From NCBI GenBank assembly GCA_963766715.1, contig CAVYBH010000008.1:224001-288000 (forward strand): a stretch of 64,000 nt of DNA, given 5' to 3'. The translations under genes were made by a program, and so were the position numbers. Every line of letters begins with the position of its first letter. Positions within the stretch are counted from its first letter, which is position 1. The notes below the pieces were generated by a model. It worked only from the letters and a program-made list of their open reading frames with translations, searched no databases and had not been told where the DNA came from. Source of the stretch: an uncultured delta proteobacterium. Lineage in GTDB: Bacteria > Myxococcota > Myxococcia > Myxococcales > Anaeromyxobacteraceae. Of this stretch, positions 1 through 64,000 are shown piece by piece.

Positions 1-850
1 GCCGTCGCAGAGGATCCGCGCCTCCATCGAGGAGCGGCGGCTCGACGGCCTGGAGGGCGTCGCCGTCATCAACCCCGAGGAGAGCCCGGAGTTCGACCGC
101 TACGTGGCCCGCTTCTGGGAGCTCCGCTCGCGCAAGGGCATGACCTTCGCCGAGGCGCGCCGCCGCATGCGCACCCGCAACTACTACGCGTCGGTGATGG
201 TCGACCGGGGTGACGCCGACGGCATGGTCACGGGCCTCACGGTGGGCTACCCCGACGGCATCCGCGCGCCGCTCGAGGTGATCGGGACGCGCGAGGGGCG
301 CCGCGCCGCCGGCGTCTACATCGTGGTCACGAAGGACGACTTCAAGTTCTTCGCCGACACCACGGTGAACATCGACCCGAGCCCGCAGGAGATGGCCGAG
401 ATCGCGGTGACCACCGCCGACCTGGCCCGCTACTTCGACGTGATCCCGCGGGTCGCCATGCTCTCGTACTCGAGCTTCGGCGCCTCCCCCGGGCCGAGCC
501 CCGCCAAGGTGCGCAAGGCCACCGAGATCGTCCGCCAGCTCCGCCCCGACCTGGAGGTCGACGGCGAGATCCAGGTCGACATCGCGACCTCGGCCGAGAT
601 CCGCGTGCCCGAGTTCCCCTTCTCGACGCTGAAGGACGACGCCAACGTCTTCGTCTTCCCCAACCTCGACTCGGCCAACATCTCCTACCAGCTGCTCGAG
701 GCCATGGGCGGCGCCGAGGTCATCGGCCCGGTCCTGCTCGGCATGGACAAGCCGGTGAACGTGCTGCAGATGGGGACGAGCGTGCAGTCGATCGTCAACC
801 TGGCCGCCATCACCGCGCTCCGGGCCCAGGGCGACCAGTTCATCTTCTAG
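1..850 (+). CDS. maeB: NADP-dependent malic enzyme, C-terminal phosphotransacetylase-like domain (5' truncated by window edge)
   Basis: PTA_PTB motifs FFADTTVNIDP, RVAMLSYSSFG, DGEIQVD, FPNLDSANISYQLL and IGPVLLGMDKPV; the ending is typical of MaeB. Confidence 0.8.
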   Translation, partial: PSQRIRASIEERRLDGLEGVAVINPEESPEFDRYVARFWELRSRKGMTFAEARRRMRTRNYYASVMVDRGDADGMVTGLTVGYPDGIRAPLEVIGTREGRRAAGVYIVVTKDDFKFFADTTVNIDPSPQEMAEIAVTTADLARYFDVIPRVAMLSYSSFGASPGPSPAKVRKATEIVRQLRPDLEVDGEIQVDIATSAEIRVPEFPFSTLKDDANVFVFPNLDSANISYQLLEAMGGAEVIGPVLLGMDKPVNVLQMGTSVQSIVNLAAITALRAQGDQFIF

Positions 851-875
851 GTCGTCCTCGATCCCGCTTCACCCT

Positions 876-903
876 GGGGCCGGCTCCGAAAGGGGCCGGC
901 CCC
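876..903. terminator. GC-rich hairpin between convergent genes (probable bidirectional terminator)
   Basis: GGGGCCGGCTCC-GAAA-GGGGCCGGCCCC: 12-bp stem with one G-U pair and a GNRA loop; no clear U-tract. Confidence 0.6.
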
Positions 904-913
904 TCGCGTCCGG

Positions 914-1303
914 TCAGCCGACCATGGTCAGCGCGCGCTGGAGCGCGAACTTCACCTCGCCGGCGATCACGTTCAGGCCGGGGTGGGTGGCGGCGATGGT
1001 CGCCATCGGATCGATGGCGCAGATCACGGCCTTCCCGTCGTCCCCCTCGTAGACGATCACGTTGCAGGGCAGCATCACCCCGATCTCCAGCTCCGCCGAG
1101 AGCGCGCGGTAGGCGAGCTTGGGATTGCAGGCGCCCAGGATGCGGTAGCGGCGGAAGTCGGCGCCAATCTTCTGCTTCAGCGTCTCCTTCACGTCGATCT
1201 GGGTGAGCACGCCGAAGCCCTCGTGCTGCAGGGCGCCGGGGAGGCGGTCGAGCGCCTCGTCGAAGGTGAGCTGGGTCTTCTTCTGGATCCGGAAATCGGC
1301 CAT
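914..1303 (-). CDS. DUF302 domain protein
   Basis: GFGVLTQIDV...YRILGACNP...IGVMLPCNVIVYE signature; GAGGAGG RBS upstream. Confidence 0.9.
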   Translation of the reverse strand: MADFRIQKKTQLTFDEALDRLPGALQHEGFGVLTQIDVKETLKQKIGADFRRYRILGACNPKLAYRALSAELEIGVMLPCNVIVYEGDDGKAVICAIDPMATIAATHPGLNVIAGEVKFALQRALTMVG

Positions 1304-1325
1304 GTCGCGCCTCCTCGTTCGGGGT

Positions 1326-2780
1326 TCACAGGCTCAGCCGCAGCGCGACGCCGAAGTCGGCCACGGGCGGGGGATAGGCCACCGGCTCGGCCAGGTAGGG
1401 CGGCACGGCGGGGAGGTCGAGGGCGAACCGGAAGGCGCCGCCCTGGGTCCCGTAGTGCACCGACGCGTAGGCCTCGAGCCGCAGGTAGGTGAGCAGCAGC
1501 ACCGAGTAGTCGATGCGGCTGATGAACGTGGTGTCGCTCAGGTTGGCGAGCGTGGAGAAGATGAAGGTGGTGTCGTACCAGTCGAAGGGCTTGGGCAGGA
1601 GCAGGTAGAGCCCGACCTGGTTCCGGCCCACGTAGAACGGATCGTACTGCCCGTTGAAGATGAGCCAGGGGTAGATGGCGGGGTCGGCGTAGCCGAGCGA
1701 GTTGTAGAAGTACTCGGCCCCGAGCGTGAGCGTGTGCCGGTCGTCGTACTTCCAGGTCCAGGAGGCGCCCGCCGTCACCTGCGGCGCGAAGCCGGGCTGG
1801 TACGACTGGTACGCGCCCGGATAGGGCGGGGTCGCCTGCCAGTCGGGCGGGGTGAGCACGTTCCACTGCGGGAGCCCGTTGGGCGTCCCGCGCCCGAGGG
1901 AGGCCTCGCCGTAGAAGTCGATCTCCCAGAGCGCGAAGGACGCGTCGAGCCCCAGGCGCGGCAGCGTCCCCGACCGGGCCACCAGCTCGGCCGCCACCTC
2001 GAGCGGACCCAGCACGACCTCGGCCCGGAGCGCGCCGCCCACCTTCCCCAGCTGGTCCACCACCTCGTTCCCGCTGAAGAGCGCGAAGGCGTAGAAGTTC
2101 CAGCCCGCCTTCTCCCAGGGCACGTGGAGCTTCAGCATCCACTCGCCCTGGCGCTGGTCGAAGACGGAGAGGGGGTCGCGCTTGCGGAAGTGGAGGAAGT
2201 CGGTGGGGTTCCAGAAGCGGGCCACCCCCCAGGTCACCTGCTGCTTCCCCACCGCGACGAAGACGGTCCGCTCGATGTCGAACCGGATCCAGGCCTGGTC
2301 GAGCACCACCTGCGTGCCCAGGGTCTGGCCGAGCACCGAGGCCTGCACGGAATCCGGGACGAGCGGGTTCACCTGGGCCCGCCCGAGCACGAAGGCGCGC
2401 ACGCGGTCGTTGGGGCGGACGTCGACGTAGAGGTCGATCAGGTTGGGCGAGGTGAGCAGCCACTGCGAGGGGGCGAGCCCCTTCTGCCACTGCGTGTCGA
2501 GCCGCAGGTAGAGCATCCCGCCGATGCGGAGCGGGTCAGGGGGCGCGGGCGGCGCGCCGAAGCCCGGGGGCGCCGGGCTCGCGGTCTCCTGCCCCGCGTC
2601 CGGGGGCGCCTTCGGCTCGCCGGGCGGAGGCGGCTTCGGGTACGGCGCGGCGGGGGAGGGCCTGGCCGGCTCGGCCGACGCCGGCTTGCCGAAGATCTCC
2701 TCCTCGCTGGGGCGCTCCTGCGCGGACGCCGGCAGGGCGGCGAGCGCGAGGAGCAGGGCGAGGGCGGGACGGGAGCTCAT
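1326..2780 (-). CDS. Putative outer-membrane beta-barrel protein with signal peptide and Pro-rich N-terminus
   Basis: Signal peptide MSSRPALALLLALAALPASAQ; VGKQQVTWG..FWNPTD motif; amphipathic strands; last gene of the ABC operon with ATGA overlap. Confidence 0.7.
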   Translation of the reverse strand: MSSRPALALLLALAALPASAQERPSEEEIFGKPASAEPARPSPAAPYPKPPPPGEPKAPPDAGQETASPAPPGFGAPPAPPDPLRIGGMLYLRLDTQWQKGLAPSQWLLTSPNLIDLYVDVRPNDRVRAFVLGRAQVNPLVPDSVQASVLGQTLGTQVVLDQAWIRFDIERTVFVAVGKQQVTWGVARFWNPTDFLHFRKRDPLSVFDQRQGEWMLKLHVPWEKAGWNFYAFALFSGNEVVDQLGKVGGALRAEVVLGPLEVAAELVARSGTLPRLGLDASFALWEIDFYGEASLGRGTPNGLPQWNVLTPPDWQATPPYPGAYQSYQPGFAPQVTAGASWTWKYDDRHTLTLGAEYFYNSLGYADPAIYPWLIFNGQYDPFYVGRNQVGLYLLLPKPFDWYDTTFIFSTLANLSDTTFISRIDYSVLLLTYLRLEAYASVHYGTQGGAFRFALDLPAVPPYLAEPVAYPPPVADFGVALRLSL

Positions 2781-3547
2781 CGACTCTTGGACTCGAGCCA
2801 GGCCTTGGTGAACAGGTTCGGGTCGAGCGGGCGCATGTCGACCGACTTGATGAGGACGAGGGTCTGGTTGGCCTTCTCCACCTCGTCGTAGAAGCGCATC
2901 TCCTCCGCGTACCACACGTCGGCCTTCTTGGACTCGCTGAAGACCTTCTTCCAGCGCGGGTAGTAGGCGGTGCGCATGAGCCGTCCCGACAGCGCCATCT
3001 CCTGCTTCTTCAGCACGTTCCCGGTGGCCTGGTCCACCCAGAGTCGCACCGAGGGGAAGGCGACGTCCACCCCCGGCCGGGCGGTGAGGAGGATCCGGTG
3101 CACGTCGAACTTGCCGAGCTTCTCGTCCTGCTCCCACCTCGCGGTGTACTCCTCGGCCAGTCGCGACTCGTCGAGGTCCCCGCGGCGGGTGTCGGTGCCC
3201 CCGATGCGCTCCCGCTCGGTGCGGCGCTCCCATCTCCCCACCCGCGGATCGTAGAACCAGAGGTTCTTGTCGATGCGCAGGTAGCCCTTCCCCTGCTCGG
3301 TCTTCGGCTCCAGGAAGAGGAAGAGCAGCTTCTGCTCCTTGTCGCGCCGGTAGACCACCAGCTCGTAGACCACGTCGGTCTTGTCCTTCTCCTTGGCCTC
3401 CATGTAGGCGAGCGCCTTCCAGTCCCCGGAGTTGCGCTCCCGCTCGTCGATGGTGCGGATGATCCGGTCGGCCTCCTCCTGGCCGAGCGGCGCGGCCGGG
3501 CGGGGGACGGCGAGGACGGCCAGGGCGAGGACGAGGAGCTTGCGCAT
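2777..3547 (-). CDS. LolA-like outer membrane lipoprotein-sorting protein
   Basis: Signal peptide; FLEPKTEQGKGYLRIDKNLWFYDP...IGGTD pattern; C-terminal DPNLFTKAWL. Confidence 0.8.
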   Translation of the reverse strand: MRKLLVLALAVLAVPRPAAPLGQEEADRIIRTIDERERNSGDWKALAYMEAKEKDKTDVVYELVVYRRDKEQKLLFLFLEPKTEQGKGYLRIDKNLWFYDPRVGRWERRTERERIGGTDTRRGDLDESRLAEEYTARWEQDEKLGKFDVHRILLTARPGVDVAFPSVRLWVDQATGNVLKKQEMALSGRLMRTAYYPRWKKVFSESKKADVWYAEEMRFYDEVEKANQTLVLIKSVDMRPLDPNLFTKAWLESKSR

Positions 3548-3552
3548 GGGGT

Positions 3553-4863
3553 TCACCCGACGTGATGCATGGCGGTGACCGGCCGGAGGCGGGCGGCGTG
3601 GACCGACGGCCAGACGGCGGCGGCGGTGGTCAGCCCGGTCACGAAGGCCACGTAGGCGGCGACCTGCCCCGGATGGATGGCGAGGTGCAGGTTCCGCTGG
3701 AGGAGGAAGTACTGCATGGTCTCGGGCAGCTCGATCCCGGCGGCGTTGAGCGCCGCCCCGATGGCCCCGCCGGCGAGCGCCCCCAGGGCCGCCCCCGCCA
3801 GGCCGAGCAGGAAGGCCTCGAGCAGCGTGAGGCGGAGCACCTGGGATCGCTGCATCCCGATGGCGCGCAGGGTCCCGATCTCGCGGGTGCGCTCCCGGAT
3901 GGCGATGGCGAGCGTGTTCACGATTCCCACCGCCACGATGACCAGGAGCACGGTGACGAGCACGTTGCCCAGCCAGGTGACGGCGGTGACGATCCAGGAG
4001 AGGAAGCTCATCTCGTCCTCCCAGGTGGTCACGTCGAGCTTCTGGCCGGTCCAGTCCTCGGCGTTCACCTTGAACATGAGCTTCTGCCAGTAGGGCTGGG
4101 GATCCGGGTCCATGACCCGGTACCCGGCCTCGCGCAGGGCGGCGCGCAGGCGGGTGGCCACCCGGGACGAGTCGGCCGGGTCCCGGAGGTAGAGCTGCAC
4201 CGCCCCGGTCGTGCCGGCCTTGAGCTGGTAGAGCTGACGCAAGGTCTCGGCGGGGACGAAGGCGTTGAAGGCCGAGAGCAGCCCGATGTTGCGCGCCACC
4301 GCGCCGATCCGCACGTCGGCGGTGTTGCTCGCCCCGCGGGTGGTGGGCGCCGACAGCGTGATCGTGTCGCCGGGCTTCACCCCGAGCCGCTTGGCCTGGT
4401 CCTGGAAGATCAGGATCGTGCCGGGCTGCCGCAGGTCGTCGAGGTTCCCCTCGATCACCTGGACCACCTCGCGGAAGCGGGGCTCCCGGTCGAGCTCCAC
4501 GCCGGCCAGGATGAGGTCCATCGAGCCCGAGTCGGCGACGGCCTTGGCCCACCCCCGGCCGCGAGGCGCCGCGTAGACCAGCTCGGGCACCTTTTCCTTC
4601 ACCGCGTCCCAGGGCTTCTCCCATCCGGCCACGATGGGGGCGGCGGTCCCGCTCGTGATCTTGAAGAACCCCGCCAGGTTCACGTGCCCGGTCATGAGCG
4701 TGGTGGCCGACTGGAGCATGGCCTCGCGCATCCCGGTGGTGAGGCCTCCCAGCAGGACCAGCATGGCCGTGACGCCGCCGATGGCCGAGCCCAGCAGCAC
4801 GTTGCGCCGCGTGTGGCGGGTCAGGTTCCGGGCGGCGATGGCGAGGTCGGTGCCGATCATCAT
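3553..4863 (-). CDS. ABC transporter permease, FtsX/LolE/MacB family
   Basis: IAARNLTRHTRR N-terminus; IRERTREIGTLRAIGM motif; C-terminal AARLRPVTAM. Confidence 0.9.
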   Translation of the reverse strand: MMIGTDLAIAARNLTRHTRRNVLLGSAIGGVTAMLVLLGGLTTGMREAMLQSATTLMTGHVNLAGFFKITSGTAAPIVAGWEKPWDAVKEKVPELVYAAPRGRGWAKAVADSGSMDLILAGVELDREPRFREVVQVIEGNLDDLRQPGTILIFQDQAKRLGVKPGDTITLSAPTTRGASNTADVRIGAVARNIGLLSAFNAFVPAETLRQLYQLKAGTTGAVQLYLRDPADSSRVATRLRAALREAGYRVMDPDPQPYWQKLMFKVNAEDWTGQKLDVTTWEDEMSFLSWIVTAVTWLGNVLVTVLLVIVAVGIVNTLAIAIRERTREIGTLRAIGMQRSQVLRLTLLEAFLLGLAGAALGALAGGAIGAALNAAGIELPETMQYFLLQRNLHLAIHPGQVAAYVAFVTGLTTAAAVWPSVHAARLRPVTAMHHVG

Positions 4864-7008
4864 TCGTCCGATTGCATGGCCTCGAGCGGGGTCACGCGCA
4901 TGGCCAGCACCGCCGGGTAGAGGGCGGAGAGGATGCTCACCAGGAACACGATGGCCACGGCCGAGAGCAGGCTGGCGGTCCCCAGGCGGGGAACGAGCGC
5001 GGGGCCGGAGAACAGGAAGTACATGGTGTCGTTGGTGGCGGCGATCCCGCCGGCCCACCCGATGGCCTGAACGATCAGGATGCCCAGGCCCGCCCCCAGG
5101 CCGCCGAAGACGAGGCCGGTGGTCACGACCTCCACGACCACCAGCACGAGCACGAAGCGGCGCTGCGCCCCGATGGCGCGCATGGTCCCGATCTCCTTCA
5201 CCCGCTGCAGGGTGGCCATGACCATGGCGTTGTTGATGATGACGAGCGCCACCGCGAAGATGATGAGCACCGCCAGGTAGAGCACCATGCGGAGCAGCCC
5301 CATCGACTGGCCGACGATGCCCGAGGCCTCGAGCCAGGTCATGGCCTTCACCTCCATGCCGGCCTGGTGCGCCGCCTCCACCAGCCGCGGCATGGTCTCG
5401 GCGATGCGTCGCGGGTCGTCGAGGATCACCGCGGCGTTGAGCGCCACCCCCCGGTCGGTCTCGTCCTGGCCGTAGCGCCTGTGGAAGAGCTCGTCGCGCG
5501 TCCGCCGGGTCCCGTTGCCCTCGAGCAGCCTCGACTCGTCGATCGCCTGGGGCGCCGTGGCCTGCACCGGCGCCGGCCTCGCCGCCTCCGCCGAAGAGCG
5601 CGGCCTCGGCGTCCTCCCGCGCGACGAGCCTGGCGCCGGCCCGCTCCTTCAGCTTCCGGATCTCGGCGGCCCGCTCCGGCGTGAGGTAGCCGTAGAGGTC
5701 GCGCCAGGAGTGGATGTCGAGCACGCTCATCATGCCGGCCAGCGCCGAGCGCTCCAGGCCGCGGAACTCGACGAAGCCGTAGACCGGCACGTTCACCGAG
5801 TTGACGTAGCCGCTGCGCGACGGCGCCTTGATGGTGAGGGTGTCGCCCACCTTCACCGAGTACAGCTGGAGCAGCGGCGCCAGCTGCTCGTAGAAGATCC
5901 GGTAGCGCGCGTCGAAGCTCGCGTCGTCGGTGTCGAGCAGGGCCGCCAGCAGCCGGGCCGGGTCGGTCTCCTGGGTCCCCAGGGCCGCCTGGAGCCGCCT
6001 GGCCGCCTCGCGCGTCCGCGTGGGGTCGAGCTGCAGGAGGATGTCCCGGGTCTGCTCGGTGTTCTCCTTCACCCAGCGCTGCAGCTCCTCGTCCTTCGCG
6101 ATCCGGCGGCCGTGGACGTCGCGGGCCTCCTTGATCTTGTCGAGCCGGCGCGCGGTGCGGAGCTTGAGCCAGTCCTCGGCGTAGAGCTTGCCGAGCAGGA
6201 CGCCGCGCTGGCCCGGCGGGATGGCCGTTCCCTCCACCACCTGCGCGCCGGGGAACGCCCGCTGGAAGGCCTCCGGATCGGTCCCGACGTACCGGATGAA
6301 GGTGAAGCCGCCGTCCAGCGAGAGCGGCGCCACCCGGTTCTCCAGGAACTCGAGGGAGCCGAGCGGGTCCTGGTCGAAGCGGTCCCAGAAGCCCCCCTGG
6401 ACGGCCTGCTCCAGCGCGTCGAAGTCGGCCTTGCGATCCTTGTACTCGCCCGCGCTCTCGTCGGCGATCTCCCGGGCCTGGCGGAGCTCCTGCTGGAGGA
6501 GCGTGGCCATCCGGCGCAGGTGGGCCTTGTGGGCCTCGTACTCCGGATCCTCGGGGGGCGGGCCCTGCTCCGCGCGCCGGCGCACGTCGGCGCGCAGCCG
6601 CTCGAGCGCCACGTCGAAGACGTTGCCCATGGACACCATCGCCTGGTCGATGCCCATGGGCACGACCTGCTTCACGCCGGGGACGGTCAGGGCCGCGGCC
6701 TTGAGCCGCGCGAAGTCGTCGATGGGCTCGAGCATCGACTCGCCCATGGTCCCGCCGTAGAGGGCGAGCGGGTCGCGGGACCTGGCGTCGTAGAGCTGGA
6801 CGTGGCCGCCCAGGCTTCCCTGGATGCTCCGGGTCATCCCGGCGTCGATGGAGTCGAGCAGCGAGCTGCCCAGCACCACCACGATCACGCCCAGGGCCAC
6901 GATGCCGCCGACCACCAGCGTGCGCACCCGGCTGGCCACGAGGTTCCTCATGGCCATCTCGAGCAGGATCCGCGCCTGCCGGAAGCGGGACGAGGCCGAT
7001 CCCGGCAC
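4860..7008 (-). CDS. ABC transporter permease, FtsX/LolE family with large periplasmic domain (frameshift near 5570)
   Basis: AMRNLVASRVRT N-terminus in one frame; QRVKEIGTMRAIGA and AMRVTPLEAM in a second frame. Confidence 0.85.
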
Positions 7009-7009
7009 C

Positions 7010-7717
7010 TTACGCCTCCGCGCCCTGCACCGCGTCGCGCCCGACCACCCGCCCGTCCTCGAGCCGGACGATGGCGCTGGCGTGCGCCATCACCTTCGGG
7101 TCGTGGGTGGAGAAGATGAAGGTGGTCCCGTCCCGGCGGTTCATCTCGCGCATCAGGTCGATGATGGTGCCGCCGGTCTTCGAGTCCAGGTTGGCGGTGG
7201 GCTCGTCGGCGAGCACGAGCGGCGGCCGGGCGACGAGCGCCCGCGCCACGGCCACGCGCTGCCGCTGGCCGCCGGAGAGCTCGCTGGGGCGGTGCCGGGC
7301 GTGATCGGCCAGGCCCACCGACTCGAGGAGCTCGTTGACCCGGCGCTCGCGCTCCGCCGCGGTCATGCGCCCCTGCAGGAGCAGCGGGAACTCCACGTTC
7401 TGGAACACGGTGAGCACCGCCACCAGGTTGAAGGTCTGGAAGATGAAGCCGATGTGGTCGAGCCGGAGCCGGGTGAGGGCGCGCTCGGTGAGCCGGGAGG
7501 TGTCCTCGCCGTCCACCCAGACGGTGCCGCTGGTGGGCACGTCGACGCCGCCGACCAGGTTGAGGAGCGTCGTCTTCCCGCTACCCGACGGCCCGGCGAT
7601 GGAGAGGAACTCGCCGCGCTGCACCACCAGGTCGACGTGGCGCAGCGCGTGCACCTCCGTCTTCCCCAGCTGGTAGACCTTGGCGACGTCCTGCGCCGCG
7701 ACGATGGGTTCCGGCAT
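7010..7717 (-). CDS. ABC transporter ATP-binding protein (LolD/MacB-like)
   Basis: GPSGSGKTT, ELSGGQRQRVAVARAL, LADEPTANLD, STHD. Confidence 0.95.
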   Translation of the reverse strand: MPEPIVAAQDVAKVYQLGKTEVHALRHVDLVVQRGEFLSIAGPSGSGKTTLLNLVGGVDVPTSGTVWVDGEDTSRLTERALTRLRLDHIGFIFQTFNLVAVLTVFQNVEFPLLLQGRMTAAERERRVNELLESVGLADHARHRPSELSGGQRQRVAVARALVARPPLVLADEPTANLDSKTGGTIIDLMREMNRRDGTTFIFSTHDPKVMAHASAIVRLEDGRVVGRDAVQGAEA

Positions 7718-7786
7718 GTGCTCCCCCGCGTGGCGGCGGGCCGCCCGCTCGATGTCCGATCCCTGGCCAGTTATAGTCCCGGGCGC

Positions 7787-8456
7787 GTGACCGCGGAGAA
7801 GAAGCCATTCCACAACCCTTTCGGGAAGCTGAAGGAGCTTCGGAAGGAGGCGTCCGCGCCGCCCGCCCCGCGGAAGCCGGCGCCCCCCGCCGCCGCCCCC
7901 TCCCCCTCGCGAGCCCTCCGACGCCGACCTCTGGGCCGCGGCGATCGCCGACGCCCGCCCGGTGGAAGGCCGGGGCAAGGTGGTGGCGCCGGCCGCGCCG
8001 CGCGTCCCGTCCCCGGAGTTCTGGCATCCCGACCTCGACGCCATCCGGGAGCTCGAGGCGCTCGTCTCCGGCGAGGCCCCCTTCGACATCTCGGACAGCG
8101 ACGAGTTCATCGAGGGGCGCGTCTCGGGGCTCGACCCCGGGCTGGTGAGAAAGCTCCGGCGGGGCGACTTCTCGGTGCAGGCCCACCTCGATCTCCACGG
8201 CCAGTCGAGGGCGGAGGCCAAGGCGGAGGTGGACCGCTTCCTGCGCCGCTCGCGGGAGCAGGGCAAGCGCTGCGTGCTGCTCGTCCACGGGCGCGGGCTC
8301 CACTCGAAGGATCAGGTCCCGGTGCTGAAGGAGGCGCTCCGCAGCTGGCTGGCGACCGCGCGGTTCGGGCGGCACGTGCTGGCCTTCGCGACGGCGCGGC
8401 CGCAGGACGGGGGCGCGGGGGCGATCTACGTCCTCTTGCGGCGCATCGGCCGCTGA
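7787..8456 (+). CDS. Smr domain protein (frameshift near 7905)
   Basis: N-terminal PFHNPFGKLK; LRRGDFSVQAHLDLHG, VLLVHGRGLHS and DGGAGAIYVLLR Smr motifs. Confidence 0.85.
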
Positions 8457-8535
8457 GGAAGGACGGGCGGGAGGTGACAGCCGTCCCCCCGGCGATTAGG
8501 GATGGCCGCGGCTTCCCGCCGCACCGGAGGTTCCC

Positions 8536-9043
8536 ATGCGCTTCCCGATCGTCGCCCTGCTCGTCTCCCTTCCCCTTCTCGCCGCGGCCTCGCCTGCCGC
8601 GACCGCCACGCTTCGCGACGCCCAGGGCAAGGCCGTCGGAACGGCGACCCTCACGCCGGCCGAGGGCGGCGTGAAGATCTCGGTGACCGTGACCGGCGTC
8701 TCGCCCGGGCTCCACGGCTTCCACGTCCACGCCGTGGGGAAGTGCGAGGGGCCGGACTTCAAGTCGGCCGGCGGGCACTTCAACCCCGCGCTCGAAGGAG
8801 CACGGCCTCGAGAACCCGAAGGGCTCGCACGCCGGTGACATGCCCAACCTGTCGGTGGGCGCCGACGGGACCGGCAAGGGAGACTTCCTGGCGCGCGGCG
8901 CCTCGCTCGGCGCGGGCGCGGGCTCGCTCTTTCCCGAGGGCGGCACGGCCGTCGTGCTCCACGCCGCGCCGGACGACATGAAGTCCGACCCGGCGGGGAA
9001 CGCGGGCGCCCGGATCGCCTGCGGCGTCGTCGAGAAGAAGTGA
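8536..9043 (+). CDS. sodC: Cu/Zn superoxide dismutase, exported (frameshift near 8795)
   Basis: Signal peptide; [40 protein letters not shown]. Confidence 0.9.
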
Positions 9044-9054
9044 TCGGCGGGGCC

Positions 9055-9835
9055 TCAAGGCCCCATCGACGAACGCACGTCCCTCATCGCCTGCTGGCTC
9101 ACCCGGAGGAATCCCTCGCCCGGTCGGTCGAGGTCGAGGATGAGCGCGAGCACCACCGCGAGCACCATCGAGAGGATGAGAGTCGCGAAGGCGCTCCGGT
9201 CGCCCGCCAGCCCTCTCGAGTAGCCCAGGGCCGCGAGGACGAGCAGGCTCACCACGTACAGCGTCCCGAAGATGATCGGCGGGATGGGGTTCCGGGTGGA
9301 CGCGGCGAGGCGCCGGGCGTGCATGTCGATCACCTCGTTCACGGCGGCCACGAAGAGCGCCACGGTCGGAGAAGGAACCGCGGTCGCTGCGGCCACGGTG
9401 ATGGTCCAGAGGGAGACGTGCAGGCGCTCGGATCGCGCGATGGCCTCGTTCCTCGCGGCGATCCCACCCGCGGTGGCGTCGAGGCGCGCCTGCGCGTAGT
9501 CGCGCAGGACCGCGCGCGCCTGCGTGCGCATCGGCTCGGGGATGAGGTCGGCCCGGAGCCACGCCGTCCCGATGGCGTTGGCCTCCTCGACGACCAGGGT
9601 CTTCCTGTCGTCGAACCGGGCTCCCGGCCATGCCGAAGGTGAATGCGAGCAGCAGCCCGAGCAGGCCGAGGAGCCCGCCCAGGGTCGTGCCCATGTCGGC
9701 GAGCGAGCCCGTGGAGTGGCGAGCGACGACGCGCCTTCCGAAGCGGTAGCCCGCCTCGGCGGCCACGAAGAAGGCCACGGCGGACCCGAGGAGGACCACG
9801 AAGAGCGGGATTCCCTCGAAGAGCCCCCGGGTCAC
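9055..9835 (-). CDS. DUF4239/bestrophin-like membrane protein (frameshift near 9620)
   Basis: [28 protein letters not shown] and LILDLDRP motifs; GTG start at 9835 in a GTGA overlap. Confidence 0.75.
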
Positions 9836-10543
9836 GCCGGCCGTACCTGCCCCTTCCAGGGTCGCCGCGATCCGCCGCGCCGCCCCCGCGGGGTCACCGC
9901 CCTCGCGCAGCGGGCGCCCGATCACCACCACGTCGGCCCCGGCGAGGACCGCCTCGGCCGGCGTGGCCACCCGGGCCTGATCCCCTCGCGCCGCGCCGGG
10001 TGGCCGGACCCCGGGCACGACGAGCAGCGGCCCGGGCCCCACCGCGGCCCGCACCGCCGCCACCTCGTGGGGCGAGCACACGAGACCGCCCGCGCCGGCC
10101 CCGACCGCGAGCCGCGCCAGCCGCACCACCGCGCCGGCGGCCGGTCCGGCGAGCCCGATCCGCTCGAGCGCGGCGTCGTCGAGGCTGGTCAGCACGGTCA
10201 CGGCCAGGACCCGGAGCCGCCCCGCCGCGCCCCGGACGGCCGCCCGGACCATCTCGTCGCCGCCGGCCGCGTGCACCGTGAGCAGCGACGCACCGCTCGA
10301 TGCGGCGCTGCGCGCCGCGCCCTCGACGGTGTGGGGGATGTCGTGGAGCTTCAGGTCGAGGAAGACCGGACGCCCCAGCGCCGCGGCGGCGCGAACCACC
10401 GGCGGGCCCTCGGCCACGAAGAGCTCGAGCCCCACCTTGAGCATCCCCACCTCGGGCGCGACGGCCCGGGCGAAGGGCTCGGCCTCGCTCCACGAGGGGA
10501 AATCGACCGCTGCGCAGATCCGCTCCCGTGGAGGCGCGGTCAC
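9832..10543 (-). CDS. pyrF: Orotidine-5'-phosphate decarboxylase (3' end uncertain; reads through into the next gene as sequenced)
   Basis: [48 protein letters not shown]. Confidence 0.95.
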
Positions 10544-11830
10544 GGCTCCCCCACCTGCATGCGGCCGACCTCGGCGAGCACGCGCGACGCCTCCACCGGC
10601 GCCAGGCAGTTCTTCACCTCGAAGAGCGCGAAGGAGAGGTAGGACTCGAGCGCGTCCAGCGCGCGGGCGCGCGCCGCCGGGCCGGGGCGTCCCGAGCCCT
10701 CGCCGACGTTGAGCAGCAGCTGGCCCACGTCGATGTCTCCCTCGGCGCCGATGCGCACGCCGTCGAACACCGCGCGCCGGCCCGGGGGGAGCCGCTCGAA
10801 GAAGCTCTCCAGGCGGCGCCCGGCGTCGGGCTGGACGCGGGACAGCTCCTCGAACACGTGGCGGATGATGCGGGCGTAGGCCTCGAACGGACCGCCCGCG
10901 GGAACGGCCCGCTCCGGTGCTCCCTCCGGCTCGGAGGCGCGGGGGGCCGCACGGGCCACCCAGCCGCTCCGCACCAGCTCGTCGAGGATGCGCATCCCCT
11001 CGTAGGTCCCCAGCCAGGCGTCGTCGAGCGCGCGCCGGACGGTCCGGACGCCGTCGAGGGTGTCGAGCAGCCGCCGGCCCTTCTCTCCCGGATCGCCGGA
11101 TCCTCCCGCGGTCCGGACGGCGACGGCGTCGCGCTCCGGCAAGCCCGGCGCGAGCCGCTCCACCTCTTCCCGCCTCCGCATCCCCTCGAGGAGCAGGTCG
11201 CGGGTGCGCTCGGGCAACCGCACGGCGTTCCGCTCGTCGGCTCGCCCCTCCACGAAGACGAACTCCCCGTCCGCGTCGAGGAAGGCGCCGAGCACGATGT
11301 CGCGGATCTGGAGGCCCATGGCGCCGTAGAGCTGGCCGGGGTCGAGGAGCCCCTCCTCCACGAGCACCTGCCCGAGCGGCCGCGCCGCCTGCCACCAGCC
11401 GGCCGCAGCGCGCGAGCTCCTCGGCCGGGACCAGCCCGTTTCGCCAGAGCACCGCGCCCAGGCGATCGGCGCGCTCGCTGGAGGACGCGAAGGTCACCTG
11501 GCCGTCGCGGAAGCTCACCGTCTTGCGGCGGAGCCCCTCCGGCGCGTCCGGCAGCTTGGCGTCGTGGCCGCCCGCCCCGAAGGACAGGAGCAGCGTGCCG
11601 GTCTTCAGCGAGGTCGACAGGAAGTGGAAGACCTCGGGCGCCGAGAGCGACCGCAGCGACCCGGCCAGGTAGGGCGCGGGCAGCTCGCGCCGGGCGCCGC
11701 GCAGCATCGCGAAGGCGCCGGGCACCGACTGCATCTCCACCGGATCGCCGTCGAGGAGGCCGAGGAGGTCGGCCTCGCGACGCGGCAGGCCGATGCGTCC
11801 CTCGGGACCGATGGCGAGCGTGAAGCGCAC
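10540..11830 (-). CDS. DUF4388 (PatA-N-like) domain protein (frameshift near 11385)
   Basis: [43 protein letters not shown], and LLLEGMRR in the second frame. Confidence 0.75.
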
Positions 11831-11837
11831 GGCTCCC

Positions 11838-13566
11838 TCACTTCACCTCGGCTTCCAGGAGCGCCCGCGCGCGGGCCTCCAGGTCAGCCAGCGGCACGAG
11901 ATCGACCTGCTTGCCCCGACGCAGCTTCCACTCCACCTTGCCCTCGGCGAGCCCCCGCTTCCCCACCGCGATCCGCAGCGGGATGCCGATCAGGTCGGCG
12001 TCCTTGAACTTCACCCCGGCCCGCTCGTCGCGGTCGTCGAAGAGGACCTCCATCCCGGCGCGCCCGAGCGCGGCGGCGACCTCCTCCGCGGCCTTCGCAG
12101 CTCCGGCTCCTTGCCCATGGTGAGCACCGTGGCGTGGAACGGGGCGATGGAGAAGGGCCAGACGATCCCGTCGGCGTCGTGGTGCAGCTCGACGGCGGCC
12201 GCCATGACCCGCTCCACCCCGATGCCGTAGCTCCCCATGACGATGGGCGTCTCCTTGCCGTCGGCGAGCAGGACGTTCGCTCCCATCGACACCGAGTACT
12301 TGGTGCCCGAGCTTGAAGATGTGCCCCACCTCCAGCGCCTTGAAGAGCTCGAGCGTGCCGTCACACTGGGTGCACCCCTCGCCGGACTTCACCTTGCGCA
12401 GGTCGGCGAGGCGCCCGGCGGCGACGTCCCGCTTCACGTCCACGCCCTCGAGGTGGACGTCGTTCTCGTTCGCACCCGTGACCATCCCGGCCGCGTCGGC
12501 GAGGGTGGCGTCCACGAACACCGGGACGTGGCGGACGCCCACGGCGCCGAGCGATCCGGCATCGGCGCCCAGCAAGCGGCCGGATCTCCTCCGGGCGGGC
12601 CGGGCGGACCAGGGCCGCGCCGGTGGCGGTCTGGAGCTTGGCCTCGTCGAGCTCGTCGTCGCCGCGGACCACGGCCAGGACCGGCTTCTCGTCGCCCATG
12701 TAGACGAGCGTCTTCAGCTGCCGCGCGGCGGGGCGGCCGTGCGGGGCGCGCTCCAGCGCCTCGATGGTGCGCACGCCCGGGGTGGGGAACTTGCGCGGCG
12801 CGTCGAGCCGCTCGCCCGCGTCGAGGGGCCGGGCCGGTCCCCGGCTCCGGGCCGTCTCGGTGTTGGCGGCGTAGCGGCACTTCGGGCAGGCGGCGACGTC
12901 GTCCTCGCCGGCGTCGGTCCGGACCATGAACTCCTGCGAGCCGGAACCGCCCATCGCGCCGGAGTGGGCCTGCACCGCCACGAAGTCGAGGCCGCACCGG
13001 GTGAAGATCTTCTCGTAGGCCCGGCGCTGATCCTCGTAGCTCCTGTCGAGTCCGGCCGCGTCCACGTCGAAGGAGTAGGCGTCCTTCATGGTGAACTGGC
13101 GGACCCGGAGCACCCCGGACTTGGGCCGCGGCTCGTCGCGGAACTTGGTCTGGATCTGGTACCAGACCTGCGGGAGCTGCCGGTAGCTGCGCAGCTCGTC
13201 CCGGGCGATCGCCGTGAAGATCTCCTCGTGGGTCATGCCCAGGCAGTAGTCGGCGCCCTTCCGGTCCTTCAGGCGGAACATGTTCTCGCCCATCACGTCC
13301 CAGCGGCCGCTCTCCTTCCAGATCTCCGCCGGGTGGAGCGCCGGCAGGTGGAATTCCTGGCCGCCGATGGCGTCCATCTCCTCCCGGACGATCCGCTCGA
13401 CCTTGGCGAGCGAGCGGCGGGCCAGCGGCAGGTGATCGTAGATCCCGGCGCCGAGCTGGCGGATGAACCCGGCGCGGACGAGCAGCCGGTGGGAGGCGAC
13501 CTGCGCGTCGGCGGGCGCTTCCTTCAGCGTGGGGATGAACATCTGGCTGTAGCGTGCGAGTTGCAT
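11838..13566 (-). CDS. proS: Proline--tRNA ligase (several frameshifts)
   Basis: [83 protein letters not shown]. Confidence 0.95.
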
Positions 13567-13638
13567 GGTGGCCGCGTTTATACCCCACCGGGAGCCGGAG
13601 GAACGAACGTCCGATGGGTTCGGGCCGACCCGCCGGCG

Positions 13639-15112
13639 TCAGGGACGGTGCACGCCGCAGAGGGCCTCGTAGCCGGACAGCCGCTCCTCGAGCCGCATGC
13701 GTCCTTCCGGGCCGCCCCGCTCGGGATAGACGTCGATGGCGCGCCGGGCGGCCAGCACCGCCTGCCCGCAGTTGCCGAGGTCGGCGCTCACCGCGCCGTA
13801 GGTGTCGAGGACCTCCGGGCTGAACGGGAGAGAGCTGGACCGGCTTCCGGGACGGCGGGAGCGCCTCGCCCGGACCGCCCCGCCTCGAGGAGCAGGCGGG
13901 CCAGGGCGGAGAGCGCCAGGGGGTTCTCCGGGCGCGAGGTCGACGGCGCGGCGGAGCGCGGCCTCGCGCTCGGCCCGGTCGGCGGCGGGGAGCGAGTCGG
14001 CGAGGAAGCTCCAGGCGCGCGAGTCGCCGGGGTGTCCCTTCACCGAGACGCGGGCCAGCGGGAGCGGGATCGATCCCGTCCTGCCGGGCCAGCAGGCGAA
14101 GCAGGACGGGATGCGCCGGGTCCTCGGCGAGCGCCTCGGCGAGCTCGCGCCGGCGGGCCTCCTCGTCGCCCTCGCCGGTCCGCCCTGCGCTCCAGAGCAG
14201 CAGGCGGACGGCATGGACCTCGGCCGGCGCCACCGGCTGCTCGGCGAACACCGGCGCCGGGATCGACGGTCACCGGGCGCCCCTGGAAGCGGCCGTTGCG
14301 CGCCCAGGCGTCGAGCTGCGTGTCGAGGAGGTCGAGCGCGCCCGGGCACGCGCGGGTCCCACTCCGGGAAGGTGGTCGCGGAACGCCTCGTCCGGGTCCG
14401 CGGCTCCGGCCAGGCGGGCCTCGAAGGCCGCCCGAGCCGATCGGGCTCCTGGCTCGTCAGGAAGTGCACGAGCAGCCAGGCGGCGTCGTAGTACGCGCCG
14501 AGGCTCTCCGGGGGCACGTCGCCGTTCCAGGCGAGCAGCCGGGCCGCCGGGATGCGCTGCGGCCGGGTGAGCGGGCGGCGCCCGGGCGGGAGCGCCTCGG
14601 TGACCATCCGCCGCCCCCTGGCGGTGACGCCGATGGTCTCGGCCCAGGTCGCGAGCCCCTCGGAGAGCCAGCGCGGAGTCGCGGAGCAGGACGTAGGAGG
14701 CCACGTGGTGGGCGAGCTCGTGCGCCAGCACCCGGCGCTGCTCCGTCCCGAGGCTTTCCCGGCATGACGATTCTTGGGGTCCGACGCGCCGCTCGCGTAG
14801 TAGGCGGCCGCGCCGCCGGGCGCGAACGACTCGAAGTCGGCCGTGGACCGGAAGGCGATGACGGTCGGACGGACCGGCGGATTGTGGCGGTTCCGGAAGA
14901 GGGAGGTGGCCACCCCGGTGCGGACCCGGTCGAGCTCCCGGGACAGCTCGCGGGCGTCGCTCGGAGTCGAGGTCGGTCACCACCACGAAGTGCTCGGAGT
15001 ACACGGCGCGCCACGCCGGGCCCCCGCTCGCCTCGCAGCGGAACGACGGGCGCGACGTGGCGCACCCGGCAAGGGCGGCCGTGAAGGCCGCGGCCAGGCA
15101 GGCGCGCCGCAT
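13639..15112 (-). CDS. Lipoprotein with HExxH zinc-peptidase-like (DUF1570) domain and C-terminal TPR-like repeats (multiple frameshifts)
   Basis: Lipobox LAGC; SEHFVVVTDL; VLAHELAHH; PRWLSEGLA; YDAAWLLVHFL; helical C-terminus. Confidence 0.65.
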
Positions 15113-15135
15113 GGCGCCATTGTACGCCCGTACCC

Positions 15136-16113
15136 CTAGGCGGCGGGCTCGATGCGCCCGGTACCGGCCGTTCCGTGCCGGATCACGCGGCTGTAGAGCG
15201 TGATCTCGGGATCGGTGAGGAACCGCCAGAGGAGCGCGGACCAGCTCCGGTGGAAGTGCAGCGGCTCGTAGAGCTCGGGCGCCATCTTCTTGAGGGCCGG
15301 CAGCCGGCTCCAGGGAACGCGCATGAGGTCGTGGTGCTCGTTGTGGTAGCCGACGTTCAGCGCCACCACGTTCATGGGCCCGTAGTAGGAGAAGGTCTCC
15401 TGGTTCCCCGGGAACGTGAGGTAGTGCTCCTGGATCCAGCGCGCGCCCACCGGGTGGAGCCCGATCGCGAAGGCGGAGGACATGAACAGGTAGCCGAGCG
15501 CCATCCAGCCGGCGAAGTGGACCACCGCGAGGACGAAGGCCACCTGGACGGTCACGTTCGCGATGTACCAGGCGTCCCAGAGCTTGATCCGCTTCAGCTG
15601 CGTGGCCCGCAGCCCCTGGGCGAGGAAGTAGAAGAGGAGCCAGAGGGTCTTGCGCACGGTGGAGCGCCCGACCAGGCGCGCCTCGGCGGGGGCGGCCAGG
15701 TCCGCGTCGATCTCCGGGTCCCCCTGCCAGGCGTGGTGGAGCAGGTGGTAGCGCCGAAAGGCGATGGCGCCCGGGAAGACGATGGGGAGGTTGGCGACGA
15801 GCGCGGCGAGCGAGTTCACCCAGGGAGTGCGCACGATCAGGTTGTGGGAGGCCTCGTGGATGAGGACCCACAGCGCGTGGTCGGCGACCGCGCCGAGGAG
15901 CCACGCCGCCGCCAGCACGATCCAGAAGCTCTGGTCCCGCAGGACCCACGCCATCGCCAGCTGCAGCCCGACGACGCCCAGCAGGATGATCCCCGACATC
16001 GGCTCCGGGCCCTGCAGCAGCTTCGCCTCCGGGTGGGCGGCGAGCAGGCGGCGGGTCCGCTCCCGGTGCGGTTCCGGGTAGTCGACGCAGCGGAAGTCGA
16101 GGGGTTCGGCCAT
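15136..16113 (-). CDS. Sphingolipid delta-4 desaturase/C4-hydroxylase (DEGS/DES1 family)
   Basis: Lipid_DES-type N-terminus DF..VDYPEPHRERTRRLLAAHPE; His boxes HEASH, HLLHH and HNEHH; GLHPVGARWIQEH; ETFSYYG. Confidence 0.85.
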   Translation of the reverse strand: MAEPLDFRCVDYPEPHRERTRRLLAAHPEAKLLQGPEPMSGIILLGVVGLQLAMAWVLRDQSFWIVLAAAWLLGAVADHALWVLIHEASHNLIVRTPWVNSLAALVANLPIVFPGAIAFRRYHLLHHAWQGDPEIDADLAAPAEARLVGRSTVRKTLWLLFYFLAQGLRATQLKRIKLWDAWYIANVTVQVAFVLAVVHFAGWMALGYLFMSSAFAIGLHPVGARWIQEHYLTFPGNQETFSYYGPMNVVALNVGYHNEHHDLMRVPWSRLPALKKMAPELYEPLHFHRSWSALLWRFLTDPEITLYSRVIRHGTAGTGRIEPAA

Positions 16114-16148
16114 GGGCGAGGGGGCTCCGGGTTCGACGTGGGGCGCTG

Positions 16149-16188
16149 GAAGCGAAACCGCCCCCGCGCCACGGGGGCGCGGGGGCGG
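16149..16188 (-). terminator. Intrinsic terminator of the porin gene
   Basis: 13-bp stem CCGCCCCCGCGCC/GGCGCGGGGGCGG followed on the minus strand by TTTCGCTT. Confidence 0.7.
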
Positions 16189-16212
16189 GAGAATGCTACT
16201 CCTTCGTTGCGG

Positions 16213-17506
16213 CTAGAAGTAGTAGTTGAACGTCGCCGTGATCTGGTTCGCCTTGATCACGTTGTCGGCGTTCAGCTGGGCCTGCGTGTTCGTCGCCGCA
16301 GCGGCGACGTTCATGGTCGCGCGGGAGTACAGCCACTCCGCGCCCATCGCGAAGCCACCGGTCTGGTAGCGGATCATGCCGACGTTGTTGATGTTCCGCA
16401 TGATCGACATGTTGGCCGCGAAGATGTTGCTGTAGAGCGGGTGGTCGATGCCGAAGGTGTACCAGATCGAGAACTCCTTCGAGAAGTTCAGGCCGGCCTG
16501 ACCCCAGGCGCCGTAGCCGAACACGTCACCCTTGTAGGTGGCGGGGACGGGCTGGACCACGTTGCCGAGCACCGGGTAGGTGTTCTTGCCGTACCAGGCG
16601 CTGCCCTGGACGACGACCATGCCGGTGTCGAGCTTCATGCCGACGTTGCCGAGGGCGGTGGTGAGGGTCGTCCAGTTGGCCTTGTCCTCGATGACGCCGG
16701 GGCCGTTGCGGTCCTCGACCTGCCAGTGGCCGCCGATCCAGACGTCGAGCATCTTGCCCATCGACAGCTTGCCGCGGGCCTCGAGGGCCGGGAGGCCGGA
16801 GGAGACGCCGAGGCCGACGTTGTCGGCCAGGACGGTGTTCTGCCAGCCAGCGCGCTGGATCGACCAGGCGAACTCGAACTTCGTGTCGCCGCCGAAGGTG
16901 TGGTAGCCGAAGATGCCCGGCTGCCTCCAGCCGACCGTGCCGGCCCCGTACGTCATGGGGAAGGCGATGCCGCGGAGGGACTGCGGGATCATGCCGACGA
17001 TGAGCATGTTCTGCTGGCCGAACTGCAGCGTGGTGTTCGCCCACTTCAGCTCGGTGTAGGCGAGGCGGACGCGGGGGAAGATCGAGACGTCGCCGAAGCC
17101 GCCGGGGCCGTCGCCGCCGAAGAGGTCGAACTCGACGACCGCCTTCGGGGTGGCGCCGCCGAGGATCTCGCGGGCCGCGCACGGAGAAGTTGAGCCGGGT
17201 CTGGCGGATGTCGGCGCCGAAGAGCGGCTTGTCCGTGTCCCAGCGCTTCAGGGCGTTGAGGGCCTGCTGGCCGTTGGCCGGCGCGGTGCCGACGCCGAAC
17301 TGGGCGTCCTGGAAGTACAGCGACATCGAGGTGAAGCCGTGGAGCTCGAACACGAAGTCGGGCGGCTTCGGCGTCTCCTTGACGACCACGGTGACCGTTT
17401 CGGTCTTCTTCTCCTCCACGACCACATTCTGCGCGGGTGTCGCCTGGGCAAGTGCCAGGCCGGCGTATCCGAGAACTGCCAGACTGAAGAGAGCCTTGAT
17501 TCTCAC
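16213..17506 (-). CDS. Outer-membrane porin-like protein (frameshift near 17175)
   Basis: Signal peptide; RQTRLNF and PRVRLAY porin-like motifs; C-terminal aromatic FNYYF; GGAGG RBS. Confidence 0.75.
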
Positions 17507-17822
17507 GTTTATCCTCCGGTTCGACCGTGCGGGAACGGCGCCAACGCCGGGGCGGCGGCCTCTCGGCGAGTGTGCAAACTTCTCGCATGCGTTTGGTGAC
17601 ATCGCAAGTTGCGGCGCGTCATGCCCCCCGACGGGACCCGAAAACTTGACGACGCTCAATTTCGTCATTGACGGACCGGAAACGTACACGCACGGGCTGG
17701 GGGCGTGCGCCTAGCCCCTCAAGGGGGATTTCGAGGTCCCGGGGCGACTTTTCGCTCCACTTGTCCCGGCGTCGCCGCGGGTGATACGAAACTCGGTCCC
17801 CACCTCGTCACCTGGAGGTCGA

Positions 17823-18941
17823 ATGAAGCCCAATGTTCGCTGGCTCGCCGCCGCGGCGGCCGCCCTTCTCGCCGCTCCCTCCCTCGCCTCGGCCGAACCC
17901 GTCAAGATCGGCGCGGCCTTCTCCATCACCGGAAACGCCGCCGCCTACGGCGCCCAGCAGAAGTACGGCGTGCAGGCCGCCATCGACGACGTGAACAAGA
18001 GCGGCAAGCTGAAGGGCGTCACGCTCGAGCTCGTCCTCGAGGACGACGGCACCTCCAAGGAGCAGGGCATCGCGGTCTACCAGCGCTTCATCAACCGCGA
18101 CAAGGTGAGCGCCATCATCGGTCCGACGCTCTCCACCACCGCCACGGCAGCCGACCCCATCGCCCAGGGCGGGAAGACCCCGGTGGTCGCGGTGTCGAAC
18201 ACCGCGCCCAAGGGCATCACCGACATCGGCGACTACATCTGGCGCGTCTCCCTCACCGAGGGCCAGGTCATCCCGTCCGCGCTCCAGATTGCGAAGGCCA
18301 AGCTCGGCTTCAAGACGGCCGCCATCCTCTACGGCAACGACGACGTCTTCACCAAGGCGGGGTTCGACGTCATGAAGGCCGCGCTCGAGGCCCAGGGCGT
18401 GCAGATCCTCGACATCCAGACCTTCGCCACCAAGGACCGCGACTTCAACGCGCAGCTCACCGCGCTGAAGGCCAAGAACCCCGAGTTCCTCATGGTGTCC
18501 GCGCTCGTCGAGCAGGCCGCCGCCATCGTGAGCCAGGCCCGCCAGCTGGGCTGGAACGTGCCCGTCATGGGCGGCAACGGCTTCAACTCCCCCAAGTTCA
18601 TGGCCAACGCCGGCCCGGCCGCCGAGGGCGTGCTCGTCGGGACGGCCTGGAACAAGGCCTCCACCGACCCGGTGAACCTGGCGTTCATCGCCGGCCAGAA
18701 GGCCCGCGGCAACGACCCCGACCAGTTCTGCGCCCAGGCCTACACCGGCGTGCTGGTCATCGCCGACGCCATCGCCCAGGCCGGCATGAAGGGCGGCCGC
18801 GACGACATCAAGGCCGGCTTCGCCAAGGTGAAGGACCTGCCCACGCCGCTCGGCAAGTTCTCCTTCCTGCCCAACCGCGACGGCAACCACGCGGCGGCGG
18901 TCCAGGTCGTGAAGAACGGGAAGTTCGAGATCCTGCAGTAG
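17823..18941 (+). CDS. Branched-chain amino acid ABC transporter substrate-binding protein (LivK/LivJ family)
   Basis: Signal peptide; VKIGAAFSITG, LVLEDD and AIIGP of the Peripla_BP_6 family; heads the liv operon. Confidence 0.9.
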   Translation: MKPNVRWLAAAAAALLAAPSLASAEPVKIGAAFSITGNAAAYGAQQKYGVQAAIDDVNKSGKLKGVTLELVLEDDGTSKEQGIAVYQRFINRDKVSAIIGPTLSTTATAADPIAQGGKTPVVAVSNTAPKGITDIGDYIWRVSLTEGQVIPSALQIAKAKLGFKTAAILYGNDDVFTKAGFDVMKAALEAQGVQILDIQTFATKDRDFNAQLTALKAKNPEFLMVSALVEQAAAIVSQARQLGWNVPVMGGNGFNSPKFMANAGPAAEGVLVGTAWNKASTDPVNLAFIAGQKARGNDPDQFCAQAYTGVLVIADAIAQAGMKGGRDDIKAGFAKVKDLPTPLGKFSFLPNRDGNHAAAVQVVKNGKFEILQ

Positions 18942-18959
18942 CCCACGGGACCGCACCGC

Positions 18960-19838
18960 GTGGGGCAGCAGATCGTCAACGGCCTGTTCCTGGGGAGCAT
19001 CTACGCGCTCTTCGCGCTGGGGTACACGCTGGTCTTCGGCGTGCTCGACATCCTCAACCTCGCGCACCAGGCCGTCTTCATGATCTGCGCCTACGCGGCG
19101 CTGGTCCTCGTCGCCCACCTCCACATGCCGATGGTGGCGGCGTTCCCGGTGGCGGTGCTCGCCGGCGGGCTCCTCGGCATGCTGGTGGACCGGGTCGCCT
19201 TCCGGCCGCTGCGCGGGCGCAGCGACTCCAACATCGCCGGGCTCATCAGCTCCATCGCGCTGGCCACCATCCTGGAGGCGGTGGTGTCGCAGATCTTCGG
19301 GCCGGACGTGGAGCGCTTCCCGTTCGGCACGGTGCCCACCCGGACGCTGAAGATCGGCGACGCGGTGGTCTCCGAGCTCCAGCTCGTCATCATCGCCATC
19401 GCGGTGGCCATGCTGGTGGGCCTGACCTGGCTGCTCCGCCGGACCCTGCTCGGGCGGCGCATCCGGGCCGTGGCGGAGAGCCCCCGGGCGGCGAAGGTGC
19501 TGGGCGTGGACGTGGACCGCATCATCTCCGCCTCCTTCTTCCTGTCCTCGGCGCTGGGGGCGGCCGCCGGCGTGCTCTTCGGGCTGGCCTTCAACAACGT
19601 GGCCCCGGACATGGGCCGGTCGGTGGAGCTGAAGGGGCTCGCGGTCATCGTCCTCGGCGGCATGGGGAGCATGCCCGGGGCGGCGCTGGCCGGACTGGCG
19701 CTGGGCCTCCTCGAGGTCTTCACGGTGGCCACCATCGGCTCCTCCTACCGGGACGTGGTGGCCTTCGGCGTCCTCTTCCTGGTGCTGGTCCTGCGCCCGC
19801 GCGGGCTGTTCGGCTCCGCCGCCCTCCGCGAGGCCTGA
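18960..19838 (+). CDS. livH: Branched-chain amino acid ABC permease
   Basis: QQIVNGLFLGSIYALFALGYTLVFG, LNLAH, GRRIRAVAE, VLGGMGS. Confidence 0.9.
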   Translation: MGQQIVNGLFLGSIYALFALGYTLVFGVLDILNLAHQAVFMICAYAALVLVAHLHMPMVAAFPVAVLAGGLLGMLVDRVAFRPLRGRSDSNIAGLISSIALATILEAVVSQIFGPDVERFPFGTVPTRTLKIGDAVVSELQLVIIAIAVAMLVGLTWLLRRTLLGRRIRAVAESPRAAKVLGVDVDRIISASFFLSSALGAAAGVLFGLAFNNVAPDMGRSVELKGLAVIVLGGMGSMPGAALAGLALGLLEVFTVATIGSSYRDVVAFGVLFLVLVLRPRGLFGSAALREA

Positions 19839-19844
19839 TCGCGC

Positions 19845-20745
19845 GTGTCGCCCGGCGCCCTCCAGGACCTCTGGCTCACCTACCAGTCCACCGTGGCCTT
19901 CGTCGGGCTGAACGGGCTTCTTGCACTATCCGTGTACACCACCCTCTCCTGCGGACAGCTCTCGCTGGCCCAGGCGGCCTTCATGGCCATCGGCGCCTAC
20001 GCGTCGGCCATCCTCACCTTCCACACCCAGGCCCCCTTCCTCGTGAACCTGGCGGTGGCCACCCTCCTCCCCGCCCTGGTCGCCATCCCCCTGGGCCTGC
20101 CCGTCCTGCGGCTGAAGGGGGTCTTCCTGGCCATCGCCACCATCGGCTTCGGCGAGGTGGTGCGCCTCTTCTTCGTGAACCTCGACTTCACGAACGGCGC
20201 CCTCGGCCTCACGGCCGTCCCCCAGCGCACCTCCATCTGGATGATCTACCTGGCGCTCCTCGCGGCCCTCTTCGTGCTCTGGCGGATCCGCGGCTCCCGC
20301 GTGGGGTACGCCCTCGAGGCCATCCGCGAGGACGAGCCGGCGGCCCGGACCATGGGCATCCACGCGGCGCGCTACAAGCTCGCCATGCTGGCGCTGGGCG
20401 CCGCCTTCGCCGGCCTGGCCGGCGCGCTGGAGGCCCACTACACCTTCATGGTCGCGCCCGGCACCTACTCCTTCACCCGCGTGGTGGACATGCTGGTCTA
20501 CGCGGTGGTGGGCGGCACCTCGGTCTTCTACGGGCCCGGTGGTCGGCGCCACCTTCCTCACGCTGCTCCCCGAGGTGCTCCGGGAGATCAGCTCGCGGAT
20601 CGGGCTCGCGCCCGGGCCGGTGCGGCTCTTCGTGAACGGCCTCGTGCTCCTGCTCGTGATCCTCTTCCTGCCCGCGGGCATCTCCTCCCTTCCGACCCGG
20701 CTGCGCGCCTGGCGGCGGTCGAGGCGGGAGGCCCATGCTGCTTGA
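19845..20745 (+). CDS. livM: Branched-chain amino acid ABC permease (frameshift near 20535)
   Basis: GQLSLAQAAFMAIGAY, LRLKGVFLAIATIGFGE, AIREDEPAA. Confidence 0.9.
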
Positions 20746-21499
20746 GCTCCGGGAAGTCCGCCGGACCTTCGGCGGGCTGGCGGCGGTGGACGGCGCCTCC
20801 TTCGCGGTCGGCGCGGGCGAGGTCCACGGGCTCATCGGCCCGAACGGCGCGGGGAAGACCACGCTCCTCAACCTCGTCTCCGGGCTCATCCCGCCCACCT
20901 CCGGCGCCATCGCGCTCGACGGGGTCCGGCTCGACGGGCTCCCGCCCCACCGGATCGCCGGGCTGGGCGTGACCCGCACCTACCAGAACATCCGGCTCTT
21001 CCCGGCGCTCTCCGCCGCCGACAACGTGCTCGTCGGCGCGCACCTGAAGCGGCACGCGCCGCTCTGGCGCCGCATGCTCTTCCTCCCCTCCGCCGGCGTG
21101 GAGGAGCGGGCGGCGCAGGAGGCGTCCTTGGCGCTCCTCGAGCGGGTGGGGCTCTCCGCGCGGGCCGGGGAGCGGGCCAGCAACCTCTCCTACGGCGAGC
21201 AGCGCCGCGTCGAGATCGCGCGCGCCCTCGCCTCGGCGCCCCGGGTGATGCTGCTCGACGAGCCCACCGCGGGGATGAACCCGGGGGAGGTGGCCGCCAT
21301 CGCCGAGCTCATCCGCGGGGTGGCCCGGGCCGGCCACTCGGTGCTGCTCGTCGAGCACAACGTGAAGCTGGTGATGGACGTGTGCGACCGGATCACCGTG
21401 CTCGACTTCGGCAAGGTCATCGCCGACGGGACGCCGGCCGAGGTGGCGCGGGATCCCGCCGTGATCGCCGCCTACCTGGGCGGGGAGGCCGCGGCGTGA
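20735..21499 (+). CDS. livG: Branched-chain amino acid ABC ATP-binding protein
   Basis: FGGLAAV, GPNGAGKTT, LSYGEQRRVEIARAL, LLDEP, AAYLG. Confidence 0.9.
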   Translation: MLLELREVRRTFGGLAAVDGASFAVGAGEVHGLIGPNGAGKTTLLNLVSGLIPPTSGAIALDGVRLDGLPPHRIAGLGVTRTYQNIRLFPALSAADNVLVGAHLKRHAPLWRRMLFLPSAGVEERAAQEASLALLERVGLSARAGERASNLSYGEQRRVEIARALASAPRVMLLDEPTAGMNPGEVAAIAELIRGVARAGHSVLLVEHNVKLVMDVCDRITVLDFGKVIADGTPAEVARDPAVIAAYLGGEAAA

Positions 21500-22242
21500 G
21501 CGCCCCGGGAACGCCGCTGCTCGAGGTGAAGGGGCTCCACGTCTCGTACGGCCACGTCCACGCCGTGCGCGACCTCTCGCTCCGGGTGGACGCCGGCCAG
21601 GTGGTCACCCTGATCGGCCCGAACGGCGCGGGCAAGACCAGCACGCTGGCGGCGGTGGCCGGCCTGCTCCGGCCGGAGCGGGGCCAGGTGCTGCTCGAGG
21701 GCCGGGACGTGACCGGGCTGCCGGCCCACCGCGCGGTCGCCGAGGGCATCGTGCTCGTGCCCGAGGGGCGCTGCATCCTGGCCCGCATGAGCATCGAGGA
21801 GAACCTCCTCATCGCCGCCGAGGCCCGCACCCCGCGCCCGCCCGGCGCGGAGCTCCGCCGGCGCATCGACGCGCAGTACGAGCGCTTCCCGGTCCTGGGC
21901 GAGCGGCGCAAGCTGGCCGCCGGCTCCCTCTCCGGCGGCGAGCAGCAGATGCTGGCCTTCGCGCGGGCGCTGCTCATGCGACCGCGCATCCTGCTGCTCG
22001 ACGAGCCGTCGATGGGGCTGGCCCCGCTGCTGGTGGCCCGCATCTTCGAGCTGGTCGAGGCCATCCACAGGGAGGGCGCGACCGTGCTGCTCGTCGAGCA
22101 GAACGCCCGGCTCGCGCTCCAGGTCTCGGATCACGCCTACGTGCTCGAGCGCGGCAACATCGTGCTCGAGGGGCCGTCCCGGGACCTGGCGGCCGATCCC
22201 CGGGTGCGCGCGGCCTACCTGGGCGGCGACGTCTCGACCTGA
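21496..22242 (+). CDS. livF: Branched-chain amino acid ABC ATP-binding protein
   Basis: GPNGAGKTS, VPEGR, LSGGEQQML, LLDEPSMGLAP, VEQNA. Confidence 0.9.
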   Translation: MSAPGTPLLEVKGLHVSYGHVHAVRDLSLRVDAGQVVTLIGPNGAGKTSTLAAVAGLLRPERGQVLLEGRDVTGLPAHRAVAEGIVLVPEGRCILARMSIEENLLIAAEARTPRPPGAELRRRIDAQYERFPVLGERRKLAAGSLSGGEQQMLAFARALLMRPRILLLDEPSMGLAPLLVARIFELVEAIHREGATVLLVEQNARLALQVSDHAYVLERGNIVLEGPSRDLAADPRVRAAYLGGDVST

Positions 22243-22287
22243 TCCCGGCCAGGCGTCCTGCCCACGGGAGGCCGTTCCGTCGCTCCG

Positions 22288-23397
22288 CTACTTGGCCTCG
22301 CGCTCGGCGGAGATGCGCTCGGCCTCGGCCACCAGCGCCTCCTCGAGGTCCTCGGCCTTCATCCGCTTCACGATCTTGCCGCTCTTGAAGAGCAGGCCCA
22401 CGCCGCCGTGCCCGTAGGCCACGCCCACGTCGGCGGCGGCCGCCTCGCCCGGGCCGTTCACCTCGCACCCCATCACGGCGACGTTCACCTCGCCCTTCAG
22501 CTTGGAGAGGCGCTGCTCGACCCGCTCGGCGATGGGGATCATGGCGACCGAGCAGCGGCCGCAGGTGGGGCAGGCCGTGAGCGTGGCCCCGCCGAACTTG
22601 AGGCCGAGCGCCTTGAGCAGGCTGCGTCCGACCTTGACCTCCTCGACCGGGTCGGCGGCCAGGGACACGCGGAGCGTGTCGCCGATGCCCGCGGCCAGCA
22701 GGATGGCCAGCCCGGCGGCGCTCTTGATGGTCCCGGTCATGAGCGTGCCGGCCTCGGTGATGCCGAGGTGGAGCGGGTAGTCGAAGCGCTGCGAGAAGAG
22801 CCGGTTGGCCGCCACCGTCATGCCGATGTCGTGGGCCTTCAGGGAGACCTTGATCTCCTGGTAGCCCTCGTCCTCGAGCAGGCGGATGTGGCGCTCGGCG
22901 CTCTCCACCATCCCCTCGGCGGTGGGCCAGCCGTGCTTCGCGACGATGTCCTCCTCCAGCGATCCGGCGTTCACGCCGATGCGGATGGGGACCTTGCGGT
23001 CGCGGGCGGCCTTGACCACCTCGCGCACGCGCGACGGGTTCCCGATGTTGCCGGGGTTGAGGCGGACGCAGTGGATCCCGGCCTCGAGGGCCGCCAGCGC
23101 CAGGCGATAGTCGAAGTGGATGTCGCTGACGAGCGGCACCGGGGAGCCGCGGACGATCTCGGCGAGCGCGGCGGCGGCTTCCGCGTCGGGGACGGCGACC
23201 CGAACCAGGTCCGCCCCCTCGGCCGCCAGCGCCCGGATCTGGGCCAGCGTGGAGGCGGCGTCGGCGGTCTGGGTGGTGGTCATGGACTGCACCGCCACCG
23301 GCGCCCCGTCGCCAATGGGGACGGGACCGACGTGGATGCGCCGCGTCTTCCTTCGCTCCGCGATGGCGGAGATGTCTCCGTGGTCGTATGCGCCCAT
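22288..23397 (-). CDS. ispG: (E)-4-hydroxy-3-methylbut-2-enyl-diphosphate synthase
   Basis: VQSMTTT, DIHFDY, RLNPGNIG, RIGVNAGSL, LHLGITEAG, CPTCGR, VMGCEVNGPGEA. Confidence 0.97.
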   Translation of the reverse strand: MGAYDHGDISAIAERRKTRRIHVGPVPIGDGAPVAVQSMTTTQTADAASTLAQIRALAAEGADLVRVAVPDAEAAAALAEIVRGSPVPLVSDIHFDYRLALAALEAGIHCVRLNPGNIGNPSRVREVVKAARDRKVPIRIGVNAGSLEEDIVAKHGWPTAEGMVESAERHIRLLEDEGYQEIKVSLKAHDIGMTVAANRLFSQRFDYPLHLGITEAGTLMTGTIKSAAGLAILLAAGIGDTLRVSLAADPVEEVKVGRSLLKALGLKFGGATLTACPTCGRCSVAMIPIAERVEQRLSKLKGEVNVAVMGCEVNGPGEAAAADVGVAYGHGGVGLLFKSGKIVKRMKAEDLEEALVAEAERISAEREAK

Positions 23398-23458
23398 GAG
23401 GAAAGCCCGGCCCACCCCTTCTTAGCGGGGCGGAGCCGGGCTCGCCAATCCGAGTCGC

Positions 23459-24520
23459 CTACTTCTGGGCCAGCTCGACGTCGATGATCTCCTTGAAGGC
23501 ATCGAACGGCTGGGCGCCGTTGATCATGATGCCGTTCACGAAGAACGCCGGGGTGCCGTTGATGCCGAGCTCGTTGCCGGCCTTCTTCCCTTCCTCGACC
23601 AGCGCGGCGGTGGCGCCGGAGTCGAGGCACTTGTCGAACTTGGCCTGGTCGAGCTTCAGGTCCTTGGCGTAGCCCTTCAGCGCCGGGACCTCGAGGGCGC
23701 GCTGGTTGGCGAAGAGCTTGGCGTGCATCTCCCAGTACTTGCCCTGCTCGCCGGCGCAGTGCGCGGCCTCGGCGGCCTTGGGCGCGTGGGTGTGGTTGGG
23801 CAGCGGCAGGTCGCGGTAGACGACCCGGATCTTGTCCCCGTAGACGCGGACCACCTCGGAGACGGTCTCCTCGGCGCGGCTGCAGTAGGGGCACTCGAAG
23901 TCGGAGAACTCGACGATGGTGACGGGCGCGTTGGCCGGGCCGCGCGACGGGCCCTTCGCCTCGACGGCCTGGCGGGGCGGCCGGTAGGCGGGGAGGAGGA
24001 TCTCCACCTTGGCCTCGGTCTTCAGCTTGTCGTAGTAGGCCTGGGCGGCTGCCTGGGCCTTCTGCTGCTGGATGAAGCGGACGATGGTCTCCTTCACCTG
24101 GGCGATGGGCGGCAGGTCGCGGCCCTGGGCCTTGGCGGCGTCGTAGACCTGCTGGATCTCGGCGTCGCTGGGCAGCGGGAGCTTGTCGAGGACCTCGGCC
24201 TTCACGTAGTCCTCGGGCGTCTTGCCGGCGGCCTTGGCCTTGGCCTCGACGATCTTCTTCATGATCATGGAGTCGAGGGCCTGGCGCTTCATCTGGTACA
24301 GCTGCTCCTGGTACTGCTGGTCGAGCTTCTTGAACTCGCCCTTGCCGAACTCCTCGAGGTCCTTGGCGGAGATGACCTCGGCGCCGATCTTGGCGACGGG
24401 CGCGTTGGGGTCGGCGGCCGGGGCGGCGGCGGACTTGGCCTGGGTGGTGGACGGCGAGGTGCAGGCCAGCGCGCCGAGGGCGGCGACGACCGCGAGGAAG
24501 TGGCGGGGCGAGAACGGCAT
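23459..24520 (-). CDS. DsbA-family thioredoxin-fold lipoprotein with SurA-like N-terminal region
   Basis: Lipobox ALAC; VEFSDFECPYC; GINGTPAFFVNG; GAQP. Confidence 0.9.
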   Translation of the reverse strand: MPFSPRHFLAVVAALGALACTSPSTTQAKSAAAPAADPNAPVAKIGAEVISAKDLEEFGKGEFKKLDQQYQEQLYQMKRQALDSMIMKKIVEAKAKAAGKTPEDYVKAEVLDKLPLPSDAEIQQVYDAAKAQGRDLPPIAQVKETIVRFIQQQKAQAAAQAYYDKLKTEAKVEILLPAYRPPRQAVEAKGPSRGPANAPVTIVEFSDFECPYCSRAEETVSEVVRVYGDKIRVVYRDLPLPNHTHAPKAAEAAHCAGEQGKYWEMHAKLFANQRALEVPALKGYAKDLKLDQAKFDKCLDSGATAALVEEGKKAGNELGINGTPAFFVNGIMINGAQPFDAFKEIIDVELAQK

Positions 24521-24667
24521 TGGACTCCCGGTTGCTGGGGGTTGGAAGGCGGGGATTGTTCTCGACAACCACCCACCGGTCAACGGCATTCCCTCCCATG
24601 GGTCGGGGCCCTTGCGGGGCGCCCGGACGGCTGGCGGGGTGGTATCCTTCGCCGCCGGAGAGGAACC

Positions 24668-25450
24668 ATGTCCCACGACGTCTGGAAACCGGAGCTCTAC
24701 GCCCGATTCCGCGCCGAGCGTTCCCGCCCCTTCTTCGACCTCCTCGCGATGGTCCGCCCCGTCCCGGGCATGCGGGTGGTCGACCTGGGTTGCGGCACCG
24801 GCGAGCTGACGGGCGAGGCCCACCGGCGGCTGCGGGCCCGATCCACGCTGGGTGTCGACTCCTCGCCGGCCATGCTCGAGAAGGCGGCGCCGCTCGCCGG
24901 GGATGGGCTCACCTTCGCGACGGGCGACATCGGTCGCCTCGACGCACCCGCCGGCGGCTACGACCTCGTCCTCTCCAACGCCGCGCTGCACTGGCTTCCC
25001 GATCACCCCGTGCTCCTGGGGCGGCTGGCCCGGCTGGTGGCTCCGGGCGGGCAGCTCGCCGTCCAGGTCCCGGCCAACCAGACCCACGCCTCCCATCGGC
25101 TCGCGAACGAGCTCGCCCGGGAGGAGCCCTTCGCGTCGGCGCTCCAGGGCTACGTCCGGCACCGCTCCGTGCTCACCCCGGTCGAGTACGCGCTCCTGCT
25201 GCGGCGGCTCGGGTTCGCGGAGCAGGAGGTCCGGCTCCAGGTCTACGTCCACGAGCTCTCCGAGCCCGCCGACGTGGTGGAGTGGTGCCGGGGAACCCTG
25301 CTCACGGACTACGAGAAGCGGCTGCCGGCCGACCTCTGGCCGCGCTACCTCGACGCGTACCGCGAACGGATCATCCGGACCATCCCGGACGAGCGCCCGT
25401 ACGCCTACACGTACCAGCGCATCCTGTTCTGGGCGCAGCGTTCCGGGTAG
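24668..25450 (+). CDS. tam: Trans-aconitate 2-methyltransferase-like SAM-dependent methyltransferase
   Basis: W.PELY.RF.AERSRPFFDLL, VVDLGCGTG, SNAALHW, GQLAVQVP. Confidence 0.8.
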   Translation: MSHDVWKPELYARFRAERSRPFFDLLAMVRPVPGMRVVDLGCGTGELTGEAHRRLRARSTLGVDSSPAMLEKAAPLAGDGLTFATGDIGRLDAPAGGYDLVLSNAALHWLPDHPVLLGRLARLVAPGGQLAVQVPANQTHASHRLANELAREEPFASALQGYVRHRSVLTPVEYALLLRRLGFAEQEVRLQVYVHELSEPADVVEWCRGTLLTDYEKRLPADLWPRYLDAYRERIIRTIPDERPYAYTYQRILFWAQRSG

Positions 25451-25546
25451 TCGCGGGTGGGATGATCGAACCCGGGGTTCGGCTGCACCCAGGCCGGCGC
25501 CGGAATCGGATCCAGGAATCATCCATGGTTGCCTCTTGGCCCGGCT

Positions 25547-25562
25547 TGGCACGAGCCGCGCA
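25547..25562 (+). promoter_or_regulatory. Candidate sigma54 (-24/-12) promoter
   Basis: TGGCACGAGCCGCGCA has a perfect TGGCACG and GG-N10-GC spacing; the -12 element is GCGCA rather than TTGCA. Confidence 0.5.
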
Positions 25563-25572
25563 GAGATGAATG

Positions 25573-25665
25573 CGTGTGGTGCTGCTGTTTGGCTCCTCCG
25601 AGCCCGAGGCACGGCGAGTTCTCGTCCCCCCCGAGAACCCGAAGTGTCTCGGGCATTTCTCTTTT
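25573..25665 (+). ncRNA. Candidate small RNA (about 90 nt) with C-rich loop and terminator
   Basis: Lies between convergent genes downstream of a sigma54-like motif; hairpin GTTCTCG-TCCCCCC-CGAGAAC; terminal stem CCCGA/TCGGG followed by CATTTCTCTTTT. Confidence 0.45.
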
Positions 25666-25701
25666 GGGGGACGGACGCGGCTTCGGCGCGACTGCCGGAC
25701 G

Positions 25702-26184
25702 CTAGGCCGGCGGAGGCGCTCCGCCCGACGGGCCCGCGAAGGCGAAGAAGGAGCGAAGCTTCTCGCTCGTCTCGCGCAGCCGCGACGACAGCGTCCGGAC
25801 GAACGCCCAGAGCACCGCGTAGGCCAGGTCCTTGTCGAGGAACATGATCCGGTCGAGGTCCTCGCGGCGGATGGCGAGCAGCGCGCAGGCGGTGTGGGCC
25901 ACGGCATCGGCGGACCGCGGCGCGTCGTCGATGGCGGCCATCTCCCCGAAGTAGGTGCCCGGCCCGAGCAGGGTGAGCGCCTCCTCGCCCGCGCCGGGGA
26001 TCTCCTTCGAGATGCGCACCGTGCCGTCCAGGACGACGTACATCTCGTCCCCCGTCGATCCCTCGCGAAAGACCACCTGCCCCCGGGCGAACTCCCTGCG
26101 GGCCGCGATCTCGGACACCTTCCCCAGCTGCTCGGCGGAGAGGGACTCGAAGAGGGGGCACTGCCGCAGCACGGTCGGAAGCAC
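25702..26184 (-). CDS. Standalone cyclic nucleotide-binding domain protein
   Basis: VFREGSTGDEMYVV, YFGEMAAIDDAPRSA phosphate-binding cassette; no HTH domain. Confidence 0.9.
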   Translation of the reverse strand: MLPTVLRQCPLFESLSAEQLGKVSEIAARREFARGQVVFREGSTGDEMYVVLDGTVRISKEIPGAGEEALTLLGPGTYFGEMAAIDDAPRSADAVAHTACALLAIRREDLDRIMFLDKDLAYAVLWAFVRTLSSRLRETSEKLRSFFAFAGPSGGAPPPA

Positions 26185-26224
26185 GGCGGGATGCTAGCAC
26201 GGGCGCGCCGCCCCGAACCTCTCC

Positions 26225-26253
26225 GTGACATCGCGGCTCGAAGGGGCTAGAAT
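26225..26253 (+). promoter_or_regulatory. Sigma70-type promoter of trxB
   Basis: GTGACA-N17-TAGAAT upstream of a GGAG RBS and the ATG at 26285. Confidence 0.55.
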
Positions 26254-26284
26254 CCCCTGGAACCCCCCTCTACGTGGAGAAAAC

Positions 26285-27221
26285 ATGCCCCAGCACGAGA
26301 AGCTGGCCATCATCGGCTCCGGCCCCGCCGGATACACCGCCGCCCTCTACGCGGCGCGCGCCAACCTCTCCCCCGTGCTGTTCGAGGGGATGCAGCCCGG
26401 CGGGCAGCTCACCATCACGACCGAGGTGGAGAACTATCCCGGCTTCGTCGAGGGCGTGATGGGGCCCGAGCTGATGGAGCGGATGAAGGGCCAGGCCGAG
26501 CGCTTCGGGACCCGGTTCATCCCCGGCGAGATCACCCGCGTCGACCTCTCCACGCGGCCGTTCCGGCTCTGGTCGGAGGCGGAGGAGTTCACCGCCCACG
26601 CGATCATCGTCGCCACCGGCGCGTCGGCCAAGTGGCTGGGCATCCCGTCGGAGAAGGCCTACCAGGGCAAGGGCGTGTCGGCCTGCGCCACCTGCGACGG
26701 CTTCTTCTTCCGGGGCGTCGACGTGGCGGTCGTGGGCGGCGGGGACACCGCGCTCGAGGAGGCCACCTTCCTCACCAAGTACGCGACCAAGGTCTACGTC
26801 GTGCACCGGCGCTCCGAGCTGCGCGCCTCCAAGGTGATGCAGGAGCGTGCGCGGAAGAATCCCGAAGATCGAGTTCGTGTGGAACCAGGGCGTCGACGAG
26901 GTCCTCGGCGACGGGAAGGCGGTCACGGGGCTGCGGCTCAAGAGCACCAAGGACGGCGGCACCCGGATCCTCCCCGTCCAGGGCTTCTTCCTCGCCATCG
27001 GCCACGAGCCCAACACCGGCGTGTTCAAGGGCCAGCTGGAGATGAACGAGGTGGGCTACCTGAACGTGAAGTCGCCCACCACGCGGACCAGCCAGGACGG
27101 GATCTTCGCCGCCGGCGACGTCGCCGACCCGAACTACCGCCAGGCGGTCACCGCGGCGGGATCGGGGTGCGCGGCCGCCATCGACGCGGAGCGCTGGCTG
27201 GGCGAGCAGGGCATCCACTGA
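26285..27221 (+). CDS. trxB: Thioredoxin-disulfide reductase (frameshift near 26858)
   Basis: [45 protein letters not shown]. Confidence 0.95.
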
Positions 27222-27250
27222 CCCACACACCGGGAGCGCGCACCGTGCGG

Positions 27251-27745
27251 ATGATCGACGTCGGGGACAAGCCCCGCACCGAGCGCGTGGCGGTGGCGCG
27301 CGGCCGGATCACCATGTCGCGGGCGACGCTCGGCATCCTGCGGCGAGGGGAGTCGGAGAAGGGGGACGTGGTGGCGGCGGCGCGCCTGGCCGGGATCATG
27401 GCCGCCAAGCGCACGCCCGACCTCGTCCCGCTCTGCCACCCCATCGCGCTCTCCGGCATCGAGGTCGACGTGGCCCCTCGCGCCGGCGGCGTGGAGGTGC
27501 TCGCCACCGTGCGCACCGTGGACCGCACCGGCGTGGAGATGGAGGCGCTGGCCGCCGTCGCCGCCGCCTGCCTGACCGTCTACGACATGCTGAAGCGCTA
27601 CGAGCGCGGCATGCGCATCGAGTCGATCGAGCTCACCGAGAAGGCCGGCGGCCGGACCGGGCGATGGGTGCGCAAGCGCCCCGGACCTCGTCCGGCCCGA
27701 TCCCCAGCGCCGCGAGCGCGTTCCGCCCGCACACGCGGCGGATGA
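27251..27745 (+). CDS. moaC: Cyclic pyranopterin monophosphate synthase (start may be upstream, at 27218 or 27245)
   Basis: [46 protein letters not shown]. Confidence 0.92.
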
Positions 27746-28461
27746 CGGCGTCGGAGAGGCCGAGCCGCGACATCCGGTCGGCGGCGCGCGGGATGGCGAG
27801 CAGGTCGCCGAGCCCGTCGCCGGCGTGGGAGGCCAGCGAGATGCCCTCCGGCCCCAGCTCCCGGACGGTCTGCGCCGCGACATCGACTGCGCGTGAACCG
27901 GCGGCGAGCGAGAGCACCGCGCCGTAGCCCACCGCGCGCAGGAGCCGGACCGATCGGGCGTCGACCACGTCGACGAGGACCCGGCCCGGGTCCAGCGCCG
28001 CTCTCCCGGAGGATGGCGAGCGCCCGGCGCGTGCCCCGGAGCGGCTCCCGGGGCGGCGTGGCGACGAGCACCGGCCGGCGCAGCAGGACGGCCATCTCCA
28101 GCTGGCGGCGGAGCACCTCCTCCTCCCGCGGCGTGCCGCTCCCGAGGGCGAACGGCCCGATGGCGGCCACGCCCCGCTGCGACAGGAAGTCGGGCAGCTC
28201 GGCGAGCAGGGCCTCCAGGCCGCGCGACGGGATGCGCGCCGGAGGGACCGCCAGCGCGGCGAAGGCGCCCAGCCCGGCCCGGCGCAGCGACCGCACCGTG
28301 CGCCCGGCGAGGTCGCCCCAGTCCCGGCGCAGGAGCGGCGCGGTGACGGGCGTGCCCTCCTCCGGGAGCGGACAGAGCGCTCCCTCGACCCCGAAGAAGC
28401 GCAGGTCGGCGGCGTCGCGCGGCCGGAGCGACCCGGCGTGCAGGGAGGCGTCGAAGAACAC
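27633..28461 (-). CDS. TatD-related amidohydrolase-fold protein, degenerate (frameshift near 27990)
   Basis: MFFDASLH, RQLEMA.....PVLV.TP and C-terminal RVCGRNA resemble TatD-like proteins. Confidence 0.6.
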
Positions 28462-28497
28462 CCCGCGAGGGTAGCACCCGCGGCGGGCGAACGCGGG

Positions 28498-30163
28498 TCA
28501 CTGCCCGGCGGCGCGCCCCTCTCCCCGGGGCTCGCTCGCCCCCTCCCTCCAGCCCGTGGCGGGGTCGACGCGGACGGCCTGGGGATTCCCGAACGGGCCG
28601 GGGATCTCCTCCACGCGGTGGCCGCGGGCCTCGAGCGCCTTGCGGGTGGCGTCCTGCAGGGCGCCCGGCTCGGCCACGATCACGTCCGGCATCCACTGAT
28701 GGTGAATCCTGGGCGTGCCCACGGCCTGGTCGAGCGGCTGCCCGGCGTCGAGCACGCGCAGGACGGTCCAGGCGACCGTGGACGGGATCGTCGAGCCGCC
28801 CGGGGAGCCGACGGCGAGCAGCAGCCGGCCGTCCGGCCCGAAGACGAGGGTGGGCGCCATCGACGAGAGGGGGCGCTTCCCGGGAGCGGGCAGGTTGGCC
28901 TGGCCGCCCTGGAGCCCGAAGGCGTTCCGGGCGCCCGGAGCGGCGTCGAAGTCGTCCATCTCGTCGTTGAGGAGGATCCCCGTCCCCGGCACGACCACGC
29001 CCGAGCCGAACTGGAGGTTCACGGTGGTGGTCAGCGCCACGGCGTTCCCCTCCGCGTCCACCACCGAGACGTGGGAGGTGTGCCCGGCGGGCGCGGCGGG
29101 TCCGGGCAGCCCGGACGGCGTCGCGCGCTCCTGGATCCGGGCCCGGACCTGGGTGGCGAAGCCCGGCGACGCCATCTCCCGGGCCACCTCGTCGGCGCCG
29201 CGCGCGAAGTCGGGGTCGCCGAGCCCGGCGGAGCGCCGCTCGAAGAGGACCTTCTCCGCCTCGACGAAGGCGTGGAGGAATCGCTCCCGCGCGGGACCGA
29301 CACCGGCCGGGTCCTCGGCCTCGAGCGCCTGCAGCAGGCCGAGGACGATGGCGCCGCCGGCGGACGGCGGGGGGAACCCGGCCACCCGGTGGCCCCGGTA
29401 GCTCCCCCACAGGACCTCGCGCTCCCGGGTCCGGTAGGCGGCGAGATCGGCCGCGGTCAGGATGCCGCCGCGCGCGCGCACCGCCGCGGCGATGCGGTCG
29501 GCGAGCGGCCCGCGGTAGAAGGCCTCGGGGTCGCGCCCCAGGTGGCGCAGCGTGGCGGCCAGGTCCTTCTGGACGAGGCGCCAGCCGGGCCCGGGAGCCG
29601 CGGGCGCGCCCTGGGCGGCGGAGAGGAAGATCCGGGCCGCGGCGGGGTCCTCCCGGAGGCAGCCCTCGGCGGCGGCCGCGCCGCGCAGGTAGTGGCGCCC
29701 CACCACGACCCCTTCCCGGGCCAGCTTCACCGCGGGCTCCACGAGGGAGGAGAGCTTGCGCCGGCCGAAGCGGCGGGCGATCTCGGCGTATCCCTTCACG
29801 GCGCCGGGGACGGCCACGGCGAGCCCGCCGCACCGGGAGGCGCGCGGGTCCGGCTTGCCGTCGCGGAGGAACATGTCGCCCGTCGCCGCCGCGGCGCCCG
29901 TCTCGCGGAAGTCGATGGCGTAGACCCGGTCCTCCCGGGCCACGTACACGAGCGCCAGCCCCCCTCCCCCGATTCCCGAGCTCTGCGGGCTCCACGACCC
30001 CCAGGGCGAAGGCAGCGGCCACGGCCGCGTCCGCCGCGTTCCCGCCCGCCCGCAGCACCGCGGCACCCGCCTCGCTGGCGGCGGGGTGGGCGGTCGCCAC
30101 GGCTCCCTGCGGCGAGACGGCGACGTGGGCGACGAGGAGGGGGAGGAGGAGGGACGGGGCCAT
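28498..30163 (-). CDS. ggt: Gamma-glutamyltransferase (frameshift near 29985)
   Basis: GGNAADAAVA, SGIGGGG, IDFRE, HTSHVSVVD (catalytic Thr), LNDEMDDF, KRPLSSMAP, GSPGG. Confidence 0.93.
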
Positions 30164-30262
30164 GGCCTCATGGGTAGCACGACCGGCCCGGACGCCCCCG
30201 CAGGGCGCGCCCCACGACGGCGGTTCTTGCTTCCGGTCGGCCGCGGACCTAGCCTCCCGTCC

Positions 30263-31693
<1,431 letters not shown>

Positions 31694-31696
31694 GCC

Positions 31697-33533
<1,837 letters not shown>

Positions 33534-33557
33534 GCCGGGAGGCGGAGGTCACTCGAC

Positions 33558-34160
33558 GTGGACCTTCGGCTCTTCGTCGCCCTCGTCCCTCCCGAGCCGG
33601 TGCGGCGGGAGCTGGTCGCCTGGCAGGCCGACCTCCGCCGCCGCGCGGGGCAGCGGGCCGACGACCTTCGCTTCACGCCGGCCGACCGGCTCCACGTCAC
33701 GCTCCGGTTCCTCGGCGCGGTCCCCGAGGAGCGCGTGCCCGCCATCGGCGAGGCGGTGGCCGCGGCGGCGGCCCGGTCGCGGCCGCTCCTCCTCGAGGTG
33801 GCGGGAGCCGGCGGCTTCCCGAACGCGCGGCGCCCGCGCGTGGTGTGGCGGGGCGTGCGGGACGACGCGGGCGGGCTCGCCGCCCTGGCGGCGGACCTGG
33901 GGCGGAGGCTCGAGCCGCTGGGGTTCCCGGCGGAGGAGCGCCCGCTCGTGCCTCACTTCACCGTGGGTCGATCGCGCGGGGCGCACGGCGCGCCGGGGTT
34001 GTGCGAGGCCATCGCCGGCGCCTCCTCCGCGGCGGCCGTCCCGTGGCGTGCGACGGAGGTCTGCCTCTTCCGCTCCCACCTCGGGCGGGCGGGGGCGCGC
34101 CACGAGGTCCTGGCCCGGTTCCCGCTCGGTCGGGCCGGAGGCGACGAGGGAGCGAAATAG
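33558..34160 (+). CDS. thpR: RNA 2',3'-cyclic phosphodiesterase (2H family)
   Basis: RLFVAL; two HxT motifs ([15 protein letters not shown]); RPRVVW. Confidence 0.9.
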
Positions 34161-34178
34161 GCGGGCGACCTCTCCGTA
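34153..34178 (+). promoter_or_regulatory. ECF-sigma-type promoter, copy 1
   Basis: CGAAAT-N16-CGTA, resembling the TGAAAC-N16-CGTA ECF (SigW-like) consensus. Confidence 0.55.
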
Positions 34179-34202
34179 GGTGGATGCACAAGGAGAAACG
34201 CC

Positions 34203-34277
34203 ATGAGAAACCTCGCCGTCGTCGCCTTCGCCCTCGCCCTGCAGATCGGCTTCCTCGTCCAGATCGCGTCGCTGTAG
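34203..34277 (+). CDS. 24-aa hydrophobic microprotein, copy 1 ([24 protein letters not shown])
   Basis: AAGGAG RBS 7 nt upstream of the ATG; GC3-rich codons; single TM-length helix; duplicated. Confidence 0.75.
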
Positions 34278-34320
34278 GGGACCCGTCCGCCGCCTGGCCC
34301 GCTTCGGCGGGAACGCGGGC

Positions 34321-34346
34321 TGAAATAGGCGGACGACCTCCCCGTA
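34321..34346 (+). promoter_or_regulatory. ECF-sigma-type promoter, copy 2
   Basis: TGAAAT-N16-CGTA; differences from copy 1 fall in the spacer and the first base. Confidence 0.55.
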
Positions 34347-34370
34347 GGTGGATGCACAAGGAGAAACGCC

Positions 34371-34445
34371 ATGAGAAACCTCGCCGTCGTCGCCTTCGCC
34401 CTCGCCCTGCAGATCGGCTTCCTCGTCCAGATCGCCGCGCTCTAG
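34371..34445 (+). CDS. 24-aa hydrophobic microprotein, copy 2 ([24 protein letters not shown])
   Basis: AAGGAG RBS; stop codon overlaps the convergent exonuclease stop (CTAG). Confidence 0.75.
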
Positions 34446-35332
34446 CTCCCCTCCCCCGCCGTCCGGCGCCGCGTCGCCGTGAGCAGCCGGTCGGCCCCCA
34501 TCCGCGCGCACCATTCCTCGAAGCGGTCGCGCGGAATCCCGGTCCAGCGAAGCTCGTCGAACGACTCCTCCAGCGGAACGCTGGAGACGAGGGTGGCGAG
34601 CCGCCGGTAGAGCAGGACGTCCTCCTGCCCGGACGCGAGCGTCGCCGCCAGCGCCGCCGCGCCCCGGACCCCGGGCGGCCACGACCCGGCCTCGTGCGGG
34701 ATGGCCTCGAGGTGGACGTGGGCGGCGAGCAGGGCCGCCGCGGTCTTCTCCCCGAATCCGGGCAGCCCCGGGATCCCGTCGGCGGTGTCGCCCACCAGCG
34801 CGAGGAAGTCGGGCACGCTCTCCGGCCCGATCCCGCGCCGCGCGCGAAGCGCGGCCTCGTCGATGACCCGGCCGCGGATGCGGTCCACCTGCACCACCCG
34901 GGATCCCTCCAGGCACTGTCCCAGGTCCTTGTCCGGCGTGAGGATCCGGACCTGCTCCACCTGGTCCCGGAATCGCGCGGCGGCCGTGGCCAGCGCGTCG
35001 TCGGCCTCGAACTCCCGCATGGACCAGACGACCAGGCCGAGCGCGCGCGCCGCCTCCTCGGCGGCGTCGAACTGGGCGAGCAGCTCGGGCGGGACGCCCT
35101 CCTCGGTCTTGTAGCCGGGGAAGAGGTCGTTCCGGAAGGAGCGGATGGGGTTGTCGAAGGCGACGGCCACGTGGCTGACCGCCTCACCGGGGTCGTGGAG
35201 CAGGGCGAGGAGGTTCGTCGCCAGGCCGACCACCGCCTTCGCCTCGACCCCGGCGGGGGTCCGGTGCCCGGGCCGCTTCGTGAAGTGGGCCCGGAACAGC
35301 TCGAAGGTGCCGTCGACCAGGTGGAGGCGCAT
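34442..35332 (-). CDS. Standalone 5'-3' exonuclease/flap endonuclease (PolI N-terminal-like)
   Basis: [53 protein letters not shown]. Confidence 0.9.
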
Positions 35333-35371
35333 GCCGGGGCGTATCGGGGCGGGCCGGCCGGCGCCATTCGC

Positions 35372-35409
35372 TTGCGTTCGAACGGATGTTCAGTATCCTT
35401 CCGTTCAGG
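35372..35409 (+). promoter_or_regulatory. recA promoter with overlapping LexA (SOS) box
   Basis: TTGCGT-N16-TATCCT with CGAACGGATGTTC (35379-35391) in the spacer; extra GTTCAGG at 35403. Confidence 0.65.
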
Positions 35410-35504
35410 TGCGGTGTCGGACCCCCCTGCTATGAGGCGGGTCGTCGGAACGAACGAACGGACGTACGAGGGGGCGCGGCGCGCCCCGACAAGGAGCGGT
35501 GAAG

Positions 35505-36581
<1,077 letters not shown>

Positions 36582-36638
36582 CGGCCGTCCCGGGAGGGAG
36601 TCCCACCGCGGCGCCGCGCAGGGTACACTCGGCGTTCC

Positions 36639-38032
36639 ATGGGTGGGCCCCTCGACACGAAGGACTGGCTGGCCACGGCGATCGACGCCCGGCTGGCCGA
36701 CCACGACCCGGCGGCCGTCCGGGGGCGGCTGCCGCGCGAGTTGCGCGACTCCGACCCGGAGGGGCCCGACGTCGAGGCCCGGGCGCGCATGCTGGTGGCC
36801 CGTTCGCTCCGTCACCGGCTCCTCGACCGGCAGGCACAGCGACGACGAGTCCGCGGTCGGGACGATGGACGGCCACGTCGGCATGATCCTCGACCTGGCC
36901 GCCCTCCTCGACGTCCCGTACGAGCGCGACCTGCGGCGGGCCGAGCTGGCCGCCATCCTGGCCGCGGGCTCGGGCGACATCGCGCTCGGGCTCAAGGCCG
37001 CTCCGGCCAAGGGCGTCCCCCCCTCCCCGGCCGTCGTCCGGCGCGCCCTGGTGAAGGCGGGAGAGCGGTTGCTCCGCGTCCACTTCCCCCCGGAGACCCC
37101 GCCAACGGGTTGCCCCTCTACGCGGGGACGGTGACCATCCAGCGGCGGCTCCTGGCCCGGATGGCGCTCGACTACTTCCAGGGGGGCGGGCTCGACGCCG
37201 ACGCCGCCATCGCCGACCTCGACCAGGCCCGGGAGGAGGAGTTGCTCCTCGTCGAGGCGCTCGCCGGGCTCGCCACGGCCAATCCCCTGCTCCCTCGCCC
37301 CGACCGGCGCGTCGTGTCCCGGCAGGTCGAGCGCATCGGCCTCGACCGGGAACGGGTCCAGGCGGCCCGCGCCGCCGCGGCCTCCCCCCGGGATCCGGAA
37401 GAGATCGTCGCCGACACCCCCCCTCGGCTGCGGAACTTCCTGGCGGAGCAGATCCTTCTCGCCTCCCTCGGCATGGCGGCCGGCTCCACGCCCCGGGCCG
37501 AGTACGTGGCCCGCTTCGCCGCGGCCGCCGAGATCCCCCCGAGCGGCTGGCCGCCATGCAGGTGGAGGCGGCCGCCTTCCACGCCGACCACCAGGAGTGG
37601 TTCCGGGCCTTCGGCCTGCCGGCCGAGGCCGAATGGGGCGAGCTCGCCGACGAGTGGAACGAGTTCGGGGAGCGGATGGTGGACAAGGTGGCCACGGTCG
37701 TCACCGAGAACCTGGACGCCATCGCGGTGGAGTTCCGCGAGACCGGCGAGCTGGGATCGCTGCTCGCCAAGGCCGCTGCCGGGCAGCCGCTCGACGCCAG
37801 CGAGCGGAAGAAGGTGAAGGAGCAGCTCATCGACCTGGCCAAGGCGGTGCCGGCGCTCGCCATCTTCGCGGCGCCGGGCGGCATGGTCCTGCTCCCGCTG
37901 CTCGCCAAGCTCCTTCCCTTCGACCTTCTCCCCTCGGCCTTCGTCTCCAAGCGCGAGGCCTCCCGGGAGGCCGCCCGGAAGGAGCGGGACGCGGCCGCCC
38001 AGCGGCGCAAGACCGTGCGCGGCAAGACCTGA
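36639..38032 (+). CDS. Hypothetical protein with C-terminal LETM1-like domain (three or more frameshifts)
   Basis: C-terminal [45 protein letters not shown] resembles the LETM1 membrane-proximal motif. Confidence 0.6.
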
Positions 38033-38064
38033 GCGCCGCCCGCTTCCGCGGTATACCTCCGCCC

Positions 38065-38991
38065 ATGCGCATCGCCTTCCTCGGCACGCCGGCCTTCGCC
38101 GTCCCGTCGCTCGACGCGCTCCAGGGGGCCGGCCACGAGGTCGTGGCCGTGGTGGCCCAGCCCGATCGCCCCGCGGGGCGGGGCCAGGAGCTCCGCGAGC
38201 CGGCCACCAAGGCGTGGGCGCGGGCGCGGGGCGTGCCCGTGCTGCAGCCGCTCAAGGTGAGGGACGGCGCGCTGGCCGCGGCGCTCGGGGCGCTGGCGCC
38301 GGACCTGCTCGTGGTCGTGGCCTACGGGCGCATCCTGGGCGAGGACCTCCTCGGGCTGGCGCCCCAGGGCGCGGTGAACGTCCACGCCTCGCTCCTCCCC
38401 CGGTTCCGGGGCGCGGCGCCCATCCAGTGGGCCGTCGCGGAGGGAGAGCGGGAGACCGGCGTCACCATCATGCAGATGGACGCCGGGCTCGACACCGGCG
38501 ACATCCTCCTGCAGCGCGCGCTCCTCGTCGGCGAGGACGACGCCGAGGCCCTCGCCATCCGCCTCGCGGCCCTGGGCGGCGAGGCCCTGGTGACCGCGCT
38601 TCGCCTCCTCGAGGAGGGGCGGATCCTGCCGGTCCGGCAGGACGGCGCGCGCGCCACGCTGGCCCCCGTGCTGGAGAAGGAGCACGCGCGGCTCGACTTC
38701 CGGCTCCCCGCGGCGCGGCTCGCCGCCCGGATCCTCGGCTTCCGCCCCTGGCCGGGCGCCTTCACCACGCTCGGCGGACGCACGCTCAAGGTCCACGCGG
38801 CCGCGCCCGCCGACGGCGCCGGGCTCGCCCCTGGCGCGGCCCGGGCCACGCCAGGCGGGCTGCTCGTCGGGTGCGGAGACGGCTCCGGGCTGCTCCTGCG
38901 GGAGGTGCAGCTGGAGGGAAAGCGCCGGGTCCCGGCGGCCGAGTTCCTGATGGGCCACCCCCTTCCCGCCGGCGCGGTGCTGGGCACATGA
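38065..38991 (+). CDS. fmt: Methionyl-tRNA formyltransferase
   Basis: [45 protein letters not shown]. Confidence 0.97.
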
Positions 38992-40310
38992 ACGCGAGGG
39001 AGATCGCCTTCGACGTGCTCCGGCGGGTCGAGGAGGGCGGGGCCTACGCCTCGAGAGCCCTCGACGCGGCCCTCGGCCAGGCCGGGGCCATCGACCCGAG
39101 GGAGTCGGCGCTCGCCACCGAGCTCGTCTACGGCACCCTTCGCCGCGCCCTCCAGCTCGACGCGGCCCTGGCGCCGCACTCGCGGCGGGCGACCGACCGG
39201 GTCGACCCGGCCGCCCGCGTCGCGCTCCGGCTCGGGGCCTACCAACTGCTCTTCCTGCGAACCCCGTCCCACGCCGCGGTCGGGGAGAGCGTGGCGCTCG
39301 TGAAGGGGGTCGACCACGGCCGGGCCGCGGGGTACGTGAACGCGGTCCTCCGGTCGCTCTCCCGCGCCCCCTCCCCTCCCTCGCCGCCGCCCGCGGACCT
39401 CGACCCGGTCGCGAACCTGGCCGTGTCGGAGTCGCTGCCCGGCTGGCTCGCCGCAGAGTGGATCGCCTGGCTCGGCCCGGAGCGGGCCCGGACGCTGGCG
39501 GCGGCGATGAACCGCCCGGCGCCGCTCGTCCTGCGCTCGCCGCGGCGGGAGGAGCTGCTCGCCCGGCTCGCCGGGGCCGGGATCGCGTCCCGCGCCACCA
39601 ATCGCTCGCCCCATGGCGTGGCCGTCGAGGGCACCTCGGTGGAGCAGGTGTCCCGCGCCGCGGCGGGCATCCCGTTCCAGGTCCAGGACGAGTCGGCCCA
39701 GCTGGTCACCCTCTTCGCGGCCGCGGATCTCGCGGGCGGGCCGCCGGTGAGGGTCCTCGACCTCTGCGCGGCGCCGGGCGGGAAGGCCTTCCACCTGGCC
39801 GAGATCCTTCCGCCCGGGTCCGAGGTGGTGGCGGTCGAGATCCACCCGCGCAAGGCGGACGCGCTCCGGCGGGAGGCCGAGAGCCGCGGTCACGCCGGCC
39901 TGCGCGTCCTCTGCGCCGACGGCTCGAAGCCCATCCCGGGCATCGAGCCCGGCAGCTTCGACGCGGTGCTCGTCGACGCGCCCTGCGCCGGACTGGGGAC
40001 GCTGCGCCGCCACCCCGAGCTGAAGCTCCGTCGGGTCGCCGCCGACCTCCCGCGCTTCGCCAATCTCCAGCAGGCCATCCTCGCGAACGCCCTGCGCTAC
40101 GCGAAGCCGGGCGCCGCGGTGACCTACTCGGTCTGCTCCCTCTCCCGGGCCGAGGGGCCCGCGCTCGTCGCCCGGTTCGCCGGGAGCACCCGGAGGTCCC
40201 CGCCGCCGCCGCTCGTCCCGGCGGACCTGCTCACCCCCGAGGGCGACCTCCTCACCCTGCCCGACCGGCACGCCGGCGACGGCTTCTACGCCGCGCGGCT
40301 CGTGGTCTAG
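38988..40310 (+). CDS. rsmB: 16S rRNA m5C967 methyltransferase (Sun)
   Basis: NusB-like N-terminus ([14 protein letters not shown]); [28 protein letters not shown]; follows fmt. Confidence 0.92.
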
Positions 40311-40318
40311 ACTGCCCC

Positions 40319-40993
40319 ATGCGCATGCCCATCCGCATCGCCCCCTCCATCCTCTCGGCCGACTTCGGCCGGCTCGCCGACGAGGTCCGCGCCGTCGAGG
40401 CCGGCGGCGCCGACTGGATCCACGTCGACGTCATGGACGGACGGTTCGTCCCCAACATCACCATCGGTCCGCTGGTCGTCGAGGCGGTGCGGAAGGTGAC
40501 GAAGCTGCCGGTCGACGTGCACCTCATGATCGTCGAGCCGGAGCGGTACGTGGAGGCCTTCGCGAAGGCGGGCGCCGACCTGATCTCCGTGCACGCGGAG
40601 GTCTCGCCCCACCTCCACCGGACGATCCAGGCCATCCGGGGCGCCGGCGCCCGGCCGTCGGTCTCGCTCAACCCGGCCACGCCCCTCGACTGCCTCGAGT
40701 ACGTGCTCGGCGATCTCGACATGGTGCTCCTCATGACCGTCAACCCGGGCTTCGGCGGGCAGAGCTACATCCCCGCCGTGACCGAGAAGGTGCGGCGGCT
40801 CCGGCGCATGGCCGACGAGCGCGGCCAGCAGCTGGAGATCCAGGTGGACGGCGGCATCAAGCCCTCCACCGTGGGCGCGGTGGCGGAAGCCGGTGCGAAC
40901 GCCTTCGTGGCCGGCACGGCGGTCTTCGGCGCGAGCGACTATCGTGCGGCCATCCAGGCCATCCGCGTCGCGGCCGAGCGCGGCCAGGCCTAG
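40319..40993 (+). CDS. rpe: Ribulose-phosphate 3-epimerase
   Basis: [40 protein letters not shown]. Confidence 0.97.
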
Positions 40994-41029
40994 GGCGCAT
41001 CCCACGGCCTCCGGCTCTCGCCGGGGCCG

Positions 41030-41662
41030 CTACCGGGGGAAGGCCCGCCGGATCTCCGGATGGGCCCCGAGCTCCTCGAGCGCCCGCCCGAGGAGCGACT
41101 TCCCGGGCTCGACCTTGAACCAGGTGGAGGCCCCGCTGGGATGGGGCAGCGGGATCACGTCCACGGCCACCCCGTGATACTCGAGGTGAATCCGGCGCCC
41201 CACCACCTCGTCGAGGCGGGGGCCGCGCCCCAGCACCTGCTCGATGGCGAGGCGGCCCACCGGGATGACCAGCCGGGGGCGCAGGATGTCCACCTCGCGG
41301 GCCAGGAAGCCGCGGCTGGCCTCGATCTCGGCCGGCGAGGGAACCCGGTCGCCGCCCCCGCTCGTCTTGCCCGGGAAGGCGCGCACCACCGCGGCCATGT
41401 AGACCCGCTCGCGGAACTGGTCCTCGGTGGCGCCGAAGGAGCGCCCCATCCAGGCGAAGAGCGTCTTGCCCGCGGTCCAGGCGAAGGGGCGGCCGAACTT
41501 CGCCTCGTGCGGCCCGGGCGCCTGGCCGAGCAGGAACACGCGGGAGAGGACCGGCGGCCCGTGGACCGGCGGCCCGGCGAAGCCCGGCATGCGCAGCGCG
41601 CGGATGTCGCGCTGGACCTCCTCGAGCGCCGCCTCGCGTGCGGCCCGGCTCAGTCGCGCCAC
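41030..41662 (-). CDS. Uracil-DNA glycosylase superfamily protein (family 4/5-like, lacks Cys)
   Basis: GQAPG..E...GRPF...AGKTL motif A; GDRVP; LPHPSGAS motif B. Confidence 0.85.
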   Translation of the reverse strand: MARLSRAAREAALEEVQRDIRALRMPGFAGPPVHGPPVLSRVFLLGQAPGPHEAKFGRPFAWTAGKTLFAWMGRSFGATEDQFRERVYMAAVVRAFPGKTSGGGDRVPSPAEIEASRGFLAREVDILRPRLVIPVGRLAIEQVLGRGPRLDEVVGRRIHLEYHGVAVDVIPLPHPSGASTWFKVEPGKSLLGRALEELGAHPEIRRAFPR

Positions 41663-42586
41663 GGCTCCTCGGGGACCGAGTAGATCCAGCCCTCGCTGCG
41701 CGGGACGTTGTGGGGCACCTGCTCGAACGAGCCCGACTGCGCCGAGGCGGCCGCCACCGCGCCCAGGACCGCGTCGAGGTGCACGCCGTTCCCGTCGCCC
41801 ACGATCTGCGCGGCCTGCTCCATCTCGAAGCGGAGCCGCGCCGCGCTCCGCAGGAGCCTCAGCAGGCCCGCCCGGATTCCGGGGCGGCCGGCGCCGTCGC
41901 CGTCCCGGTAGCCGCAGAATCCCGGCCAGCGTCCGCGGGACATGCGCCGGGTGGACCTCGACGACGGTGGGCCGGTCCGGTCGAGGTGCGTCCCAGGGCA
42001 GGATCGCGGCCTCCATCCCGGACAGGGCCACGATCCCGAAGACGGCGCGTCGCATGGCGGTGGTCCGCCCGGACGGCGGGACGACGGCGCGATAGCAGTC
42101 GGTGACGCGCGGGCGGTCGCGCCCCACCTCGCCCCGGACCGCGTCGGCCGCCGCGCCCACGTCGGCGCCGGCCGGCATGTAGCGCTCGGCCAGCGCACGC
42201 CCCAGCGCACCGGGCCCGGCGATGGCCTGCCGCAGGATGCCCAGCTGGCGGAGGTGGGTCTCGGCCAGGCTGAAGGGAAAGTCGAAGCCGACCGTGAGTC
42301 GCCCCTTCGCGGCGCGCGACTCGTCGGCGAGCCAGTCGCCGATCCGGGCGATGACCTCGAGCCGGGCCGGGGTGTCGAGGAAAGGGCGCCAGAGCCGGGC
42401 CAGCCGGACCCGGTCGGGCTCGCACTCCAGCTGCGCCGCGACGATCTGCCCGCCTGCGCCCATCGCGGCGCTCCAGGCCACGCCCACGAAGGTGCCGCGC
42501 GCCGGCATCGCCAGCCTGGGCTGCGGGCACCGTCCGGGGATCCCCGGGGAGGGGCTCTCCTCGTCGTCTGCGGGTGGGCGGGCCAT
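41650..42586 (-). CDS. DUF429-like predicted nuclease (frameshift near 41920; alternative start at 42508)
   Basis: FVGVAWSAA, VGFDFPFSL, VEVHPA, LDAVLGA and EGWIY match the DUF429/RNase H-like pattern. Confidence 0.6.
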
Positions 42587-42683
42587 GAGAGGCACGTCTA
42601 CCCGCACCGGGGCCTGGGGGCAAACCTCGGGCGGGGCGGATCCCCTGCTGGGCCGGCGCCCGGGCCCGGCGTACCATCCCCGC

Positions 42684-43552
42684 GTGAGCGCTCCCGACGA
42701 CCTGCCCGTCCGGGGCGGCCTGCACCGCCTCGTCGATCGCCTGGCGATGGCGGCCGAGGACCGGGTGAGCCGGCCGCCGGTCCCCTGGCGAGCGGGGCCG
42801 GCGGGCCCCCTCGATCCCTTCGGTCCCCCGGGGCGCCTGCCCCCGCTGCGGGTGACCGGCGCGTCGCGCCCGCGCCGGGGCACGGCAATCCTCCTGCCCC
42901 CGTGGAAGTTCCGGAGTCCGGTCGTCCTCTCCGGCTGGGTCCGCTCGCTCGCCCGGTCCGGGCTCGAGGTGTGGCTGGCGGTCCCCCCCTCCACCTGGAG
43001 AGAACGCCGCCGGGAGGGCGCAGCGGAGAGGGCGTGGTCTCGCCCGACCTGGACCGGATGCGCGGGGTGCTCGAGCAGGCGGTGCTCGAGGCCAGGGCCT
43101 GCGCCGTCCGGGCCTCGGCGCTGGGCGGGGAGGTCGCCGTGGTGGGGCTCTCCTTCGGCGCGCTGGTGGCCGCCTGGGTGGCGACGGGCCCGGAGCGCGT
43201 CGACCGGGTCGCGCTCGTGGCGCCGCCGGCGGACCTGGGGGCCGTCTTCCGCGACACGCCCATCGGCGGCCGGTACGCGGCGCTGGCGGAGCGCGCCGGT
43301 GCGCCCTTGCCGGCCGGCGACGAGCTCGAGCGGCGGCTCGACTGGCTCGTCCCGCTGGGCCGGCGCCCGACCTGCGGCCGCGTCCTCGTGGCCGGCGGCG
43401 CGCACGACGCCATCGCGGTGGGCGGTGCGCAGGCCATCGCCCGGGCCTGGGGGGTGCCGCTCCGCGAGTTCCCCCGCGGGCACCTGACCTTGCTCTTCGG
43501 CTGCCCGGGCGTGCGGCGCGAGGTGGCGCGCTTCGCCGCGGGCGCCGACTGA
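42684..43552 (+). CDS. Alpha/beta hydrolase (frameshift near 42985)
   Basis: GLSFG nucleophile elbow; AGGAHDAI Asp; RGHLTL His. Confidence 0.75.
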
Positions 43553-43565
43553 CGCCGGACGCCTC

Positions 43566-44558
43566 CTAGGGCTTCTTCCCGGCCCGCTGCGCGTCGCGGA
43601 GCGCCTTCACCTCGTCGAAGAACGCGGCCGGGACCACCTCGCCCCGCACGACCGGCCAGGACTTCTCGGCGACCGCGCGCCAGGCGGCGGCGTCGACCTT
43701 CACCACCTTGAGCCCCTGCTTCTCCATGGCGGCGACCGCATCCACGTTGAGCCGGGCCACCTCGTCGTCGACCTTCTTGCCGAGCTCCTTGGCGATGGCG
43801 AGGAGCTTGGGGCGGAGGTCGGCGGGGATCTTGTCCCAGGCGTCCTTGCGGATCACGGTGGCCCCCACCAGCCAGCCCCAGTTCACGTCGATCATGTACG
43901 GGGCCTTCTCGAAGAGGCGCGCGGTGAGGACGTAGAGGGGCACGTTGGGGATGCAGTCGATCATGCCGGTCTGGAGGGAGGTGATCACGTCGGTGGAGGA
44001 GAGCACCACCGGGTTGAAGCCGGCCGCCTTCCAGGCCTTCACGCTGCCGGGATCGCCTTCCCAGGCGAAGATCTTGGCGCCTGCCGCCTCGGCCGGCGTC
44101 TTGAAGGGCTTCGTGCAGAAGAGCTTGATGGCGCCGATGGCCCCCCAGGTCAGCGAGACGTAGCCCTTCTTCTCGAGCAGCGCGTCGAGCTTGGGCTCGA
44201 GCACGGGCAGCGCCCGCTGCAGCTCGGCGGCGCTGTCGAACATGAGGGGGGCGGCGAGCGCCTGCGGCTCGGCCGCGATGTCGTGGAGACCGACGGTGGT
44301 GACGGCGGCGCCCTGGAGCTGCCCCACCGCCATCTTCCGCACCATCTCGCCCTCGTTGCCCTGGGTGCCTCCGGCGTAGACGCGGAGCTTCACCGTGCCG
44401 TTCGAGGCCTGGCTCCACTTCTCGGCCATCTCCTTCAGGATCTCGTGCCAGGTCGATCCGTTGGGGGCGAGCGTGCCCAGCTTCACCTGCACCTGCTGCT
44501 GGGCCATGGCCGGGACGGCGACGGCGAGGCAGACCGCTGCGAGAAGGGTCTTCTTCAC
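43566..44558 (-). CDS. dctP: TRAP transporter substrate-binding protein (DctP/TatP)
   Basis: Signal peptide; KLGTLAPNGSTW, YAGGTQGNE...RKM..GQL, SLQTGMID. Confidence 0.88.
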   Translation of the reverse strand: MKKTLLAAVCLAVAVPAMAQQQVQVKLGTLAPNGSTWHEILKEMAEKWSQASNGTVKLRVYAGGTQGNEGEMVRKMAVGQLQGAAVTTVGLHDIAAEPQALAAPLMFDSAAELQRALPVLEPKLDALLEKKGYVSLTWGAIGAIKLFCTKPFKTPAEAAGAKIFAWEGDPGSVKAWKAAGFNPVVLSSTDVITSLQTGMIDCIPNVPLYVLTARLFEKAPYMIDVNWGWLVGATVIRKDAWDKIPADLRPKLLAIAKELGKKVDDEVARLNVDAVAAMEKQGLKVVKVDAAAWRAVAEKSWPVVRGEVVPAAFFDEVKALRDAQRAGKKP

Positions 44559-44575
44559 TTTGAGTATCTCCCGTT

Positions 44576-45490
44576 TCAGCTGAAGAGGTCGTCGGCGTGG
44601 TCGAGCAGCGCGCGGGCGCGGCGCTGGGCCAGCACGTTGGCGAGGCGGAACTCGGGGGCGGCGTCCACGTCGGCGGCCAGCACCTGCTTCAGGATCCGCT
44701 CGAACTCCTGGCGGTTCTGCTGGTGGACGAGCACCGTCTCGGCGTAGCTCACCTGCGCGCCCAGCTTCCTGCCGCCGGAGAGCTGCAGGGCGCGGTCGAG
44801 ATAGGCCCGGGCGACCGCGGCGCCGCCGCCCTCGGCGGGCGTCCGGGTTCCCTCGTAGGTGACGAAGAACTCCTGGAACGCGCCGTGGTCGAAGCCGTAG
44901 TCGAGGGCCATGCCCCGGCGCATCATCGCCACCGGGGCGGGAAGCTCGGAGACCAGCCCCATGTCCGTCTTGCCGTTCGAGATGGCGAGCGCCCAGGCGG
45001 CGGCGGTCCAGTAGAGGACCCGCGCATCCTCCGGCCCGAGCAGCTCGAGCGTGGGCTCGAGATCGCGCGCGGAGAGGAGCTTCTTCGTGATGCCCTTGTA
45101 GCGCCCCTCGAGCGCCCGGAGCCCGTAGTTCCGGGCGCGCAGGAAGAGCTTCTTCGCGCGCTCGTGCCCCTCCCGGGCCTGGACGGTGCGCCCCGCCATC
45201 TCGTCCATGTCGGCGTCCTGGAGCACGAAGGCCCAGGCGTACTGGGTGTAGCTGGAGGCGAGGCTGACGAGGAGCTGGTCGTCGTCGGGGATCTCGGCGA
45301 CGAGCCCGTCCATCGTCTTCAGGCCGAAGGGAACGGCGGCGCGCACCAGCTCGGGATCGTCCTCGCGGGCCATCACGTCGCCGCTGCCGGCGAACGCACC
45401 CGCGGCGATCTTGGCGCCCGTATACCTGCAGCCGGCCAGCAGGAGGGGCGCGATCGACACGACGAGGAGCCTGTTTTTCCAGGTTTTCAC
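44576..45490 (-). CDS. TRAP transporter T-component lipoprotein (TatT)
   Basis: Lipobox LAGC; EDDPELVRAAVPFGLK, YTQYAWAF, ARNYGLRAL; helical; co-transcribed with dctP. Confidence 0.85.
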   Translation of the reverse strand: MKTWKNRLLVVSIAPLLLAGCRYTGAKIAAGAFAGSGDVMAREDDPELVRAAVPFGLKTMDGLVAEIPDDDQLLVSLASSYTQYAWAFVLQDADMDEMAGRTVQAREGHERAKKLFLRARNYGLRALEGRYKGITKKLLSARDLEPTLELLGPEDARVLYWTAAAWALAISNGKTDMGLVSELPAPVAMMRRGMALDYGFDHGAFQEFFVTYEGTRTPAEGGGAAVARAYLDRALQLSGGRKLGAQVSYAETVLVHQQNRQEFERILKQVLAADVDAAPEFRLANVLAQRRARALLDHADDLFS

Positions 45491-45555
45491 GGGGTTCGCG
45501 TGCTATCTCTAAGCGCCTCCTCGCGGGTCGTCAATCGCGACACCCATGTGACGAC

Positions 45556-47553
45556 ATGACCCAATCCTCTCATTCACCCGGCGACACGACCCCGTCGGGG
45601 AGCGAGGTCCCGGAAACGCCCGTCGCGCCGGGGGGACCGGGCTCGATCCTGCGCCGGCTGTTCGCCGGCGAGCGGCAACCTCATGGTGGTCGCTGGTGCT
45701 GCTCGCCATGGTCGCCCTGCCGGTGGTGGCGTCGATCTGGCGCCGCTTCACGGGCCAGTCGATCCCGAGCGCCACGGTGCTGGTGCAGCACCTCACCTTG
45801 TGGGTCGGCTTCCTCGGCGCCCTGCTGGCGACCCGATCGGGGAAGCACCTCCACCTCACCACGCTCGACCTCTTCCCGAACGGCCCCGCCCGCGAGGCCG
45901 TCCAGGTCTTCACCCGCTGGGTGTCGGCGGCGGTGACGGCGGTGCTCGCCTACGCGTCCGCGAAGCTCGTTCACGCGGAGAGCGAGAGCCGGCTGGTGAT
46001 CGGCGGCATCCCCTTCTGGTGGAGCATGTCGGTGATGCCGGTCTCGCTGGCGGCCATGTCGGTCGTCTTCGCCTGGCGCGCCAATCCGGGACGCCTCCGC
46101 TGGCTCATCCGGCTGGGCGGGCTCACCGTCGTCGCCCTCACCTTCCTGTGGAGCGAGGCCTCGCTGCCGGACCCGGGCTCGTGGCCGCTCGACGTCCTGG
46201 GCGCGCCCGGCCGGGCCTTCGCGGGCGTCTCGGCCCGCTTCGGGTCGCCTGCTCGGGCCGCTCGCCACCCCGGGGGCCATCGTCTGGACCTTCGGCATCG
46301 CGGTGGGCGTCGCCTTCCTGCTCGGCGCTCCGGTCTTCGTGGGCATGGCGGGCATCGCCATGGTCCTCTTCGTGAAGGACAGCACGCCCGTGGCGGCCGT
46401 CCCCACCCAGACCTTCACGCTGGTCTCCTCGCCGACGCTGGCGGCCATCCCGCTCCTCACGGTGGCCGGCTACGTCCTCGCCGAGGGCGGCGCCGCGCAG
46501 CGGCTGGTGCGCGCCTACCGCGGCCTCTTCGGCTGGATGCCGGGCGGGCTGGCGGTGATGTCGGTGGCGGTGGCGGCGCTCTTCACCACCTTCACCGGGG
46601 CCTCCGGCGTCACCATCCTCGCGCTGGGCGGGCTGCTGCTCCCCTCGCTGCTCGACGACGGCTACCCCGAGGGATTCTCGGTCGGGCTCGTCACGGCGGC
46701 CGGCTCCCTCGGCCTGCTCTTCCCCCCGTCCCTGCCGGTCATCCTGTACGGGGTGGTGGCCGGCACCGCCATCGAGGACCTCTTCATCGGCGGGCTCGTG
46801 CCCGGCATCCTCATGATCGTGCTGGTGGCCGCCTACGGCGTCTACATGGGGGTGAAGTTCAAGGCGCCTCGCCAGAAGTTCCAGCCCGCCGAGGCCCTGC
46901 GATCGCTCTGGGAGGCCAAGTGGGACCTGGGCCTCCCCACGCTGGTGGTGGTGGTCGTCGTCTCCGGGTTCGCCACCATCGTCGAGGCCTCGGCCATGGC
47001 GGCGGCCTACGCGCTCTTCGTGGAGCTGGTGATCTTCCGGGAGCTCTCGCCGTTCCAGCAGCTCCCCAAGGTGCTCCTCGACGCCGGGACGCTGGTGGGC
47101 AGCGTGCTCATCCTGCTCGGGGTGGCGCTCGGCCTGACCAGCTGGTTCGTCGACGCCGAGATCCCCACCCAGCTCGTGGAGTGGATGACCACCCACGTGA
47201 AGAGCCCGGCCCTCTTCCTGCTCATGCTGAACGTGGTGCTGCTCGTGCTCGGCAGCGTGCTCGAGATCTACTCGGCCATCGTGGTGGTGGCGCCGCTCGT
47301 CGCCCCGCTCGGCAAGGCCTACGGCATCGACCCGGTCCACCTGGGCGTGGTCTTCCTCGCCAACCTCGAGCTGGGCTTCCTCTTCCCGCCCATGGGGCTC
47401 AACCTCTTCCTCTCGGCCCAGCGCTTCGGCAAGCCGCTGCCCTTCGTCTACCGGAAGGCCTTCCCGTTCCTGGTGATCATGTCGGCCGGCGTGCTGCTCG
47501 TGACCTACCTCGAGCCGATGACCACGGGCGTGGTCCGGCTCTTCAAGGGGTAG
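45556..47553 (+). CDS. Fused TRAP permease DctQ-DctM (frameshifts near 45680 and 46250)
   Basis: DctQ-like QHLTLWVGFLGALLATRSGKHL; DctM LAAIPL, FTGASGVTILALGG, GSLGLLFPPSLP, GIDPVHLG, PPMGLNLF. Confidence 0.85.
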
Positions 47554-48259
47554 CGCCCCGGCGCGGGGCCGGCCAGCCCTCCCGCAGCGCGAAGATCGCG
47601 AAGGTGACGGCCCAGGCTCCCACCACGTCGATCGAGTAGTGGATGTGGGCGAGCATCACCGTCGCGGTCACCGCCAGGCTCGCCGCGAGCGCCACGGGCG
47701 CGAGCCGCGACCTCCCACGCAGGTAGAGCCAGAGCAGGAACGTGGTCGCCACGTGGCCGGAGAAGAAGAGGTCCTTGGTGAGGTAGGCGGCGATGGCGCC
47801 GCGGTCGAAGACGCCCACCGGCGAGAGGAGCTCGGCGAAGGCCGCGCCGAAGCCGCGCGCGCCGATGCCCGGCCCCGCGTGGGCCGGGTCGGGGACGCCG
47901 AGCCCGGTGAGCGCGATGGTGACGCCCCGCGCGAGCGAGACGAGCCCCCCGGTCACCATGTAGCGCACCCAGCGGCGTGGCTCGCTCCAGAGGAGCGCGG
48001 CCGCGAGCGGGACGTACACCCCGAGCCAGATCCAGTAGTTGGCCCGGTCGACCCAGGGCAGGTAGGGCAGGCGGGAGAGGAGCGCGTCCGGGAGCGTGGG
48101 CGCCGGCCGCAGCTCGGCCTGGAGCGCGAGCGCCGTCATCGCGGCGTAGGCGGCGTAGCGAAAGGCCAGCGCGCCGCCGATGGCCGGCCAGATCCGGAGG
48201 ATGGCGCGAAGCCCGCCGGACCCGCCCCGAGGCGCGGCGTCCTCCGGGCCCCGGTTCAC
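47543..48259 (-). CDS. Sphingomyelin/IPC synthase-like PAP2_C membrane phosphotransferase
   Basis: LPD N-terminal motif; DLFFSGHVAT and HIHYSIDV; about six hydrophobic segments. Confidence 0.75.
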   Translation of the reverse strand: MNRGPEDAAPRGGSGGLRAILRIWPAIGGALAFRYAAYAAMTALALQAELRPAPTLPDALLSRLPYLPWVDRANYWIWLGVYVPLAAALLWSEPRRWVRYMVTGGLVSLARGVTIALTGLGVPDPAHAGPGIGARGFGAAFAELLSPVGVFDRGAIAAYLTKDLFFSGHVATTFLLWLYLRGRSRLAPVALAASLAVTATVMLAHIHYSIDVVGAWAVTFAIFALREGWPAPRRGATP

Positions 48260-49596
48260 GGGAAGCGGCCTGCCGCGGAGAGCAGGTCGAGGTTCGCCTG
48301 CCTCACGGCGTCCTCGGCGATGACGGCCGTGGTGGCGGCGTCGCGGGCGCGGCGCTCGGCGTCGATGACGTCGAGGTTGCTCGTGGCGCCGGCCCGGTAG
48401 GCCAGGTTCGCCAGCTCGAGCGTCGCCGTCGCGCTGTCGGCTCCGCGGCGGGCGGCGTCGTAGCCCGCGTAGGAGTAGCGCATCGCCTCGAACGAGACGC
48501 GCACGTCGGAACGGGCCTGGCGGATCACGCCCTCGAGCGCCGCCTCGGCCTCGCTGGCCAGGGCGCGCCGCTCCTTCACCTGCGCGGGGCGCAAGCCCGC
48601 CCTCGAAGAGCGGGAAGGCCAGCACGAACTGGGCGACCCAGCCGCTCGCCGGCGAGAGCGCCGTCGAGGGATCCTGCAGGTATCCCTGGAACGAGCCGGC
48701 CAGCACCGGCATCCAGTCGCTCCAGCTGTCCTTCCAGATCGCCGTGGCCAGGTCCTTCCGGCCGGCTGGCCGCCTGCACGTCCTGCCGGCCCGACACCGC
48801 CTCCTCCGAGGCGTCGAGGTCGGGGTAGAACTTCACCGCGGGCACGTTGGTGGCGTCGAGCGGCCCGCTGGCGCCGCAGATCACGCCGAGCGCCTCCCGG
48901 CCGCGTGCGAGCAGGCGCGTAGGTCGCCTGCAGCTGCACCTCGGCGGCCCAGCGCTCCTGCTCGGCCCGCTTCACGTCGAGCTCGTTGCCGACCCCGCCC
49001 TTCCGGCGGGCCACCGCGTACTCCTCGTGCTCCCGGCCCACCTTCACGGCGCTCTGGCTCACGTCCACGGCGCGGCGGGCGGCGATCACGCCCAGGTAGG
49101 CCCGCGCCGCGGTGATGGCCACGGTGCGCCGCACGTCGGCGTCGGACAGCGTGGCCACGTCGATGCCCTGGACCCCGTGCGCCCACCCGTACCACCGGGA
49201 GACCGCGACGAGCGGGGCGCCCACCGTCGCCGTTCCCTGCACCGCCTGCCCCGGCTGGACCACCCGGCCCCCCAGGATGCGGTCGTGATCGAGGATCGTG
49301 TAGGTCCCGCCGAGGGTCGACGAAGGGGAGCGCGGCGGCGCGTGCCTGCCCCATGAGCCCCTCGGCCCGGACGATCTCCTGGGCCGCGATGAGCGCGTTC
49401 GTGTTGTAGGCGAGCGCCCGCTTCACGGCGTCCTCGAAGGTGATCGGCTCCGGCGCGGCGATGCGCGCCTGGAGGACCACGTCCGGGGCCGGCGTCAGCG
49501 CCGGGGGAAGGGTCGAGGTGGGGCCCGCGGGCGACTGCGCGCCGGCGGGGAGGGCCGCCAGGAGCGGCGAGGACGACGAGGACGGTGCGTTCTCAT
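48256..49596 (-). CDS. TolC-family outer membrane efflux protein (several frameshifts)
   Basis: ITFEDAVKRAL, PLFEGG, YRAGATSNLDVIDAER; downstream of the RND permease. Confidence 0.85.
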
Positions 49597-52500
49597 GTGG
49601 CTGCCTCCACGCTGCCCTCCTCCTCCGGCTCGTCGCTGCCCGGTGCCGGGGGCTCGAAGCGGGCGAGGAGCGTGTAGAGGGCAGGGATGAGGAAGAGGGT
49701 GAAGAAGGTGGAGACGGTCAGGCCGCCGATGACGGCCCGGGCGAGCGGCATGTTGGTCTCGCTGCCCTCGCCGATGCCGAGCGCCATGGGCATGAGGCCG
49801 GCGATGGTGGCGATGGTGGTCATGAGGATCGGGCGCAGCCGGGTCTTCCCGGCCTGGACGGTGGCCTCCAGGATCGGGCGCCCGCGCTCGCGCAGCACCC
49901 GCGCGAAGTCGACGAGCAGCACGCCGTTCGAGACCACGATGCCCACCATCATGATGATGCCCATGAAGCTGTTCACGTTGAGCGTCGTCCCGGTCATCCA
50001 GAGCGCCAGGAAGACGCCGCTCACGCCCAGGGGGACCGAGAACATGATGACGAGCGGGTCGAGGAGCGATTTGAACTGCGAGGCGAGGATCATGTAGACG
50101 AGCGCCAGCGCCATGAGCGCCGCGAAGCGCAGGCTGGCGAAGGCCTCGCGCTGCGCCTGGGTCTGGCCGGAGAGCTGGACGGTGAAGCCCTCGGGCGGCG
50201 GGATCTCGTCGATCACCTTCTCCGCCGCGGCGCTGGCCGTGCCCAGGTCGACGCCGGGCGTGGTGTTGGCGGTGATGTCCACGATGCGCTGGAGGTACTT
50301 CCGGTTCACCTGCACCGGGCCGGCGGAGCGCTTCACCTGCGCGACGTTGGCGAGCGGGAGCACGGAGCCGTCGCCGGCGCGGACCAGCACCTCGGCGAGG
50401 TCGGAGACCTCGTTGCGCCCCTCGTCCCCGAGCCGGACGTTGATGAAGTACTGGTTGCCCGACTTGGGATCGGTGAACGGCACCGGCGCGAACTGGGTGT
50501 TGCCGACCAGGCTGGTGAGCACGGTCTGCGCCACCTGCTGCTCGGACACGCCCAGCATGCCGGCCTTCTCCCGGTCCACCACCACGTCGAGCTCGGGGTA
50601 GTTCTCCTCCCGCGAGATCTGGAGGTCGGTGAGCATGGGCCGGCCGTCCGGGGCGGAGAGCGCCCGGAGGCGGGGCAGGAGCCGCTTCGCGTAGTCGCTC
50701 CCGGCGTCCAGGTCGTAGCCCACCACCTCGATGTCGATGGGGGCGGCGGCGCCGAAGTTGAGGATGCGCTTCACGATGCCGCCCACGAAGAAGTACGACT
50801 GCACGCCGGGGATGGCGTCCCGCAGCCCGGCGCGCACCTTGTCGGCGGCCTCCTCGTCGGTGACGGGCCGCTGGGTGTGGGGGACGAGGTAGGCCTGCAC
50901 CGTCCCGGTGTGGGGACCGGTGTTGGAGGTGAAGAGCGCGGTGCGCCCCTGGGGCAGGCCGACCGTGGAGATCACCGTGGTGGCCACCGGGCCGCCGTCC
51001 GCCGCCTTCACCGGCGCCAGCGTGTCGCGGATCGTCTGCTCGATCCGCTTGGTGACGTCCTCCGAGCGCTCCACCCGGGTCCCGACCGGCGCCTTGAAGA
51101 TGACCTGGAACTGGCTCTCGTCGGTGGGCGGGAAGAACTCGGTTCCCACGTAGCGGACGAGCCCCATCGACGCGACGAAGAAGACCAGGATCCCCACGAT
51201 CACCATGCCGCGGTGGCCGAGCACCCAGAGCAGCGACCCGCGCGTAGCCCTCGTCGATCCGGTTCAGCTGCCGGGTGATCCGGCGCGCGAACCCCTCGGC
51301 GCCCATCTTGTGGCCGCGCCGGTCCAGGTACTGCAGGCAGAGGATGGGGGTGACGGTCCGGGAGACGAAGAAGCTCATCATCAAGGCGAAGGCGATGGTG
51401 AGCGCCAGCGGGATGAAGAGGTTGCGGGCCACGCCGGTGAGGAAGACCACCGGGAAGAAGACCACGATGGTGGTGATGGTGGAGACGAAGATGGGCATGG
51501 CCACCTCCTGGGCGGCGGCCAGCACGGCGCTGCGGCGGTCGCCCCCCATCTCCAGGTGCCGGTGGATGTTCTCCAGCTCCACGATCGAGTCGTCGACGAG
51601 CCGCCCCACGCCCAGCGCCAGTCCGCCCAGCGTGAACACGTTGAGGGTCTGGCCGGAGAAGTAGAGCAGGACGAAGGTGGCGACGATGGAGAGCGGGATG
51701 GCCACGGCGATGATGCCGGTGGCCGACCAGCTGGCCAGGAAGAGCAGGATGACCAGGATGGCGAGCCCGCTTCCCCAGGCCGCCTCGTGCTCCAGCGAGG
51801 AGATGGCCGCCCGGATGTAGGCCGACTGGTCGAAGGAGACCGTCAGCTGGACGTTGGGCGGGACCCCGCGAAGCCCGGGCAGGGCCTTGCGGAGCTGGTC
51901 CACCACGTCGACGGTGTTCGCGCCCGGCTGCTTCAGCACGCGGAAGTAGACGCCGCGCGCCCCGTTCACGCGGGCGATCTCGGTCTGGTCGGCGGTGCCG
52001 TCGACCAGCTGGGCCACGTCGGCGATGCGGACCGGCGCGCCGCGGTCGTTCCCGGCCCCCTTGGCCGCCGGGCGCACCACCACGTCGCCGAGCGGCCGGG
52101 CGGCGCCGATCTGGGTGTTGGAGAAGACGTTGTAGTCGCGGTCGCCGGCGCGCAGGTTCCCGCTGGGGAGCAGGAGGTTGGAGGCCCGCACGGTGTTCAC
52201 CACGTCGAGCACGGTGAGGCCGCGTGAGCGCAGCGAGTCGTTCGCCACCAGGACCTGGATCTCGCGGACCTTGCCGCCGCCGAGGGGGGCGCTGGCCACG
52301 CCCTTGATCCGCTCGAGCTGGGGCTCGACCACGTTGTACCCGAGGTCGTAGAGCTCCTTCTCGTCGAGCCCCTCGGCGCTCATGGAGACGAAGGCCACCG
52401 GGATGTTGGAGACGTCGAACTTGACGATGAAGGGCTGGTCGATGCCCGGCGGCAGGGTGTTCAGGATCTGCGCCACCCGCTGCTGCACCTCGAACTGCGC

Positions 52501-52809
52501 GTTGTCGAGGTTCACGCCGTACTGGAACCACACCGTGACCGCAGAGAAGCCCTGCTTGGAGACGCTCTCCACCCGGTCCACGCCCGGCGCGGCGGAGACG
52601 GCCCGCTCGATGGGCACGGTGATCGACTTCTCGACGTCGATGGGGCCGGCCCCCGTGTAGAAGGTGGCCACCCGGATCTGGGGGATGTCGATGTTGGGGA
52701 AGAGGTCGACCGGGAGCCGCGTGAGGGACACCCACCCGAGGGCGAGCGTCATGAGCGACATCATCAGGATGAAGATGGGGTTGCGGAGGGCGAGCCGGGT
52801 CAGCCACAT
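49593..52809 (-). CDS. RND efflux permease, AcrB/MdtB family (frameshift near 51240)
   Basis: LPVDLFP, GRLVDDSIVELENI, GIVVSNGVLLVDF, RLRPILMTT. Confidence 0.93.
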
Positions 52810-52827
52810 GACGTCTCGGTCCCTTCC

Positions 52828-53919
52828 CTACTTCGCCGCGGAGACGGGGGCGGTGGGCTTGCCCGAGTACGGGTCGACGCCCCGCACCGGCCGGATCGCG
52901 CTCCCGTCGGCGAGGGTGTCGGTGCCGGCGGTGACGATCTCGTCGCCGGCCTTGAGCCCGTCGAGGACCTCGTACCAGTTGCCGCCGTCGACGCCGATCC
53001 GGAGCTCGACCCGCTTCGCCTTCTCCCCCTGCACCAGGTAGGCGTAGTAGCGGCCGTCGGAGATCTGCACGGCGCCGGCGGGGACGACGACCGCGCCCAG
53101 GTGGCTGGCGGTCACGAGCGTCCCGCGCCCGTACATCCCGGGGGAGAGCTCCCCCGGGTTCACCAGGTGCACCTCGGCGTCCACGGTCCGGGAGACCGGG
53201 TCGAAGGCCGGGGACATGCGGACCACCTTGCCCACGTACCGCTTGCCGGGCAGGGCGTCGAACTCGGCGCTGGCGGCCTGGCCGAGCTTCACCCGGGGCG
53301 CGTCCTTCTCGTTGACCGGCACGAAGACCCGCAGCACGTCGTTCTTCTGGACGGTGAGGATCGTCCCGGTGCCGGCGTTGGGTCCCACCAGCACGCCCGG
53401 ATCGAGCCGGCGCTGGGAGACCACGCCGTCGATGGGCGACTCGATGCGGGTCTCGCCGAGCCGGGTGGTCACGGCCTGGAGGTCGGCCTCCGCCTTCGCG
53501 TAGGCGCTCTGGGCGCTCTGCAGCTCCTGCTGCGACACCACCCCGGCCGGCGCCAGCGACTCGGCGCGGGCCTTGTTCACCTTGGCGAGATCGAAGGCGA
53601 CCCGGGCCGCCTCCATCTGGCTGGGCAGGTCGGAGGGGCGGACCACGGCCAGCAGCTGGCCCTTGCGGACGCGGTCGCCCCGGTCGACCAGGACGGCGTC
53701 GAGGTAGCCGAGCGTCTTCGCGCCCACGTCGGCCTGGAAGAGGGGGCGGAGGTCGACCGGCGCGCGGATCTCGACGGGCACGTCGCGGACCTCGACGGGG
53801 GCGACCGTGACGGCGGGGGGTGGGCGCTGGCGGGCGGCGGGGGCTCCGCCCTTGCAAGCGCCGACGGAGAGCAGGAGCGCGACGGACAGCCAGCGTCCCG
53901 CCCGGGAGGAGGAGGGCAT
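52828..53919 (-). CDS. RND efflux membrane fusion protein (lipoprotein)
   Basis: Lipobox VGAC; VDRGDRVRKGQLL; IESPIDGVV; LSPGMY; GLKAGDEIV. Confidence 0.92.
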   Translation of the reverse strand: MPSSSRAGRWLSVALLLSVGACKGGAPAARQRPPPAVTVAPVEVRDVPVEIRAPVDLRPLFQADVGAKTLGYLDAVLVDRGDRVRKGQLLAVVRPSDLPSQMEAARVAFDLAKVNKARAESLAPAGVVSQQELQSAQSAYAKAEADLQAVTTRLGETRIESPIDGVVSQRRLDPGVLVGPNAGTGTILTVQKNDVLRVFVPVNEKDAPRVKLGQAASAEFDALPGKRYVGKVVRMSPAFDPVSRTVDAEVHLVNPGELSPGMYGRGTLVTASHLGAVVVPAGAVQISDGRYYAYLVQGEKAKRVELRIGVDGGNWYEVLDGLKAGDEIVTAGTDTLADGSAIRPVRGVDPYSGKPTAPVSAAK

Positions 53920-53981
53920 CGGGGAGGAATAGCCGCACCCCCCCGGAAAGACAAGCGCCGGCCCGGCCCCGCAACGCTTCT

Positions 53982-54836
53982 TCACGGAGACGGAGGAGGC
54001 GCCTCCGGACCCGCTCCCCACAGCTCCCGGACCAGCTTCGGGCGCACGCCTGCGGCTGCCAGGAGCGCGTCGAGCCGCGCGCGCGCCGGTCGCGACTCCC
54101 CGTGAATCCTGCGCCCCAGGATGAGCTCGTTCTTGAGCGAGTGCTCCCACCCCGCCAGCTCGGTCACCGTCACCTGGTAGCCGAGCGCCTCGAGCGCGAT
54201 CGCGCGGATCACGTTCGTGAGGTGCGAGCCCAGCTCCCGGCGATGCCAGGGGTGGCGGTGCATCTCGGCCAGCGCCGGGTCGGCGCCCTGGCGGTCGGCG
54301 AGCTGTCGCGCCACCTCGGCCTGGCAGCAGGGAACCACCGCGACGTGATCGGCGCCGTGCCGGGCGGCGAGCACCAGCGCGTCGTCGGTGGCGGTGTCGC
54401 AGGCGTGCAGCGCGGTGACGAGATGCACGCGCTCCGGGACGGGCGCGGCGGCCACGTCGGCGGCCAGGAAGCGCATCCGATCGTAGCCCAGCCGCGCCGC
54501 CCGCTCGGTCGCCGCCCGGGCCAGCTCCGGCCGGGACTCGATGCCGACGAGGGTCCCCTTCCCCGCCGGCCCCACGAAGAGCTCGTAGAGGATGAAGCCC
54601 AGGTAGCCCTTGCCGGAGCCGCAGTCCACGATCACCGGGTCGCCGAAGCGGGAGAGCACGTCCTCGAGGGCCGGGGCGAGCAGGCGGACGAGGTGATTCA
54701 CCTGCTTCAGCTTGCGGAGGCTGTCGGCGTTCAGGTCGCCGTCGCGGGTGAGGAGGTGCAGCTCCTGGAGCAGCGCCCTCGACTCCCCGGGGAGCAGCTC
54801 CTTGCCGACCTCCTCGCGATTCACCTTGCGGCGCAT
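53982..54836 (-). CDS. SAM-dependent methyltransferase (Methyltransf_32 family)
   Basis: RKLKQVNH, VDCGSGKGYL, ALHACDTATD, VPCC, HSLKN. Confidence 0.85.
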   Translation of the reverse strand: MRRKVNREEVGKELLPGESRALLQELHLLTRDGDLNADSLRKLKQVNHLVRLLAPALEDVLSRFGDPVIVDCGSGKGYLGFILYELFVGPAGKGTLVGIESRPELARAATERAARLGYDRMRFLAADVAAAPVPERVHLVTALHACDTATDDALVLAARHGADHVAVVPCCQAEVARQLADRQGADPALAEMHRHPWHRRELGSHLTNVIRAIALEALGYQVTVTELAGWEHSLKNELILGRRIHGESRPARARLDALLAAAGVRPKLVRELWGAGPEAPPPSP

Positions 54837-54846
54837 GGACGGCATC

Positions 54847-55525
54847 CTATCCCCGGCGCCGGGCCAGCGCGCGGCGCGCCGCCCGCCCGAGCAGGAGGAC
54901 CCCGGCCACCGTGGCGGCGAGGCCGGCCCATTGCAGCGCCTGGGCGCCGGGCGCGGCGGCCGCGCGGGCGCCGATCCCCTCCAGGCTGCCGAAGGTCGAG
55001 CCGGCCCACACCCAGGCGAACGTGAGCGGCCCCATGCCCACGAGCGAGCCCAGCGCGAACGCGCCGAGGGGGACCCGCGTGCCCGACAGGCCGTAGTTCA
55101 CGACGTTCTGGGGCGCGAGCGGGGAGAGGCGCAAGAGGACCACGAGCGTCGCTCCCTGCTCGGCCACGGCGTGATCGAGGGCGGCCCACCGGGGGTCGCG
55201 GGCCACGAGCCGCTCCACCAGGCCGCGCAGGAAGGTCCGCCCGGCCAGGAAGGCCAGCGTGGAGCCGGCCGCGCTGCCCGGCAGGGCGACGGCGAAGCCC
55301 GGCGCCGTCCCCCAGGCGATTCCCGCCGCGACCGTGGAGCGGCCAGACCGGCAGGGCCAGGACCGAGCCCGCGGCGTAGGCCAGCCCGAAGGCGGCGACG
55401 CCCGCCGGCCCCGCGTTCCGCGCCCAGGTCGAGAAGCCGCCCAGCCAGGCCCGCCAGGGGGCGACGAGGAGGATCGCCACCGCGGCGGCGAGGAGGACCC
55501 CGGAGAGGATGACGCGACGGCGCAT
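54847..55525 (-). CDS. TVP38/TMEM64 (DedA/VTT) family membrane protein (frameshift near 55340)
   Basis: AFLAGR, LLRLSPLAP..VVNY, GSLVGMGP. Confidence 0.85.
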
Positions 55526-55559
55526 GGCGAGGGGCGGAGGATAGCGCTAGGGTGCGGGC

Positions 55560-56231
55560 ATGGCCACGGTCCGCGCTGTGGTGTTCGACGCCTACGGAAC
55601 GCTCCTCGACTTCGCCTCCGCAGCCGAGCGGGCCGGCGACGCGCTCGGGGAGCGCTGGCGCACGCTCGCCGACCTCTGGCGCCGCAAGCAGCTCGAGTAC
55701 ACCTGGCTGCGCAGCCTGATGCGCCGCCACGTCGACTTCTGGCAGGTGACCGGCGAGTCGCTCGACTTCGCGCTCCAGTCCCTGGGGATCCACGACCCCC
55801 CGCTCCGCAAGCGGCTCATGGACCTCTACCTGCAGCTCGACGCCTACGCGGACGCGCGCGAGGCGCTCGTCGCCCTGCGGGCGCAGGGGCTCCGGCTGGC
55901 GGTGCTCTCCAACGGGTCGACCGGCATGCTCGACGCCGGCATCCGCCACTCCCGCCTCGACGAGCTGCTCGACGTGGTCATGTCGGTGGAGGAGGTGGGG
56001 GTCTACAAGCCTTCACCCGAGGTGTATGCGATGGCGGCCCGCCAGCTCGACCTGCTCCCGGGCGAGATTGGCTTCGTCTCGGCGAACGGCTGGGACGCCC
56101 ACGGCGCCAGCGCCTTCGGCTTCCGGGTGGCCTGGTGCAACCGCTCCGGCCAGCCTCCCGAGCGCCTCCCGGGCGCCCCGGAGGTCGAGGTGCGGACGCT
56201 CGCCGACCTGCCGGCCTTCTTCGCCCGCTGA
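55560..56231 (+). CDS. (S)-2-haloacid dehalogenase, type II
   Basis: FDAYGTL, WRRKQLEYTW, LSNG, YKP, FVSANGWD. Confidence 0.92.
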   Translation: MATVRAVVFDAYGTLLDFASAAERAGDALGERWRTLADLWRRKQLEYTWLRSLMRRHVDFWQVTGESLDFALQSLGIHDPPLRKRLMDLYLQLDAYADAREALVALRAQGLRLAVLSNGSTGMLDAGIRHSRLDELLDVVMSVEEVGVYKPSPEVYAMAARQLDLLPGEIGFVSANGWDAHGASAFGFRVAWCNRSGQPPERLPGAPEVEVRTLADLPAFFAR

Positions 56232-56261
56232 CCGGCGCAGGCGGCGAGGCCGGTCCGTGCG

Positions 56262-57860
56262 CTACCGGTGCTCGGCGGCGAGGTCCGGGTGCTTCTCCAG
56301 GTACTCGGCGAAGGTCCCCGGGAAGTCGTTCACCGGCTCGCCCGCGCGCACGTGCCAGATCCGGGTGGCCGCCTCCTCGATGAGCTGCTGGTCGTGGGTC
56401 ACGAAGACGGCCGTGCCCTCGTAGCGCTTCAGCCCGTCGGAGAGCGCGGCGATGGCCTCGAGGTCGAGGTGGTTGGTGGGCTCGTCGAGGACCAGCACGT
56501 TGGGCCTGTCCATCATGAGCTTGGCCATGAGAAGCCGCACGGTCTCGCCGCCGGAGAGGGTGGCGGTGGGCTTCATGCGCTCCTCGCCGGAGAAGAGCAT
56601 CCGGCCCAGCAGGCCGGAGATCTCCTCGTTCGAGAGCTTGTCCTCCTGCTCGCGCAGCCAGCCGAAGGCGGTGGTCCCGGGGTGGATGAGCCCGGCGTGG
56701 TCCTGCGGCAGGTAGCCGGTGATGGCCTGGTGGCCCCACTTCACGGTGCCGGCGGAGGGCTCGAGCGCGCCGACCAGCAGCTTCACCAGCGTGGACTTGC
56801 CGGCGGCGTTCTTCCCGATGACGGCGATCTTCTCGCCCCGGGCGACGAGCGCCGTGAAGGGCTGGATCACCTCGTTGCCGTGGAAGCGCTTCTCCAGATC
56901 GCGGATCTCGATCGTCTGCTTCCCGCTCGGGGCCTTGGGCTCGAACTTGATGAACGGGGCCTGGATGTTCGACCGCTTCAGGTCCTCGAGGCGCAGCTTC
57001 TGGATCTGGGTCTTGCGGCTCTGGACCTGCGAGGCGCGGGTGCCGGCGGAGAAGCGGGCCACGAACTCCTGGAGCTGCTCGATCCGCTTCTTCTTCTCGG
57101 AGTTCTCCGACTCGATGCGGTTCCGGACCTCGCCCTTCTGCCGCACCATCCCGTCGTAGCCGCCGGTGTAGGTGATGATGGTCTCGTAGTCGATGTCGGC
57201 GATGTGCGTGCAGATGGCGTTCAGGAAGTGGCGGTCGTGGCTGATGGTGACGAGCACCCCCTCGTAGTCGCGGAGGAAGGTCTCCAGCCAGCGGATCGAG
57301 TCGAGGTCGAGGTTGTTGGTGGGCTCGTCGAGCAGCAGCCCCTGGGGCTTGCCGAAGAGGGCCTGGGCGAGCAGCACGCGCAGCTTGAGGCCGCCGGCCA
57401 GGCTCTTCATGGGCTGCTCGTGCCACCCGGTGCCGATGCCGAGCCCCTGGAGGAGCGCGGCCGCCTGGGCCTCGGCCTCGTAGCCGTCCTCCTCGGCGAT
57501 GATCCCCTCGAGCTCGGCCAGCTTGTGCCCGTCCTCCTCCGAGATGTCGGGCTGGGCCAGGATGTCGTCCTTCTCCTTCATCGCCTTCCAGAGGACGGCG
57601 TTGCCCATGAGCACCACGTCGATGACCCGGTCGCCCTCGTAGCGGAAGTGGTCCTGGCGCAGGATGCCGAGCCGCTTGGGCCGGTGGACGTGGCCGGTGT
57701 CCGAATCCTCGTCCCCGGAGAGGATCTTCATGAAGGTGGACTTGCCGGCGCCGTTGGGGCCGGTGAGCCCGTAGCGGCGACCCGGGGAGAACGTGACGTT
57801 CACGTCCTCGAACAGCTTCTTGGGGCCGAAGGCCTTGGTGACGTCCTGGACCGAGATCAT
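56262..57860 (-). CDS. ABC-F family ATPase (YbiT-like)
   Basis: Two ABC domains (GPNGAGKST, LLLDEPTNNLD; GKNAAGKST, VLDEPTNHLD); linker ASQVQSRK; no TM segments. Confidence 0.92.
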   Translation of the reverse strand: MISVQDVTKAFGPKKLFEDVNVTFSPGRRYGLTGPNGAGKSTFMKILSGDEDSDTGHVHRPKRLGILRQDHFRYEGDRVIDVVLMGNAVLWKAMKEKDDILAQPDISEEDGHKLAELEGIIAEEDGYEAEAQAAALLQGLGIGTGWHEQPMKSLAGGLKLRVLLAQALFGKPQGLLLDEPTNNLDLDSIRWLETFLRDYEGVLVTISHDRHFLNAICTHIADIDYETIITYTGGYDGMVRQKGEVRNRIESENSEKKKRIEQLQEFVARFSAGTRASQVQSRKTQIQKLRLEDLKRSNIQAPFIKFEPKAPSGKQTIEIRDLEKRFHGNEVIQPFTALVARGEKIAVIGKNAAGKSTLVKLLVGALEPSAGTVKWGHQAITGYLPQDHAGLIHPGTTAFGWLREQEDKLSNEEISGLLGRMLFSGEERMKPTATLSGGETVRLLMAKLMMDRPNVLVLDEPTNHLDLEAIAALSDGLKRYEGTAVFVTHDQQLIEEAATRIWHVRAGEPVNDFPGTFAEYLEKHPDLAAEHR

Positions 57861-57964
57861 GACGGGCGCCGATGTAACCCAAGTCCGCGTTTTTCGCGAG
57901 GGGTGAGGGTACCCCCCACCCCGGGTGCGCACCCGGAGCGCGACGGCCTTATGACCATCCGACG

Positions 57965-58468
57965 ATGGGAAAGGTGAAGGAGGTGCTCCGGCGGCGCGTG
58001 GCGGCCCCGGTCGTCCAGCAGCTCAAGCAGGGCGTGACGCCGGAGAAGCTGGCGCTGTCGCTCGCGCTCGGGGTGGTGGTGTCGGTGATGCCCATCCTGG
58101 GCATCACCACGATCTTCGCGCTCGCGCTGTCGGCTGCGCTGCGGCTCAACCACGCCGCGGTGGTGGCGGCGAACTACGCGGCCTATCCCCTGCAGATCGT
58201 CCTCTACGTCCCCTTCTTCCAGCTGGGCGCCTGGCTCACCCGGGGCCCGCCCGTCCCCTTCTCCCTTCCCCAGATCCGCGCCGAGCTCGCGGCCGGCATC
58301 TGGCCCACCGTCGTGAAGTACGCCGAGGCGAACGTCCGGGCCATGGCGGCCTGGGTCGCGCTGGCGCCGCTCGCCACCTGGATCCTCTTCCTCGTCCTCC
58401 GTCCGCTGCTCGCGAAGCTCCCCATTCCCCGGTCGGAGCCTGCGGTGAAGGAAACGGACCCGGCGTGA
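57965..58468 (+). CDS. DUF2062 family membrane protein
   Basis: TPEKLALSLALG..P..G.TT, RLN, ANY..YPLQ. Confidence 0.85.
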   Translation: MGKVKEVLRRRVAAPVVQQLKQGVTPEKLALSLALGVVVSVMPILGITTIFALALSAALRLNHAAVVAANYAAYPLQIVLYVPFFQLGAWLTRGPPVPFSLPQIRAELAAGIWPTVVKYAEANVRAMAAWVALAPLATWILFLVLRPLLAKLPIPRSEPAVKETDPA

Positions 58469-59418
58469 ACGAGCGCGGGCGAGAGCGCATCTTCGCGGCC
58501 TGCGCGCCGGGGCTCGAGCCGACGCTCGCCCGGGAGCTCGTGGCGCTCGGGCTGCGGGCGCGCGCCGTCGCGGGCGGCGTGGAGGCGGACGGCCAGGACG
58601 CCACCGCGGTCGCCTGCCTGGGCTCCCGCGCGGCGGACGCCGTGAAGGCCCGGCTCTGGGAAGGCCCGGCCGGCGGGACCGCCGCGGCCCGCCGCGAGCT
58701 CGCGAGGAGGCTTCCCGGCGTGGAGCTGGAGTCGCGCCGCGACGGGGAGCGGGCCACCCTCTCCGCGGACGCCTCCGGGGCGATGCTCTTCAAGCGGGGC
58801 TGGCGGGCCCGGGTCGGCGCGGCGCCGCTGCGCGAGAGCCTCGCGGCCGGCCTGCTCCTCGAGCTGGGCTTCGACGGCGCCCTGCCGCTCTTCGACCCCA
58901 TGTGCGGGTCGGGGACCATTCCCATCGAGGGCGCCCTGCTCTCGGCGCGCCGCGCGCCGGGGCTCGGGCGCACCTTCGCCTTCGAGGGCTGGCCGGGGCA
59001 CGACGCAGCCCGGACCGGGGCGGTGCGCGACCGGCTGGCGGCGCTCGCCCGCCCTCCCCCGGCTGCCGTGGTCGGCTGCGACCGGAACGGCGGCGCGGTG
59101 CGGCTCGCCACGAAGAACGCCGAGGCCGCGGGGATGGCGCCCTTCGTCCGCATCGAGCGGGCCGACGCGGGCGACGTCGTCCCGCCCGCGGGGCCGGGCT
59201 TCTGCCTCGTGAACCCGCCCTACGGCGTCCGACTCGACCGCGAGGTCGAGGAGTCCTGGCGCGCGCTCGGCCGGCTCATCGGCCGGCTCGGCGGATGGAC
59301 GGTGGGCGTGCTCGCCTTCGACCCGGCGCCCGCCCGGCTGCTCCCGGGGACGCCGGCCCGGACGCTCGACGTCCAGAACGGCGGCCTGCGCTGCCGGTTC
59401 CTGGTCTACCGCACATGA
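58465..59418 (+). CDS. THUMP-type RNA methyltransferase (RlmL-like, reduced THUMP region)
   Basis: CAPGLE, KRGWR...APLRESLAA, DPMCGSGTI.IE, NPPYG. Confidence 0.85.
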   Translation: MNERGRERIFAACAPGLEPTLARELVALGLRARAVAGGVEADGQDATAVACLGSRAADAVKARLWEGPAGGTAAARRELARRLPGVELESRRDGERATLSADASGAMLFKRGWRARVGAAPLRESLAAGLLLELGFDGALPLFDPMCGSGTIPIEGALLSARRAPGLGRTFAFEGWPGHDAARTGAVRDRLAALARPPPAAVVGCDRNGGAVRLATKNAEAAGMAPFVRIERADAGDVVPPAGPGFCLVNPPYGVRLDREVEESWRALGRLIGRLGGWTVGVLAFDPAPARLLPGTPARTLDVQNGGLRCRFLVYRT

Positions 59419-59506
59419 AAGCCAACGAAATCACTGAGGATTCCGGACGGCGACGCCGTCACCAGGATGTGACCTGGCCTACACACGCCGGTGACAGTCG
59501 CTCGGC

Positions 59507-60148
59507 ATGATGCCTCCCGTGAGTGACCTGCGCGACACCGCCCCGATGTCCCTGACCGCTTCGGCGGAAGGGACCGACGCCTCCGGGATCCCGGCAGTGC
59601 CGGAGCTCTCCAGGCAGGTGGGCCGGCTCGCCAGGCTCCTCGCAATCGACGAGCGGCTCCTCGTCGCCGCGCGCCGGCTCCACGGTCCGTGGCGCACGGC
59701 GGTGGCGAGGGCGCTCACCCGGGCCGGCAACACGTCGTCCTGGACCCTCGCCTGCCTGGTCCTGCTCGTGGCCGGCGGACCCTTCACCGTCCTGGGCGCA
59801 CGGCTCGCCGCCGCCACGCTGCTCGGGACACTCTTCTCGCAGGCCCTGAAGCGCTCGCTCCACCGCCCGCGCCCCACCTCGGCCATCCAAGGGTTCGAGG
59901 CGCTGGCCGAGAACCCCGACCGCTTCTCCTTCCCGTCCGGCCACACCACGGCCGCCTTCGCCGCCGCGGTGGCGCTGGCCGGCGCTCCGTTCGGCATCGG
60001 GCCGGCCGCGCTCGTCCTGGCCGTGGGCATCGGGCTGTCGCGGGTGTACCTGGGCGCCCACTACCCGCTCGACGTCGCGGTGGGCGTGGCCCTGGGCAGC
60101 ACCGCCGGCGCGCTGGCGCGCCTCGGTCTCGGGCTCCTCGGCCTCTAG
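59507..60148 (+). CDS. PAP2 family phosphatase (start uncertain)
   Basis: K....RPRP, SFPSGH, SRVYLGAHYPLDV. Confidence 0.88.
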   Translation: MMPPVSDLRDTAPMSLTASAEGTDASGIPAVPELSRQVGRLARLLAIDERLLVAARRLHGPWRTAVARALTRAGNTSSWTLACLVLLVAGGPFTVLGARLAAATLLGTLFSQALKRSLHRPRPTSAIQGFEALAENPDRFSFPSGHTTAAFAAAVALAGAPFGIGPAALVLAVGIGLSRVYLGAHYPLDVAVGVALGSTAGALARLGLGLLGL

Positions 60149-61945
60149 CCCTGGTTCTGCACCTGGTCCTGACCTTGGCCCTGGTCCTGCCCGGGCCGCG
60201 CCGGCTCGTACTCGTCCTCGGCCTCGACCCGCACCTCGACCTCGAGCTTCTCCCCGCCCCCGCCCACGAAGAGCGTCCCGGAGGTGGGGGTGGCGTCGCG
60301 GTAGCTGCGTCCGACCGCGACCCGCACGTGGTCGGTCTGGGTGAGGATGCCGTTGGTGGGATCGAAGCCCTTCCAGCCCACCTCGGGCAGGAAGACCTGC
60401 GCCCAGGCGTGTGAGGCCTCGGCCTGCCGCTGGTTGGGGTTCTTGGGGCCGGTCCAGAGGTAGCCGCACACGTAGCGCGCCGGGAGCCCGAGCAGCCGGG
60501 CCAGGCACATGAAGAGGTTGGTGAAGTCCTGGCAGACGCCGCGGCGGTTCGAGTAGACCTCGAAGGGCGTGGTGAAGACCGTCGTTGCACCCGGAGTGTA
60601 CTTGTACTCCCGGAAGATCGACTGGTTCACGTCGAGCAGCGTGTCGACGAGGTCGAAGTCGTTGCGCACCGCGAAGCTCATGGCGTACTCGCTGAGCTCC
60701 CGCAGCTCCGACTCGGCCAGCTCGGGCGGCAGCAGGAAGGGCTGCAGGACTTGCTGGTGCCAGGGCATCCACACCACCGGGATCTGGGCCCGCTGGTGGA
60801 GCGGCTTGTAGGAGAGCGGATCGACGTCGAGCACCTCGACGCGCGAGGTGGAGGTGATGACCATCTCGTCGTAGGGCCGGTCGATCTCCATCCGGCGGGC
60901 CTGGTTCCCGAAGACGTCCTCGTAGTCCCGGTACTTCCCCCCCACCGAGACCTCGATGGCGTTCGAGATCAGCCGCTGGAGGCGGTCCTCGACGGGCACG
61001 AGCTTGAAGACGTGGGAGCTGCGCTCGACCGGATGGTCGTAGCGGTAGGAGGTCCGGTGGACCACGCGGAAGCGGCGCGGCTTGGCCCGGGCCGGGCGCG
61101 GCATCTGCCGGCGCTGCGTCCCGGGGAGCTTCGGATGGCCGCCCGGGATGACCCACGGCTCCACCACCTCGCGGACCGCTCCCTGCCGGAGGATGACCAG
61201 CTGGCCGGGGGGCACCGCTCGCCACTCCTGGTCCTCGCCGTTCACCTGGAGCGGGTGCGAGCTGGCCACCACGCCCTTGCGGCTCTTCACGCCGCGCTTG
61301 CCCAGGTCGACCACCAGCTCCCCGTCGCCCAGCGTGAGCCGGTCGTAGGGCGGGAGCACCTCCCACAGCCAGATGCCCGCCGACTCCCGGTCGGCGTAGA
61401 CCGCCACGTCGTGCCCGTCGGTGAGCACGCAGGTGAGGTTGCCGTGGTCGTTCACCGACCCCAGCCACTCGAGGAGCGATGCGCGGGTCGGCCTCGCCGA
61501 TGCTCTTCCAGCCCCTCTCGGCGAAGCGGTTCATCAGCTCGCAGAAGATGAGCTCGGTGTCGGTGGCGCCCACCGGCTCGAACGGCGCGCCCGGCCGGAG
61601 CTCGAGCCGGTGGAGCAGCGAGCCGGCGTGCCCGAAGAGCCAGTCCCGGCGCCCCCAGGCCCGCAGGAAGGGCTGGGTGTTGGCGTCGGAGATGGCGCCC
61701 CAGGTGGCGCGCCGGACGTGGAGCAGGAAGATGGAGGACTCGAGGTGCTCCCAGGCCTTCACCAGCTCGGAGCGGATCGAGCCGCTGGGCGGCGCGGGCT
61801 CCTTGAGCACGGACGCGGCGGGCTCGCCGCCGGGGTAGTAGCCGATTCCCCAGCCGTCGGGCGGAATCTCTCCCTGGGACAGGCACCGGAGGTCGAAGGA
61901 GGGCGCGAGCTCGCCTTCGAAGGACATCGCGAGGAGGTTGGGCAT
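60145..61945 (-). CDS. Fusion of class II glutamine amidotransferase-like (NTN) domain and bacterial transglutaminase (frameshift near 61480)
   Basis: N-terminal PDGWGIGYY, HVRRAT, NTQPF, GATDTE; C-terminal HRTSYRY, GVCQDF, YVCGY, SHAW, FDPTN, GRSYRD. Confidence 0.85.
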
Positions 61946-61958
61946 CGAGGGCGCAGGG

Positions 61959-62932
61959 TCACTGGGCCGACATCTCGGCCGCGGGTGCCGCAGCATACCC
62001 CAGGAGCTCGGTCCCGATGACGCCCGCGATCGCCGCGGTCTCGTCGACCACATGGGTGAGGAGCTCGTGCAGCCCGTTCACGTCGAAGTCCTTCTCCAGC
62101 GCCGCCACCCAGTTCGCCAGCCCCCGGAGCCGCTCCCAGCTCCGGATGCCCGGCAGCGACTCCTCCTCCGGCGGGCGGATCCGCTCGAGGCGGGAGACCG
62201 CGGCGCGCAGCGAGAACCGCACCGAGCGGGGGAAGATCGGGTCGACCACCAGGAAGCGGGCCACCGCGGCCGGGCTCACCCGCCCCCGGTGCACCTTCAT
62301 GAAGGGCTCGAAGCCCGAGCAGGCGCGCAGGAGCGCCAGCCACAGCGCGGTCTCGATGACCTCGTGCGACCCCAGCGCCTGGAAGGCGTGGTGGTGCACG
62401 TCGAGGATCCGGGAGGTCTGGCCGGTGCGCTCGAGCATCGTGCCGAGGAGCATGAAGTGCATGGCGTCGTCGAAGAGCATGGTCCCCCGGACGATGCCCT
62501 GCAGCGACTGCATCGAGGTGCGGATCCGCCGGTAGAAGGCGTGCCGGTCCTCGCGCCACTCGACGCGGGCCCGGGGGCTCCCGGCCCAGAGGTAGATGGC
62601 GTTCAGGGCCTCCCAGGTCTCCAGGCTCACCACCTCCCGGATGGACCGGGCGTTGTCGCGGGCCGCGGCGAGCGAGCAGGTGATGGAGCTGGGGTTCTGG
62701 TCGTCCCAGGTCATGTAGTCCTGGATGCGCTCGCCGTCGTCGGGACGTCCCTGGCCTGCCTCCGCGTAGCGCTCCTGCTCGCCCGAGACGATGATGACCG
62801 GCAGCCACACGTGGCGCGGGTTGAGCCCCACGTCGAGCGCCAGGTTGCGGGTCACGCCCAGGACGCGGGCGGTGGACTCGGCCCGCTCCAGGTAGCGCCC
62901 CAGCCAGAAGCAGTGATCGGCGACGCGGGAGA

Positions 62933-62936
<4 letters not shown>
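61959..62936 (-). CDS. Alpha-E domain protein (DUF403)
   Basis: [47 protein letters not shown]. Confidence 0.9.

Positions 62937-64000
<1,064 letters not shown>

Follow-up and report, generated by a model that had tools for sequence, protein, structure and literature searches.

The window, i.e. the complete stretch of 64,000 nt that was analysed, carries on its forward strand a SIS gene (32589–33533) followed by a thpR/LigT gene of the 2',5'-RNA-ligase family (33558–34160), and on its reverse strand a convergent gene for a 5'-3' exonuclease (34442–35332), beyond which recA is located on the forward strand (35499–36581; mentioned for context only). These assignments were made with Pfam and agree with the thpR, exonuclease and recA neighbours named in the original prediction for this site.

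A repeat search of the window identified a direct repeat of 124 nt at 34154–34277 (copy a) and 34322–34445 (copy b), with 119 of the 124 positions (96%) identical and a spacing of 168 nt, i.e. the same values as had been claimed. Each copy forms a compact unit on the forward strand. In copy a, the promoter motif (34153–34178) consists of the -35 box CGAAAT (34153–34158), a 16-nt spacer and the -10 box CGTA (34175–34178); the Shine-Dalgarno sequence AAGGAG (34190–34195) has the ATG 7 nt downstream, and ORF a (34203–34277), starting with ATG at 34203, includes 24 codons and a TAG stop at 34275–34277. The elements of copy b are those of copy a shifted by 168 nt: the promoter motif at 34321–34346 (TGAAAT at 34321–34326, a 16-nt spacer and CGTA at 34343–34346), AAGGAG at 34358–34363 and ORF b of 24 codons plus TAG at 34371–34445. 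The presence of (C/T)GAAAT-N16-CGTA, AAGGAG and a 24-aa ORF in each unit, as well as the translations, fully corresponded to the original prediction. ORF a, encoding a predicted N-in single-pass membrane peptide, scored 57.6 bits with the family HMM, and ORF b 53.5 bits.

The five differences between the copies were confined, as described before, to the promoter spacer and the last three codons, with the stop codon kept: two were in the spacer (G/A at 34165/34333 and T/C at 34173/34341) and three in the codons, those at 34268/34436 and 34274/34442 being synonymous and that at 34269/34437 resulting in S/A at residue 23, the single change between the two peptides. The C/T difference at 34153/34321 falls just outside the 124-nt repeat. 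The units are separated by a 44-nt spacer (34278–34321), which exists only in the duplicated form and contains the hairpin CCCGC-TTCG-GCGGG at 34298–34311 that had been noticed previously. The hairpin is a possible terminator, albeit lacking a T run, and a terminator scan of 33900–34700 found no canonical terminator. ORF b and the convergent exonuclease gene have overlapping stop codons in the tetranucleotide CTAG (34442–34445).

Origin and spread of the tandem

The genome of a sister organism, G008, was collinear with the region: window positions 32703–34277 corresponded to G008 positions 1–1575, and window positions 34322–35800 to G008 positions 1452–2942. The two G008 ranges overlap, therefore one 124-nt segment of G008 matches both window copies; at the corresponding site between thpR and the exonuclease gene, G008 carries a single copy, and the 44-nt spacer has no counterpart in it. 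The second copy, furthermore, was supported by independent sequence from other public metagenomes: a 197-nt contig of run X2 (34219–34416, two mismatches) and a contig of run X3 (34170–34367, with 9 nt of the spacer deleted) both reached from copy a across the spacer into copy b, while a contig of run X1 extended from thpR through copy a up to 34315. Because of the bridging contigs in X2 and X3, the array is no assembly artefact and is present in more than one population. A tandem segmental duplication was thus confirmed, since one ancestral segment fits both copies and independent sequence agrees. A 13-nt likeness was also seen between 34109–34121 and 34293–34305, which is indistinguishable from chance; the duplicated segment might once have reached into thpR.

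The occurrence of the unit outside the window was followed with a single IUPAC pattern built from the ORF. It retrieved 75 stretches from metagenomes and 76 from a species-genome collection, among which 21 and 13, respectively, were true units, defined as motif plus RBS plus an ORF of 24–25 codons; records from the window's own genome were possibly excluded in both searches. All 13 collection units came from MAGs labelled Anaeromyxobacter, Anaeromyxobacteraceae or delta-/Deltaproteobacteria. Amplification of the gene as a whole transcription unit, as originally proposed, holds for the present lineage, by comparison with G008 and with the X2 and X3 contigs, but was not seen elsewhere: a second unit within 450 nt was found with none of the 21 metagenome units and none of the 13 genome-collection units. 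The tandem is specific to this lineage.

Distribution and sequence of the peptide family

A DNA search in 41 genomes located the unit in all 13 genomes of the genus at 82–92% nucleotide identity. In an alignment of the 13 orthologues and the two window copies (15 rows), the -35 and -10 boxes, CAAGGAGAAAC, the ATG and the ORF were conserved, with the boxes and CAAGGAGAAAC being invariant, while the promoter spacer and the sequence past the stop varied freely and conservation also ended upstream of the -35 box. The profile HMM A1, built from 17 ORFs, matched 27 of the 92 genomes searched in the family, among them all 13 of the genus. When applied to a sample of the order, it had matches in 16 of 68 genomes of this family and in none of 132 genomes belonging to the other eight families. 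All 13 further matches carried the motif and the RBS. Conservation of both ORF and promoter in relatives, on which the original prediction depended, was established across Anaeromyxobacteraceae.

Short forms of slightly different length were present in other genera: 25 aa in G018 and G092, 26 aa in G021, 27 aa in G016 and 29 aa in G078. The 28 distinct ORF sequences had 24 codons (23 sequences), 25 (three), 27 and 29 (one each), with all indels being in frame and the stop following Q-[LI]-A-x-L in all 28. Promoter, RBS, start and stop were intact in 13/13 genus genomes, in four genomes of other genera, and in the 21 metagenome and 13 genome-collection units. Longer forms of 46–83 aa were found in Anaeromyxobacter and others. 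The initial concern that the homologues might be much longer proteins proved justified in part: these relatives have the helix and the promoter in common with the short forms, but they are still small, and the 24–29-aa forms are conserved themselves. The 51-aa form belongs to A. dehalogenans 2CP-1 (P0001), where it is annotated as conserved hypothetical and has no Pfam domain, and it assigns the family to Anaeromyxobacteraceae; with this relative as query, a protein-collection search returned nine matches, all hypothetical, and the ESM Atlas only unnamed clusters (0.84–0.85). For the peptide itself, Pfam and NCBIfam contained no matching family even at E up to 10, the best E-values of 0.07–0.14 being at the level of chance. 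A literature search, with subscription journals mostly outside its reach, found no paper on small proteins or on this ECF regulon in Anaeromyxobacter. Judged from its sequence and its presence in the genus and further genera, the gene represents a previously undescribed family of putative small membrane proteins in Anaeromyxobacteraceae, and the novelty claimed for it at the outset was upheld.

The peptide is predicted to have an N-in orientation, beginning with Met-Arg/Lys-Asn, after which about 20 hydrophobic residues follow. Such a stretch, a positive N-terminus and a kept reading frame are the usual marks of a small single-pass membrane protein, and all were present in the predicted sequence. 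F9, F17, Q20, A22 and L24 were invariant and Q14 and G16 nearly so, while replacements nearly always exchanged one of Ile, Val, Leu and Ala for another. The small-residue stripe A12-x3-G16-x3-Q20 suggests helix-helix packing or self-association. By simple Nei-Gojobori counting, amino-acid constraint on the ORF was modest: pN/pS reached 0.51 (16 sequences) and 0.55 (23 sequences) in comparison to 0.22 for the sigma gene described below (11 sequences). The synonymous sites were unusually conserved, with pS of 0.13–0.16 against 0.33 in the sigma gene, for which codon bias in an ORF rich in Phe, Ile and Gln may be responsible, or which could result from a constraint at the RNA level.

The genomic position of the gene varied. 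In most of the genus it occupies locus A, flanked on one side by a beta-carbonic-anhydrase-like gene and on the other by a zinc-ribbon membrane-protein gene that has a promoter of its own. A second family member was found in at least seven genus genomes, which therefore possess the short and the long forms together; it is 62–64 aa long, its homologous helix contains Glu and Asn in place of the Gln of the short form, and its gene has the same promoter as the short form and is followed by a gene for a 45-aa protein and then lgt. In the window's own genome, G000, locus A was occupied by three other ORFs in about 2.1 kb and lacked the peptide gene, and the long form upstream of the 45-aa gene and lgt was absent, so that the two tandem copies were the only family members left, although this genome is 84.6% complete and further copies could be missing. 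G008 has both a copy at locus A and the single copy after thpR (locus B). We infer that locus A and the 63-aa paralogue were lost from G000, in which locus B is present in duplicate. With two copies the dose is doubled, and a two-gene dose may thereby be kept or restored after the other losses, an idea resting on one genome pair.

The position after thpR recurred in two genera. In genus g6 (G018) SIS, thpR, the peptide gene and recA follow each other in this order on a single strand, and in G092 a frame resembling RecA, as judged by inspection, is also located 3' of the peptide gene. A link to DNA repair was considered and is unsupported, as recA directly follows thpR without the peptide gene between them in three genus genomes (G010, G006 and G001), and most copies in the genus are elsewhere. 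The position within the repair locus was read as a permissive intergenic site, not as a functional link. A role as leader peptide or attenuator for a downstream gene was likewise rejected: the downstream context differs between loci (the zinc-ribbon gene with its own promoter, recA, a contig end after nuoK, or the convergent exonuclease gene) and copy b ends at a gene of opposite orientation, which makes such a cis-acting role unlikely.

Promoter motif, probable cognate sigma factor and predicted transcription

The strict motif GAAATAGG-N12-14-CGTA had seven matches in the 4.2-Mb genome G000 and none in each of 10 first-order Markov genomes. Two matches belonged to the window units. The others were located 34 nt upstream of the gene for a 219-aa Sigma70_r2 protein (contig C12, 564943–565599), upstream of the genes for a zinc-ribbon PspC-domain protein and a secreted DUF2807 protein, upstream of a repeat protein with an ambiguous start, and, in one case, probably within a coding region. 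A looser match, GAAATACC, was present 5' of a gene for a 65-aa membrane protein. The best NCBIfam model for the sigma factor was SigW; the score of 141.6 bits was below the equivalog cut-off (209), and by its sequence the factor is SigW-like and not a SigW equivalog. Its gene is followed by that of a single-pass zf-HC2 anti-sigma protein and then by that of an STN-domain membrane protein.

A search for this sigma factor in 41 genomes gave matches in 31; 29 loci were examined, with a truncated locus (L088 of G002) and three matches without a returned locus left out. The motif [CT]GAAATA-N15/16-CGTA was present just upstream of the sigma orthologue at 27 of the 29 loci, across the order; the two loci without it (G039 and G036) were among the three most distant ones examined, at 46–47% identity. 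As read from this motif, the sigma/anti-sigma operon is autoregulated, with an order-wide footprint. The motif was also present in front of every peptide homologue found (17/17 in one set and 13/13 in another), and the factor encoded at C12:564943–565599 is the probable cognate sigma. The peptide gene was thereby shown to belong to a predicted, motif-defined regulon together with the sigma/anti-sigma, PspC and DUF2807 genes. The combination typical of the SigW-type ECF group 4, a GAAAC-like -35 box and, after 16 nt, a -10 CGTA, was found in both window copies, and the same motif lies upstream of the putatively autoregulated sigma/anti-sigma operon in the same genome, bearing out the ECF-type promoter originally suggested from the two units. 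The SigW promoters of B. subtilis are given as TGAAAC/CGTA in one publication (PMC5758882), and another includes yvlABCD and pspA in a SigW regulon encoding mostly envelope and membrane proteins (PMC3498285).

Transcription would start about 6–8 nt after CGTA, near 34185 and 34353, leaving an unstructured leader of about 18 nt. The predicted transcript 34185–34320 folded less stably than 197 of its 200 shuffled versions (z +1.95), and Rfam had no match in 34100–34500, the lone match in 33000–36000 being a chance one to mir-138 (E 0.29); a structured RNA is therefore unlikely. A scan limited to the sigma-70 consensus detected no sigma-70-like promoter on either strand of 33900–34700. Contigs of the unit were present in two soil metatranscriptome runs of one study, one covering 34169–34249 with no mismatches at a depth of 20, and the other 34169–34276 with two mismatches. 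Their depths were about those of the recA contigs at ≥95% likeness, although depth in such libraries cannot rank genes. No contig in the RNA libraries covered thpR or the exonuclease gene at ≥95% likeness, and the soil organisms may be relatives whose gene context differs. The contigs are assemblies whose first base is 34169 or lies even further 5', i.e. outside the predicted transcript, so that they may stem from DNA carry-over or read-through; they are compatible with transcription of the unit.

Functional interpretation and comparison with known systems

The most plausible interpretation, to which a probability of roughly 60% was assigned, is that the locus comprises two tandem 24-codon genes behind a SigW-like ECF sigma motif, each likely encoding a single-pass inner-membrane peptide which would be made upon sigma release and is predicted to act by helix packing. 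Envelope or membrane stress would cause the anti-sigma protein to release the sigma factor, which would then transcribe each unit from about 34185 and 34353; the open leader of about 18 nt, in combination with a consensus Shine-Dalgarno sequence, should permit efficient translation of the peptide, whose N-in helix would insert into the inner membrane and associate there with a partner membrane protein or with further copies of itself. Packing on a partner helix and self-association are the ways in which characterised small membrane proteins work. The peptide is considered to be an effector of a Psp/SigW-like membrane-stress response and not a toxin.

A different kind of effect, in which the induced helix binds the TM segment of the single-pass zf-HC2 anti-sigma protein or occupies the site-2 intramembrane protease that would free the sigma factor, and so tunes sigma release, with the gene copy number setting the gain, is unlikely, even if it would fit with the sigma motif at every homologue seen, with the single-pass nature of the anti-sigma protein and with the helix alone being the conserved part of the family. 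It would also fit with the degradation of small membrane proteins by E. coli RseP, as reported in one study (PMC10470546). However, the sigma factor and its motif occur in other families of the order, while the HMM matched the peptide within this family only; being present in fewer genomes than sigma and motif, the peptide seems to be dispensable for the functioning of the pathway, and its sequence singles out no specific partner. The type I toxin analogy drawn in the original prediction found no support. An interpretation of the units as type I toxin genes, in which an antisense or neighbouring small RNA would repress the synthesis of a small pore-forming peptide and the tandem would be comparable to those of ldr, ibs and zor, is regarded as quite improbable. 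A short hydrophobic peptide with polar residues inside the helix, the tandem in G000 and the apparent stress-type regulation speak for it. Type I toxin mRNAs usually hide their Shine-Dalgarno sequence, but here no long structured 5' leader covering the RBS was found: the predicted leader is short and open and the RNA less structured than its shuffles. The sigma-70 scan of both strands revealed no promoter for an antitoxin, no antisense or flanking RNA gene is conserved (conservation ends at the stop codon on one side and upstream of the -35 box on the other), and no NCBIfam toxin model matched at E up to 10. The gene is, moreover, a vertically kept core gene of the genus at a syntenic site, single-copy in 21/21 metagenome and 13/13 genome-collection units.

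That the ORF-like core is really a base-pairing region of an ECF-dependent sRNA, or of a dual-function RNA, is very improbable. ECF regulons of enterobacteria do include sRNAs among their members, the unit has an appropriate size (about 90–130 nt) with a hairpin next to it in copy a and in many orthologues, and the synonymous sites of the ORF are 2–2.5 times more conserved than those of the sigma gene. This is opposed by the worse-than-shuffled folding and the missing Rfam match, by an ATG at the ideal distance from a consensus Shine-Dalgarno sequence, and by indels of 3, 9 and 15 nt all of which keep the frame and the stop; in addition, other genera retained the peptide though their DNA is more changed, and copy b has no hairpin. 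The units might finally be functionless, decaying remnants, i.e. truncated N-terminal pieces of the 46–83-aa paralogue, whose 63-aa and 51-aa forms have a homologous N-terminal helix with polar residues at the same places, in a family whose gene content turns over between genomes. Such decay is highly improbable in view of the intact promoter, RBS, start and stop in every set of units mentioned above, the invariable place of the stop, and the short and long forms existing side by side.

Genes of 24 codons are missed by gene callers, and the protein collection showed only the longer relatives, annotated as hypothetical. Comparative data alone linked this tiny gene to a named regulator, its sigma motif being present wherever the gene was found in Anaeromyxobacteraceae. 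An effector peptide of the kind favoured here would be a concrete example, open to experiment, of very small membrane proteins taking part in envelope-stress responses beyond the model organisms, and genetics is possible, since cultured Anaeromyxobacter dehalogenans has a longer relative of 51–52 aa with the same motif. The turnover between short and long, single and tandem forms indicates a route by which such genes may originate, namely truncation to the helix, and a means by which their dosage may be tuned. If the feedback on sigma release were true, the 24-residue helix would be the smallest product dedicated to the output of an ECF pathway, and the bacteria would reset the gain of their envelope-stress response by acquiring or losing copies of the gene, which occupies one to three loci per genome and is arranged in tandem in G000.

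Among the known systems, the type I toxins TisB, DinQ, Ibs and Ldr resemble the peptide in size, hydrophobicity, polar helix residues and occasional tandem arrays, and TisB and DinQ also in their DNA-damage contexts; in contrast to them, the present gene is a core syntenic gene of its genus, for which neither an antisense RNA or structured leader nor a model match was found in the searches described above. The enterobacterial proteins MgrB, MgtS, AcrZ and PmrR are stress-induced inner-membrane proteins of less than 50 aa that bind larger membrane proteins. They are similar to the peptide in having a single helix and their own stress-regulated promoters, and a partner-binding action is what is proposed here; they differ in having no sequence relation to it and in being controlled by a two-component system instead of an ECF sigma motif, while the peptide is only 24 aa long and has no extramembrane tail.

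The SigW regulon of B. subtilis, whose members include yvlABCD, pspA-ydjGHI and many small membrane proteins, has several features in common with the one described here: the promoter, which is GAAA(T)-N16-CGTA here and TGAAAC-N16-CGTA there, a sigma factor with SigW as its best NCBIfam match and a putatively autoregulated operon of its own, and the apparent co-regulation, by motif, of PspC-domain and DUF2807 genes. YvlC and YvlB are a PspC-domain and a DUF2807-like protein, respectively. The differences from SigW include a score of the sigma factor below the equivalog cut-off, a -35 box ending in T instead of C, and a Gram-negative myxobacterial host, in which a zf-HC2 anti-sigma protein and then an STN-domain protein are encoded after the sigma factor; a Bacillus homologue of the 24-aa peptide is not known from the NCBIfam and Pfam profile searches. 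The closest counterparts are the 46–83-aa proteins of Anaeromyxobacter, such as P0001, which are true relatives with a homologous N-terminal helix and the same ECF motif and RBS, but have an Ala/Pro-rich tail of 20–55 residues and a mid-helix Glu, in contrast to the Gln or Pro of the short forms.

Genomic sites of the peptide gene and its longer relatives

The site occupied by the peptide gene in the other genus genomes, between the genes for a beta-carbonic-anhydrase-like and a zinc-ribbon membrane protein, lies outside the window in the window's own genome (G000:C11:171208-173380), where approximately 2.1 kb of sequence, containing three ORFs (259, 139 and 225 aa), was found in place of the peptide gene. 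The adjoining carbonic-anhydrase-like gene aligned in two frames, indicating that either its frame is shifted or the assembly is faulty near C11:170937-170939. Another genome (L023, G003:C70:63833-63929) showed a third type of location, with an additional copy of the short gene that was preceded by its promoter, started 3' of a frame read by eye as NuoK-like, and was cut off by the contig end.

Two further loci, L016 (G018:C71) and L056 (G085), contained pairs of long-form genes, encoding 83 + 46 and 51 + 70 aa, respectively, with both members on the same strand and approximately 200–430 nt apart; therefore, loose tandem pairs exist among the longer relatives as well.

Neighboring genes of the short and long forms

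In the window, the stop codons of ORF b (+ strand) and of the exonuclease gene (- strand) overlapped within a CTAG at 34442-34445. In the sister genome G008 the exonuclease stop was apparently some 10 nt more distant.

Directly 5' of lgt, a gene was present for a 45-aa protein bearing a C-terminal helix. In the genus relatives (L024-L031) its ATG followed the stop codon of the 63-aa long-form gene after a few bases (TAATGG..CCATG); in G000 (C10:87624-88478) the 45-aa gene stood alone, behind a sigma-70-like TTGGGC-N17-GATAAT.

Further promoter motifs and the recA upstream region

Two more promoter motifs, each followed by an RBS, were located in G000. The one at C10:38026 (L068), with the structure GAAATACC-N13-CGTA, preceded the gene of a very hydrophobic, two-helix-like 65-aa protein without a Pfam match, which may likewise belong, as a small membrane protein, to the peptide gene's regulon. 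The other, a regulon-type promoter at C11:228671 (L066:279-866), lay near a long GC3-rich frame whose product is a repeat protein that begins with a signal-like segment and has no Pfam match. The ATG following this promoter and RBS was out of frame with the long frame; a frameshift, faulty assembly or an atypical start may account for this.

Upstream of recA, the window contained CTTGCGTTCGAACGGATGTTCAGTATCCTTCCGTTCAGG (35371-35409), including GAAC-N4-GTTC and two GTTCAG words, and a near-identical counterpart preceded recA in G010, G006, G001 and G018. This element is likely a LexA/SOS operator, its words resembling LexA/SOS box types.
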